Under the pieces are notes generated by a model, which was not told the DNA's origin, made no database searches, and was given only the letters and a program-made list of their open reading frames with translations. From NCBI RefSeq assembly GCF_030384885.1, contig NZ_CP128613.1: DNA of 64,000 bases. The stretch is one strand, 5' to 3'. Numbering within the stretch: position 1 is the stretch's first letter; every line of letters starts with the position of its first letter. This document shows, piece after piece, positions 1 to 64,000 of this stretch. The DNA comes from Escherichia coli. Lineage in GTDB: Bacteria > Pseudomonadota > Gammaproteobacteria > Enterobacterales > Enterobacteriaceae. The translations under genes were made by a program, and so were the position numbers.

Positions 1-554
1 TGTCCAAAATCGCTGACCAGCTGATCGTGGGTGGTGGTATCGCTAACACCTTTATCGCGGCACAAGGCCACGATGTGGGTAAATCCCTGTACGAAGCTGA
101 CCTGGTTGACGAAGCAAAACGTCTGCTGACCACCTGCAACATTCCGGTTCCGTCTGACGTTCGCGTAGCAACTGAGTTCTCTGAAACTGCACCGGCTACC
201 CTGAAATCTGTTAACGATGTGAAAGCTGACGAGCAGATCCTGGATATCGGCGATGCTTCTGCGCAGGAACTGGCTGAAATCCTGAAGAATGCGAAAACCA
301 TTCTGTGGAACGGCCCGGTTGGCGTGTTCGAATTCCCGAACTTCCGCAAAGGTACTGAAATCGTGGCTAACGCTATCGCAGACAGCGAAGCGTTCTCCAT
401 CGCTGGTGGCGGTGACACTCTGGCAGCAATCGACCTGTTCGGCATTGCTGACAAAATCTCCTACATCTCCACTGGCGGCGGCGCATTCCTCGAATTCGTG
501 GAAGGTAAAGTACTGCCTGCAGTAGCGATGCTCGAAGAGCGCGCTAAGAAGTAA
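1..554 (+). CDS. pgk: Phosphoglycerate kinase, C-terminal part (5' end lies outside the window)
   Basis: ORF open from the window edge to TAA at 552-554; translation ends ...[14 protein letters not shown], matching Pgk C-terminus; followed by fbaA as in the pgk-fbaA operon. Confidence 0.93.
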
Positions 555-616
555 AAAATCACAGGGCAGGGAAACCTGCCCTTGTTGCAGCGCGCTTTTA
601 GAGCACGCATTTTTTC

Positions 617-742
617 ATACTCTAAATAATTCGAGTTGCAGGAAGGCGACAAGAGAGTGAATCCCCTGGAGCTTACATAAGTAAGTGACTGGGGTGAGCG
701 AACGCAGACGCAGCACATGCAACTTGAAGTATGACGAGTATA
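617..742 (+). repeat. ERIC/IRU enterobacterial repetitive intergenic consensus element (126 bp)
   Basis: Contains GTGAATCCCCTGGAGCTTACAT and AAGTAAGTGACTGGGGTGAGCG (the ERIC1R-complement and ERIC2 primer motifs); 126 bp near-identical (2 mismatches) to the inverted copy at 12369-12494. Confidence 0.9.
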
Positions 743-768
743 AGGCCCGACGATACAGGACAAGAGAC

Positions 769-1848
769 ATGTCTAAGATTTTTGATTTCGTAAAACCTGG
801 CGTAATCACTGGTGATGACGTACAGAAAGTTTTCCAGGTAGCAAAAGAAAACAACTTCGCACTGCCAGCAGTAAACTGCGTCGGTACTGACTCCATCAAC
901 GCCGTACTGGAAACCGCTGCTAAAGTTAAAGCGCCGGTTATCGTTCAGTTCTCCAACGGTGGTGCTTCCTTTATCGCTGGTAAAGGCGTGAAATCTGACG
1001 TTCCGCAGGGTGCTGCTATCCTGGGTGCGATCTCTGGTGCGCATCACGTTCACCAGATGGCTGAACACTATGGTGTTCCAGTGATCCTGCACACCGACCA
1101 CTGCGCGAAAAAACTGCTGCCGTGGATCGACGGTCTGCTGGACGCGGGTGAAAAACACTTCGCAGCTACCGGTAAGCCGCTGTTCTCTTCTCACATGATC
1201 GACCTGTCTGAAGAATCTCTGCAAGAGAACATCGAAATCTGCTCTAAATACCTGGAGCGTATGTCCAAAATCGGCATGACTCTGGAAATCGAACTGGGTT
1301 GCACCGGTGGTGAAGAAGACGGCGTGGACAACAGCCACATGGACGCTTCTGCACTGTACACCCAGCCGGAAGACGTTGATTACGCATACACCGAGCTGAG
1401 CAAAATCAGCCCGCGCTTCACCATCGCAGCGTCCTTCGGTAACGTACACGGCGTATACAAGCCGGGTAACGTTGTTCTGACTCCGACCATCCTGCGTGAC
1501 TCTCAGGAATATGTTTCCAAGAAACACAACCTGCCGCACAACAGCCTGAACTTCGTATTCCACGGCGGTTCCGGTTCTACTGCTCAGGAAATCAAAGACT
1601 CCGTAAGCTACGGCGTAGTGAAAATGAACATCGATACCGATACCCAATGGGCAACCTGGGAAGGTGTTCTGAACTACTACAAAGCGAACGAAGCTTATCT
1701 GCAGGGTCAGTTGGGCAACCCGAAAGGCGAAGATCAGCCGAACAAGAAATACTACGATCCGCGCGTATGGCTGCGTGCCGGTCAGACTTCGATGATCGCT
1801 CGTCTGGAAAAAGCATTCCAGGAACTGAACGCGATCGACGTTCTGTAA
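769..1848 (+). CDS. fbaA: Fructose-bisphosphate aldolase class II (359 aa)
   Basis: Protein begins MSKIFDFVKPGVITGDDVQK; start ATG 769 preferred over the track's in-frame ATG 685, which lies inside the ERIC repeat. Confidence 0.95.
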   Translation: MSKIFDFVKPGVITGDDVQKVFQVAKENNFALPAVNCVGTDSINAVLETAAKVKAPVIVQFSNGGASFIAGKGVKSDVPQGAAILGAISGAHHVHQMAEHYGVPVILHTDHCAKKLLPWIDGLLDAGEKHFAATGKPLFSSHMIDLSEESLQENIEICSKYLERMSKIGMTLEIELGCTGGEEDGVDNSHMDASALYTQPEDVDYAYTELSKISPRFTIAASFGNVHGVYKPGNVVLTPTILRDSQEYVSKKHNLPHNSLNFVFHGGSGSTAQEIKDSVSYGVVKMNIDTDTQWATWEGVLNYYKANEAYLQGQLGNPKGEDQPNKKYYDPRVWLRAGQTSMIARLEKAFQELNAIDVL

Positions 1849-1872
1849 GATATTCCTTTCTGCTTATCTCAA

Positions 1873-1897
1873 GGCCCGCTCTGCGGGTCTTTTTTTC
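1873..1897 (+). terminator. Rho-independent terminator after fbaA
   Basis: GC hairpin GCCCGCTCTGCGGGT followed by a T7 run. Confidence 0.75.
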
Positions 1898-2038
1898 GCC
1901 AAAAGCAAGGTGATGCAGATGAGAAATCTGTGATCTATTTGGCAAAATTATGCTTTATTGTTTACCCTTGTCAGACTGCCCGTCATAAGGCGGCGGAGTG
2001 TATTTCTCCATTTTGAGTCAGTTGAAAAGGAATATTGA

Positions 2039-2899
<861 letters not shown>

Positions 2900-2908
2900 T
2901 CAACGCTG

Positions 2909-2950
2909 AGGCCAGATAATACTCTCTGGCCTCTCTCTTATTAGTTTTTC
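2909..2950 (+). terminator. Putative intrinsic terminator after mscS
   Basis: Inverted repeat GAGGCCAGA...TCTGGCCTC followed by a T-rich tract. Confidence 0.55.
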
Positions 2951-3037
2951 TGATTGCCAATTAATATTATCAATTTCCGCTAATAACAATCCCGCGATAT
3001 AGTCTCTTCATCAGATACTTAATTCGGAATATCCAAC

Positions 3038-3673
3038 GTGTTTTCTTATTACTTTCAAGGTCTTGCACTTGGGGCAGCTATGATCCTGCCGCTCGGTCCA
3101 CAAAATGCTTTTGTGATGAATCAGGGCATTCGTCGTCAGTACCACATTATGATTGCCTTACTTTGTGCTATCAGCGATTTGGTCCTGATTTGCGCCGGGA
3201 TTTTTGGTGGCAGTGCGTTATTGATGCAGTCGCCGTGGTTGCTTGCGCTGGTCACCTGGGGCGGCGTAGCCTTCTTGCTGTGGTATGGTTTTGGCGCTTT
3301 TAAAACCGCAATGAGCAGTAATATTGAGTTAGCCAGTGCCGAAGTCATGAAGCAAGGCAGATGGAAAATTATCGCCACCATGTTGGCAGTGACCTGGCTG
3401 AATCCGCATGTTTACCTGGATACTTTTGTGGTGCTGGGTAGCCTTGGGGGGCAGCTTGATGTTGAACCAAAACGTTGGTTTGCGCTCGGGACAATTAGCG
3501 CCTCTTTCCTGTGGTTCTTTGGTCTGGCTCTTCTCGCAGCCTGGCTGGCACCGCGCCTGCGCACGGCAAAATCACAGCGCATTATCAATCTGGTAGTGGG
3601 ATGTGTTATGTGGTTTATTGCCTTGCAGCTGGCGAGAGACGGTATTGCTCATGCACAAGCCTTGTTCAGTTAG
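3038..3673 (+). CDS. argO: Arginine exporter ArgO (LysE family, 211 aa), GTG start
   Basis: Translation [25 protein letters not shown]...; LysE-type membrane protein in the position of argO/yggA. Confidence 0.9.
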
Positions 3674-3765
3674 GCGCTATCTGATGGAAAAATAAAACAG
3701 AGGCGCTAAGCTTGCCTCCAGAGGTCCTGAATTTTGGGCAAGTCAATTAACACGGAGAGACTAAC

Positions 3766-4506
3766 GTGAAGTTCAAAGTTATCGCCCTGGCGGCATTAAT
3801 GGGTATTAGCGGGATGGCAGCGCAGGCTAACGAATTGCCGGATGGACCGCATATTGTCACCTCCGGTACGGCAAGCGTGGATGCGGTGCCAGACATTGCC
3901 ACTCTTGCGATTGAAGTCAACGTGGCCGCGAAGGATGCCGCTACTGCCAAGAAACAGGCGGATGAGCGCGTCGCACAATACATTTCCTTCCTTGAACTCA
4001 ATCAGATCGCGAAAAAAGATATCAGCTCAGCGAACTTACGCACCCAGCCAGATTATGATTATCAGGATGGTAAAAGTATCCTGAAAGGCTACCGTGCTGT
4101 GAGAACGGTGGAAGTCACGCTCCGTCAGTTAGACAAACTGAATTCCTTGCTGGATGGTGCGCTGAAGGCGGGTCTTAACGAAATTCGTTCTGTATCGCTG
4201 GGCGTGGCGCAGCCGGATGCCTATAAAGACAAAGCGCGTAAGGCAGCGATTGATAACGCGATTCATCAGGCGCAGGAACTGGCGAACGGCTTTCATCGTA
4301 AACTAGGGCCGGTATATAGCGTGCGCTACCATGTTTCCAACTATCAGCCCAGCCCAATGGTGCGGATGATGAAAGCCGATGCCGCGCCGGTCTCAGCCCA
4401 GGAAACTTACGAGCAGGCTGCTATTCAGTTTGATGATCAGGTCGATGTGGTCTTCCAGTTAGAACCTGTGGATCAACAACCCGCTAAAACACCTGCCGCA
4501 CAATAA
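3766..4506 (+). CDS. yggE: YggE, periplasmic DUF541/SIMPL-family oxidative-stress protein (246 aa)
   Basis: Signal peptide MKFKVIALAALMGISGMAAQA; synteny with argO. Confidence 0.88.
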   Translation: MKFKVIALAALMGISGMAAQANELPDGPHIVTSGTASVDAVPDIATLAIEVNVAAKDAATAKKQADERVAQYISFLELNQIAKKDISSANLRTQPDYDYQDGKSILKGYRAVRTVEVTLRQLDKLNSLLDGALKAGLNEIRSVSLGVAQPDAYKDKARKAAIDNAIHQAQELANGFHRKLGPVYSVRYHVSNYQPSPMVRMMKADAAPVSAQETYEQAAIQFDDQVDVVFQLEPVDQQPAKTPAAQ

Positions 4507-4673
4507 TACTTGTAGCCCGACGTATTGGTCGGGCTAATGCCTTTACCCGATATTGCCTCCTTTTTCTGTAATTTTCTGTAAAACCATGACGTAATCACCT
4601 ATCTTTGCTCGCGGTTTCATCAAGGATAGGCTGACTGAAACGGTTAAGCGGACAAGGATGCGGGGGAGCGGGG

Positions 4674-5570
4674 ATGGACATTTTTATTTCGAAAAAGATG
4701 CGCAATTTCATTTTATTAGCGCAAACCAATAATATTGCCCGGGCGGCAGAAAAAATCCATATGACGGCTTCGCCATTTGGCAAAAGCATTGCCGCGCTGG
4801 AAGAACAAATTGGCTATACGCTATTTACCCGCAAAGATAATAATATCAGCCTCAATAAAGCCGGGCAGGAACTGTATCAAAAACTGTTCCCGGTTTATCA
4901 ACGGCTTTCTGCGATTGATAATGAAATCCATAACTCAGGACGTCGTTCACGAGAAATTGTGATAGGCATAGATAATACTTATCCGACCATTATTTTTGAT
5001 CAGTTGATTAGTCTCGGAGATAAGTACGAAGGCGTGACCGCCCAGCCAGTTGAGTTCAGCGAAAACGGCGTTATCGATAATCTTTTTGACCGTCAGTTAG
5101 ATTTTATAATCTCCCCACAGCATGTATCTGCACGAGTTCAGGAACTGGAAAACCTGACTATCAGTGAACTACCACCGCTGCGATTGGGCTTTCTCGTTTC
5201 TCGCCGTTATGAAGAGCGACAAGAGCAAGAGTTGCTTCAGGAGCTACCGTGGCTACAAATGCGCTTTCAGAACCGGGCCAACTTCGAAGCAATGATTGAT
5301 GCGAATATGCGTCCTTGTGGGATCAATCCCACCATTATTTATCGACCTTACAGTTTTATGGCCAAAATCAGCGCCGTGGAGCGCGGACATTTTCTGACGG
5401 TGATCCCGCATTTTGCCTGGCGACTGGTGAATCCGGCAACGCTGAAATATTTTGATGCGCCGCACAAGCCGATGTATATGCAGGAATATCTTTATTCAAT
5501 CAGAAATCATCGATATACCGCCACGATGCTTCAGCATATTGCTGAAGATCGTGACGGGACGAGTCATTAA
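4674..5570 (+). CDS. ygfI: LysR-family transcriptional regulator YgfI (298 aa)
   Basis: N-terminal HTH (NIARAAEKIHMTASPFGKSIAALEEQIG) and LysR substrate-binding domain; sits next to the sbm operon. Confidence 0.85.
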   Translation: MDIFISKKMRNFILLAQTNNIARAAEKIHMTASPFGKSIAALEEQIGYTLFTRKDNNISLNKAGQELYQKLFPVYQRLSAIDNEIHNSGRRSREIVIGIDNTYPTIIFDQLISLGDKYEGVTAQPVEFSENGVIDNLFDRQLDFIISPQHVSARVQELENLTISELPPLRLGFLVSRRYEERQEQELLQELPWLQMRFQNRANFEAMIDANMRPCGINPTIIYRPYSFMAKISAVERGHFLTVIPHFAWRLVNPATLKYFDAPHKPMYMQEYLYSIRNHRYTATMLQHIAEDRDGTSH

Positions 5571-7045
5571 CCCAGCATCGAGCCGGTTGCGATTAAATTA
5601 CGGTGTAAGTCAAAGACGTGGCTAAGATCGTGGTGAATATGTCCGCCGGGCGCATTTTCCAGATAGCGATGCAGATAATCCCGATACATAGGATGTGCAC
5701 AATTATCAATGATGGTGCGGGCGCGTTGAAGCGGGGAAAGACCACGCAGATCGGCGATCCCTTGTTCGGTGATGATCACTTTGACGCTGTGTTCGCTGTG
5801 ATCAACATGGCTGCACATTGGCACGACGGTTGAGATCTTGCCTTCTTTAGCAATCGACGGGGCCATAAAGATCGACAGATACGCGTTGCGTTCAAAATCA
5901 CCGCTGCCACCGATGCCGTTCATCAGATCGACCCCGGCTACGTGCGTTGAGTTGGCATGCCCGTAAATATCAAACTCCAGGCCGACGTTCAGAGCGATGA
6001 CGCCCAGACGACGGATGATTTCCGGGTTATTGGAAATCTCCTGCGGACGCAACACAATGCGGCTGGCAAAGTAATCCATATTGTCGTAAATCTTGCGCAG
6101 GGAATCGGCCGAGATAGTCAGGCTGGAGGCGCTGGCCCCGCTGATTTTGCCCGTTTCCAGTAAATGCACCACCGATTCCTGTAGCACTTCCGAATACATC
6201 ATGAACGGAGGAATTTCCGGGTTTTCCCCTAGTCGCGCCATGACTGCATTATTGATATTGCCCACGCCACTTTGCAGCGGCAGAAATTCCGGCGGAATAC
6301 GCCCATGCGCCATTTCCTGCAACAAGAACGTGACCACGTTATCGGCAATCTGCTGGCACATGGGATTTTGCTTATCCAGCATATTACCGGCGTCGGGCAA
6401 GTTGGTTTCCACGACGGCGACAATCTTTTTCGGATCGATTTGCACATAGCGGGTACCGACGCGATCCATTGCATGGAAGATCGACACGCTATTGCGCCGC
6501 GGTGGCGCGCCAGGAATCACAATATCCGCCAGTTCTGCAACGCGCGGATCGTGATAGTGATTGAGTTCAATGATCACTTTCTTCGCCCGCAGCAGCCAGG
6601 TCGGCGCATTACCGATCCCGCTGGTTAACCAGACTCGACCATCCGGTGCCAGTGCCGATGCTTCAATGACGGCAACATCAATTTCGCCGAAGAAACCGTA
6701 ATTGACCATTTGCGCCACTTCGCTCAAATGCAGGTCAACGAAACTCACCGCGCCCTGATTGATCTTTTTACGTAAACCGGACGATGTTTGATATGGCGCA
6801 CGCCAGGAAACAGCATCGGCGTCAGAAAGTACATCGTCAGCGGCGGCGCTGATTGACGCCCCCGTCAGCAGGCGGATTTGATACGGCTTTTTGGCCTCAT
6901 GCTGTTCGTTAGCTCTGCGGGCAATCGCGTTGGGTAGGGCTTTCGGCGAACCCGCCGGGGTAAAGCCGCTAAATGCCACCATGTCGTTATGCTGGATAAT
7001 TTCTGCCGCTTCATCGGCGGTCATCCTTGTCCACTGAGTTTCCAT
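5567..7045 (-). CDS. scpC: Propionyl-CoA:succinate CoA-transferase (492 aa)
   Basis: Acetyl-CoA hydrolase/transferase-family sequence; last gene of the sbm-argK-scpB-scpC operon. Confidence 0.92.
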   Translation of the reverse strand: METQWTRMTADEAAEIIQHNDMVAFSGFTPAGSPKALPNAIARRANEQHEAKKPYQIRLLTGASISAAADDVLSDADAVSWRAPYQTSSGLRKKINQGAVSFVDLHLSEVAQMVNYGFFGEIDVAVIEASALAPDGRVWLTSGIGNAPTWLLRAKKVIIELNHYHDPRVAELADIVIPGAPPRRNSVSIFHAMDRVGTRYVQIDPKKIVAVVETNLPDAGNMLDKQNPMCQQIADNVVTFLLQEMAHGRIPPEFLPLQSGVGNINNAVMARLGENPEIPPFMMYSEVLQESVVHLLETGKISGASASSLTISADSLRKIYDNMDYFASRIVLRPQEISNNPEIIRRLGVIALNVGLEFDIYGHANSTHVAGVDLMNGIGGSGDFERNAYLSIFMAPSIAKEGKISTVVPMCSHVDHSEHSVKVIITEQGIADLRGLSPLQRARTIIDNCAHPMYRDYLHRYLENAPGGHIHHDLSHVFDLHRNLIATGSMLG

Positions 7046-7068
7046 TTTTACTCCTTCGATCGCAGGGA

Positions 7069-7854
7069 TTAATGACCAACGAAATTAGGTTTACGTTTTT
7101 CGAGGAAAGCGTTCATCCCTTCCTGGTAATCTTCGCTGTCATAAACCGCGCGGCGCATCCCCTGAATACGTTCAAATTCATCGGAGTTCATGGTGTGCGC
7201 TTCGCCCAGTACACGCAGTTCTTCTTTGATAACGGCAATGGCTAACGGCGCTTTCTCAGAGATGTGGTGCGCCATTTGTAAGGTGAAATCTTCCAGTTCT
7301 TCCACTTCCACAACATGGTTGAGGATGCCGACAGCCAGCGCGCGCTGGGCTGTGATTGGCGAAGCGGTAAAAATCAGCTCTTTGACAATGTGGAAGCCCG
7401 CGTCGCGGGTCAGGTTGTGAATGCCGACCAGGTTATACGGGACGCCGAGGTTTACAGGCGTCATTGAGAAGGTTGAGGTACTGGCGGCGATGATCAGATC
7501 GGAACTCATGATCATTTCAAATGCGCCCCCCCAAACACTACCTTCCACCATCGAAATGATCGGTTTCGGGAATTTTTGGATCATGCGGGTGATTTGACGC
7601 AACGGATCATCATAGGAGAGCGGATCGCGACCGCCAGACGGCAGTTCGTGAATATCGTGACCTGCGGAGAAGACTTTGGATCCACTCGGCGCGCGCAAAA
7701 TGATACAGCGAATTTCCGGCCGGTTGAGATCGCTTAATGCCTGCATAAGATCATCAATAAAGACTTTACTTAAGGCATTAAGTTTTCGGCCATAGTTAAA
7801 CTCAATGACCGCCACTTTGTTGATAGTGACAACGTTCACATACTGATAAGACAT
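7069..7854 (-). CDS. scpB: Methylmalonyl-CoA decarboxylase (crotonase fold, 261 aa)
   Basis: Begins MSYQYVNVVTINKVAVIEFNYGRKLNALSK; start 7854 chosen rather than the track's upstream ATG 7896. Confidence 0.9.
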   Translation of the reverse strand: MSYQYVNVVTINKVAVIEFNYGRKLNALSKVFIDDLMQALSDLNRPEIRCIILRAPSGSKVFSAGHDIHELPSGGRDPLSYDDPLRQITRMIQKFPKPIISMVEGSVWGGAFEMIMSSDLIIAASTSTFSMTPVNLGVPYNLVGIHNLTRDAGFHIVKELIFTASPITAQRALAVGILNHVVEVEELEDFTLQMAHHISEKAPLAIAVIKEELRVLGEAHTMNSDEFERIQGMRRAVYDSEDYQEGMNAFLEKRKPNFVGH

Positions 7855-7864
7855 AAAAATTCCT

Positions 7865-8860
7865 TTAATCAAAATATTGCGTCTGGATAAATTCACTGAG
7901 CTGTCGCAGGCCGGTGCGCGGTGAGAGCGTATTGTTTTTGACCGCTAAAAGCGTCTGGCGGTAATAGCGATCGAAATCTTCATTCGCGAACAGGTGATTC
8001 AGTACTTCTTCTTCGGTTTGTTTACGCAGCCATTCCACCGATTGTTGTTGCCGCACTTGCTGTAAACGACCACTGGCAGTTAGCGCGGTTTTGAAGTCGA
8101 TGATGGCGTGCCAGATCTCATCGATTCCACGTTTTTCCAGTGCGCTACAAGTCAGAACTCGTGGCTGCCATTCGTCGTATTTACGTCGCAGAATATGCAG
8201 GGCACTCTCGTACATATGCCGGGCAATGGCGACATTGGTATGGTTATCGCCATCGTCTTTGTTGATAACGATCAGATCTGCCACTTCCATCAGCCCCTTT
8301 TTAATCCCCTGCAGATCATCGCCGCCACCGGCAATTTGCAACGAGATAAAACAGTCCACCATGCGGGCAACTTCCGTTTCCGACTGTCCGACGCCAACCG
8401 TTTCGACAATCACTACGTCATAACCCGCCGCTTCGCATAACAGCATTAATTCCCGCGCTCGCTGACTGGCACCGCCCAGATGGCCGGAGGATGGTACCGG
8501 GCGAATAAACGCCGCCTCGGCACGCGCCAGGTCATTCATGCGGGTTTTATCCCCGAGAATGCTACCGCCAGTGACCGGGCTGCTGGGATCGACCGCAATA
8601 ACTGCAACCTTTAATCCCTCACGAATCAACAACATGCCAAAGGCTTCAAGAAAGGTACTTTTCCCCGCGCCGGGTGTGCCGGTAACACCCAGTCGCAGGG
8701 CGTTACCACAGAACGGCATAATGGCATCAAGCAGTTGCGTACTTAGCGCCTGATGACGCGGGTGACGGCTTTCCACCAGCGTCATGGCCTGGGCGAGCGT
8801 GGCACGCTCACCCTGACGTAAGCGGCGAATACTTTCTGCCAGCGTGGCTTCATTAATCAT
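7865..8860 (-). CDS. argK: MeaB/ArgK-type GTPase, methylmalonyl-CoA mutase accessory protein (331 aa)
   Basis: P-loop GTPGAGKST; overlaps the scpA stop by 8 nt. Confidence 0.92.
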
Positions 8861-10997
8861 GATGCTGGCTTATCAGATTCAGTACGTCGCGCACGCTGTC
8901 GAGCATAGGCGTACCTGGACCATAAATCGCCGCCACGCCGCGCTCCTGCAGGAAGGCGTAATCCTGCGGTGGAATGACGCCACCCGCGACCACGAAAATA
9001 TCTTCGCGATTCCATTTCTTCAGCGCTTCGACCAGTTCCGGGATCAGCGTTTTATGACCGGCAGCCAGTGAAGATGCGCCCACTATGTGAACGTCGTTTT
9101 CTACTGCCAGGCGGGCGATCTCTTCAGGTGTAGAGAACATCGGGCTTAAATCTACGTCGAAACCGAGATCGGAATAGGCGCTGGCGATCACTTTCGCGCC
9201 GCGATCGTGCCCATCCTGGCCCATTTTGGCGATCAGAATGCGCGGGCGACGACCATTGTCGGCAAGGAACTGCTCTGTTTGCGCAACAATGGCATCGAAC
9301 TCGGAGGCCGATTTTTCCGACTGATGATAGCTTTGCGCAATTACGCCGGTAACACACTGGCTTGGCACCAGATAACGGTCAAAAGCGGCTTCCAGCGCAT
9401 CGGATATTTCACCCAGGGTGGCGCGAACGCGAGCGGCATTAACAGCGGCAGCCAGCAGGTTTTCGTTATGCTGTGCGGCGTGAGTCAGGGCGTTCAACGC
9501 GGCGGTTACGGCGGCATCATCACGGGTGGCGCGAATGCGTTCCAGCGAAGCAATTTGCTCGTTACGCACCATCACGTTGTCGATCTCAAGTACATCGGTT
9601 TCGTCTTCGTGATCCAGTTTGTACTTGTTGACACCAACGATGACACGCTTGCCCTGGTCGATCAACGACTGTTCGCGCGCGGAGGCCTCTTCGATCATTC
9701 GTTTTGGCAGACCTGCTTCGATCGCTTTCGCCATGCCACCGGCTTCGTCGATCTGTTGGATAATGGCTCTGGCTTGTTTGACGATTTGATCGGTCAGCGA
9801 TTCAACGTAATAGGATCCGGCCAGTGGATCGACGGTGCGGCAGAGTTCTGATTCTTCCTGAATGATGATCTGGGTATTGCGGGCAATGCGTGCTGAGAAA
9901 TCGGTAGGCAAACCAAGCGCTTCATCAAAGGCGTTGGTATGCAGTGACTGAGTACCGCCCAGCGTTGCAGCCAGTGCTTCAATGGTGGTGCGGATAACGT
10001 TGTTATACGGATCCTGTTCAGTCAGGCTCCAGCCTGAGGTCTGGCAGTGGGTACGCAGCGCCAGTGATTTCGGATCCTGTGCGCCAAATCCACTGACCGC
10101 TTCGCTCCATAAATAACGTGCCGCACGCAACATGGCGACGTTCATAAACAGATCCATGCCAATGCCGAAGAAAAACGACAGGCGAGGAGCGAAGTCATCA
10201 ATTTTCAGCCCAGCGGAGATTGCTGCTTTGATGTACTCAATCCCATCAGCGAGCGTAAATGCTACCTGCTGCACGCAGTTGGCACCCGCTTCACCCATAT
10301 GGTAACCGCTGATACTGATGGTATTAAAGCGAGGCATGTTGCCAGAACACCAGGCAATGATGTCTGCGATAATACGCATTGACGGTTTCGGCGGGTAAAT
10401 ATAGGTGTTGCGGCAGAGATACTCTTTGAGGATATCGTTCTGAATGGTGCCTGTCAGTTTATCGGGCGTAACTCCTTGCTCTTCTGCGGCGACGATATAA
10501 AACGCCAGTACGGGTAACACTGCGCCATTCATGGTCATCGAAACCGACATTTTATCCAGCGGGATCTGGTCGAACAGGACTTTCATATCTTCCACGGTGT
10601 CGATAGCAACGCCCGCTTTGCCGACGTCGCCCGCCACGCGCGGGTTATCGGAGTCGTAGCCACGGTGGGTGGCAAGGTCAAACGCAACGGAAAGACCTTT
10701 TTGCCCGGCGGCCAGGTTACGGCGATAAAAAGCGTTGGACTCTTTTGCTGTTGAAAAACCAGCATACTGACGGATGGTCCACGGTTGGGCGGTATACATA
10801 GTGGCACGCGGGCCACGAACGTAGGGTGGCAAACCAGGAAGGGTACCGGTCACTTCCAGATTATCGAGATCGGCTTCAGTATACAGCGGCTTGATGGCGA
10901 TCCCTTCTGCGGTTTGCTGAACCAGCGAGTCGACAGTTTTCTCCCGACGGCTCAATTCCTTGTTGGCAAGCTGTTGCCACTCCTGCACGTTAGACAT
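8853..10997 (-). CDS. scpA: Methylmalonyl-CoA mutase (cobalamin-dependent, 'sleeping beauty mutase', 714 aa)
   Basis: Begins [24 protein letters not shown]; C-terminal B12-binding domain (DxHxxG-type, ...[13 protein letters not shown]...). Confidence 0.93.
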
Positions 10998-11200
10998 TAT
11001 TTGCTCCATAAAACGCAATCAAAATGAGGGTATTTGCGCTTACGGTGAGCTTTTTACGTGGGTTTGTCGCCAGCAAAAAAAATGCATTCAGACGTCGTTT
11101 TTTGCCGCCTGAGATTTGTCTATTTTGTGATGTGATTCAAGGAATACAAAAAGAACTGGAGGTGATGCCTGGTATGTATTACCAGGCATTATTTGATGGA

Positions 11201-12094
11201 TTATTCCTGACGAAGAACTTTGTGACCATAATCGAGCAACGCATCAGTGACTTTACGCATCATGCGGCTTTCAGGAGCAAAGCGGTGCCAGTAGAGCATC
11301 CGGCGTTGAAATAGCCCTGGCGTTAAGTCAATCAGTTCGCCGCTGGCCAGTTCTTTCTCGATTTGCAGATGTGGGATCATACAGCAGGTGGTCCCCTGAC
11401 GAGCAAGTTGCACGAACGCTTCTGAAGAATTAACGATATGGCAGGGTACGCTGCCTGGAGGCAGATCAAAGTTTTGCTGCAAAAAGGCCTGGTGCATATC
11501 ATCAAGATGGTCAAACGCGACCACTGGCGCTTTCAGTAATGCCGAACGCGTTACGCCGTTAGGGAAATATTTTTCGGCGAACGGTTTTGAGCTGACGAAC
11601 AGATAGTCGAGCGCACCGAGCTTATCGACAAGACAACTCGGTAGCGCCTGATGTTGAATACTCACCGCGCCGACCACTTCGCCGCGACGCAGACGTTCCT
11701 GAGTGCGGGTTTCATCTTCTACCTGCAAGTTGAGGCGGATAGGCGAATCAGCTAACACAGGAGCCAGCGCCGGAAGCAACCACGTCGCCAGACTGTCAGC
11801 GTTGACCGCCAGTGAAAGCAGCAGCGGAGTTGAACCGGTTTGTTCATCGCCCAGCCACTCTTCTTCCAGTAACTCCACCTGGCGTAGCAGTGCCAGCAGT
11901 TTTTGCCCTTGTTCCGTCGGGCGCGGCGGTACGGTACGCACCAACAGCGGCTGCCCGAACATATTTTCCAGTTGCTTAATGCGCTGTGAGACGGCTGATT
12001 GTGTAATGCACAGCTTTTGTGCCGCGCGCTCAAATCCTCGTTCACGTATCACCGCATCCAGTGCCTGTAATGTTCTGTAGTCCGGGCGTTTCAT
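11201..12094 (-). CDS. argP: LysR-family regulator ArgP/IciA (297 aa)
   Basis: Begins [43 protein letters not shown]; the 22-codon upstream extension in the track is rejected. Confidence 0.92.
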
Positions 12095-12368
12095 TGCTGT
12101 TGTCTGCTCCTGGTAAATGCTTTTTCCTGCACTATGACACAATTTTGCGTCAGGTTGCATATACCGAAGCCGTCGGCGGGTACATTTGTATCAGTGGTTA
12201 AACACGCAGCTTAAAAGATCAGGGATTTGCGCTATTGCATTTCGCTCAGCGAGTTCGCGCCCTGGAGCGGCATACCCAGAACTTTATATGCTTTGTTTGC
12301 GGGGCGAAAGTTTATGGATGAGTTAACCACGCGACTTGCCAACGGGGTCTGAATCGCTTTTTTTTGTA

Positions 12369-12494
12369 TATACTCGTCATACTTCAAGTTGCATGTGCTG
12401 CGTCTGCGTTCGCTCACCCCAGTCACTTACTTCTGTAAGCTCCTGGGGATTCACTCTCTTGTCGCCTTCCTGCAACTCGAATTATTTAGAGTAT
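12369..12494 (-). repeat. ERIC/IRU element, inverted copy
   Basis: Reverse complement of 617-742 with 2 mismatches; lies in the argP-rpiA intergenic region. Confidence 0.9.
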
Positions 12495-12531
12495 AATGCG
12501 AGTGAAATTTCATACCACAGGCGAAACGATC

Positions 12532-13191
12532 ATGACGCAGGATGAATTGAAAAAAGCAGTAGGATGGGCGGCACTTCAGTATGTTCAGCCCGGCACCATT
12601 GTTGGTGTAGGTACAGGTTCCACCGCCGCACACTTTATTGACGCGCTCGGCACGATGAAAGGCCAGATTGAAGGGGCCGTTTCCAGTTCGGATGCGTCCA
12701 CTGAAAAACTGAAAAGCCTCGGCATTCACGTTTTTGATCTCAACGAAGTCGACAGCCTTGGCATCTACGTCGACGGTGCAGATGAAATCAACGGCCACAT
12801 GCAGATGATCAAAGGCGGCGGCGCGGCGCTGACCCGTGAAAAAATCATTGCTTCGGTTGCGGAAAAATTTATCTGTATTGCAGACGCTTCTAAGCAGGTT
12901 GATATTCTGGGCAAATTCCCGCTGCCAGTAGAAGTTATCCCGATGGCACGTAGTGCAGTGGCGCGCCAGCTGGTGAAACTGGGCGGTCGTCCGGAATACC
13001 GCCAGGGCGTGGTGACCGATAACGGCAACGTGATCCTCGACGTCCACGGCATGGAAATCCTTGACCCAATAGCGATGGAAAACGCCATAAATGCGATTCC
13101 GGGCGTGGTGACTGTTGGCTTATTTGCTAACCGTGGCGCGGACGTTGCGCTGATTGGCACACCTGACGGTGTCAAAACCATTGTGAAATGA
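12532..13191 (+). CDS. rpiA: Ribose-5-phosphate isomerase A (219 aa)
   Basis: Begins [39 protein letters not shown]; start 12532 sits outside the ERIC repeat (track start 12496 is inside it). Confidence 0.94.
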
Positions 13192-13195
13192 TCTG

Positions 13196-13218
13196 ACGGG
13201 GGAATCTCCCCCGTTAAA
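13196..13218. terminator. Stable hairpin after rpiA (possible terminator)
   Basis: ACGGGGGAATCTCCCCCGT palindrome; the flanking run is A-rich on the + strand, so terminator function is uncertain. Confidence 0.35.
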
Positions 13219-13446
13219 AAAATTCTCTTCGTTAAATTTGGTGACATGTGTCACGTTTTTACCTGGCTATTGTCGATTGCTCTAAATAAATCCTCTAATC
13301 CAGCATATTCATCCAAGAAAAACCTTTGCGTGATATTTCCTCAACATCGCGACGCAAACGTTCATATTGCCGCAATATTATTTTTTGATATGTTGAAAGG
13401 CGGATGCAAATCCGCACACAACATTTCAAAAGACAGGATTGGGTAA

Positions 13447-14679
13447 ATGGCAAAGGTATCGCTGGAGAAAGACAAGATTAAGTTTCTGCTGGTAGAAGGC
13501 GTGCACCAAAAGGCGCTGGAAAGCCTTCGTGCAGCGGGTTACACCAACATCGAATTTCACAAAGGCGCGCTGGATGATGAACAATTAAAAGAATCCATCC
13601 GCGATGCCCACTTCATCGGCCTGCGATCCCGTACCCATCTGACTGAAGACGTGATCAACGCCGCAGAAAAACTGGTCGCTATTGGCTGTTTCTGTATCGG
13701 AACAAACCAGGTTGATCTGGATGCAGCTGCAAAACGCGGGATCCCGGTATTTAACGCACCGTTCTCTAATACGCGCTCTGTTGCGGAGCTGGTAATTGGC
13801 GAACTTCTGCTGCTATTGCGCGGCGTACCGGAAGCCAACGCTAAAGCGCACCGTGGTGTCTGGAACAAGCTGGCAGCTGGCTCTTTTGAAGCGCGCGGCA
13901 AAAAGCTGGGTATCATCGGCTATGGTCATATTGGTACACAGTTGGGCATTCTGGCTGAATCGCTGGGAATGTATGTTTACTTTTATGATATTGAAAACAA
14001 ACTACCGCTGGGCAACGCCACTCAGGTACAGCATCTTTCTGATCTGCTGAATATGAGCGATGTGGTGAGTTTGCATGTGCCAGAGAATCCGTCTACCAAA
14101 AATATGATGGGCGCGAAAGAGATTTCGCTAATGAAGCCCGGCTCGTTGCTGATTAATGCCTCGCGCGGAACGGTGGTGGATATTCCGGCACTGTGCGATG
14201 CGCTGGCAAGCAAGCACCTGGCTGGAGCGGCAATCGACGTATTCCCGACGGAACCGGCGACTAACAGCGATCCGTTTACCTCTCCGCTGTGCGAGTTCGA
14301 CAACGTCCTTCTGACGCCACATATTGGCGGTTCGACTCAGGAAGCACAGGAGAATATCGGCCTGGAAGTTGCAGGTAAATTAATCAAGTACTCTGACAAT
14401 GGCTCAACGCTCTCTGCGGTGAACTTCCCGGAAGTATCGCTGCCACTGCATGGTGGGCGTCGTCTGATGCACATCCACGAAAACCGTCCGGGCGTGCTAA
14501 CTGCGCTCAACAAAATTTTTGCCGAGCAGGGCGTCAACATCGCCGCGCAATATCTGCAAACTTCCGCCCAGATGGGTTATGTAGTTATTGATATTGAAGC
14601 CGACGAAGACGTTGCCGAAAAAGCTCTGCAGGCAATGAAAGCTATTCCGGGTACCATTCGCGCCCGTCTGCTGTACTAA
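13447..14679 (+). CDS. serA: D-3-phosphoglycerate dehydrogenase (410 aa)
   Basis: Begins MAKVSLEKDKIKFLLVEGVHQKALESLRAAGYTNIEFHKGALDDEQLKESIRDAHFIGLRSRT; NAD-binding GxGxxG and C-terminal ACT domain. Confidence 0.96.
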   Translation: MAKVSLEKDKIKFLLVEGVHQKALESLRAAGYTNIEFHKGALDDEQLKESIRDAHFIGLRSRTHLTEDVINAAEKLVAIGCFCIGTNQVDLDAAAKRGIPVFNAPFSNTRSVAELVIGELLLLLRGVPEANAKAHRGVWNKLAAGSFEARGKKLGIIGYGHIGTQLGILAESLGMYVYFYDIENKLPLGNATQVQHLSDLLNMSDVVSLHVPENPSTKNMMGAKEISLMKPGSLLINASRGTVVDIPALCDALASKHLAGAAIDVFPTEPATNSDPFTSPLCEFDNVLLTPHIGGSTQEAQENIGLEVAGKLIKYSDNGSTLSAVNFPEVSLPLHGGRRLMHIHENRPGVLTALNKIFAEQGVNIAAQYLQTSAQMGYVVIDIEADEDVAEKALQAMKAIPGTIRARLLY

Positions 14680-14698
14680 ATCCCCTTCTCTGAAAATC

Positions 14699-14731
14699 AA
14701 CGGGCAGATCACTGACTTGCCCGTTTTTTTA
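14699..14731 (+). terminator. Rho-independent terminator after serA
   Basis: Hairpin CGGGCAGATCACTGACTTGCCCG followed by T7. Confidence 0.8.
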
Positions 14732-14863
14732 TCCCTTCTCCACACCGTTGCCGCATTGCGCATTCTACTTTGCGAGTCTGCTCCAGAAAATAAATCAAAG
14801 TCAGATCAATGCGTTGTGTTTATTTAATGGGGATTTACGATGGCAGGGCAGCATGGGGCTGTA

Positions 14864-15006
14864 ACGGTAAAGCCCTCACCGAAGCGAGGGCTTGAAGGAG
14901 AAGGGTTATGATGCGACTTGTCATCATACTGATTGTACTGTTACTCATAAGTTTCCCAGCTTATTAACAGTCAGTCACAGGGGAGGAGCAATCCTCCCTT
15001 ACCCTT
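14864..15006 (-). ncRNA. sibC: SibC (RygC) antisense antitoxin sRNA, about 140 nt; ends approximate
   Basis: Minus-strand promoter-like TTGACA (15042-15037), 17-nt spacer, TAATTT (15019-15014); hairpin AGCCCTCACCGAAGCGAGGGCT at 14871-14892 near the predicted 3' end; fully covers ibsC on the opposite strand. Confidence 0.6.
14908..14967 (+). CDS. ibsC: Type I toxin IbsC, 19-aa hydrophobic peptide (MMRLVIILIVLLLISFPAY)
   Basis: ATGATG start 8 nt downstream of AAGGAG; a single TM-like hydrophobic peptide matching the Ibs toxin family; located between serA and fau, where K-12 has ibsC/sibC; too short for the ORF track. Confidence 0.75.
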   Translation: MMRLVIILIVLLLISFPAY

Positions 15007-15067
15007 ACTCACTAAATTAGGTTAAAGAATCAACGATGTCAATCAGGGCGATGCAGGTGTGTCGCCC

Positions 15068-15616
15068 TCACCACTCCCAGACTTTCGACGGCGTAACTAC
15101 TGCAGGAAGTGGAATATCCCACTCTTCAACGGGGAGTTTTTCCACCAACTGACAATCATGCGCATAACCCACCGGTTGCATTTGATAGCGCTGCCAGTTT
15201 TGTAAGGTCCGATCATAAAAACCACCGCCCATTCCCAGGCGCTGACCGTACTCATCAAAGGCGACCAGCGGTGTGATCAACACGTCTAATCGGGAAAGGG
15301 GTAGCACGTCACGCACATCCAGTTTTGGCTCATGGATCTTCAACCAGTTCATCACCAGTTCGCTTTGCGGATGGTAATTCAGGAACAGCAAATTACCGGC
15401 ACTAAAGGGATGCAAAACTGGAAGATATACGCGCTTACCGGCGCGCCAGAGTTGTTCTATGAGTGGCTGGGTGTCGAGTTCGCCATCAAAAGAGAGGAAT
15501 ACAGCGACCGTATGTGCCATCACCACCGGGGGATAAGTCATCATCCGGGTAGCGGCTTGTTGACCCATTTCCTGCTGTTGTTCCGGCGTTAACGCACGAC
15601 GACGTTGCCGAATCAT
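15068..15616 (-). CDS. fau: 5-formyltetrahydrofolate cyclo-ligase (182 aa; in-frame upstream ATG at 15670 would give 200 aa)
   Basis: Sequence matches YgfA/Fau; immediately downstream of ssrS in the zapA-ssrS-fau transcription unit. Confidence 0.85.
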   Translation of the reverse strand: MIRQRRRALTPEQQQEMGQQAATRMMTYPPVVMAHTVAVFLSFDGELDTQPLIEQLWRAGKRVYLPVLHPFSAGNLLFLNYHPQSELVMNWLKIHEPKLDVRDVLPLSRLDVLITPLVAFDEYGQRLGMGGGFYDRTLQNWQRYQMQPVGYAHDCQLVEKLPVEEWDIPLPAVVTPSKVWEW

Positions 15617-15688
15617 TTTGCGGATTTCTTGTCGGGATAATGTCAGTGGGATTTCTGGTAGTTGCGTCATGGCTGGTGCCAGATAAGA

Positions 15689-15874
15689 AGGGAATCTCCG
15701 AGATGCCGCCGCAGGCTGTAACCCTTGAACCCTTGGTTCAAGGTGAATGTGTCGTCACAGTTTTAAGGCTTCTCGGACGGACCGAGCATGCTCACCAACC
15801 GCGGAGCGCCACATTCTTGTGGTATGAAATATCGGCTCAGGGGACTGGCCCGCTTGCGAACATCTCAGAGAAAT
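15689..15874 (-). ncRNA. ssrS: 6S RNA (SsrS), regulator of sigma70-RNA polymerase
   Basis: Reverse complement reads AUUUCUCUGAGAUGUUCGCAAGCGGGCCAGUCCCCUGAGCCGAUAUUUCAUACC ... GGCAUCUCGGAGAUUCCCU, the E. coli 6S RNA sequence; ends within a few nt. Confidence 0.93.
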
Positions 15875-15915
15875 TTTGTCTTCACGGTTACTCTACCACA
15901 GTAAACCGAAAAGTG

Positions 15916-16311
<396 letters not shown>

Positions 16312-16412
16312 CTATAGCTACCCTGATGAGAAGAGACAAGCCCTTTTCTGGTCCACCAGGGCCCAAAGTGGTAGCATATCATGAATATTCCTCCCTTTGA
16401 CGACGAATGCTT

Positions 16413-16991
16413 ATGTCTATACAGAACGAAATGCCTGGTTACAACGAAATGAACCAGTATCTGAACCAACAAGGGACGGGTCTGACCCCTGCTGAGATGC
16501 ATGGTTTAATCAGTGGGATGATATGTGGTGGTAACGATGACAGCTCATGGCTGCCGCTGCTTCACGACCTGACGAACGAAGGCATGGCTTTCGGTCATGA
16601 GCTGGCACAGGCATTGCGCAAAATGCACTCTGCTACCAGCGATGCCCTGCAGGATGACGGCTTCCTTTTTCAGCTTTATCTGCCTGATGGCGATGATGTC
16701 AGTGTTTTCGATCGTGCTGATGCGCTGGCAGGTTGGGTCAATCACTTCCTGCTTGGTCTTGGCGTTACGCAACCGAAGCTGGACAAAGTGACCGGCGAAA
16801 CCGGTGAAGCCATCGACGATCTGCGTAACATCGCGCAGCTGGGCTACGACGAAGACGAAGATCAGGAAGAGCTGGAAATGTCGCTTGAAGAGATCATCGA
16901 GTACGTCCGTGTTGCCGCGCTGTTATGCCACGACACCTTTACTCATCCGCAACCGACCGCGCCAGAAGTACAAAAACCGACTCTACACTAA
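16413..16991 (+). CDS. ygfB: UPF0149-family protein YgfB (192 aa)
   Basis: Begins [21 protein letters not shown]; directly upstream of pepP. Confidence 0.88.
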
Positions 16992-17016
16992 AAACAAAAA
17001 ACGTAAGGAGAGTGTT

Positions 17017-18342
17017 ATGAGTGAGATATCCCGGCAAGAATTTCAGCGTCGCCGTCAGGCCCTGGTAGAGCAAATGCAACCCGGCAGCGCCGCGCTGATT
17101 TTTGCTGCACCAGAAGTAACACGTAGCGCCGACAGCGAATACCCCTATCGTCAGAACAGTGACTTTTGGTACTTCACCGGCTTTAACGAACCGGAAGCGG
17201 TGCTGGTGCTGATTAAAAGTGATGACACTCATAACCACAGCGTTCTGTTTAACCGCGTTCGCGACCTGACGGCAGAGATCTGGTTTGGTCGTCGCTTAGG
17301 CCAGGATGCCGCGCCAGAGAAACTGGGCGTTGACCGCGCACTGGCATTCAGCGAAATCAATCAGCAACTTTATCAACTACTTAATGGTCTGGATGTGGTT
17401 TACCACGCCCAGGGCGAATATGCGTATGCTGATGAAATCGTGAACAGTGCGCTGGAAAAACTGCGTAAAGGCTCGCGACAGAATCTCACCGCCCCGGCAA
17501 CGATGATCGACTGGCGTCCTGTTGTTCATGAAATGCGCCTGTTCAAATCGCCGGAAGAGATCGCCGTACTTCGCCGCGCGGGGGAAATCACTGCCCTGGC
17601 GCATACACGGGCGATGGAAAAATGCCGTCCGGGAATGTTTGAGTACCATCTGGAAGGCGAAATTCACCACGAATTTAACCGCCACGGTGCGCGCTATCCT
17701 TCCTATAACACTATTGTCGGCAGCGGTGAAAACGGCTGCATTCTGCACTATACCGAAAACGAGTGTGAACTGCGTGACGGTGACCTGGTGTTGATTGACG
17801 CGGGTTGTGAATACAAAGGTTACGCTGGCGATATTACCCGCACCTTCCCGGTTAACGGTAAATTCACTCAGGCTCAGCGTGAAATCTACGACATTGTGCT
17901 GGAGTCTCTTGAAACCAGCCTGCGCCTGTATCGTCCGGGAACGTCCATTCAGGAAGTCACCGGTGAAGTGGTGCGCATCATGGTTAGCGGCCTGGTAAAA
18001 CTCGGCATCCTGAAAGGTGATGTTGAAGAACTGATCGCCCAAAACGCCCATCGTCCTTTCTTTATGCATGGCCTTAGCCACTGGTTAGGTCTGGATGTCC
18101 ATGATGTTGGTATTTATGGTCAGGATCGCTCGCGCATTCTGGAACCGGGCATGGTACTGACCGTAGAGCCGGGGCTGTACATTGCGCCGGATGCGGATGT
18201 ACCAGAACAATATCGCGGTATCGGCATTCGTATCGAAGACGACATTGTGATTACCGAAACCGGCAATGAAAACCTCACTGCCAGCGTAGTGAAAAAGCCG
18301 GAAGAAATTGAAGCGTTGATGGCTGCTGCGAGAAAGCAATGA
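17017..18342 (+). CDS. pepP: Xaa-Pro aminopeptidase (aminopeptidase P II, 441 aa)
   Basis: Begins MSEISRQEFQRRRQALVEQMQPGSAALIF with RBS TAAGGAG at 17004-17010; M24 metal-binding motifs; the track's ORF from 16804 is an upstream extension overlapping ygfB. Confidence 0.94.
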   Translation: MSEISRQEFQRRRQALVEQMQPGSAALIFAAPEVTRSADSEYPYRQNSDFWYFTGFNEPEAVLVLIKSDDTHNHSVLFNRVRDLTAEIWFGRRLGQDAAPEKLGVDRALAFSEINQQLYQLLNGLDVVYHAQGEYAYADEIVNSALEKLRKGSRQNLTAPATMIDWRPVVHEMRLFKSPEEIAVLRRAGEITALAHTRAMEKCRPGMFEYHLEGEIHHEFNRHGARYPSYNTIVGSGENGCILHYTENECELRDGDLVLIDAGCEYKGYAGDITRTFPVNGKFTQAQREIYDIVLESLETSLRLYRPGTSIQEVTGEVVRIMVSGLVKLGILKGDVEELIAQNAHRPFFMHGLSHWLGLDVHDVGIYGQDRSRILEPGMVLTVEPGLYIAPDADVPEQYRGIGIRIEDDIVITETGNENLTASVVKKPEEIEALMAAARKQ

Positions 18343-19517
18343 GCGTAATCATCGTCGGTGGCGGCATGGCGGGCGCGACGCTGGCGCTGGCTATTTCCCG
18401 GTTAAGTCACGGGGCGCTGCCGGTACATTTGATTGAAGCGACCGCGCCAGAGTCTCATGCTCATCCGGGCTTTGATGGACGAGCTATTGCGCTGGCGGCG
18501 GGTACTTGTCAGCAACTGGCGCGCATCGGCGTCTGGCAATCTCTGGCTGATTGCGCAACCGCCATCACCAGCGTGCATGTCAGCGATCGTGGTCATGCCG
18601 GATTCGTCACCCTCGCCGCAGAAGATTACCAACTGGCGGCGCTGGGGCAGGTTGTCGAATTGCATAATGTCGGGCAACGGCTGTTTGCATTGCTGCGCAA
18701 AGCACCTGGCGTAACGCTGCATTGCCCTGATCGCGTGGCTAACGTTGCCCGTGCTCAGAGTCACGTTGAAGTGACGCTGGAGAGTGGCGAGACGCTGACG
18801 GGCTGCGTGCTGGTAGCCGCTGATGGCACCCATTCAGCGTTAGCCACTGTGTGCGGCGTTGACTGGCAGCAGGAGCCTTACGAACAACTGGCCGTGATTG
18901 CGAACGTTGCGACTTCCGTTGCGCACGAAGGCCGGGCGTTTGAGCGTTTCACACAATATGGCCCGTTGGCGATGTTGCCGATGTCTGACAGACGCTGTTC
19001 GCTGGTCTGGTGCCATCCACTGGAACGGCGCGAAGAGGTGCTGTCGTGGAGCGACGAGACGTTTTGCCGTGAACTCCAGTCGGCCTTTGGCTGGCGACTG
19101 GGGCAAATTACCCACGCTGGTAAACGCAGTGCTTACCCGCTGGCGTTAACCCGCGCCGCCAGACCTGTTACCCATCGTACCGTGCTGGTGGGCAATGCGG
19201 CGCAAACTCTGCACCCGATTGCCGGGCAAGGGTTCAACCTCGGTATGCGAGATGTGATGAGCCTTGCGGAAACCCTGACTCAGGCGCAAGAGCGCGGAGA
19301 AGACATAGGTGATTACGGCGTATTGTGCCGTTATCAGCAGCGTCGGCAGAGCGATCGCGAAGCAACCATCGGCGTCACGGACAGCCTTGTACATCTTTTT
19401 GCCAACCGTTGGACGCCGCTGGTTGTCGGGCGCAACATCGGGCTGATGGCAATGGAATTATTCACTCCGGCACGCGATGTGCTGGCGCAGCGCACCCTCG
19501 GTTGGGTGGCGCGTTAA
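18339..19517 (+). CDS. ubiH: 2-octaprenyl-6-methoxyphenol hydroxylase (FAD monooxygenase, 392 aa)
   Basis: N-terminal FAD fold VIIVGGGMAGATLALA; ATGA overlap with the pepP stop. Confidence 0.93.
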   Translation: MSVIIVGGGMAGATLALAISRLSHGALPVHLIEATAPESHAHPGFDGRAIALAAGTCQQLARIGVWQSLADCATAITSVHVSDRGHAGFVTLAAEDYQLAALGQVVELHNVGQRLFALLRKAPGVTLHCPDRVANVARAQSHVEVTLESGETLTGCVLVAADGTHSALATVCGVDWQQEPYEQLAVIANVATSVAHEGRAFERFTQYGPLAMLPMSDRRCSLVWCHPLERREEVLSWSDETFCRELQSAFGWRLGQITHAGKRSAYPLALTRAARPVTHRTVLVGNAAQTLHPIAGQGFNLGMRDVMSLAETLTQAQERGEDIGDYGVLCRYQQRRQSDREATIGVTDSLVHLFANRWTPLVVGRNIGLMAMELFTPARDVLAQRTLGWVAR

Positions 19518-19539
19518 AGGCGGCTTTAAGGAATAAACA

Positions 19540-20742
19540 ATGCAAAGTGTTGATGTAGCCATTGTTGGCGGCGGCATGGTGGGGCTGGCGGTTGCCTGCG
19601 GCTTGCAGGGCAGTGGCTTACGCGTTGCCGTACTGGAGCAGCGCGTACCGGAACCCCTGGCGGCGGATGCACCACCACAACTGCGCGTTTCGGCTATCAA
19701 TGCCGCCAGCGAAAAATTACTCACCCGTCTTGGCGTCTGGCAGGAGATCCTCTCCCGCAGGGCCAGTTGCTATCACGGCATGGAAGTGTGGGACAAAGAC
19801 AGTTTTGGTCACATTTCGTTTGACGATCAAAGCATGGGCTATAGCCATCTTGGGCATATCGTTGAAAATTCAGTCATTCACTACGCGCTGTGGAACAAAG
19901 CACAGCAGTCCTCAGATATCAGCCTGCTAGCCCCTGCAGAATTACAGCAAGTCGCCTGGGGAGAGAACGAAACCTTCCTGACGCTGAAAGACGGCAGCAT
20001 GTTAACGGCGCGTCTGGTAATTGGCGCAGACGGCGCTAATTCCTGGTTGCGCAACAAAGCCGATATTCCGCTGACTTTCTGGGATTATCAGCATCACGCG
20101 CTGGTGGCGACCATTCGCACGGAAGAACCGCATGATGCGGTGGCGCGACAGGTTTTCCATGGCGAAGGCATTCTGGCCTTTTTGCCGCTTAGCGATCCGC
20201 ATCTTTGCTCAATTGTCTGGTCACTGTCGCCAGAGGAAGCACAGCGGATGCAGCAGGCAGGCGAAGACGAATTTAACCGCGAGTTAAATATCGCTTTTGA
20301 TAATCGCCTGGGCTTATGCAAGGTTGAGAGTGAACGCCTGGTGTTCCCGCTGACTGGGCGTTATGCGCGCCAGTTTGCCGCGCACCGTCTGGCGCTGGTG
20401 GGCGACGCCGCGCATACCATTCACCCGTTGGCGGGGCAGGGGGTGAATCTCGGCTTTATGGATGCTGCAGAGCTGATTGCTGAACTGAAACGGTTGCATC
20501 GTCAGGGTAAAGACATCGGGCAGTACATTTACCTGCGTCGCTATGAGCGTAGCCGCAAGCACAGTGCGGCGCTGATGCTGGCAGGTATGCAGGGATTCCG
20601 CGATCTGTTTTCCGGGGCTCATCCGGCGAAAAAACTGCTGCGTGATATTGGCCTGAAACTGGCCGACACGCTTCCTGGCGTTAAACCACAACTTATCCGT
20701 CAGGCAATAGGATTAAACGATTTGCCTGAATGGCTGCGCTAA
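19540..20742 (+). CDS. ubiI: 2-octaprenylphenol hydroxylase UbiI (VisC, 400 aa)
   Basis: UbiH paralog with FAD-binding VAIVGGGMVGLAVACGL; position downstream of ubiH. Confidence 0.93.
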   Translation: MQSVDVAIVGGGMVGLAVACGLQGSGLRVAVLEQRVPEPLAADAPPQLRVSAINAASEKLLTRLGVWQEILSRRASCYHGMEVWDKDSFGHISFDDQSMGYSHLGHIVENSVIHYALWNKAQQSSDISLLAPAELQQVAWGENETFLTLKDGSMLTARLVIGADGANSWLRNKADIPLTFWDYQHHALVATIRTEEPHDAVARQVFHGEGILAFLPLSDPHLCSIVWSLSPEEAQRMQQAGEDEFNRELNIAFDNRLGLCKVESERLVFPLTGRYARQFAAHRLALVGDAAHTIHPLAGQGVNLGFMDAAELIAELKRLHRQGKDIGQYIYLRRYERSRKHSAALMLAGMQGFRDLFSGAHPAKKLLRDIGLKLADTLPGVKPQLIRQAIGLNDLPEWLR

Positions 20743-20784
20743 AAATTTCTCTTCTGCTGTTTATTTGATACCCATCACACTTTC

Positions 20785-20815
20785 ATCTCCCGGTTTTTTC
20801 GCCGGGAGATTTTCC
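20785..20815 (+). terminator. Rho-independent terminator after ubiI
   Basis: ATCTCCCGG TTTTTTCG CCGGGAGAT hairpin followed by TTTTCC. Confidence 0.75.
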
Positions 20816-21189
20816 TCATTTGAAATAAACTAATTTCACCTCCGTTTTCGCATTATATTTTCTAATGTTACGAATTTTTGATTTAGTGTTTTTTGACATT
20901 TTTTCAGTTCTTAATATTGTCTTATTCAAATTAAGTTTCTCATCACATCATCTTTGTATAGAAAGTGGAATGTTTTTTGGTTTTTTATTCTGTTGCTATT
21001 CTGGCGTTTTTTAACCATAAGCTAATGTGATGATCAATTTTACCTTATGGTTAACAGTCTGTTTCGGTGGTAAGTTCAGGGAAAAGAGAACGATTGCGTT
21101 GGGGACCGGGAGTGGCTCCGATGCTGGGTTTCGTGGTGATAATTTCACCATGAAAAAGTTGTCAGCCCCGCTTATTCAATGAGGACAAG
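20816..21189 (+). promoter_or_regulatory. gcvT promoter/control region (AT-rich)
   Basis: About 370 bp AT-rich untranslated region upstream of gcvT; from established knowledge this is the GcvA/Lrp/PurR/CRP-controlled gcv promoter. Individual sites not mapped here. Confidence 0.5.
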
Positions 21190-22284
21190 ATGGCACAACA
21201 GACTCCTTTGTACGAACAACACACGCTTTGCGGCGCCCGCATGGTGGATTTCCACGGCTGGATGATGCCGCTGCATTACGGTTCGCAAATCGACGAACAT
21301 CATGCGGTACGTACCGATGCCGGAATGTTTGATGTGTCACATATGACCATCGTCGATCTTCGCGGCAGTCGCACCCGGGAGTTTCTGCGTTATCTGCTGG
21401 CGAACGATGTGGCGAAGCTCACCAAAAGCGGCAAAGCCCTCTACTCGGGGATGTTGAATGCCTCTGGCGGTGTGATAGATGACCTCATCGTCTACTACTT
21501 TACTGAAGATTTCTTCCGCCTCGTTGTTAACTCCGCCACCCGCGAAAAAGACCTCTCCTGGATTACCCAACACGCTGAACCCTTCGGTATCGAAATTACC
21601 GTTCGTGATGACCTCTCCATGATTGCCGTACAAGGGCCGAATGCGCAGGCAAAAGCTGCCACACTGTTTAATGATGCTCAGCGTCAGGCGGTGGAAGGGA
21701 TGAAACCCTTCTTTGGCGTGCAGGCGGGCGATCTGTTTATTGCCACCACCGGTTATACCGGTGAAGCGGGCTACGAAATTGCGCTGCCCAATGAAAAAGC
21801 GGCGGATTTCTGGCGAGCGCTGGTGGAAGCGGGCGTTAAGCCCTGCGGTCTGGGCGCGCGTGACACGCTGCGTCTGGAAGCGGGTATGAATCTTTATGGT
21901 CAGGAGATGGACGAAACCATTTCTCCTTTAGCAGCCAACATGGGCTGGACCATCGCCTGGGAACCGACTGATCGTGACTTTATCGGTCGTGAAGCTCTGG
22001 AAGCGCAGCGTGAACATGGCACAGAAAAACTGGTTGGTCTGGTGATGACCGAAAAAGGCGTGCTGCGTAATGAACTGCCGGTACGTTTTACCGATGCGCA
22101 GGGCAATCAGCATGAAGGCATTATCACCAGCGGTACTTTCTCCCCGACGTTGGGTTACAGCATTGCGCTGGCACGCGTGCCGGAAGGTATTGGCGAAACG
22201 GCGATTGTGCAAATTCGCAACCGTGAAATGCCAGTAAAAGTGACGAAACCTGTTTTTGTGCGTAACGGCAAAGCCGTCGCGTGA
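21190..22284 (+). CDS. gcvT: Glycine cleavage system T protein, aminomethyltransferase (364 aa)
   Basis: Begins [41 protein letters not shown]. Confidence 0.96.
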
Positions 22285-22307
22285 TTTACTTTTTTGGAGA
22301 TTAATTG

Positions 22308-22697
22308 ATGAGCAACGTACCAGCAGAACTGAAATACAGCAAAGAACACGAATGGCTGCGTAAAGAAGCCGACGGCACTTACACTGTTGGCATCACTGAG
22401 CACGCTCAGGAGCTGTTAGGCGATATGGTGTTTGTTGACCTGCCGGAAGTGGGCGCAACGGTAAGCGCGGGCGATGACTGCGCGGTTGCCGAATCGGTAA
22501 AAGCGGCGTCAGACATTTATGCGCCAGTAAGCGGTGAAATCGTGGCGGTAAACGACGCACTGAGCGATTCTCCGGAACTGGTGAACAGCGAACCGTATGC
22601 AGGCGGCTGGATCTTCAAAATCAAAGCCAGCGATGAAAGCGAACTGGAATCACTGCTGGATGCGACCGCATACGAAGCATTGTTAGAAGACGAGTAA
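22308..22697 (+). CDS. gcvH: Glycine cleavage system H protein (lipoyl carrier, 129 aa)
   Basis: Begins [19 protein letters not shown]; lipoyl-lysine motif in ...[16 protein letters not shown]... Confidence 0.95.
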
Positions 22698-22815
22698 CGG
22701 CTTTATTCCTCTTCTGCGGAAGAGGATTAGGGTGAGGAACATTTACGCCTCACCCTCACTCTCTTCGCAAGGAGAGAGGTTCACAATTCACTGCACGTTT
22801 CAGGAACCATCGCTC

Positions 22816-25689
22816 ATGACACAGACGTTAAGCCAGCTTGAAAACAGCGGCGCTTTTATTGAACGCCATATCGGACCGGACGCCGCGCAACAGCAAGAAA
22901 TGCTGAATGCCGTTGGCGCACAATCGTTAAACGCGCTGACCGGCCAGATTGTGCCGAAAGATATTCAGCTTGCGACACCACCGCAGGTTGGCGCACCGGC
23001 GACCGAATACGCCGCGCTGGCAGAACTCAAGGCTATTGCCAGTCGCAATAAACGCTTCACGTCTTACATCGGCATGGGTTACACCGCCGTGCAGCTACCG
23101 CCGGTTATCCTGCGTAACATGCTGGAAAATCCGGGCTGGTATACCGCGTATACTCCGTATCAACCTGAAGTCTCCCAGGGCCGGCTTGAAGCACTGCTTA
23201 ACTTCCAGCAGGTAACGCTGGATTTGACCGGGCTGGATATGGCCTCTGCTTCTTTGTTGGATGAAGCCACCGCTGCCGCCGAAGCAATGGCGATGGCAAA
23301 ACGCGTCAGTAAACTGAAAAATGCCAACCGCTTCTTCGTTGCTTCTGACGTGCATCCGCAAACCTTAGATGTAGTACGTACACGCGCAGAAACCTTTGGT
23401 TTTGAAGTGATTGTCGACGATGCGCAAAAAGTTCTCGATCACCAGGACGTCTTCGGTGTGCTGTTACAGCAGGTTGGCACTACCGGTGAAATTCACGACT
23501 ACACTGCGCTTATCAGCGAACTGAAATCACGCAAAATTGTAGTCAGCGTCGCCGCCGATATTATGGCGCTGGTGCTGTTAACTGCACCGGGTAAACAGGG
23601 CGCGGATATTGTCTTTGGTTCGGCGCAACGCTTTGGCGTACCGATGGGCTACGGTGGCCCACATGCGGCATTCTTTGCGGCGAAAGATGAATACAAACGC
23701 TCAATGCCGGGCCGTATTATCGGTGTATCGAAAGATGCAGCTGGCAATACCGCTCTGCGCATGGCGATGCAGACTCGCGAGCAACATATTCGCCGTGAGA
23801 AAGCGAACTCCAATATTTGTACTTCCCAGGTACTGCTGGCAAACATCGCCAGTCTGTATGCCGTTTATCACGGTCCGGTTGGCCTGAAACGTATCGCTAA
23901 CCGCATCCACCGTCTGACCGATATCCTGGCGGCGGGCCTGCAACAAAAAGGTCTGAAGCTGCGCCATGCGCACTATTTCGATACTTTGTGTGTGGAAGTG
24001 GCCGACAAAGCGGGCGTGCTGGCGCGTGCCGAAGCGGCTGAAATCAACCTGCGTAGCGATATTCTGAATGCGGTTGGGATCACCCTTGATGAAACCACCA
24101 CGCGCGAAAACGTGATGCAGCTTTTCAGCGTACTGCTGGGCGATAATCACGGACTGGACATCGACACGCTGGACAAAGACGTGGCTCACGACAGCCGTTC
24201 TATTCAGCCTGCAATGCTGCGCGATGACGAAATTCTCACCCATCCGGTGTTTAATCGCTACCACAGCGAAACCGAAATGATGCGCTATATGCACTCGCTG
24301 GAGCGTAAAGATCTGGCGCTGAATCAGGCTATGATCCCGCTGGGTTCCTGCACCATGAAACTGAACGCCGCCGCCGAGATGATCCCAATCACCTGGCCGG
24401 AATTTGCCGAACTGCACCCGTTCTGCCCGCCGGAACAGGCCGAAGGTTATCAGCAGATGATCGCGCAACTGGCTGACTGGCTGGTGAAACTGACCGGTTA
24501 CGACGCCGTCTGTATGCAGCCGAACTCTGGCGCTCAGGGCGAATACGCGGGGCTGCTGGCGATTCGTCATTATCATGAAAGCCGCAACGAAGGGCATCGC
24601 GATATCTGCCTGATCCCGGCTTCTGCGCATGGCACTAACCCGGCTTCCGCGCATATGGCAGGAATGCAGGTGGTGGTTGTGGCGTGTGATAAAAACGGCA
24701 ACATCGATCTGACTGACCTGCGCGTGAAAGCGGAACAGGCGGGCGATAATCTCTCCTGCATTATGGTGACCTATCCTTCCACCCACGGCGTGTATGAAGA
24801 AACGATCCGTGAAGTGTGTGAAATCGTGCATCAGTTCGGCGGTCAGGTTTACCTTGATGGTGCGAACATGAACGCCCAGGTTGGCATCACTTCGCCGGGC
24901 TTTATTGGCGCGGACGTTTCGCACCTTAACCTGCATAAAACTTTCTGCATTCCGCACGGCGGTGGTGGTCCGGGTATGGGACCGATCGGCGTGAAAGCGC
25001 ATTTGGCACCGTTTGTTCCGGGTCATAGCGTGGTGCAAATCGAAGGCATGTTAACCCGTCAGGGCGCGGTTTCTGCAGCACCGTTCGGTAGCGCTTCTAT
25101 TCTGCCAATTAGCTGGATGTACATCCGCATGATGGGCGCAGAAGGGCTGAAAAAAGCAAGCCAGGTGGCAATCCTCAACGCCAACTATATTGCCAGCCGC
25201 CTGCAGGATGCTTTCCCGGTGCTGTATACCGGTCGCGACGGTCGCGTGGCGCATGAATGTATTCTCGATATTCGCCCGTTGAAAGAAGAAACCGGCATCA
25301 GCGAGCTGGATATTGCCAAGCGCCTGATCGACTATGGTTTCCACGCGCCGACTATGTCGTTCCCGGTGGCGGGTACGCTGATGGTTGAACCGACTGAATC
25401 TGAAAGCAAAGTGGAACTGGATCGTTTTATCGATGCGATGCTGTCTATCCGCGCAGAAATCGACCAGGTGAAAGCCGGTGTTTGGCCGCTGGAAGATAAC
25501 CCGCTGGTGAACGCGCCGCACATTCAGAGCGAACTGGTCGCCGAGTGGGCGCATCCGTACAGCCGTGAAGTTGCAGTATTCCCGGCAGGCGTGGCAGACA
25601 AATACTGGCCAACAGTGAAACGTCTGGATGATGTTTACGGCGACCGTAACCTGTTCTGCTCCTGCGTACCGATTAGCGAATACCAGTAA
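22816..25689 (+). CDS. gcvP: Glycine dehydrogenase (decarboxylating), P protein (957 aa)
   Basis: Begins [30 protein letters not shown]; PLP-dependent; the track's start at 22732 is an upstream extension. Confidence 0.95.
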
Positions 25690-25711
25690 TTTACTGATTC
25701 GACTATCTTCT

Positions 25712-25738
25712 AAAGGCGCTTTGGCGCCTTTATTTTTG
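25712..25738 (+). terminator. Rho-independent terminator after gcvP
   Basis: AAAGGCGC TTTG GCGCCTTT hairpin followed by ATTTTTG. Confidence 0.8.
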
Positions 25739-25748
25739 GGGAAAACAA

Positions 25749-26492
25749 ATGGCTATAGCACTTGTGACGGGTGGCAGTCGTGGCATCGGGCGAGCAACGG
25801 CGTTACTGTTGGCGCAAGAAGGATATACGGTGGCGGTTAATTATCAGCAAAACCGCCACGCAGCGCAGGAAGTTGTGAACTTAATAACTGAAGCAGGTGG
25901 CAAAGCGTTTGCGCTCCAGGCGGATATCAGTGACGAAAACCAGGTGGTGGTGATGTTTGCGGCAATCGACCAGCGCGATGAACCGCTAGCCGCACTGGTC
26001 AATAACGCAGGAATTTTGTTTACCCAATGCTCAGTGGAAAATCTCACCGCAGAGCGAATCAACCGGGTACTTTCCACCAATGTGACGGGATATTTTCTTT
26101 GTTGCCGCGAGGCGGTAAAACGCATGGCGCTTAAAAATGGCGGTAATGGCGGTGCTATCGTCAACGTCTCTTCAGTAGCCTCACGGCTGGGATCTCCGGG
26201 GGAATACGTTGATTATGCGGCCTCGAAAGGGGCGATTGATACGTTAACCACAGGGCTGTCGCTGGAAGTCGCCGCGCAGGGGATCCGCGTTAACGGCGTG
26301 CGGCCAGGGTTTATTTATACCGAAATGCACGCCAGCGGTGGCGAACCTGGACGCGTTGATCGCGTTAAGTCGAACATCCCCATGCAGCGTGGCGGACAGG
26401 CGGAAGAGGTCGCGCAGACCATCGTCTGGCTGTTAAGTGATAAAGCCTCTTATGTCACGGGAAGTTTTATCGATTTGGCGGGTGGAAAATAA
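25749..26492 (+). CDS. ygfF: Short-chain dehydrogenase/reductase YgfF (247 aa)
   Basis: SDR glycine-rich motif TGGSRGIG and catalytic YxxxK (YAASK). Confidence 0.88.
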   Translation: MAIALVTGGSRGIGRATALLLAQEGYTVAVNYQQNRHAAQEVVNLITEAGGKAFALQADISDENQVVVMFAAIDQRDEPLAALVNNAGILFTQCSVENLTAERINRVLSTNVTGYFLCCREAVKRMALKNGGNGGAIVNVSSVASRLGSPGEYVDYAASKGAIDTLTTGLSLEVAAQGIRVNGVRPGFIYTEMHASGGEPGRVDRVKSNIPMQRGGQAEEVAQTIVWLLSDKASYVTGSFIDLAGGK

Positions 26493-26507
26493 AACAGGAA
26501 AGTTATC

Positions 26508-26540
26508 TGACCGGATGCAACGAGTATTGCATCCGGTACT
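26508..26540. terminator. Hairpin between convergent ygfF and bglA (probable bidirectional terminator)
   Basis: ACCGGATGCAA CGAGTAT TGCATCCGGT inverted repeat. Confidence 0.55.
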
Positions 26541-26548
26541 TCATCGAC

Positions 26549-28009
<1,461 letters not shown>

Positions 28010-28026
28010 TTACAGGAAATAGTACC

Positions 28027-28338
28027 ATGCAGCCAAACGACATCACTTTTTTTCAACGTTTCCAGGATGACATTCTGGCTGGGCGTAAAACCATCACCAT
28101 CCGCGACGAGTCTGAATCGCACTTCAAAACGGGTGATGTGCTTCGTGTCGGGCGCTTTGAAGATGACGGTTATTTTTGCACGTTTGAAGTCACTGCAACC
28201 TCAACCGTAACGCTGGATACACTGACGGAAAAACATGCAGAGCAGGAAAATATGACCCTGACTGATCTGAAAAAGGTCATTGCCGATATCTATCCCGGCC
28301 AGACACAGTTTTATGTGATTGAATTTAAATGCCTTTAA
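28027..28338 (+). CDS. yqfB: ASCH-domain protein YqfB (N4-acetylcytidine amidohydrolase, 103 aa)
   Basis: 103-aa [31 protein letters not shown] matching YqfB. Confidence 0.85.
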
Positions 28339-28498
28339 ATTGAACTCACGCCTGTTAGTTGAAATTTCGCATTTAATTTCATGATTTTTCGGAGATTAGT
28401 CTCAAATCAGAATTTATTTTAGCTAACAGGTGTTCACTGGAACTATTCTCAGTTACGCTGGAGAAGTGTTCACGTGCGTGTACGTTTCTCCGGAGTAA

Positions 28499-29161
<663 letters not shown>

Positions 29162-29169
29162 TTGGTGCG

Positions 29170-29350
<181 letters not shown>

Positions 29351-29356
29351 AGAGAT

Positions 29357-30337
29357 TTACTCTTCCAGCGAATAGGGCAGCGGCTCGATATGCAATGTAT
29401 TCGCATCGTCGCGTACGCGGAAGATGCTGTCCGGTTCCATATCGTTATTCATGACGACCTGTACCACGACCTGACCATCTTCCAGTTTTACCGCAGCCAG
29501 CACCGTACCGGTACGACGCCAGTTCTCGCCCATTTTCAGCTCTAAATCTTCACCCGCTTCCGGCAGTCGGCTGGCGCTACCTGCCAGCAGCCAGAGGGCG
29601 CGTTTGTTGGCACCGCGGAATTTAGCTCGTGCCACCATCTCTTGTCCGGTATAGCAGCCTTTTTTAAAGCTGATGCCGCCCAGCGCCTGGAGGTTGGTCG
29701 CCTGTGGGATAAACTGCCCGCTGTTGGCGGCATCAATCACCGGAAAACCCGCTTCAATGTTTAATGCCAGCCACTGTTGGCTATTGTTCAGTTCCGCTTC
29801 ACCGCGCAGTTTATCGGTCAGCGTATTGGCGGTAGCTTCATCGGTTACGATCAGGAAACGTTCTGCCGGGTGTTCAAACCATAGCAAAGTGGTCGCGCCT
29901 TCTTTAACTACCTGTTTTTCTTTCGTAGGCAGTTCACTAAAGAGATTTGCCAGCGCGGCGCGCGCCTGAAAACCGGCAACACCAAGCAGCACACGTTCAT
30001 CGTCTGGCGCGATGGTCACTTTAGAGAACACCGCATATTTTTTCAGTTCAGTCAGCTGCGGTTCACGCACGCTGCGCCGTTCAATCCATGCAAAGCCATC
30101 GCCGTCGCGGAACAGACGTAAATTGCTCCACATTTTACCTTTGGCGTCGCAATGGGCGGCGAGCAGGTGCTGATCTTCTGTCATCTGGCTGACATCTGCT
30201 GTCACCTGACCCTGCATATATTTTTCGCTGTCCGTGCCAGTAATGGTGGCAAGCGCCCAGTCATCAAGCGTCATCAGCGTCAGCGGTAAACGGGCAGAAG
30301 CCGTAGGCTGACGGGGAGGAAAAGGTGTAAAAGCCAT
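29357..30337 (-). CDS. ygfZ: Folate-binding Fe-S cluster repair protein YgfZ (326 aa)
   Basis: Begins [44 protein letters not shown]; conserved KGCYTGQE motif; the track start at 30403 is extended. Confidence 0.9.
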
Positions 30338-30576
30338 AATGGAGTCCTGTTTTACAAACGGCGTATTTATGACTAATGGTAAAAGAGCTATGAGGCAATG
30401 CAAGTGCTTTCACTACGCGATCTGTGCCTTCTGATATGCTTTGCGAGGCGACTTCCAAAAAAATGAATCCCTTGAAATATTGTGGGTTAATTTCGCGATC
30501 GCGATTGTGTTTACTGATATTCCCGCAAAAGAAGTCGAAAAACACGTTACAATAGCCTGGTACTGGATTTTCGTGA

Positions 30577-31243
<667 letters not shown>

Positions 31244-31282
31244 AGATGACGGCAAAGCCTGTGCGCTAAGCCGTCAGTGACG

Positions 31283-31804
31283 TCAGGCGTAATGCTCTGC
31301 CATTTCGTTGAGGATTTGCTCGCACCAGCTCTGAATACGCTCGTCGCTAAGGTCATACTGATTAGTTTCGTCCAGCGCCAGACCCACGAACAGTTGCCCG
31401 TCAGCAATCACCGGTTTCGGGCTGGTAAACTCATATCCTTCCGTTGGCCAGTAGCCGACGAACTTCACGCCTTTGGTCGAGAGTTTGTCATGCAGCATGC
31501 CGAGCGCATCGAGGAACCACTCGCCGTACCCCAGTTGATCGCCAAGCCCATACAGCGCAACAATTTTACCTTCGAGATTCAGGTCGTCGAGCTGATCCCA
31601 GACAGCTTCCCAGTCTTCCTGGATTTCGCCAAAATCCCAGGTCGGGATACCCAGAATGAGCACATCGTACTGCTCCATTAATTTCGGGGAGTCGTCCTTG
31701 AGGTTATGTAAGGTCACCAGTTCTGGGCCGATAATATCGCGGATTTTTTCTGCCGCCATTTCGGTATAACAGGTGCTGGAACCATAAAAAAGACCCATAT
31801 TCAT
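31283..31804 (-). CDS. fldB: Flavodoxin 2 (173 aa)
   Basis: Begins [21 protein letters not shown], with the flavodoxin FMN-binding signature. Confidence 0.93.
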
Positions 31805-31915
31805 AACGTAAGCTTCTCGATTCTGCTGTGGCTTTTGCGGCTAGTGTATCAGAATCGCTTTAGTCACGGCACAATAAGGCATAATGGATCAAATGAGTGA
31901 CCATAAGGGGCGCAA

Positions 31916-32812
31916 GTGAAACAGGATCTGGCACGCATCGAGCAGTTTCTTGATGCTCTGTGGCTGGAAAAAAATCTGGCTGAAAATACGTTGAACGCAT
32001 ACCGTCGCGATCTGTCAATGATGGTGGAGTGGTTGCATCACCGCGGGTTGACGCTGGCGACGGCGCAAAGTGACGATTTGCAGGCATTACTGGCAGAACG
32101 GCTGGAGGGGGGGTATAAAGCCACCAGCTCAGCGCGTTTGCTGAGTGCAGTGCGCCGATTGTTCCAGTATCTTTATCGCGAAAAGTTTCGTGAAGACGAT
32201 CCCAGCGCGCATCTCGCTTCGCCGAAATTGCCCCAGCGTTTGCCAAAAGATTTAAGCGAAGCGCAGGTCGAACGATTATTACAGGCACCATTAATTGATC
32301 AGCCACTGGAGCTGCGCGATAAAGCCATGCTTGAAGTGTTGTATGCTACCGGGCTGCGAGTCTCTGAACTGGTCGGGCTGACAATGAGTGATATCAGCCT
32401 GCGTCAGGGCGTAGTGCGGGTCATTGGTAAAGGCAACAAAGAACGCCTTGTGCCGTTAGGTGAAGAGGCGGTTTACTGGCTGGAAACTTATCTGGAACAC
32501 GGGCGACCGTGGTTGCTAAACGGTGTGTCAATTGACGTGTTGTTTCCCAGCCAGCGCGCGCAGCAGATGACGAGACAAACCTTCTGGCACCGCATTAAAC
32601 ATTATGCTGTGCTGGCGGGGATCGACAGCGAAAAGTTGTCACCGCATGTGTTGCGTCACGCCTTTGCCACTCATTTATTAAATCATGGTGCGGATTTACG
32701 CGTGGTTCAGATGCTACTGGGCCACAGCGATCTCTCCACCACGCAAATTTATACGCATGTCGCTACCGAGCGTCTGCGGCAACTTCATCAACAGCATCAC
32801 CCGCGGGCGTGA
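31916..32812 (+). CDS. xerD: Site-specific tyrosine recombinase XerD (298 aa), GTG start
   Basis: Catalytic R..HxxR..Y motif (...LRHAFATHLLNHGADLRVVQMLLGHSDLSTTQIYTHV...). Confidence 0.95.
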   Translation: MKQDLARIEQFLDALWLEKNLAENTLNAYRRDLSMMVEWLHHRGLTLATAQSDDLQALLAERLEGGYKATSSARLLSAVRRLFQYLYREKFREDDPSAHLASPKLPQRLPKDLSEAQVERLLQAPLIDQPLELRDKAMLEVLYATGLRVSELVGLTMSDISLRQGVVRVIGKGNKERLVPLGEEAVYWLETYLEHGRPWLLNGVSIDVLFPSQRAQQMTRQTFWHRIKHYAVLAGIDSEKLSPHVLRHAFATHLLNHGADLRVVQMLLGHSDLSTTQIYTHVATERLRQLHQQHHPRA

Positions 32813-32836
32813 TGTCTGAAAAGAACGGGAAGATTT

Positions 32837-33547
32837 ATGAAGAAAGGTTTTATGTTATTTACGTTGTTGGCGGCGTTTTCTGGTTTTGCTCAGGCTGATG
32901 ACGCGGCAATTCAACAAACGTTAGCCAAAATGGGCATCAAAAGCAGTGATATTCAGCCTGCGCCCGTGGCTGGTATGAAGACAGTTCTGACTAACAGCGG
33001 TGTGTTGTACATCACTGATGATGGTAAACATATCATTCAGGGACCAATGTATGACGTTAGCGGAACGACTCCGGTCAATGTCACTAATAAGATGTTGTTA
33101 AAGCAGCTGAACGCGCTTGAAAACGAGATGATCGTTTATAAAGCGCCGCAGGAAAAACACGTCATTACCGTGTTTACTGATATTACCTGTGGTTACTGCC
33201 ACAAACTGCATGAGCAAATGGCAGACTACAACGCGCTGGGGATCACCGTGCGTTATCTTGCTTTCCCTCGCCAGGGGCTGGAGAGCCAGGCTGAGCAACA
33301 AATGAAAGCCATCTGGTGTGCGAAAGATAAAAAGAAAGCGTTTGATGATGTGATGGCGGGTAAAGCTGCCACTCCGGCAAGTTGCGATATCGATATTGCC
33401 GATCATTACGCACTTGGCGTCCAGCTTGGCGTTAGTGGCACTCCGGCAATTGTGCTGAGCAATGGCACACTTGTTCCGGGTTACCAGCCGCCGAAAGAGA
33501 TGAAAGAATTCCTCGACGAACACCAAAAAATGACCAGCGGTAAATAA
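32837..33547 (+). CDS. dsbC: Periplasmic disulfide isomerase DsbC (236 aa)
   Basis: Signal peptide and CGYC active site (TDITCGYCHKLH). Confidence 0.95.
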   Translation: MKKGFMLFTLLAAFSGFAQADDAAIQQTLAKMGIKSSDIQPAPVAGMKTVLTNSGVLYITDDGKHIIQGPMYDVSGTTPVNVTNKMLLKQLNALENEMIVYKAPQEKHVITVFTDITCGYCHKLHEQMADYNALGITVRYLAFPRQGLESQAEQQMKAIWCAKDKKKAFDDVMAGKAATPASCDIDIADHYALGVQLGVSGTPAIVLSNGTLVPGYQPPKEMKEFLDEHQKMTSGK

Positions 33548-33552
33548 TTCGC

Positions 33553-35286
33553 GTGAAACAACAGATACAACTTCGTCGCCGTGAAGTCGATGAAACGGCA
33601 GACTTGCCCGCTGAATTGCCTCCCTTGCTGCGCCGTTTATATGCCAGCCGGGGAGTACGCAGTGCGCAAGAACTGGAACGTAGTGTAAAAGGTATGCTGC
33701 CCTGGCAGCAACTGAGCGGCGTCGAAAAGGCCGTTGAGATCCTTTACAACGCTTTTCGCGAAGGAACGCGGATTATGGTGGTCGGTGACTTCGACGCCGA
33801 CGGTGCCACCAGCACGGCTCTAAGCGTGCTGGCGATGCGTTCGCTTGGTTGCAGCAATATCGACTATCTGGTACCAAACCGTTTCGAAGACGGTTACGGC
33901 TTAAGCCCGGAAGTGGTCGATCAGGCCCATGCCCGTGGCGCGCAGTTAATTGTCACGGTGGATAACGGCATTTCCTCCCATGCGGGGGTTGAACATGCTC
34001 GATCGTTGGGCATTCCGGTTATTGTTACCGATCACCATTTGCCGGGCGAAACATTACCCGCGGCGGAAGCGATCATTAACCCTAACTTGCGCGACTGCAA
34101 TTTCCCGTCGAAATCACTGGCAGGCGTGGGTGTGGCGTTTTATCTAATGCTGGCGCTGCGCACCTTTTTGCGCGATCAGGGCTGGTTTGATGAGCGCGAC
34201 ATCGCAATTCCTAACCTGGCAGAACTGCTGGATCTGGTCGCATTGGGGACAGTGGCAGACGTCGTGCCGCTGGATGCTAATAATCGCATTCTGACCTGGC
34301 AGGGGATGAGTCGCATCCGTGCCGGAAAGTGCCGTCCAGGGATTAAAGCGTTGCTGGAAGTGGCCAACCGCGATGCGCAAAAACTCGCCGCCAGCGATTT
34401 AGGTTTTGCGCTGGGGCCACGTCTCAATGCAGCCGGGAGACTGGATGATATGTCCGTTGGTGTGGCGCTGTTGCTGTGCGACAACATCGGCGAAGCGCGA
34501 GTACTGGCAAATGAACTCGATGCGCTAAACCAGACGCGAAAAGAGATCGAACAGGGAATGCAGGTTGAAGCCCTGACCCTGTGCGAGAAACTGGAGCGCA
34601 GCCGCGACACGCTACCCGGCGGGCTGGCAATGTATCACCCGGAATGGCATCAGGGCGTGGTTGGTATTCTGGCTTCGCGTATTAAAGAGCGTTTTCACCG
34701 TCCGGTTATCGCTTTTGCGCCTGCGGGTGACGGTACGCTGAAAGGTTCCGGTCGCTCCATTCAGGGGCTGCATATGCGTGATGCGCTGGAGCGGCTAGAC
34801 ACACTCTACCCCGGCATGATGCTGAAGTTTGGCGGTCATGCGATGGCGGCAGGCCTGTCGCTGGAAGAGGATAAATTCGAACTCTTTCAGCAACGGTTTG
34901 GCGAACTGGTTACTGAGTGGCTGGACCCTTCGCTATTGCAAGGCGAAGTGGTGTCAGACGGCCCGCTAAGCCCAGCCGAAATGACCATGGAAGTGGCGCA
35001 ACTGCTGCGCGATGCTGGCCCGTGGGGGCAGATGTTCCCGGAGCCGCTGTTTGACGGTCATTTCCGTCTGCTGCAACAGCGGCTGGTGGGCGAGCGTCAT
35101 TTGAAAGTCATGGTCGAACCGGTCGGCGGCGGTCCGCTGCTGGACGGTATTGCTTTTAATGTCGATACCGCCCTCTGGCCGGATAACGGCGTGCGCGAAG
35201 TGCAACTGGCTTACAAGCTGGATATCAACGAGTTTCGCGGCAACCGCAGCCTGCAAATTATCATCGACAATATCTGGCCAATTTAG
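33553..35286 (+). CDS. recJ: Single-stranded-DNA-specific 5'-3' exonuclease RecJ (577 aa), GTG start
   Basis: DHH phosphoesterase motifs (VVGDFDADGATS, ITDHH). Confidence 0.95.
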   Translation: MKQQIQLRRREVDETADLPAELPPLLRRLYASRGVRSAQELERSVKGMLPWQQLSGVEKAVEILYNAFREGTRIMVVGDFDADGATSTALSVLAMRSLGCSNIDYLVPNRFEDGYGLSPEVVDQAHARGAQLIVTVDNGISSHAGVEHARSLGIPVIVTDHHLPGETLPAAEAIINPNLRDCNFPSKSLAGVGVAFYLMLALRTFLRDQGWFDERDIAIPNLAELLDLVALGTVADVVPLDANNRILTWQGMSRIRAGKCRPGIKALLEVANRDAQKLAASDLGFALGPRLNAAGRLDDMSVGVALLLCDNIGEARVLANELDALNQTRKEIEQGMQVEALTLCEKLERSRDTLPGGLAMYHPEWHQGVVGILASRIKERFHRPVIAFAPAGDGTLKGSGRSIQGLHMRDALERLDTLYPGMMLKFGGHAMAAGLSLEEDKFELFQQRFGELVTEWLDPSLLQGEVVSDGPLSPAEMTMEVAQLLRDAGPWGQMFPEPLFDGHFRLLQQRLVGERHLKVMVEPVGGGPLLDGIAFNVDTALWPDNGVREVQLAYKLDINEFRGNRSLQIIIDNIWPI

Positions 35287-35376
35287 CGTCATATTATCTA
35301 TAAAAAAGAGCGTGGATTGGGTACAATCCCGCTCTTATCACCGCATTTTGACTAGCTCAATAAAAGAAATCAGACC

Positions 35377-36475
35377 ATGTTTGAAATTAATCCGGTAAAT
35401 AATCGCATTCAGGACCTCACGGAACGCTCCGACGTTCTTAGGGGGTATCTTTGACTATGACGCCAAGAAAGAGCGTCTGGAAGAAGTAAACGCCGAGCTG
35501 GAACAGCCGGATGTCTGGAACGAACCCGAACGCGCACAGGCGCTGGGTAAAGAGCGTTCCTCCCTCGAAGCCGTTGTCGACACCCTCGACCAAATGAAAC
35601 AGGGGCTGGAAGATGTTTCTGGTCTGCTGGAGCTGGCTGTAGAAGCTGACGACGAAGAAACCTTTAACGAAGCCGTTGCTGAACTCGACGCCCTGGAAGA
35701 AAAACTGGCGCAGCTTGAGTTCCGTCGTATGTTCTCTGGCGAATATGATAGCGCCGACTGCTACCTCGATATTCAGGCAGGTTCTGGCGGTACGGAAGCA
35801 CAGGACTGGGCGAGCATGCTTGAGCGTATGTATCTGCGCTGGGCTGAATCGCGTGGTTTCAAAACTGAAATTATCGAAGAGTCGGAAGGTGAAGTGGCGG
35901 GTATTAAATCCGTGACTATCAAAATCTCCGGCGATTACGCTTACGGCTGGCTGCGTACAGAAACTGGCGTTCACCGCCTGGTGCGTAAGAGCCCGTTTGA
36001 CTCCGGCGGTCGTCGCCACACGTCGTTCAGCTCCGCGTTTGTTTACCCGGAAGTCGATGATGATATCGATATCGAAATCAATCCGGCGGATCTGCGCATC
36101 GACGTTTATCGCGCATCCGGCGCGGGTGGTCAGCACGTTAACCGTACCGAATCTGCGGTGCGTATTACTCACATCCCAACCGGGATTGTGACCCAATGCC
36201 AGAACGACCGTTCCCAGCACAAGAACAAAGACCAGGCCATGAAGCAGATGAAAGCGAAGCTTTATGAACTGGAGATGCAGAAGAAAAATGCCGAGAAACA
36301 GGCGATGGAAGATAATAAATCTGATATCGGCTGGGGCAGCCAGATTCGTTCTTATGTCCTTGATGACTCCCGCATTAAAGATCTGCGCACCGGGGTAGAA
36401 ACCCGCAACACGCAGGCAGTGCTGGACGGCAGCCTGGATCAATTTATCGAAGCAAGTTTGAAAGCAGGGTTATGA
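35377..36475 (+). CDS. prfB: Peptide chain release factor 2, made by programmed +1 frameshift (365 aa)
   Basis: Frame 1 encodes [25 protein letters not shown] then an in-frame TGA at 35452-35454; the +1 frame continues [11 protein letters not shown]... through SPF and GGQ motifs to 36475. Confidence 0.93.
35440..35455 (+). promoter_or_regulatory. prfB autoregulatory +1 frameshift site
   Basis: AGGGGG TAT CTT TGA C: an internal Shine-Dalgarno-like element 3 nt upstream of the slippery CUU-UGA-C. Confidence 0.93.
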
Positions 36476-36484
36476 GGAACCAAC

Positions 36485-38002
36485 ATGTCTGAACAACACG
36501 CACAGGGCGCTGACGCGGTAGTCGATCTTAATAATGAGCTGAAAACGCGTCGTGAGAAGCTGGCGAACCTGCGTGAGCAGGGGATTGCCTTCCCGAACGA
36601 TTTCCGTCGCGATCATACCTCTGACCAATTGCACGCAGAATTCGACGGCAAAGAAAACGAAGAACTGGAAGCGCTGAACATCGAAGTTGCCGTTGCTGGC
36701 CGCATGATGACCCGTCGTATTATGGGTAAAGCCTCCTTCGTTACTCTGCAGGATGTCGGTGGTCGCATTCAGCTGTATGTGGCTCGTGACGATCTGCCGG
36801 AAGGTGTTTATAACGATCAATTCAAAAAATGGGATCTCGGCGATATCCTCGGCGCGAAAGGTAAACTGTTCAAAACCAAAACTGGCGAACTGTCGATCCA
36901 TTGCACCGAGCTGCGTCTGCTGACCAAAGCACTGCGTCCGCTGCCGGACAAATTCCACGGTTTGCAGGATCAGGAAGCGCGCTATCGTCAGCGTTATCTG
37001 GATCTCATTTCTAACGATGAATCCCGCAACACCTTTAAAGTGCGTTCGCAGATCCTCTCTGGCATTCGCCAGTTCATGGTGAATCGTGGCTTTATGGAAG
37101 TTGAAACGCCGATGATGCAGGTGATCCCAGGCGGCGCGGCGGCGCGTCCGTTTATCACCCATCACAATGCGCTGGATCTCGACATGTACCTGCGTATCGC
37201 GCCGGAACTGTACCTCAAGCGTCTGGTGGTTGGTGGCTTCGAGCGTGTATTCGAAATCAACCGTAACTTCCGTAACGAAGGTATCTCCGTACGTCATAAC
37301 CCAGAGTTCACCATGATGGAACTCTATATGGCTTACGCGGATTACAAAGATTTGATCGAGCTGACCGAATCGCTGTTCCGTACTCTGGCACAGGATATTC
37401 TCGGTAAGACCGAAGTGACCTACGGCGACGTGACGCTGGACTTCGGTAAACCGTTCGAAAAACTGACCATGCGTGAAGCGATCAAGAAATATCGCCCGGA
37501 AACCGACATGGCGGATCTGGACAACTTCGACTCTGCGAAAGCGATTGCTGAATCTATCGGCATCCACGTTGAGAAGAGCTGGGGTCTGGGCCGTATCGTT
37601 ACCGAGATCTTCGAAGAAGTGGCAGAAGCACATCTGATTCAGCCGACCTTCATTACTGAATATCCGGCAGAAGTTTCTCCGCTGGCGCGTCGTAATGACG
37701 TTAACCCGGAAATCACTGACCGCTTTGAGTTCTTCATTGGTGGTCGTGAAATCGGTAACGGTTTTAGCGAGCTGAATGACGCGGAAGATCAGGCGCAGCG
37801 CTTCCTGGATCAGGTTGCCGCGAAAGACGCAGGCGACGACGAAGCGATGTTCTACGACGAAGATTACGTCACCGCACTGGAACACGGCTTACCGCCGACA
37901 GCAGGTCTGGGAATTGGTATCGACCGTATGGTAATGCTGTTCACCAACAGCCATACCATCCGCGACGTTATTCTGTTCCCGGCGATGCGTCCGGTGAAAT
38001 AA
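36485..38002 (+). CDS. lysS: Lysyl-tRNA synthetase, constitutive (505 aa)
   Basis: Class II aaRS motifs; begins [33 protein letters not shown]; cotranscribed downstream of prfB. Confidence 0.96.
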
Positions 38003-38020
38003 GCATTACGTTATGCTCAC

Positions 38021-38048
38021 AACCCCGGCAAATGTCGGGGTTTTTTAT
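38021..38048 (+). terminator. Rho-independent terminator after lysS (overlaps the idi stop)
   Basis: CCCCGGCAAATGTCGGGG hairpin followed by TTTTTTATTT. Confidence 0.8.
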
Positions 38049-38593
38049 TTAAGCTGGGTAAATGCAGATAATCGTTTTCTGGCTTCGCGATTTGTCGCCT
38101 GCATCACCATCCACGGACTGAACGCCCACGGCGTGGCATCAATACCGCGTAAAACCGCTGCTAAATCACACCATTGATAATCCATCACTTCATCATCGTT
38201 GATCTGTAACGCACTGGTCGTGCGTGCGGCAAATACCGGACATACTTCATTTTCTACAATGCCATTCGGATCGGTGGCGCGGTAGCGAAAGTCAGGATAG
38301 ACCGGTTCTGGTGCTGTTATTTCCACACCCAGTTCAAAGCGGCAACGGCGGATCACCGCGTCTTCGTTGCTTTCGCCCAGTTGTGGGTGCCCACAAACCG
38401 AGTTAGTCCACACGCCCGGCCATGCTTTTTTGCTAAGGGCGCGGCGGGTAACTAATAATTGCCCTTTGGCATTAAACAGCCAGCAGGAGAACGCGAGATG
38501 TAAGAGAGTGTCTGCCGTGTGTGCGGCATACTTTTCCAGCGTACCCGTGGGAACTCCCTGTGCATTCAATAAAATGACGTGTTCCGTTTGCAT
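38045..38593 (-). CDS. idi: Isopentenyl-diphosphate delta-isomerase (Nudix-type, 182 aa)
   Basis: Begins [41 protein letters not shown]; conserved Cys/Glu active-site region. Confidence 0.93.
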
Positions 38594-38841
38594 AATTTCT
38601 CACATGTAATTCTAATCACTCATCATTATAGATAATTGAAGAGTGAAATGATTAACCAAGTGAGCGTTTATCGACAACCGCCCGTTTTGAGCGGATGTCG
38701 ACAGGTAAAACCATTTAAAAAAGCAGCATCATATATTTGAAGCGACTTTCAATGGCCATTGCAACACAGTCAGAAATGACAGGAATAGAGAGAGTAAAAA
38801 GCAACAACAGACTGAATATAGCGCGCATTAAAAGATTCATA

Positions 38842-40290
38842 TTATTCTCCATGCTCATTTTTCTTCAGCTTGCGCATCAGAAGCCACATACGTACTGTCC
38901 TGACTTTTAAATCTTTATCAGAGACGGATTCCTTCACCAGATCAGCATGATGCTGATAGCCATTAAAGAAGACGTTCAGCACAACGGCGCTAAGGGTTGC
39001 GAGCATAATGCCGCTATGCAGCAACGGTTGCAGTACGGCCGGTAACTTAGAAAAGAAATCGTGAGAAAGCGTCGGAGTCATGCCAACGCCGAGACTGATC
39101 GCCACAATATAGAGGTTGTAACGGTTAGTGGTGTAGTTACAGCGCGACAGAATTCGAATCCCCGTCGCCAGTACCATGCCGAACATCACCAGCCCTGCGC
39201 CGCCAAGCACAAATTGCGGAATCGAGGCTACCAGCACCGCCATTTTGGGCACCATGCCAAACATGATTAATATGATCCCCGAAGAAATACACACCCAGCG
39301 ACTATGAACGCGAGTCACGCTAACCAGGCCAACGTTTTGAGAAAATGACGTGTGGGGGAAGCTGTTAAACGTTCCGCCTAACATTGTCCCTACACCATCG
39401 ACACGCAGCCCGCGAATAATATCGTGCGAAGAGAGTTTACGACCGACTATTTCACCCAGTGCCAGGAACATCCCCATCGACTCGATAAACACGATGATTA
39501 ACACAGCGGTCATGGTTAGAATAGAAACGGGGTCAAATACCGGCATACCAAACGACATTGGGGTGACAATCGCAAACCACGAAGCATCATGTAGCCCGGA
39601 CAAATTGACTTCATTCATCATCCACGAAAGTAAAAAGCCAAATACAATCCCCAGTAATACGGCGACGTTGGACATAAATCCTTTCGCATAGCGAGTAATG
39701 AGCAAGATAAAAATTAAGACGGCAAAGGAGATACCTAAATAAACGGGATTACCATATTGCGGATTCCCTTTACCTCCAGCGGCCCAGTCAATACCGACCT
39801 GAATAATGCTAAGCCCGATAGAAGTAATAACCACACCGGTAACCAGTGGCGGGAATAAAGGCATTAAGCGACCGATAAGTGGTGCTAATAATGTGGTGAT
39901 AAATCCCGCGGCGATAGTGGCACCAAATATCCCCAGCAGGCCGATATCCGGGTTCATGCCAATGGCTATCATTGGTGTTACAGCAGCAAAGGTTACCGAC
40001 ATAATCACCGGCAGACGGATCCCCATAAAGCGGCCGATGCCGATACATTGTAATAATGTGACGATCCCGCAGCAAAAGAGATCCGAGCTAATGAGCATCG
40101 CAATAGCTTCTTTTGAGAGGCCCAGTCGGTCACCAATCATAAGAGGAACAGCGACTGCACCTGCGTACATTACAAGGACGTGTTGCAGACCGAGTATGAT
40201 CAGCTTTCCTGGTGATAATATGCGGTCAACCTCATCAGTTGGGCGGTCTTGCCCTTGAGATGAGGGAAGTTGGGAATCTATGGCGCTCAT
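38842..40290 (-). CDS. uacT: Uric acid/xanthine permease UacT (YgfU, NCS2/NAT family, 482 aa)
   Basis: NAT-family polytopic membrane protein; begins MSAIDSQLPSSQGQDRPTDEV; the track start at 40419 is extended. Confidence 0.88.
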   Translation of the reverse strand: MSAIDSQLPSSQGQDRPTDEVDRILSPGKLIILGLQHVLVMYAGAVAVPLMIGDRLGLSKEAIAMLISSDLFCCGIVTLLQCIGIGRFMGIRLPVIMSVTFAAVTPMIAIGMNPDIGLLGIFGATIAAGFITTLLAPLIGRLMPLFPPLVTGVVITSIGLSIIQVGIDWAAGGKGNPQYGNPVYLGISFAVLIFILLITRYAKGFMSNVAVLLGIVFGFLLSWMMNEVNLSGLHDASWFAIVTPMSFGMPVFDPVSILTMTAVLIIVFIESMGMFLALGEIVGRKLSSHDIIRGLRVDGVGTMLGGTFNSFPHTSFSQNVGLVSVTRVHSRWVCISSGIILIMFGMVPKMAVLVASIPQFVLGGAGLVMFGMVLATGIRILSRCNYTTNRYNLYIVAISLGVGMTPTLSHDFFSKLPAVLQPLLHSGIMLATLSAVVLNVFFNGYQHHADLVKESVSDKDLKVRTVRMWLLMRKLKKNEHGE

Positions 40291-40725
40291 CAGTGTTTCT
40301 CCTTTCGCCCGCCAGAGTAAAAAGCAACCGTTTACGTTATTGAAACTGTCTAAACATATGCTCGTGGAGTGCCAGTTTTTGCGAGGAAGGGGAGTTAGAG
40401 ACAGGAATTGCGGAGGCAATCACATAATCGTGGTTAAACCATGAAAATGAGAAGAGAACCTGACAATGGAATTATCTGTAATTTTCTCATATTGATATTT
40501 CATTAATCATTCTGGCATGTCGCACTCTCGCATTTAATCGTTTTTATCTGGATAGCGCTCTTTTGGTCGGCAATGTTGAAATAATGAAAGCGGCACAGAT
40601 TGAGGGGCAATAATTTGAACTCAGTCGCAAAATTATAATTAAAACGGTCATGCTACCTAATATATGCCCGTTTATTGCATCGCGAAATTTGAGAAGACAT
40701 AACTCATTAAATGAAAGGGATGCAA

Positions 40726-42645
40726 ATGAATAAGTTTATCGCTGCTGAAGCTGCGGAATGTATAGGCTGTCATGCTTGTGAAATTGCCTGTGCGGTGGCA
40801 CATAATCAAGAAAACTGGCCGCTGAGTCACAGTGACTTTCGACCGCGTATCCACGTTGTAGGGAAAGGCCAGGCTGCGAATCCGGTGGCCTGTCATCACT
40901 GCAACAATGCTCCTTGCGTTACGGCTTGTCCGGTTAATGCTCTGACTTTCCAGCCCGATAGCGTACAACTGGACGAGCAAAAATGTATTGGTTGTAAAAG
41001 ATGCGCAATCGCTTGCCCCTTTGGCGTCGTTGAGATGGTCGATACGATTGCGCAGAAATGCGACCTTTGTAACCAGCGCAGTTCCGGCACGCAAGCCTGT
41101 ATTGACGTATGCCCAACACAGGCGTTACGGCTGATGGACGATAAAGGGTTGCAGCAGATAAAGGTGGCCCGCCAGCGCAAAACGGCAGCAGGAAAAGCGT
41201 CATCAGACGCTCAGCCATCTCGCAGTGCAGCATTGCTCCCCGTTAACTCGCGTAAAGGCGCAGATAAAATTTCAGCGAGTGAACGGAAAACCCACTTTGG
41301 CGAAATTTATTGCGGGCTGGATCCACAACAAGCGACTTATGAGAGTGACCGCTGTGTTTATTGTGCCGAAAAAGCTAACTGCAACTGGCATTGCCCGCTG
41401 CATAACGCTATTCCGGATTACATCCGTCTGGTACATGAAGGAAAGATTATTGAAGCGGCAGAACTCTGCCACCAGACCAGCTCCTTACCAGAAATCTGCG
41501 GCAGGGTATGTCCACAGGACCGTCTTTGTGAAGGCGCATGTACTTTGAAAGATCACTCTGGCGCAGTCTCTATCGGTAATCTGGAGCGCTACATCACCGA
41601 TACTGCGTTGGCGATGGGCTGGCGTCCCGATGTCAGCATGGTAGTTCCCCGTATCGAAAAAGTGGCGGTGATTGGCGCTGGGCCTGCAGGATTAGGGTGT
41701 GCTGATATCCTGGCGCGCGCGGGAGTTCAGGTTGATGTCTTTGATCGCCATCCAGAAATTGGCGGTATGCTGACTTTTGGCATTCCTCCTTTCAAACTCG
41801 ATAAAACAGTCTTAAGCCAGCGGCGAGAGATATTCACCGCAATGGGAATCGACTTTCATCTTAACTGTGAAATTGGCCGCGATATTACCTTTAGCGATTT
41901 AACTTCTGAATATGATGCAGTTTTCATCGGCGTGGGGACTTACGGGATGATGCGAGCAGATCTGCCGCATGAAGATGCGCCCGGTGTCATTCAGGCTCTA
42001 CCGTTCCTGACTGCCCATACCCGCCAGTTGATGGGATTGCCGGAGTCTGAAGAGTATCCGCTGACGGATGTGGAAGGTAAGCGAGTCGTGGTATTGGGCG
42101 GTGGCGATACGACCATGGATTGTTTGCGTACCTCCATCCGCCTCAATGCTGCCAGCGTGACCTGCGCCTATCGTCGTGATGAAGTCAGTATGCCGGGCTC
42201 GCGTAAAGAGGTGGTCAATGCGCGCGAGGAAGGTGTCGAGTTTCAATTCAATGTTCAGCCGCAATATATCGCTTGTGACGAAGATGGGCGTTTAACTGCG
42301 GTGGGCCTTATTCGTACCGCTATGGGTGAGCCGGGTCCGGATGGACGCCGTCGTCCTCGTCCGGTAGCGGGTTCAGAGTTTGAGCTGCCTGCCGATGTTC
42401 TGATTATGGCCTTTGGTTTCCAGGCGCATGCCATGCCGTGGTTGCAAGGCAGCGGAATTAAGCTCGATAAATGGGGCCTGATTCAAACCGGGGACGTCGG
42501 GTATTTACCTACCCAGACGCACCTGAAAAAAGTCTTTGCTGGTGGGGATGCAGTTCATGGCGCGGATCTGGTTGTCACTGCAATGGCCGCAGGAAGGCAG
42601 GCGGCGCGCGATATGTTATCTCTGTTTGATTCGAAGGCATCGTGA
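40726..42645 (+). CDS. ygfT: Fused 4Fe-4S ferredoxin / GltD-like NAD(P)H-dependent oxidoreductase YgfT (639 aa)
   Basis: N-terminal CxxCxxCxxxCP clusters ([13 protein letters not shown]..., [12 protein letters not shown]) and a C-terminal pyridine-nucleotide disulfide-oxidoreductase fold ([14 protein letters not shown]). Confidence 0.88.
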
Positions 42646-43133
42646 TGAAATCGTTAATTATCGTTAATCCGGCTGATTGTATTGGCTGCCGTACTTGTGA
42701 AGTAGCCTGTGTGGTCGCTCACCTTTCAGAACAGGAGTTGAATGCCGATGTCTTTTTGCCTCGGCTGAAGGTACAGCGACTGGACAGCATCAGTGCGCCG
42801 GTGATGTGCCATCAGTGTGAAAACGCCCCTTGTGTCGGCGCTTGCCCCGTGCAGGCGCTGACGATGGGCGAGCAGGTGGTGCAGGCAAATTCTGCCCGTT
42901 GTATTGGCTGTCAGAGTTGCGTCAGTGCGTGTCCGTTTGGGATGATCACCATTCAGTCGTTGCCGGGGGATACCCGGCAACAAATTGTGAAATGCGATCT
43001 CTGTGAACAGCGGGAAGAGGGGTCTGCCTGCGTTGAATCTTGCCCGACACAGGCGCTGCAGTTGCTTACTGAAAGAGAACTCAGGCGAGTCCGCCAGCAG
43101 CGTATTGTTGCCAGCGGTGAGAATCCTCTCTGA
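42642..43133 (+). CDS. ygfS: 4Fe-4S ferredoxin-type protein YgfS (162-163 aa)
   Basis: Multiple Cys4 ferredoxin motifs ([24 protein letters not shown]); ATGA overlap with ygfT. Confidence 0.87.
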
Positions 43134-43137
43134 AAGA

Positions 43138-43165
43138 ATTCTCCGCGCTGAAAGGCGCGGAGAAT
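43138..43165. terminator. Bidirectional terminator hairpin between convergent ygfS and ghxQ
   Basis: ATTCTCCGCGC TGAAAG GCGCGGAGAAT perfect 11-bp stem. Confidence 0.65.
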
Positions 43166-43168
43166 CTA

Positions 43169-44536
43169 TTAGATAGCCCATCCACCCGCGTAAAATGCGA
43201 CCAGTGCGGCAGTAATGATTACCGTACCAATATTCAGCTTTTGCCATTCGCGTGCAAAGACGCGGCCTACGACCAGTGTCACAAAGCCCAGCATAATACC
43301 GGTAACGATATTACAAGTCAGAACGATAAACACGGCACACACCAGGCCAGCCATTGCGTCAATAAAATCGTTGAAATCCAGCTTCGAGACGTTACTTAAC
43401 ATCAGCAAACCTACGTACATCAGAGCGGGTGCAGTGGCGTAACCAGGGATCAAAAATGACAGTGGTGATAAAAACAGAATCAACAGGAATAACGCCCCCA
43501 CTACGGTTGCGGTCAACCCTGTTTTACCCCCGGCGGCGGTTCCTGCCGCTGATTCGATATAAACCGCTGCGGGCGCAGCACCCACCAGGCCGGAGAATAT
43601 TGAACTTACTGAGTCACTGGTCAGGGCTTTACCGCCGTTGATGATCTGGTTGTCTTTATCTAACAAATTCGCCTGACCGGCGACGGCACGGATGGTACCG
43701 GTGGCGTCGAACACTGCGGTCATCACCAATGCCAGTACACTCGGAAGTACAGTTGGCTGGAGTGCCCCCATAATATCGAGGCTGAAAATCAGAGACTTAC
43801 CATCTTCGCCAGTCAGACTGGGCATCGCCACCAGACCGTGGTACTTCACCGCTGGATCAAAGATTAAGCCGATGATCGAAATTGCAATAATCACCAACAA
43901 GATCCCGCCAGGTACGCGGCACTTTTCCAGACCGAAGATGACCGCCAGACCCAGTAAGCTCATCATCACCGGGAAGGAGGTAAACGCACCGAGCGCCACC
44001 GGCAAGCCTTCAATCGGGTTTTTGATAACCATTCCCACACCGTTAGCAGCAATCAGCAGCAGAAACAGGCCGATACCGATACCTGTGCCGTGAGCGATAC
44101 CCATCGGTAAATTACGTAATATCCAGGTTCGCACACCGGTTACAGAAATGGCGGTGAAGATGACGCCCATCAGAAAGACCGCACCCAGTGCGACAGGAAC
44201 GCTAATTTGTTGCCCGAGTACCAGACTGAATGCGGTAAATGCCGTTAAGGAAATAGCGCAACCAATCGCCATTGGCAAGTTGGCCCACAAGCCCATCAGC
44301 AACGAGCCGAAGCCCGCGACCAGACAGGTGGCAACAAACACAGCTGCGGGAGGAAAACCTGCTTTGCCCAGCATTCCCGGAACGACGATAACGGAATAAA
44401 CCATGGCCAGAAAGGTCGTTAAGCCAGCCAGTACTTCCTGACGAACGGTACTGCCACGAGCGGTAATTTTAAAATAATTATCCAGCGCGCCTTGTGGCTT
44501 TGGTGCGTCCGGTGTTTGTAGGATGTCTCCAGACAT
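43169..44536 (-). CDS. ghxQ: Guanine/hypoxanthine permease GhxQ (YgfQ, AzgA-like NCS2, 455 aa)
   Basis: AzgA-family membrane transporter sequence; synteny with guaD. Confidence 0.88.
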
Positions 44537-44571
44537 AATGATGTCCTCACGAGGATGTTAAAGTTTTATTA

Positions 44572-45891
44572 TTAGTTGCGTTCGTACACCAGACGACCAT
44601 CAACGTAGGTGCGGTAGATCGAACGGTCATCGCCCAACGTCATCATCACGAACAATTTGTCGACTAAAGAAACAGAGTTGTCATAGCGCAGCTGCTGTAG
44701 CGGGGTGGCGGTGGGTTCCATCACCACGAAATCAGCCTCTTTGCCAGGTAAAAAGTTGCCAATCAAATCGTCAAGGCCCAGAGATTTCGCCCCGCCGAGC
44801 GTGGCAAGGTAAAACGCTTCATATGCCGAGAGGCGATAGCCTTGTAATTGCAACACTTTGTAGGCTTCGTTCAGCGTTTGCAGCATGTTGAAAGTTGTTC
44901 CTGCGCCAATGTCAGTCCCCATGCCCACTTTGACTTTCTTCTGCCATGCTTTTTTCAAGTTGAATAAGCCACTGCCGAGGTAAAGGTTGGAGGTAGGACA
45001 GAAAGCAATGCTGGATTTGGTTTCGCTGAGACGATCCCACTCTTTCTCTTCGAGATGGACGCAGTGAGCAAAGACACAATTTTTACCTGTCAGACCGTAC
45101 TGATGGTAAACATCCAGATAACCATCATGGTCAGGATAAAGCGATTTGACCCAGGCAATTTCATCTTTATTTTCACAAAGATGGGTATGTACCCATGTGT
45201 CGGGATACTCTTCTTTCAGGCGTTGCGCCATCGCCATCTGTTCAGGAGATGAGGTTGGGGCGAAGCGTGGCGTAATCGCATACAACAGACGACCATTTTT
45301 GTGCCAGCGTTCGATCAGTTCTTTGCTTTGGTGATAGCTGCTTTCGGCAGTGTCGAGCAGATAATCCGGTGCGTTGCGGTCCATCATCACCTTACCGGCA
45401 ATCATACGCATATTGATATGACTGGCGGCTTCAAACAGCGCATCAACGGATTGCGGATGAACGGTACCAAACACCAACGCTGTGGTGGTTCCGTTACGTA
45501 AAAGCTGCTTGATGAAGAACGCCGACATTTCGCGGGCGTACTCTAAATCCTCATAACGACGTTCAGTAGGGAAGGTGTGTTTATTCAACCACTCCAACAA
45601 TTGTTCACCATAGGCCCCAACCATTTCACTTTGCGGATAATGGATATGTGTATCGACAAAGCCCGGTACTACCAGTTTGCCGCGATAGTCGCGCACGCGA
45701 ATGGTGTCAGGAATTTGATGCTTTCCGTCTTCCCATTCGCCAAACCATTCCACTTTTCCCTGTTTAATGAGTAATAAACCATCCTCAATAAACCGCAGCG
45801 CAGAGGCAATCTCTTCCGGGTTATCGACCGTACGGGTGACATCAATAAAACTGCCTCGTACCGCTTTTAACGTGTGTTCTCCTGACATCAT
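44572..45891 (-). CDS. guaD: Guanine deaminase (amidohydrolase, 439 aa)
   Basis: Begins MMSGEHTLKAVRGSFIDV; metal-binding HxH (FVDTHIHYPQ); the track start at 46011 is extended. Confidence 0.92.
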   Translation of the reverse strand: MMSGEHTLKAVRGSFIDVTRTVDNPEEIASALRFIEDGLLLIKQGKVEWFGEWEDGKHQIPDTIRVRDYRGKLVVPGFVDTHIHYPQSEMVGAYGEQLLEWLNKHTFPTERRYEDLEYAREMSAFFIKQLLRNGTTTALVFGTVHPQSVDALFEAASHINMRMIAGKVMMDRNAPDYLLDTAESSYHQSKELIERWHKNGRLLYAITPRFAPTSSPEQMAMAQRLKEEYPDTWVHTHLCENKDEIAWVKSLYPDHDGYLDVYHQYGLTGKNCVFAHCVHLEEKEWDRLSETKSSIAFCPTSNLYLGSGLFNLKKAWQKKVKVGMGTDIGAGTTFNMLQTLNEAYKVLQLQGYRLSAYEAFYLATLGGAKSLGLDDLIGNFLPGKEADFVVMEPTATPLQQLRYDNSVSLVDKLFVMMTLGDDRSIYRTYVDGRLVYERN

Positions 45892-45905
45892 TGACTCCTT
45901 TACTG

Positions 45906-47306
45906 TTAATCCATCTCTTCCGCTGAGGTAATACCAGGCAGAACGTTTTCCTGTCGATAGCCACCAGGGAGGATAATATTTAATAAAATCGCAGTTAATC
46001 CACCAGCACAAATAGGGTTTTCAACTAATACATAAATAGAGGCTGGCAATATTTTAAAAATTTCCGGGTCGTAGGAGACGCCAAGCCCTAAACCTAAAGA
46101 AGTGGCGACAATAAGTGTTTCACGGCGCTTTAATCCGTTGGTGATGATGATGCGAATCCCAGCGATGGCAATCATGGAAAACATCAACGTCATTGCGCCT
46201 CCCAGAACAGCCGAGGGAATGGTCGTGAAGAAGCCGCCAATCATTGGAAACAAGCCGAGAATAACCAACATGACCGCGATGGTTCGCCCGACATAACGTG
46301 AAGCGACACCGGTCATCTGAATAACCCCATTATTTTGCGCAAACGTGGTTAACGGTAATGAACCGACAGCGGAAGCGATAACCGAAACCAGGCCATCTGC
46401 CAGTACGCCGCCTTTCAGACGCGACTGATACTCTTCTCCCTGGATGGGGCGGCGGGAAACCATTGCCGTGGCGGTGATATCGCCGACAGCTTCCAGCACG
46501 CTAAGCAAATAAATCGTGCCGACCACCAGGAACTGATGGAAGCTGAAACTAAACCCGTATTTGAACGGATGCGGGATGGTGATTAACGGCAAATTGCGCA
46601 TACTGCTGAAATCCACCATGCCCAGGCATAACGACGCGATATAACCGACACATAGCCCAATGGCAATCCCTCCCATGCGTAGTAACGGACTGCGGCAGCA
46701 GTTAAAGCCGATCACCACAATCAAAACCAATAAACCAACGCCGAGATGTTCGTAATTGCCGAACGTACCGCTGCTTTTGGCAGCAAATCCTCCACCAAAA
46801 TCGATAATGCCGACTTTAATCAGGCTTAAGCCGATCATCAGCACCACAATGCCGCTAACGGTAGGTGTAATAACCCGACGTAAATAGGGCAGGATAAAAG
46901 AAGAGCCGACAACCAGAAATGCGCCAACGAAGGAGACGCCGAGAAGCGACGACATGATTAACTCTTCGTGAAAACCATCGCTTTTCATGCTGCTGCCCAG
47001 CGCAATCATGACTGTAACAAATGAAAAATTGACTGACTGAATTGAGAGTAGGCCAGAACCGACGATGCCATAGCGGTTTACCTGTAACCAGGTACCAATA
47101 CCAGAGGCGATCATCGCCATAGAAACAAGATAGGCGGTTGTTTCAGCGGAAAGCTGTAAGGCCGCACCCACGATTAACGCAGGGGTTACCATCGGAACGA
47201 AAATTGCCAACAGATGGGTAATGGCACCAACGAAAGCCTGATGAAAGGGAGGGCGATCCTCCAGTTCAAATATAAGGTCAGAACCTGCATGGTTTATATC
47301 AGACAT
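45906..47306 (-). CDS. xanQ: Xanthine permease XanQ (YgfO, NAT family, 466 aa)
   Basis: Begins MSDINHAGSDLIFELEDRPPFHQAF; NAT-family signature region. Confidence 0.9.
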   Translation of the reverse strand: MSDINHAGSDLIFELEDRPPFHQAFVGAITHLLAIFVPMVTPALIVGAALQLSAETTAYLVSMAMIASGIGTWLQVNRYGIVGSGLLSIQSVNFSFVTVMIALGSSMKSDGFHEELIMSSLLGVSFVGAFLVVGSSFILPYLRRVITPTVSGIVVLMIGLSLIKVGIIDFGGGFAAKSSGTFGNYEHLGVGLLVLIVVIGFNCCRSPLLRMGGIAIGLCVGYIASLCLGMVDFSSMRNLPLITIPHPFKYGFSFSFHQFLVVGTIYLLSVLEAVGDITATAMVSRRPIQGEEYQSRLKGGVLADGLVSVIASAVGSLPLTTFAQNNGVIQMTGVASRYVGRTIAVMLVILGLFPMIGGFFTTIPSAVLGGAMTLMFSMIAIAGIRIIITNGLKRRETLIVATSLGLGLGVSYDPEIFKILPASIYVLVENPICAGGLTAILLNIILPGGYRQENVLPGITSAEEMD

Positions 47307-47470
47307 CCCTTCACTCCTTTTAAAGTAAATTTGATCATCTGAATCAGTAAAATAAATTCCCACGAATTTGGGGCGCAGGACGCCTTGAGAACGGCTTATC
47401 TCATTTTCGCAGTCACTATTTAGTCATCGTTCAAACAGAGAAACAGGCCGCCGAAGCGGCCATTTATTAT

Positions 47471-50341
47471 TTATATTTTTTCCAGCGCGGTGAGTATTTT
47501 CTCCGGTGTGAAATGCCATTCGCGTAACCAGATGCCGCAGGCATCGTGAATTGCGGTAGCAATCGCCGGAGCTGCGCCATTTACACCGATTTCTGAGATT
47601 GATTTCGCCCCGAATGGGCCGACTTTATCGTCGCTCGGCACCAGCACAGCGCGGAAATCACGCGGAATGTCACCAATTTTCGGTGCGCCGTAACTGCGTA
47701 AATCACGCGTTAACGGGTGGCCTTCGGCGTCATAAATGATTTCTTCGCTCATACTGTGCCCGATAGCACGCAGGGTGGCTCCGTAGATTTGTCCCAACGC
47801 TAACTCTGGATTGACCGGTGTACCACAGTCCAGCAAGGCATAGAATTTATCCAGGCGGATTTCACCCGTACGTGTGTTGACGGCAACTTCAGCAAAGTTT
47901 GCGCCATACGGGAAGGCGAAATCAGGCGTGATATAACTGGCAGTTCCCACCAGTGAACCAAAACCGGTGCCGGTTTCGCCTTTATGGGCAATATCCCCGA
48001 AACTAACTTCGCCTTTCTTGCCGCGCACGACGCCCGGCGTTGCCAGTTGAACATCCTCCAGGGGTTCCCCCAGCATTTGTGCACCGTGGAACAGGATTTT
48101 CTCTCGGAGGTTTTCTGCCGCCATACGCGCCGCGTTGCCGGAGAAACATGTACCGGACGAGGCATATGCGCCTTTATCAAACAGCGCATGATCGGTATCA
48201 CCGGAGATAACATGCACGTCCTGCGGTGGGCAGTGCAGCACTTCTGCTGCCAGTTTCGTCACCACGGTATCCAGACCAGTACCAATATCCGCACCGCCAG
48301 AATGAACGATAAAGGTACCGTCTGATTCCAGTTTGATCATGCAGTTAGCCTGATCGATATCCGGGATCCCTGATTTCTGCATGATAATGGCGACGCCACG
48401 ACCGATGTGCCAGTCACCGTTTTGTGGTTTTGGTGAAGACCATTGGATCATCTCGCGACCCTGACGCAGGATCTCTTCCAGTGCGCAGCTGGCGGCGGAA
48501 GGAACGGAGGTCGGCGCTTTACCTTCACCGATTGCACCGAGAATTTTCAGCTCTTGCCCTTCGTGTACCCGGTTACGTTCGATAATTTCCAGTTGGTCGA
48601 TCTGTAACTGTTCAGCCAGTTCCGCTAATGCCATGGTGATAGCGAAGTTACCTTTCGGTGCGCCATAACCCTGATAAGCACCATTTGGGCAAATGTTGCT
48701 GTAGTAGGTGGTGACCTGGAAATCGACGTTATCGCACGGATATAACGGCAGCGACAGCGCCGGTCCGTTACACGGTACGGTGAGTGAGTGGTTGCCGTAA
48801 GGGCCTGTGTTGGCGCGGAAATCCATCTTCACAGCCGTCAGGCGACCATCTTTCTTTGCCCCCAGTTTGACGGTGACTTTCGCGACGTGACGGGAGGTGT
48901 TAGCAATAAACTCTTCTTCACGGGTGTAGCGGAACAGTACCGGACGCCCGGTCACGCAGGTTGCCCAAGCGCACACTTCTTCCAGCAGGATGTCCTGTTT
49001 AGACCCAAAACCGCCGCCAACTCGCTCTTTAATGACATGAACTTTATGTTGTTTCATGCCCACGAGGCGCGCGACCTGGCGGCGTAAGTGCCATGGTACC
49101 TGGGTGGAGGCGTGGATAACCAGACGATCGCCGTCCATACGGGTAAAGCAGATATGAGTTTCAGTCGGGCACTGCTGCGCCTGAGTTGAGTTATAGGTTC
49201 GCTCAATGATCACATCGGCATCGGCAAAGCCTTTATCCATATCGCCAATATGACCATGAATACTGGCGGCGATATTTTTACGAGGGCGAGAACCGATAGG
49301 GAAGTTGATAATCATATGCTCGCCGCGCTGGGCTGCATGGCTGTTATCGTCTTCCAGAGTGTCTGGCGCACCCGCCACATACACCACCGGTTCATCGTGT
49401 ACGACAGGCGCATCTTCCGCCATTGCTTCGTCGATCGACATTACAGGTTTAAGCACTTCATATTCAACGTCGATGAGCTTCAGTGCTTCGAGCGCAATTT
49501 CTTCACTTTCTGCGACGACCGCAGCAACGCGATCGCCGACGTGACGCATTTTCTTGCCGAACATACGGCGGTCAAGCGGTGACGGTTCCGGTGCGCTCTG
49601 ACCACCCGGGGTATAGTAGATATCCGGGCAATTCAGGTGAGTAATAACGTGAACGACGCCCGGTAAGGCTTCAGCTTTGCTGACATCCAGATGAGTAATC
49701 AGTGCGTGAGCGTGTGGGCTACGTAACATTTTAATGACGCAGGCGTCAGCCGTTACGCGGTCTTCAACATAGCAGGGTTTCGCCTGCACCATTTTTGCGG
49801 CATCAGTTTTAGGATAATGCTTACCAATGACTTCAAGGTCATCGCGGAAAGTCGGAGCGATATCAATGGTGGCCTGCGGGTTATTTTTACGTGCAATTGC
49901 CAGTTCAACGACCTGATAGTATTGTTGCCAGCCTGCATCGCGACTGAACAAACCAGAAAGCGCGTCGTCGATCTCTTCGCGGGTCGGTGCGGCGATACGC
50001 TCGAGCAGATCAGTGATAATCAGAGCCGCAGCTGGATCGTTATAACCAGACTGCACCACGCCAACATCAACCATGGCCTGTTGAACCAGACTTAACTCAT
50101 TCCATTTGCCCAGAGATTCTGCGGTACGAATATCTGCCTTCTCTAACTGTGCGGCAATAAGCAAGGACGCGTTAACGATATTACCGTTAAAGATTATTGC
50201 GTCAGAACCGGCAAACCCGAAGCCATCATCACTGTTGCGTACAGAGTGCATTCCCATGTTAAACAACAGCTTTTGCACGTTTTCGCCTGGATTAACGGTT
50301 AGCTCCTGAGGCGCGCCATTTAAAGTAAAGTGGATGATCAT
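47471..50341 (-). CDS. xdhD: Molybdopterin-binding xanthine-dehydrogenase-family hydroxylase XdhD (956 aa)
   Basis: N-terminal 2Fe-2S-like region plus aldehyde-oxidase/xanthine-dehydrogenase Mo-binding domains; ATGA overlap with ygfM. Confidence 0.9.
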   Translation of the reverse strand: MIIHFTLNGAPQELTVNPGENVQKLLFNMGMHSVRNSDDGFGFAGSDAIIFNGNIVNASLLIAAQLEKADIRTAESLGKWNELSLVQQAMVDVGVVQSGYNDPAAALIITDLLERIAAPTREEIDDALSGLFSRDAGWQQYYQVVELAIARKNNPQATIDIAPTFRDDLEVIGKHYPKTDAAKMVQAKPCYVEDRVTADACVIKMLRSPHAHALITHLDVSKAEALPGVVHVITHLNCPDIYYTPGGQSAPEPSPLDRRMFGKKMRHVGDRVAAVVAESEEIALEALKLIDVEYEVLKPVMSIDEAMAEDAPVVHDEPVVYVAGAPDTLEDDNSHAAQRGEHMIINFPIGSRPRKNIAASIHGHIGDMDKGFADADVIIERTYNSTQAQQCPTETHICFTRMDGDRLVIHASTQVPWHLRRQVARLVGMKQHKVHVIKERVGGGFGSKQDILLEEVCAWATCVTGRPVLFRYTREEEFIANTSRHVAKVTVKLGAKKDGRLTAVKMDFRANTGPYGNHSLTVPCNGPALSLPLYPCDNVDFQVTTYYSNICPNGAYQGYGAPKGNFAITMALAELAEQLQIDQLEIIERNRVHEGQELKILGAIGEGKAPTSVPSAASCALEEILRQGREMIQWSSPKPQNGDWHIGRGVAIIMQKSGIPDIDQANCMIKLESDGTFIVHSGGADIGTGLDTVVTKLAAEVLHCPPQDVHVISGDTDHALFDKGAYASSGTCFSGNAARMAAENLREKILFHGAQMLGEPLEDVQLATPGVVRGKKGEVSFGDIAHKGETGTGFGSLVGTASYITPDFAFPYGANFAEVAVNTRTGEIRLDKFYALLDCGTPVNPELALGQIYGATLRAIGHSMSEEIIYDAEGHPLTRDLRSYGAPKIGDIPRDFRAVLVPSDDKVGPFGAKSISEIGVNGAAPAIATAIHDACGIWLREWHFTPEKILTALEKI

Positions 50342-51117
50342 ACGGCTTCCTCCCCAGCCTGTTGGCAGTCGGCATAAAGGTCGGCTACCAGAACTCCCGT
50401 GATATAGCGTTTATAGGCCACGCTGCCCCGCAAATCTTCCTGCGGGAAAATGGCGTTGGCGACAGCCTGTTCAAGGGCATCGCCTTCCAGGTTTTGTTTT
50501 TCAACATCGTGCAGACGCAGTGCTTTACTGGCCACGCCATCCAACGCAATTCGCATACCGTCGTGATCGGTTAACGCAACGGCTGCCGTTACTACCGTTA
50601 ACCCAGCCTGAGAACGGCTAATTTTGCGAGTCGCACAGGTGCGATACGGATCTTTAATGATGATTTCGGTTAGCAGGCGATCGCATGGGCAGGCCAGGTA
50701 CTCCTCAATTGACAGAGTTTCACCGTTGCCAAAAACCAGTTCGGCATCCAGTGCCAGCAGGACGGGAAGCAGCACCGACTCTTCCTGCCGGGCGGCGATT
50801 TCACCACCAATGGTCGACTGATTACGAATATGGCGAGAGTAGACAAAGCCGAGAGCCTCACGCAGTGCTGCAGGAATAAACCGTGCATCACGCAGTGTTT
50901 GCAAGCGAGACATCGCGCCAATCCGCAATGCACCGTTATCCCAGTCAACCCAGTCCAGTTCCAGATCCTGTAAGGATATGGCAATCTTTTTATCGGTACG
51001 GGTTGGTGTGGCGTTGAGTTTACTGCCTCCGGCGAACCAGACGGCTTCATCCTGGTAGCGGCGCTTCAGTTCCAGCGCCTGTTCGACAGAGTCGGGCCTG
51101 AAAAATTGTTCAATCAT
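50338..51117 (-). CDS. ygfM: FAD-binding subunit of a molybdo-hydroxylase, YgfM (259 aa)
   Basis: CO-dehydrogenase/XdhB-type FAD-binding domain; operon position. Confidence 0.88.
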   Translation of the reverse strand: MIEQFFRPDSVEQALELKRRYQDEAVWFAGGSKLNATPTRTDKKIAISLQDLELDWVDWDNGALRIGAMSRLQTLRDARFIPAALREALGFVYSRHIRNQSTIGGEIAARQEESVLLPVLLALDAELVFGNGETLSIEEYLACPCDRLLTEIIIKDPYRTCATRKISRSQAGLTVVTAAVALTDHDGMRIALDGVASKALRLHDVEKQNLEGDALEQAVANAIFPQEDLRGSVAYKRYITGVLVADLYADCQQAGEEAV

Positions 51118-51167
51118 CTTCTTTCCTTATTTAACCCTCTTCCCTGCGGGAAGAGGGTATTTGTCAT

Positions 51168-52496
51168 TTATGCCAGCGCATCCATCCGACGCCACATAGC
51201 AGCGGCGGCTTTTTGGGCTTGCGCATAAATGGAATCGCAATCGAAGTTAAACTGACGGTCTTCATAGACCATAACGCCGTTGACCATCACGCTGTGGACG
51301 CTGCCTGAACCCATGCCGAAAGCGATATGTCCAGCGATATTGTCTGCCAGCAGTGGCGTCGGCGAGTTGTAATCGCAAATGGTTAAATCGGCTTTATAAC
51401 CGGTTTCCAGCAGGCCAAATTTCGCGCCAAAGTTGCGGCTCATCAGTTCGTTGCCGTTAGACAGAGCTTTGGCAAAGCTGTCAGGCCACAGCGGACCACC
51501 CGCATCGCGATGTTTAAAGAAGGCAAATTTCATCTCTTCAAACATATCTGAACCAATACCGTCCGTACCCAACGCCAGATTGCGGATGTCGCAAAGATGA
51601 TGGTTGTAGCCGACATGGTTGTTCATGTTTGAACGGGCGTTATGCACCAGGAATGCATCACGCTGATTGAGCAACGCGATGTCGTCTTTAGACAGATAAA
51701 GCCCATGAGCGACCAGCGTTTTGCTGTCGATGAGATCGAATTGCGCTAATCGTGCCAGCAGATCTTTGCCGTACCAGTGATGACTATGGGAAACATCGTA
51801 AAGGTCTTCCGCAGCGTGAATATGTAAACCACGGCCTGTGGCTTTCACGGCCTCACGCAGCATTTCCAGACCGGCATCCGGCACAGTAAACGGCGCGTGA
51901 GCACCAATATGAGCTTCTACCAGATACGGTTCAGTTGCCGCTTTCTTCGCATCATCAATCTGACGGGCGAAGCGGATATTTTCCTCTACTCCTTCCTGTA
52001 GTTCTTTAATGCCGTTGTTACGGTCAGTGGTTTCAAAACAGGTCATCGCACGCAAGCCAACTTTTAAAAATGCGTTGCGCAATGTGGAGAGCGACCCGCT
52101 GATATACGCCGGAGAGGCATGGTGATCGATAACAGATGTACAGCCGCTCTTAATCGCTTCCAGTGAACAAATCAGCCCGCTGTAATAGAGCGACTCTTCA
52201 TCAAGGGCGCGATCGAGCCGCCACCAGAGATTTTTCAGCGTTGAAATGAAATCCGGGCAGGGGGCGATGTTTGCCATAATTCCACGGGAAAGCCCCGAGT
52301 AAAAATGGTTGTGCGAGCAGACAATTCCCGGCATCACAATCCGACCATGCATCTCTTTGTAGTTGGCATCGGGGTAGCGTTGCGTCAGCGCATCGCCGAT
52401 AGCGACAATCACATCATTTTCGATGGCGATATCAACGCCTTCCTGCACTTTCGCCGGGTGTAACTGCACTGCGGTGACATTCTTCAGAATCAACAT
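51168..52496 (-). CDS. ssnA: Putative aminohydrolase SsnA (chlorohydrolase/cytosine-deaminase-like, 442 aa)
   Basis: Amidohydrolase metal-binding motif (GIVCSHNHFYS...) and fold. Confidence 0.88.
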   Translation of the reverse strand: MLILKNVTAVQLHPAKVQEGVDIAIENDVIVAIGDALTQRYPDANYKEMHGRIVMPGIVCSHNHFYSGLSRGIMANIAPCPDFISTLKNLWWRLDRALDEESLYYSGLICSLEAIKSGCTSVIDHHASPAYISGSLSTLRNAFLKVGLRAMTCFETTDRNNGIKELQEGVEENIRFARQIDDAKKAATEPYLVEAHIGAHAPFTVPDAGLEMLREAVKATGRGLHIHAAEDLYDVSHSHHWYGKDLLARLAQFDLIDSKTLVAHGLYLSKDDIALLNQRDAFLVHNARSNMNNHVGYNHHLCDIRNLALGTDGIGSDMFEEMKFAFFKHRDAGGPLWPDSFAKALSNGNELMSRNFGAKFGLLETGYKADLTICDYNSPTPLLADNIAGHIAFGMGSGSVHSVMVNGVMVYEDRQFNFDCDSIYAQAQKAAAAMWRRMDALA

Positions 52497-52498
52497 GA

Positions 52499-55400
52499 TT
52501 ACACCTCCACGCGGCCCAGCAGATAATGATGATGCTGGTGGACATGGCTAATGATGCGGCACATATCGTTCAGCTCCGGTGGTACGTTGTTGAACTGACC
52601 TTCGCTGTCGATGTTTAACACCCAGCTTTGGTTATTCAGACGTATGCGTACCTGGCAATCTTCCACAAGGAAGCCTGGGTTGCTGCTGTTATCAAAGTCT
52701 TGCGACAGGCTGAATACGGTGATTTTGTCTTTATATGGTTTACCGTTCCACGGGCAGAACTGGGCGCAGTTGCCGCATTCGTTACAGTAAGCGTCGAGGT
52801 GCAGCGTCTGGAAACGGTTCTGGAATCCAGGGACCGCAATTGAGACATTGGCGCGGTTAGGGCAGACATCCACACACTTGCTGCAAACGTAGTTACATTC
52901 AAGACAGCGAGAAGCTTCCTGAGCGACAAACGCATCACGATCGTCGCTGTTCACCAGGGTGACTGAGATATCGCCTTTACGTTGGTAGATTTCCGCCGGA
53001 TTGACGTTGTTCCAGTATTTATCGTTCTGGTGGGAACGGATATTTTCCCGACTAAGGATGGCATCGGTCGCCCGACGCGCGGTTCCGACAGCAGCGACAA
53101 TGGAGGATGGTCCGCGCTGTACGTCGCCGATCATAAAGACGTCAGTCAGACGAGTTTCGCCATTATGGTCGACGTCTGGCCAGCCGTTTTTGTCCAGCGG
53201 CACGCCCATCGCATTCAGGGCTTCAGTATCCTGCTGTTCACCAATGGCGGTGATCAGGCTGTCTACATGCAGTGTTACTGTTTCGTTGGTTTCAACCGGA
53301 CGGCGACGACCTTTCTCATCAGGTTCGCCAAGCGACATAACGCGCAAGGTTAAGGTGCCATCAGCATCGAAACGTTCCGGATTATTCAGGAAACGGAACT
53401 CCACGCCGTCGTGCAACGCTTCTTCATACTCTTCGCGCCATGCTGGCATCTCTTGCAGTGAACGACGGTAAACGACCGTTGCTTTTTCTACGCCTGGAAC
53501 GCGTAACGCCGCACGAGCGCAGTCCATTGCGGTGTTACCCGCCCCGACAACGACCACATGTTTGCCCAGCTTGAGCGCTGTGCCCTTGTTGTATTCACGC
53601 AGGAAGGGGAGTGATTTCCAGACATTTTGGTTGTCGCCCGCCAGTTTCACACCGCTATTTTTATCAGTGCCGGTGGCAATCAGAACATAGTGGAAGCCCT
53701 GATTTTTTAACTGTTCAACGGTCAGATCGGGTGAGCAGCCATACTCAAATTTCACGCCGTGAGCGGCAACAAAATCGATATCGTGCTGAATTAACTCTGC
53801 AGGAATACGGAACTGAGGAATGATATTTTTCACCACGCCGCCCGCATTGGCTTCGCGTTCAAACAGCGTAACCGGATGGCCCGCTCTGGCAAGGAAGTAA
53901 CCTGCTGCCAGACCCGCCGGACCTGCACCAATCACGGCAACTGGATGGCGTGAACCAGAACCGGCTGGTTTGTGCCAGCGTTGCTTATATTCATCCCAAC
54001 CTTTTTCCAGCGCGACTTTTTTCAGTTCGCGGATATTCAGCGCACTGTCGTAATCCAGGCGGGTACAGTTGTATTGGCACTGGTGATCGCAAATATGACC
54101 GGTAATGGCGGGCAGGGCGTTGCGTTGGTAGATGAGTTCCAGTGCGTCGGCATAGCGGTGTTCGCCAAGCAGACGTATGTATTCCGGAATATCCTGTTTA
54201 ATGGCGCAAGCAGTAACGCACGGTGCAACGTAGCAGTCGGTCAGCGGCAGGTCTTCTGCCACTTCAATACGCTCTTCTGGCTTCCAGTGTTTCTGAGTGT
54301 ATTCCATGGTTAACGCGTCTGCTGCCAGTTTGTTCAGTCGTTCGACGTCAACATGGTCAAGCCCCCAGGCGTCGGAGCCTTCCAGCTCGCGCATGCAGGC
54401 ACTTAAGCGCAGATAGCCGCCAGGTTTCAGCAGGTCGGTTGCCATAGTAATAGGGCGAATACCAGTATCAAAAATATCGCGGATAGTCAGCTGACTGGCA
54501 CCACCGGAATAAGAAATGGGCAGTTTGCCGTCAAAGGCGCGAGAGAGAACTGCTGCAACATTGATGGAGAGCGGGAACAGCGCACGGCCTGACATATACA
54601 TCTCTTCACCAGGCAGTGCGCCTTTATTGTTGATGGTGCCGAGAGTGTTAGTCAGTTTTACGCCAAAGCCGAGTGATTTTTCTTTTGCCAGTACCATCAG
54701 GCGTTCCAGCATTTCCAGCGCTTGCGTCAGCTTGAGGTCGTGATCAAATGACTCTTCTTTTAAGCCTATGTAACCGAAACCGCAGACATCGAGGATCTCA
54801 CGAACACGCGCGTACCCCAGTAAGGTCGGGTTGAGTTTCACAAAGGTATTGAGCCCTTTTTCTTCCAGCATGTAGCGGCAAATGGCTTCGATTTCATGCG
54901 GAGGACAGCCGTGCATCGTGGAGAGGGTAACGCCTTGTACCATGCTGGTGGGGATGCGTGCCGGTAAGGCCTGCAAGCATTCGCGTTTTTCCTGTAAGCC
55001 GTGGCGGGCTAAAAATGCGTCATCCTGGAGTAATTCATTCAGCGTATCGCGATATTGAGCGAATTTCGGATGGTCAGATGCGTCCATCATATTGTCGATG
55101 AACTGTTGCATCGGCGGTTGCTTAATACCTTCGAGGTTGTAACCGACGCTCATATTAAAGATGAACGATTTACCGGAATCAGAAGGCTGGAACATCGCTT
55201 CGAGAAGGTGCAGGGCAAACCAGGCTTTGAGGTATTCATCCCAGGCTTTAAGCAGGGTAAATTCGGTGGACCATTCGGTGTTAAAGCACTCGTCTTCGGC
55301 ATCAATACAGGGCTTTTCCAGCTCCAGGCGGTCAAGAATTTGGACGGTTTTTAGTTCGATGAAGCGTCCGCCAGTCAGCCAGGATGTGACAATATTTTGC

Positions 55401-55597
55401 GCGAGCTGCGTGTGCGGACCAGCGGCAGGGCCGACGGGAGTGGCACAGGTTTCACCGAAGACGCTAATAGTTTTACCTTTTACGGGTGAGTAAAACTGTT
55501 GCTCGGGAATACCAAAGATTGAGCGTTGTTGTTGGTATTCATCAAATATGCGCGTCAAAAGTTCCTCAAACGGAATGGGACGCATAATATCCCCCAT
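52499..55597 (-). CDS. ygfK: Large Fe-S/flavin oxidoreductase YgfK (GltD-like plus dihydropyrimidine-dehydrogenase-like and ferredoxin domains; putative selenate-reductase-associated, 1032 aa)
   Basis: 1032-aa ORF with pyridine-nucleotide disulfide-oxidoreductase GxGxxG motifs ([14 protein letters not shown]) and C-terminal Cys clusters. Confidence 0.88.
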   Translation of the reverse strand: MGDIMRPIPFEELLTRIFDEYQQQRSIFGIPEQQFYSPVKGKTISVFGETCATPVGPAAGPHTQLAQNIVTSWLTGGRFIELKTVQILDRLELEKPCIDAEDECFNTEWSTEFTLLKAWDEYLKAWFALHLLEAMFQPSDSGKSFIFNMSVGYNLEGIKQPPMQQFIDNMMDASDHPKFAQYRDTLNELLQDDAFLARHGLQEKRECLQALPARIPTSMVQGVTLSTMHGCPPHEIEAICRYMLEEKGLNTFVKLNPTLLGYARVREILDVCGFGYIGLKEESFDHDLKLTQALEMLERLMVLAKEKSLGFGVKLTNTLGTINNKGALPGEEMYMSGRALFPLSINVAAVLSRAFDGKLPISYSGGASQLTIRDIFDTGIRPITMATDLLKPGGYLRLSACMRELEGSDAWGLDHVDVERLNKLAADALTMEYTQKHWKPEERIEVAEDLPLTDCYVAPCVTACAIKQDIPEYIRLLGEHRYADALELIYQRNALPAITGHICDHQCQYNCTRLDYDSALNIRELKKVALEKGWDEYKQRWHKPAGSGSRHPVAVIGAGPAGLAAGYFLARAGHPVTLFEREANAGGVVKNIIPQFRIPAELIQHDIDFVAAHGVKFEYGCSPDLTVEQLKNQGFHYVLIATGTDKNSGVKLAGDNQNVWKSLPFLREYNKGTALKLGKHVVVVGAGNTAMDCARAALRVPGVEKATVVYRRSLQEMPAWREEYEEALHDGVEFRFLNNPERFDADGTLTLRVMSLGEPDEKGRRRPVETNETVTLHVDSLITAIGEQQDTEALNAMGVPLDKNGWPDVDHNGETRLTDVFMIGDVQRGPSSIVAAVGTARRATDAILSRENIRSHQNDKYWNNVNPAEIYQRKGDISVTLVNSDDRDAFVAQEASRCLECNYVCSKCVDVCPNRANVSIAVPGFQNRFQTLHLDAYCNECGNCAQFCPWNGKPYKDKITVFSLSQDFDNSSNPGFLVEDCQVRIRLNNQSWVLNIDSEGQFNNVPPELNDMCRIISHVHQHHHYLLGRVEV

Positions 55598-55918
55598 AAC
55601 CCTCTCCTTAGCTTATACAGATATCATTGAATGACCGGTGTTGAGAAATCCGGTGGTTTACGGGGATAGAGCAACAATCGCACCACTCTTGCCAGGTTTA
55701 GTGGGAAATATAAAAAAATGTGAGGCGGCTCGAAACTTAAGGGCTTTTTGTGAATGAACTCACAGGTGCCAAATGAGAATTAAAATCACTCCTGAAAATT
55801 ATTATTACCAGCCCATTTATCACTTTTTCTCTTTTCTCAAAATCAGTGATTCCTTATCATAATGATAAAGAAGGCTGGATGGTTTAAATATTTGAACGCA
55901 AACGTTTAACTACGTTTT

Positions 55919-56497
55919 CTAAATTTCAGTATACCTTTTTTGCGCTGTAATAAAGTCGTCCGGAGTATCAATATCTAAAATTATTTCTGCATTTTCTATT
56001 TCGACGGAATAATGTTCTCCCATAAGGAGTGCCTGACGCATATTGGTGACATTGGGTCGCTGGGTTGCCTGCATCAGGCATGGCTTTGACACTAAAATCG
56101 GATGGCCGGGGATACCTTTATGGAGTGGCAGTATTGAGCCATCATTACGTAACGACCAGATTTTTCTAAAAATATCGATGGTGAGGGTTGGCATGTCACC
56201 GTGGGTGAGAAAACAATGTTCGGTTTGCACCGCGGGTACTGCGGCCTTTACTGATGTCAGTAAACCCTGCGCATAATTTGGGTTGTGGATAATAGTGATA
56301 TTACTCTGGTTCGCATAACGTTCGTGCAGTTCATTACCACGATAGCCGGTGACTAAAATAATTCGGCTACAAAACTGCAACGCATTTTTGATACTTGCAT
56401 CAAGAATTGTTCCCTCTTGCCAGGGTAACATCATTTTCCATTGCCCCATTCTTGATGATAATCCGGCAGCGGTAATTATACAGTCGATGGCTGACAT
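55919..56497 (-). CDS. mocA: Molybdenum cofactor cytidylyltransferase MocA (YgfJ, 192 aa)
   Basis: MobA-like nucleotidyltransferase N-terminus (AIDCIITAAGLSSRMG). Confidence 0.88.
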   Translation of the reverse strand: MSAIDCIITAAGLSSRMGQWKMMLPWQEGTILDASIKNALQFCSRIILVTGYRGNELHERYANQSNITIIHNPNYAQGLLTSVKAAVPAVQTEHCFLTHGDMPTLTIDIFRKIWSLRNDGSILPLHKGIPGHPILVSKPCLMQATQRPNVTNMRQALLMGEHYSVEIENAEIILDIDTPDDFITAQKRYTEI

Positions 56498-56599
56498 AGT
56501 GGTTCCATTATTTATAGGGGCTAATAACGCCTGATAATTGCGTTACTTCCTGATGGATTAAGTTGGGGATAATTTATCCCAGAGAGGTCATAAAGACTC

Positions 56600-57370
56600 G
56601 TGAAAAGTATAGTTGACCCATCGGCATTATTCATTGATTTAGGCGCGCAGAAACGTCCCACTGTGATTTCTGTTGTTGGGGCTGGGGGGAAAACCAGCTT
56701 GCTTTTTTGGCTGGCAGAACTGCTCCAGGCTAGCGGCAGGCGAGTGTTAATCACTACGACGACACATATGTTTATGCCAACGTCTCACTGGCCCGTGGTT
56801 TTCTGTCGTGATCCCGCCATGCTTCCTCATGCGTCTCTTACATCCCCCATTTCATTTTGTTTTCACAGCTGGAAAGCGAACCAGGGAAAAGTGCAGGGAT
56901 TTATGCCAGAAGCGATTGATGCACTGGTGCAACGACCAGAGTGTGACGTAATTCTCATTGAGGCAGATGGCTCGCGTGGAATGCCGTTAAAAGCGCCTGA
57001 TGAGCACGAACCTTGCATACCCAAAAGCAGTTGCTGCGTGATTGCTGTGATGGGAGGACATATTTTGGGTGCGAAAGTGAGCACAGAAAATGTCCATCGC
57101 TGGTCGCAGTTTGCTGATATTACCGGGTTAACACCTGATGCAACCTTGCAACTGAGCGATCTCGTTGCGCTGGTTCGCCACCCTCAGGGCGCATTTAAAA
57201 ACGTACCGCAAGGTTGTCGGCGAGTCTGGTTCATTAACCGTTTTTCTCAATGTGAGAATGCGATTGCGCAAAGCGAGCTCCTTCAACCGCTGCAACAACA
57301 CGACGTAGAGGCAATCTGGCTGGGCGATATACAAGAACATCCTGCAATCGCGCGCAGATTTGTGAATTAG
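56600..57370 (+). CDS. yqeC: YqeC, marker protein of selenium-dependent molybdenum hydroxylase loci (256 aa)
   Basis: P-loop-like VVGAGGKTS; pairs with yqeB. Confidence 0.85.
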   Translation: MKSIVDPSALFIDLGAQKRPTVISVVGAGGKTSLLFWLAELLQASGRRVLITTTTHMFMPTSHWPVVFCRDPAMLPHASLTSPISFCFHSWKANQGKVQGFMPEAIDALVQRPECDVILIEADGSRGMPLKAPDEHEPCIPKSSCCVIAVMGGHILGAKVSTENVHRWSQFADITGLTPDATLQLSDLVALVRHPQGAFKNVPQGCRRVWFINRFSQCENAIAQSELLQPLQQHDVEAIWLGDIQEHPAIARRFVN

Positions 57371-57417
57371 CGGCCCGGGTATTCCGGGTTACTGAAAGGA
57401 TATCCATTGAGGTTGGT

Positions 57418-59042
57418 ATGAATATTTTCACAGAGGCTGCAAAACTTGAAGAGCAAAATTGTCCGTTTGCGATGGCGCAAATTGTTGATAGCCGAGGCTC
57501 GACTCCCCGCCATTCTGCACAAATGTTAGTGCGCGCCGATGGTTCTATCGTCGGTACAATTGGTGGTGGAATGGTTGAGCGGAAGGTGATTGAAGAGTCG
57601 CTTCAGGCATGCAGGAACGTAAGCCGCGATTATTCCATGGACGTATGGCTCGTAACGGTGTGGATGCTGTCGGGTCAGATTGTGGAGGTGCAATGTCCGT
57701 GTTTATCAGCGTCCATGGTATGCGTCCTCGTCTGGTGTTGATTGGCGCGGGGCATGTCAATCGGGCGATAGCCCAGAGTGCGGCGCTATTAGGATTTGAT
57801 ATTGCCGTTGCCGATATTTATCGCGAAAGCCTTAATCCTGAATTATTCCCATCATCAACCACGCTTCTCCATGCTGAGTCGTTTGGTGCGGCAGTGGAAG
57901 CACTGGATATTCGCCCTGATAATTTTGTCCTGATTGCCACGAATAATCAGGATCGTGAAGCCCTCGACAAACTCATTGAACAGCCCATTGCATGGCTGGG
58001 GTTGCTGGCAAGTCGCCGCAAGGTTCAGCTTTTCCTACGTCAATTGCGTGAGAAAGGCGTGGCTGAAGAACATATTGCCCGTTTACATGCGCCCGTTGGT
58101 TACAACATAGGTGCGGAAACGCCGCAGGAGATCGCCATCAGCGTGCTGGCAGAAATATTACAGGTGAAAAATAACGCGCCGGGTGGGCTGATGATGAAAC
58201 CTTCTCATCCTTCCGGACACCAGCTGGTGGTGATTCGCGGTGCGGGGGATATCGCCAGTGGTGTGGCGCTACGTCTGTATCATGCGGGTTTTAAAGTGAT
58301 CATGCTGGAAGTGGAAAAACCGACAGTGATTCGTTGTACCGTGGCGTTTGCCCAGGCCGTGTTCGATGGCGAAATGACGGTCGAAGGCGTCACTGCCCGC
58401 CTGGCAACCAGCTCTGCGGAAGCGATGAAACTTACCGAACGCGGATTCATCCCTGTGATGGTAGATCCCGCCTGTTCATTGCTTGATGAACTGAAACCGC
58501 TTTGCGTGGTGGACGCTATTCTGGCGAAACAGAATTTGGGTACGCGGGCAGATATGGCACCAGTAACAATCGCGCTTGGGCCGGGCTTTACTGCTGGGAA
58601 GGATTGCCATGCGGTAATTGAAACAAATCGCGGGCACTGGCTCGGTCAGGTGATTTACTCTGGTTGTGCGCAGGAGAATACCGGTGTTCCCGGCAATATT
58701 ATGGGGCATACCACCCGACGGGTGATCCGTGCTCCTGCTGCAGGCATTATGCGATCCAACGTGAAATTAGGCGATCTGGTGAAAGAGGGCGATGTGATTG
58801 CCTGGATTGGTGAGCATGAAATTAAAGCACCGTTGACGGGGATGGTGCGTGGCTTGTTGAACGACGGACTGGCGGTGGTCGGTGGTTTTAAAATTGGTGA
58901 TATCGATCCACGTGGTGAAACGGCTGATTTCACCAGCGTTTCTGATAAAGCCCGGGCAATTGGCGGCGGCGTACTTGAGGCGTTAATGATGTTGATGCAT
59001 CAGGGCGTTAAAGCGACAAAAGAAGTGCTGGAAGTGGCTTAA
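57418..59042 (+). pseudogene. yqeB: XdhC-family molybdo-hydroxylase maturation protein YqeB, reading frame interrupted in this sequence (N-terminal 107-aa ORF and 477-aa ORF in different frames)
   Basis: XdhC N-domain (MNIFTEAAKLEEQNCPFAMAQIVDSRGSTPRHSAQMLVRADGSIVGTIGGGMVERKVIEESLQA) is in frame 1 and stops at 57741; the rest (RKPRLFHGRMARNGVDAVGSDCGGAMSVF..., Rossmann LVLIGAGHV...) is in frame 0, open from 57594. The span is 1625 nt, one short of the 1626 nt needed for a single 541-aa reading frame. Confidence 0.55.
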
Positions 59043-59047
59043 ATGAA

Positions 59048-59080
59048 AATGGCCGGATGGTATTACCCACCCGGCCTTTA
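59048..59080. terminator. Hairpin between convergent yqeB and yqeA (probable bidirectional terminator)
   Basis: GGCCGGATGGTATTACCCACCCGGCC inverted repeat flanked by A/T. Confidence 0.55.
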
Positions 59081-59082
59081 AA

Positions 59083-60015
59083 TTACTGACAAATCACCGT
59101 TCCGGTTTTGCCTTCAATCCCTTCTTTCGCTTTGCTCAATACGGTAATCAGTGCTTCGCGTCCAGCGCGAGAGCGAGCAAACGAGGCGGCTGCTTCCACT
59201 TTAGGCAGCATAGAACCTTTCGCAAAATGACCTTCTTCGATAAAGCGTTCAGCATCACTTAATGACAGGCGATCGAGCCACTGTTCGTTCTCTTTACCGA
59301 AGTTAATGGCCACTTTTTCTACCGCAGTCAGAATGATCAGCATATCGGCATCAATCATTTCTGCTAAACGGGCGCTGGCCCAGTCTTTATCAATAACCGC
59401 GCTGGCACCACGCAGATGGTTACCTTCACGAATAACAGGAATACCACCACCGCCAACGGTGATCACTACCTGGCCTGCATCTACCAGAGCTTTAACCGTT
59501 TCTTTTTCAATGATATCAACCGGTTTTGGCGAGGCAACAACACGGCGATAGCCGCGACCAGCATCTTCTTTCAGAGTGTAACCCTGTTTTGTCAGTTGCT
59601 CGGCTTCCTGCTCGGTAAAGAACGAACCGATCGGCTTGGTCGGGTTGAGGAATGCCGGATCGTTAGCGTCGACTTCGACCTGGGTAACCAGCGTTGCTAC
59701 AGGTTTATTAATGCCACGAGAAAGCAGTTCTTCTCTTAAGGCGTTTTGTAGATCGTAACCAATATAACCCTGGCTTAAGGCAACACAGACAGACATCGGC
59801 AGCATTGGCGAGTGCGCTTCAGTTTTTGCCGCGGCTTCAAAGGCCTGGTTAATCATGCCTACCTGCGGCCCGTTACCATGAGTGACGATGACCTCATGTC
59901 CCTGGGCAATTAAATCAACAATTGCCTGAGACGTAATTTTTACCGCTTTCATTTGTCCGGCTAGATCGTCGCCCAGCGCATTCCCGCCCAGGGCGAGAAC
60001 AATTTTCTTACTCAT
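59083..60015 (-). CDS. yqeA: Carbamate kinase-like protein YqeA (310 aa)
   Basis: Amino-acid kinase family, ArcC-like N-terminus (MSKKIVLALGGNALG). Confidence 0.9.
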   Translation of the reverse strand: MSKKIVLALGGNALGDDLAGQMKAVKITSQAIVDLIAQGHEVIVTHGNGPQVGMINQAFEAAAKTEAHSPMLPMSVCVALSQGYIGYDLQNALREELLSRGINKPVATLVTQVEVDANDPAFLNPTKPIGSFFTEQEAEQLTKQGYTLKEDAGRGYRRVVASPKPVDIIEKETVKALVDAGQVVITVGGGGIPVIREGNHLRGASAVIDKDWASARLAEMIDADMLIILTAVEKVAINFGKENEQWLDRLSLSDAERFIEEGHFAKGSMLPKVEAAASFARSRAGREALITVLSKAKEGIEGKTGTVICQ

Positions 60016-60062
60016 TTTTCCTCACTCATCATTCTTGATTGTGTATAGATCCCTGGCAGTGG

Positions 60063-61448
60063 TTAGAGCACGGGAGGGACAAACGGTTTGCGTCGCAGGA
60101 AACGACCTCGCCCGGCTTTACCTGTAAAGGTGCCGTCACAGAAAATCGTTTCACCACGGGATAATGTTCTGACAATTGCGCCCTGACAGGTAAAACCCTC
60201 CCAGGGCGAGTAGTCGGCGTTGTCGTGGAGATGGCGGTGTTGAATTTGTTGACTCTGACGTGGGTCGATAATTACCACATCACCATCTGAGCCGGGCGCT
60301 AATAATCCTTTTTGTGGCCACAGGCCAAATAGCCTGGCGGGCATCGCACTGGTCAATTCAACAAAACGCTCCGGTGTGATACGTCCCGTCATCACGCCAC
60401 TGGAGAACAGCAACTGCATGCGGTTTTCCACACCGGGCAAGCCATTTGGGCAGCGGCTGAAATCGCCTTTAGAAATTTGCAGGCGTTGAGCCATCGAGAA
60501 GGTGCAGTGATCGGTCGCCACCACGTCAATCGCACCATCACTAATGCCACACCACAGTTTGTCCTGCTCACGCACGTTACGCAGTGGTGGGCTAAGAATG
60601 AACTTCATGCCGTCTTCTGTATCGTAACTGCGTTCGTCCAGCAGGAGATATTGCGGGCAGGTTTCAACCCAGACTGGCTGGTGATTCGCGCGGGCAAGAC
60701 GCAGATAATCCAGACCTAAGCCGTTAGAGAGGTGGACGATATAGAGCGGGGCGTTACCGGCAATTTGTGCCAGGTTAATCATGCGTGCGATGGCTTCCGC
60801 TTCGCATTCCAGAGGGCGACTCAAGGCGTGATAGCGCGGCGCGGTTAACCCTGCGGCGATAAACTCCGCCCGCTTGCTGGCGATAGCTGCATCATTTTCC
60901 GGGTGCACGGTGGTCAGCGCGCCGGACTCATGCAAGCGGCGTAACGCCTGCAAAACCTCGTCATCGTTGAGTTTGTATTGATAGGTTAAATAGAGTTTAA
61001 AACTGCTCAGTCCTTCTTCGACCATCATCGGAATTTCGTCGAGGATGGCGTGATTAATGTGCTGGATAACACCGTGAAAGCTGTAGTCAATAACCGCTTT
61101 ATGGGCGGCATAACCACGATAAACTTCCAGTTGATGGCGTAATCGGCAGCCATTTGGTCCAAATCCCATATGGTCAATAATGGTTGTTGTACCGCCACAC
61201 GCAGCTGCGCGGGTACCGGTAAAAAAATCATCACAACTGCGCGCGATGCCGACATCAATATTGAAGTGTGTATGGACATCTACGCCGCCAGGGAAAACGT
61301 AACAGCCAGTAGCATCAATTTCTTCATAAGGGAGCTGCGGCGAAATATCGGTGCCCAACTGGCGAACAATCCCGCTTTCAATCAGCAAATCCTGTTTGGC
61401 TTGTCCATCTGCGTTAACGATAGTGCCGTTTTTGATCAATACGCGCAT
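60063..61448 (-). CDS. hyuA: D-phenylhydantoinase / dihydropyrimidinase-like cyclic amidohydrolase HyuA (YgeZ, 461 aa)
   Basis: Begins MRVLIKNGTIVNADGQ; metal-binding GGVDVHTHF motif. Confidence 0.9.
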   Translation of the reverse strand: MRVLIKNGTIVNADGQAKQDLLIESGIVRQLGTDISPQLPYEEIDATGCYVFPGGVDVHTHFNIDVGIARSCDDFFTGTRAAACGGTTTIIDHMGFGPNGCRLRHQLEVYRGYAAHKAVIDYSFHGVIQHINHAILDEIPMMVEEGLSSFKLYLTYQYKLNDDEVLQALRRLHESGALTTVHPENDAAIASKRAEFIAAGLTAPRYHALSRPLECEAEAIARMINLAQIAGNAPLYIVHLSNGLGLDYLRLARANHQPVWVETCPQYLLLDERSYDTEDGMKFILSPPLRNVREQDKLWCGISDGAIDVVATDHCTFSMAQRLQISKGDFSRCPNGLPGVENRMQLLFSSGVMTGRITPERFVELTSAMPARLFGLWPQKGLLAPGSDGDVVIIDPRQSQQIQHRHLHDNADYSPWEGFTCQGAIVRTLSRGETIFCDGTFTGKAGRGRFLRRKPFVPPVL

Positions 61449-61500
61449 AGCAAACTCCAAAAACCCTCCGGCGAACCGGAGGGGAATAAGTTAAGAATAA

Positions 61501-62712
61501 TTATTCGGTTGCCAGCCAGCTTAACGGGATTGCAGCGTACATAGCGGCACAGGTCACCAGGTGAGATTTCCAGGTTTTTTCGTTAGGTGCGTGCGCTTCA
61601 GGTTCTTTACCAGGGCCAAAACCGATCACCGGAATGCCGTGACGACCCATGATGGAGACGCCGTTAGTTGAGAAGGTCCACTTATCAACAACCGGCGCTT
61701 TGCCAAACAGCCCTTCGTAGGCATTCACCAGTGCTTTAACAGTGAAGTGATCTTCTTCCACTTTCCAGGTCGGGAAGTAGCATTCGGTTGGGTAAACCAG
61801 GCCAGTCCAGGACGGACGGTCGTAGTTGTACATAGAAACAACCGCGTTAGCTTTCTGTACCGCAGGCAGGGCGCGGATTTCGTCCAGCGCGCCTTCCCAG
61901 GTTTCGCCCCAGGTCAGACGACGGTCAATTGAAACTGCGCAGCTGTCTGCTACAGCGCAACGGCTTGGAGATGTGAAGAAGATTTCAGAAACGGTGAGGG
62001 TGCCTTTGCCGAGGAATTCGTCATAGCCCAGGCGCTGGGAGAGTTCCTGCAATTCGCCAAGAATCGGACCCATTTTGAAAATGGCGTTATCACCGCGCTC
62101 TGGCGCAGAGCCGTGGCAGCTAACGCCCTGAACATCAATGCGAATTTCCATACGACCGCGTTGACCACGATATACCTGGCAGTCGGTTGGTTCGGTACTG
62201 ACCACAAATTCCGGGCGAATGCCAGATTGTTCAATAATGTACTGCCAGCACAGACCGTCGCAGTCTTCTTCCTGCACAGTGCCGGTGACCAGCAGGGTGT
62301 ATTCATCTTCCAGACCGAGGTCTTTAATGATTTTACCGGCATAAACCATAGATGCCATGCCGCCTTCCTGGTCGGAAGTACCACGGCCGCCGATCAGCTC
62401 ATCAGTTTCCATGCCTTCGTACGGATCGAAGTCCCAGTTTTTGATGTTGCCAATGCCGACGGTGTCGATATGCGCGTCCATCGCCACCAGACGCGGGCCG
62501 TGACCGATATAACCGAGCACGTTGCCCATCGGGTCGATTTCAACTTTATCGAAGCCGACTTTTTCCATCTCTTCTTTAATACGATGTACTACGCGTTTTT
62601 CATCGCAGCTTTCACTGGGAATAGCAACCATATCGCGCAGAAAGCGAGTCATGTCTGCCTGGTAATCTTTTGCTTTTTCAAGAATCAGTTTGAATGGAAT
62701 ATTCTTAGCCAT
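61501..62712 (-). CDS. ygeY: M20-family peptidase / amidohydrolase YgeY (403 aa)
   Basis: ArgE/DapE/CPG2-type metallopeptidase fold and motifs. Confidence 0.88.
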
Positions 62713-62769
62713 TATTTTTCTCCAGATTTTTTACTCCCCGTTTGGCGGGGAGCAGTTCCAATAGGGTGA

Positions 62770-63966
62770 TTAAGGTGCTACAGAGTGTTTGCCTTCCCAG
62801 ACAACTTCGCGGTAGTGCTTCACGTCGGTGTCGCCTTCAGTGCTGATAACCAGCACCACTGCATCTTTGTTCAGCGCCAGTTTTTCCATCAGGCTTTGAC
62901 GTTGCGGGTGATAATGAACCGCCGCGAGAACGCCTAAACCGACAGCGCCGGATTCACCGGAGATGATGCGCGGGTCGTTGCCGTACGGATTACCCAGCAC
63001 GCGCATACCTAATGCGGCAACGCTGTCCTGGCAGGAGATGAATTGGGTGGCGCAGTTACGTAGGATTTCCCAGCCCAGTGGGTTAGGTTCGCCGCAAGCC
63101 AGGCCCGCCATGATAGTGGCCATATCGCCGCCAACGTTGACGATGTCGCCTTTGACACCAGAACGATAGATACAGTCAGCTTTGTCAGGTTCAACAATAA
63201 TGCTGTGCAGATTTTGCGGGCTGTAGACGTCGACCAGATAACCCAGTACGCCGCCGGCCATCGCGCCGACACCGGCTTGCAGCAGAACGTGTGTTGGGGT
63301 TACGCCCATTTCACGCATTTGCTCGACGGCTTCATCTGCCAGAGTGGCATAGCCCTGCATGATCCAGGTTGGGATTTTGGTGTAGCCTTCCCAGGCGGTA
63401 TCTTGCACCACTTCCCAGCCGTGTTGCTGCGCGTGTTGCATGGTCAGACGAACGGTATCGTCATAGTTCATATCAGTGACGATGCACTCGGCTCCGAGGT
63501 TCAGAATGGCGTCAACGCGTTCCTGAGCGGAACCTTTCGGCATGTAAATTACCGCGTTCTGACCGAGTTGCTGTGCTGCCCAGGCAACACCGCGCCCGTG
63601 GTTGCCGTCGGTCGTTGTAGCAAATGTCATTTTTTCGCCGATGGCACTTTTCAGATGCTCGAATGACAGTGTTTCGATATCAAGATGATATTTTTCGCAC
63701 AACAACTGAGCGATGGCATATGCGCCGCCGAGCATTTTGAATGCGTTCAGACCGAATCGTTTTGATTCGTCCTTAACGAGAATTTTTTTCACCCCAAAAA
63801 GGTTTGCGAGATCGTCCAGCGCGCAAAGTGGTGTTGGGCGATAGCCAGCAATTTTCTGGTGGAACTGGCGCGCCAGTTTTGCCTGGCTTTGCGAAAAGAG
63901 CGGTGATGTTTCGCCGTTGAAAAATTTGTTATCGGCGATATCAATCTTCAATGAGAAAACGGACAT
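62770..63966 (-). CDS. ygeX: 2,3-diaminopropionate ammonia-lyase (PLP-dependent, 398 aa)
   Basis: PLP fold-type II sequence; begins MSVFSLKIDIADNKFFNGETSPLFSQSQAKLARQFHQKIAGYRPTPL. Confidence 0.9.
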   Translation of the reverse strand: MSVFSLKIDIADNKFFNGETSPLFSQSQAKLARQFHQKIAGYRPTPLCALDDLANLFGVKKILVKDESKRFGLNAFKMLGGAYAIAQLLCEKYHLDIETLSFEHLKSAIGEKMTFATTTDGNHGRGVAWAAQQLGQNAVIYMPKGSAQERVDAILNLGAECIVTDMNYDDTVRLTMQHAQQHGWEVVQDTAWEGYTKIPTWIMQGYATLADEAVEQMREMGVTPTHVLLQAGVGAMAGGVLGYLVDVYSPQNLHSIIVEPDKADCIYRSGVKGDIVNVGGDMATIMAGLACGEPNPLGWEILRNCATQFISCQDSVAALGMRVLGNPYGNDPRIISGESGAVGLGVLAAVHYHPQRQSLMEKLALNKDAVVLVISTEGDTDVKHYREVVWEGKHSVAP

Positions 63967-64000
63967 ATCCTATCCTTTTGGCCTCTGGAAATAGAGAGCC

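Follow-up and report, generated by a model that had tools for sequence, protein, structure and literature searches.

In the window, by which we mean the whole 64,000-nucleotide stretch of Escherichia coli DNA that was analyzed, ygeX and ygeY are neighbors on the minus strand. YgeW, YgeY and YgeX act, in this order, at the end of the anaerobic uric-acid (2,8-dioxopurine) pathway, in which YgeY makes 2,3-diaminopropionate and YgeX removes it. Transcription of the ygeWXY operon depends on sigma54 and YgeV. In PRECISE-1K, the unit is named 'ygeWXY' and belongs to the YgeV iModulon, which was rarely off baseline over 1,035 RNA-seq samples. A preliminary description of this DNA had read ygeX and ygeY as co-oriented, with which the RefSeq annotation agrees, and had placed a stem-loop between them. 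The features of this region are as follows.

62770..63966, minus strand: ygeX (dpaL) coding sequence, 2,3-diaminopropionate ammonia-lyase, the upstream cistron (ORF list and RefSeq annotation)
62772-62770, minus strand: ygeX stop codon UAA (sequence)
62713-62769, minus strand: ygeX-ygeY gap, 57 nt (sequence)
62755..62769, minus strand: 15-nt spacer UCACCCUAUUGGAAC from the ygeX stop codon to the hairpin base (sequence)
62732..62754, minus strand: ygeX-ygeY stem-loop (MFE and centroid folds)
62754-62746, minus strand: 5' arm of the hairpin, UGCUCCCCG (fold)
62745-62741, minus strand: hairpin loop CCAAA, 5 nt (fold)
62740-62732, minus strand: 3' arm of the hairpin, CGGGGAGUA (fold)
62734-62752: perfect 7-bp core CTCCCCG/CGGGGAG (sequence)
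62713..62731, minus strand: A-rich single-stranded linker and ygeY ribosome-binding site (RBS), AAAAAUCU-GGAG-AAAAAUA (sequence and predicted fold)
62723-62720, minus strand: ygeY Shine-Dalgarno sequence GGAG, 7 nt ahead of the AUG (sequence)
62712-62710, minus strand: ygeY AUG (sequence)
61501..62712, minus strand: ygeY coding sequence, M20 peptidase-family hydrolase, the downstream cistron (ORF list and RefSeq annotation)

The stem-loop in the ygeX-ygeY gap

Read in the sense direction, the RNA of the gap is UAA-UCACCCUAUUGGAAC-(UGCUCCCCG-CCAAA-CGGGGAGUA)-AAAAAUCU-GGAG-AAAAAUA-AUG, where the parentheses enclose the hairpin. The hairpin itself, 5'-UG CUCCCCG CCAAA CGGGGAG UA-3', contains 9 bp, namely 7 Watson-Crick pairs, a G.U pair and a terminal U-A pair. 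Six of the 9 bp are G-C or C-G, and the hairpin has in this respect the GC-rich stem and short loop of intrinsic terminators. It is located 15 nt past the ygeX stop codon and 19 nt ahead of the ygeY AUG, and both the Shine-Dalgarno sequence and the AUG of ygeY are unpaired in the predicted MFE and centroid folds.

Several comparisons indicate that such a structure is not expected by chance. The hairpin has a folding energy of -15.2 kcal/mol (p about 0.01 relative to shuffles of the gap), and folding of an 86-nt sense context around it yields z=-2.46. The motif CTCCCYG-N3-6-CRGGGAG has one match in the 64-kb window, where 0.00 are expected. More generally, the window contains 22 perfect GC-rich hairpins of at least 7 bp, versus 7.3+/-2.7 in Markov simulations; this roughly 3-fold enrichment is concentrated between genes. 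The ygeX-ygeY hairpin is genuine. The inverted repeat that the preliminary description had noticed in this gap is present, with its 7-bp core at 62734-62752. However, its division into 7 nt, a TTTG loop and 8 nt corresponds to the plus strand, i.e., to the antisense view of a hairpin whose sense loop is CCAAA. Similarly, the positions 62713-62769 that had been assigned to the hairpin correctly locate the gap, while the hairpin extends only from 62732 to 62754.

In an Rfam search that covered 3 kb around the hairpin, the best overlapping match was a flavivirus stem-loop with a score of 14.7 bits, well short of the family's threshold of 38.3 (E=8.4), which we dismiss as a chance match.

Orthologous gaps and natural alleles

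Using YgeY as an anchor, we retrieved 80 orthologous loci from contigs representing one genome per species, 73 of which have ygeX directly upstream. Gap lengths over these 73 loci are bimodal, and none lies between 45 and 54 nt. The 19 gaps of at most 44 nt are essentially unstructured (median MFE -0.2), whereas each of the 54 gaps of at least 55 nt is structured, with an MFE of -8.3 or lower. Among the 56 gaps of at least 40 nt, 34 contain a simple hairpin that is more stable than 95% of the hairpins in the gap's own dinucleotide shuffles, where approximately 3 would be expected. Over the 73 gammaproteobacterial loci, the gap is thus either a minimal spacer that accommodates only the RBS or such a spacer plus a hairpin, with nothing intermediate. 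The pattern illustrates that extra intercistronic length in these genomes consists of structured modules.

Hairpin-less genera include Kluyvera (with a 33-nt gap), Erwinia and Mixta, as well as Cedecea neteri. Because the hairpin is absent from 19 of the 73 loci, we consider that, on the evidence of these gaps, it is dispensable, and that any effect it has would be modulatory rather than essential. Some gaps, i.e., that of Citrobacter amalonaticus and some in Morganella and Rahnella, are hairpin-less according to our finder, which accepts loops of at most 9 nt and no bulges, but are structured according to full MFE folding. In the gap of C. amalonaticus, the apex is remodelled and a 7-bp outer stem is kept.

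The hairpins of 22 Enterobacterales are positional homologues. A MAFFT alignment of their gaps reveals a near-invariant CCCG...CGGG core, with a variable loop and variable flanks, and the only blocks conserved across the gap are this stem core and the Shine-Dalgarno sequence; CTGGAGAA is invariant in all 22. In a common register, 84% of the alignment cells are paired, versus 38-55% in slid controls. Alignment pair 56-70 covaries (13 sequences have C-G and 8 have U-A), and it is important to note that the covariation evidence consists mainly of this one pair among related sequences. When RNAalifold was run on the alignment unprompted, the hairpin helix was the sole consensus structure that it returned. 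Orthologous hairpins start no nearer to the stop codon than gap position 17. Beyond the Enterobacterales, Aeromonas, Vibrio, Shewanella and Ferrimonas also have strong hairpins in this gap, which are unrelated to the one described here.

Natural variation within E. coli was also considered. The K-12 allele, CUCCCUG-CAAAA-CGGGGAG, has a U.G pair in the stem, and matches 5,044 of 5,426 complete E. coli genomes (93%). The window's allele, with a perfect C-G stem and the loop CCAAA, is found in only 5 of the 5,426. All five alleles that we sampled retain at least 8 bp. They differ from each other by exchanges of U.G with C-G, of G.U with A-U or of G.U with G-C, by a loop base, or in the terminal pair, and with the exception of the terminal pair the stem changes are neutral with respect to pairing. 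Folding energies of the natural alleles range from -15.3 kcal/mol (K-12, with U.G) to -17.5 kcal/mol (the window, with C-G).

Taken together, the conserved core, the covarying pair, the pairing-neutral E. coli alleles, the RNAalifold helix and the recurrence of hairpins in this gap lead us to conclude that the hairpin's structure appears to be under selection.

Two further observations concern individual lineages. The X-Y gaps of Serratia oryzae (L041:2302-2500) and Serratia sp. Ag1 (L040:2369-2500) have grown to 199 and 132 nt. Their expanded segments fold as a long, near-perfect hairpin (gap MFE -78 and -37 kcal/mol) and are probably a MITE- or ERIC-like insertion; downstream of the expanded segment there is a small hairpin, UCUCGU-GCAG-GCGAGA, that is conserved. 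As to the window itself, the rarity of its hairpin allele (5 of 5,426 genomes) places it in a rare lineage related to strain 2013C-4282. A 701-base query (62400-63100) is 100% identical to that strain and about 97% identical to most genomes, and indels elsewhere, e.g., near 13211, distinguish the window from 2013C-4282.

Transcript ends and neighboring hairpins

The preliminary description had left it open whether the hairpin relates to polarity or to mRNA stability. An intrinsic terminator would require a U-tract 3' of the stem, and none is present on either strand; on the opposite strand, a U-run is found before the stem and not after it. The tail is UAAAAAAU if counted from the 7-bp core and AAAAAUCU if counted from the 9-bp stem, and either way contains 2 U in 8 nt. 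A terminator consensus scan made no call on either strand. Orthologous tails (8 nt after the stem) have 0-4 U, with means of 1.3 U and 4.05 A. Judged by its tail, then, the ygeX-ygeY hairpin is not a canonical intrinsic terminator, and the part of the question that concerns polarity by intrinsic termination finds no support, while the part that concerns stability fits a documented class of stem-loops (see below).

Rho might be considered as an alternative source of 3' ends. The 80 nt past the hairpin are 69% A+U, and the C/G ratio over the next 40, 80 and 120 nt is 0.83, 0.92 and 0.96, in an A-rich stretch that includes the translated start of ygeY. We found no rut-like C>G bias next to the hairpin over these 40-120 nt. 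The lack of this bias, together with the A+U-rich, single-stranded tail, favors an endonuclease over Rho as the origin of any 3' end here. We also found no conserved RNase E motif adjoining the hairpin.

Published maps of RNA 3' ends were then compared with the locus. For this comparison, the hairpin of the next gap downstream is needed:

61459..61483, minus strand: ygeY-hyuA hairpin CCCUCCGG UUCG CCGGAGGG followed by UUUUU, canonical terminator-like (terminator scan)

The TRS re-analysis gives the terminus '+ 3010012-3010020, dominant 3010018, Primary, ygeY', with a weak signal of 0.67 that was significant in 2 of 3 replicates. K-12 position 3010018 corresponds to about 61458 in the window, where the U5 tract behind the ygeY-hyuA hairpin ends. 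Among the entries listed in the same re-analysis, there is no terminus in the X-Y gap (30087xx) or in the W-X gap, in LB cultures that hardly express the operon. In the supplements to Adams 2021 and to the SRPS study, which also used LB and thus a nearly silent operon, no ygeW, ygeX, ygeY or hyuA entry is among those listed, and the uric-acid studies considered here contain no per-gene RNA-seq or transcript-structure data for E. coli. Because the operon is almost silent in LB, the absence of 3' ends at the hairpin is weak evidence. Nonetheless, the 3'-end map agrees with the conclusion suggested by the sequences, namely that the ygeY-hyuA hairpin would terminate transcription and the X-Y hairpin would not; we take this agreement as supporting only.

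The ygeY-hyuA U-tract is followed by GGAG, which is the hyuA Shine-Dalgarno sequence. A hairpin abuts this Shine-Dalgarno sequence in nearly all of 76 orthologs of the gap. UUUUU occurs after it exclusively in E. coli, while other genera have UCUGGAG (2-3 U); E. coli appears, from this comparison, to have turned a U-less hairpin into a terminator. The hyuA reading frame itself (60063-61460, minus strand) begins in the ORF list with a TTG (MEFAMRVLIK...); the annotated ATG, at 61448, is 12 nt further downstream. Since this TTG overlaps the terminator's U-tract and the Shine-Dalgarno sequence, the annotated ATG is likely the true start.

On the other side of ygeX, the ygeW-ygeX gap (57-58 nt) occupies 63967-64000 and continues past the end of the window to about 64024; in K-12 it is 3007453-3007509. 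It contains a strong GC-rich hairpin GGGCCGAUC...GGUCGGCUC of about -15 to -25 kcal/mol, whose tail, UCUAUUUC, is weak and contains U. Of 71 orthologs of this gap, nearly all have a GC hairpin of 9-13 bp, also in genera that lack the X-Y hairpin.

Hairpins of this kind are common in the region. Within 65 kb, 20 of the 26 co-oriented gaps of at least 30 nt hold a significant hairpin, on which basis the X-Y hairpin is typical of E. coli intergenic architecture. These gaps include two with U-less hairpins. In the ssnA-ygfM gap (51117-51166, minus strand), an 11-bp hairpin ACCCUCUUCCC-GCA-GGGAAGAGGGU of -19.4 kcal/mol is located 16 nt ahead of the ygfM start, and its tail UAAAUAAG has no U-tract; the preliminary description had likened the X-Y hairpin to this one, and the two do share an architecture. 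In the yqeC-yqeB gap (57370-57416, plus strand), which belongs to the same selenium/molybdenum-purine cluster, a 7-bp hairpin that lacks a U-tract, GGCCCGG-GUAUU-CCGGGUU (-10.6 kcal/mol, p=0.02), is found 27 nt ahead of the yqeB start. In addition, one copy of a hairpin GGCCGGGTGGGTAATACCATCCGGCC followed by ATTTTCATTT is located downstream of yqeA (59051-59076, minus strand). In K-12 (3012394-3012613), two copies of this hairpin flank an insert of roughly 150 nt with REP-like palindromes, an arrangement that looks like an insertion plus a duplication of the terminator hairpin.

Possible functions and known relatives

Our preferred interpretation, which we offer tentatively and with a little less than even confidence, is that this intercistronic stem-loop without a U-tract is a post-transcriptional determinant of RNA stability or processing in the ygeWXY mRNA. 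RNA polymerase would pass through the hairpin without stopping. RNase E might then cut the A/U-rich single-stranded stretch just downstream, or transcription might end further on. In either case, PNPase and RNase II would trim the RNA back until they stall at the 9-bp hairpin of about -15 kcal/mol. A protected ygeW-ygeX segment would remain, and the mRNA levels of ygeX and ygeY could differ as a consequence. The 15-nt spacer should hold the hairpin beyond the footprint of a terminating ribosome, and as the hairpin begins 16 nt or more after the stop codon, terminating ribosomes are not expected to melt it.

The exonuclease barrier and the cleavage step are both inferred by analogy from a documented class in E. 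coli. Transcripts in this organism that lack an intrinsic terminator end at stem-loops without U-tracts that block PNPase and RNase II; these stem-loops are energetically indistinguishable from terminator hairpins, and the two classes are interconvertible via their U content (PMC6061677). Moreover, RNase E cuts within intergenic regions, after which PNPase trims to a stem-loop whose folding energy sets the strength of the block (PMC10667835). The feature common to these cases, a stable stem-loop with no U-rich sequence after it, is present in the ygeX-ygeY hairpin. In principle, such a hairpin could protect either the 3' end of the upstream RNA or the downstream RNA's 5' end.

Protection of the downstream end is one form of an alternative explanation in which the hairpin serves ygeY, whether as a 5'-terminal shield against RNase E, as an obstacle to RNase E scanning, or as an insulator or standby-site organizer for translation initiation. 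Both the shielding of RNA by a 5' stem-loop and the obstruction of RNase E scanning are established mechanisms. The position of the hairpin would suit such a role, since in Enterobacterales the distance from its end to the ygeY AUG is fairly constant at 19-30 nt (mostly 20-26), with 8-12 nt to the invariant Shine-Dalgarno sequence, and the ygeY-hyuA hairpin likewise abuts a Shine-Dalgarno sequence, 12-15 nt from the AUG. RNase E processing that alters 5'-UTR stem-loops and translation has also been reported (PMC10667835), which we count in favor of this explanation. However, the modelled accessibility of the ygeY RBS is unchanged without the hairpin in E. coli and in 18 orthologs. In partition-function calculations, deletion of the hairpin, mutation of an arm and compensatory mutation made no difference to predicted accessibility (0.68 versus 0.64 in E. 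coli with the hairpin altered, and means of 0.46 versus 0.47 in the 18 orthologs), although this test is purely thermodynamic and weak. The hairpin's upstream flank is also unconserved, which implies that there is no conserved cleavage site, the hairpins of Aeromonas are 62 nt from the AUG, and hairpin-less species retain the same Shine-Dalgarno sequence. We consider a role in serving ygeY to be unlikely.

A leaky terminator or a hairpin-stabilized pause could lead to partial polarity, with less ygeY than ygeX transcript, or could time the loading of ribosomes onto ygeY. The stem is GC-rich with a terminator-like energy, hairpins with few U's may be inefficient intrinsic terminators (Dar & Sorek, PMC6061677), and the sister hairpin between ygeY and hyuA has in E. 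coli both a U-tract and a mapped 3' end. Against this, only 2 of the 8 nt that follow the stem are U, and the consensus scan made no call. In addition, the U-poor, A-rich tails of the orthologs suggest that U-tracts are avoided rather than decaying, and the termini listed include none in the X-Y gap, yet include one 1.3 kb downstream in the same transcript. We therefore regard weak termination or pausing as very doubtful. It is also conceivable, if rather improbable in our judgment, that the hairpin has no current function and is a relic, e.g., of a decayed terminator or an insertion, that is kept by descent and lost at random. This would account for the 19 of 73 loci that lack it with no visible compensation, and for the frequency of hairpins in co-oriented E. 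coli gaps (20 of 26 in the region); moreover, most stem pairs are invariant and thus uninformative as to structure. A relic would not, however, be expected to have a stem that is more conserved than its loop and flanks across genera whose YgeY differs by 5-10% and whose neutral intergenic sequence is scrambled. The compensatory C-G/U-A pair, the pairing-neutral character of all sampled stem polymorphisms in E. coli, the retention of a 7-bp stem under a remodelled apex in C. amalonaticus, and the filling of the same gap by unrelated hairpins in Aeromonas, Vibrio, Shewanella and Ferrimonas likewise argue against a relic. Finally, we give very little credence to three other roles, namely binding of the hairpin by a protein or sRNA, a sigma54 promoter inside the operon that would serve ygeY, and membership in the dispersed REP/BIME family. 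The operon is sigma54-dependent, and TGGAAC-N6-CTGCA in K-12 loosely resembles the -24/-12 consensus, but its spacing is one base longer than that of TGGCAC-N5-TTGCW, the window's allele (CCGCC) lacks the -12 GC, and the only sigma54 sites reported by ChIP-seq and gSELEX are upstream of ygeW. In 5,044 E. coli genomes the hairpin is present once per genome, and it likewise occurs once in the window, which argues against REP; it has no Rfam match. The sigma54 and REP readings are largely refuted already, and the variable loop argues against sequence-specific recognition of the loop.

If the hairpin does determine mRNA stability, it would be another case in which segmental stabilization of an mRNA sets the relative levels of enzymes in an operon. 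A more ambitious hypothesis, which we think improbable, is that the three hairpins of ygeW-ygeX-ygeY-hyuA are evolutionarily tunable RNA 'valves' that set the stoichiometry of the urate-pathway enzymes, and that the X-Y hairpin uncouples the level of YgeX from that of YgeY. Three observations could be seen as tuning: the X-Y module comes and goes as a whole (gaps of at most 44 nt versus at least 55 nt), its stability depends on the allele (93% of E. coli genomes have U.G, the rare lineage of the window C-G), and the U-tract of the ygeY-hyuA hairpin was acquired specifically in E. coli. The operon is of recent medical interest in connection with the degradation of uric acid by gut bacteria. If the X-Y hairpin works as a stability element, the native intercistronic hairpins might affect ygeX:ygeY:hyuA ratios when the cluster is overexpressed in probiotic E. 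coli. It is important to emphasize that the X-Y hairpin has little import outside of the ygeWXY operon. Most likely, it is a previously undescribed member of a well-known kind of stem-loop and a part of ordinary operon architecture.

Among known elements, the ygeX-ygeY hairpin is similar to the class of Dar & Sorek in that it is GC-rich, has a terminator-like energy and size, lacks a U-rich tail and is located just past a stop codon, and it could plausibly block PNPase and RNase II. Unlike that class, which is defined by mapped 3' ends and exonuclease mutants and is found at the ends of transcription units, our hairpin is known from its sequence and is inside an operon, directly before a translated cistron. 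A mild C>G bias downstream characterizes only the Rho-dependent subclass of the former; the ygeX-ygeY hairpin has C/G ratios of 0.83-0.96 and an A-rich context.

Classic SRPS cases are malEFG, papBA and Rhodobacter puf. The SRPS stem-loops resemble ours in being intercistronic and followed by an A/U-rich single-stranded segment suited to RNase E, and in the predicted differential stability of the upstream versus downstream cistron, with a hairpin energy that depends on the allele. However, the malEFG element is a REP, which the ygeX-ygeY hairpin is not, and while SRPS stem-loops are established by a genome-wide study in E. coli (PMC10667835), the assignment of ygeWXY is a prediction from sequence. 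REP/BIME elements are also small palindromes in intergenic gaps that could protect 3' ends, but the ygeX-ygeY hairpin is single-copy, is much shorter, lacks the REP consensus and has homologues that are positional orthologs rather than dispersed copies. With intrinsic terminators, the hairpin shares a GC-rich stem of 7-9 bp, a short loop and a location beyond the stop codon; it differs from them in that an A-run takes the place of the U-tract, and that it has no upstream A-tract with which to act on the other strand.
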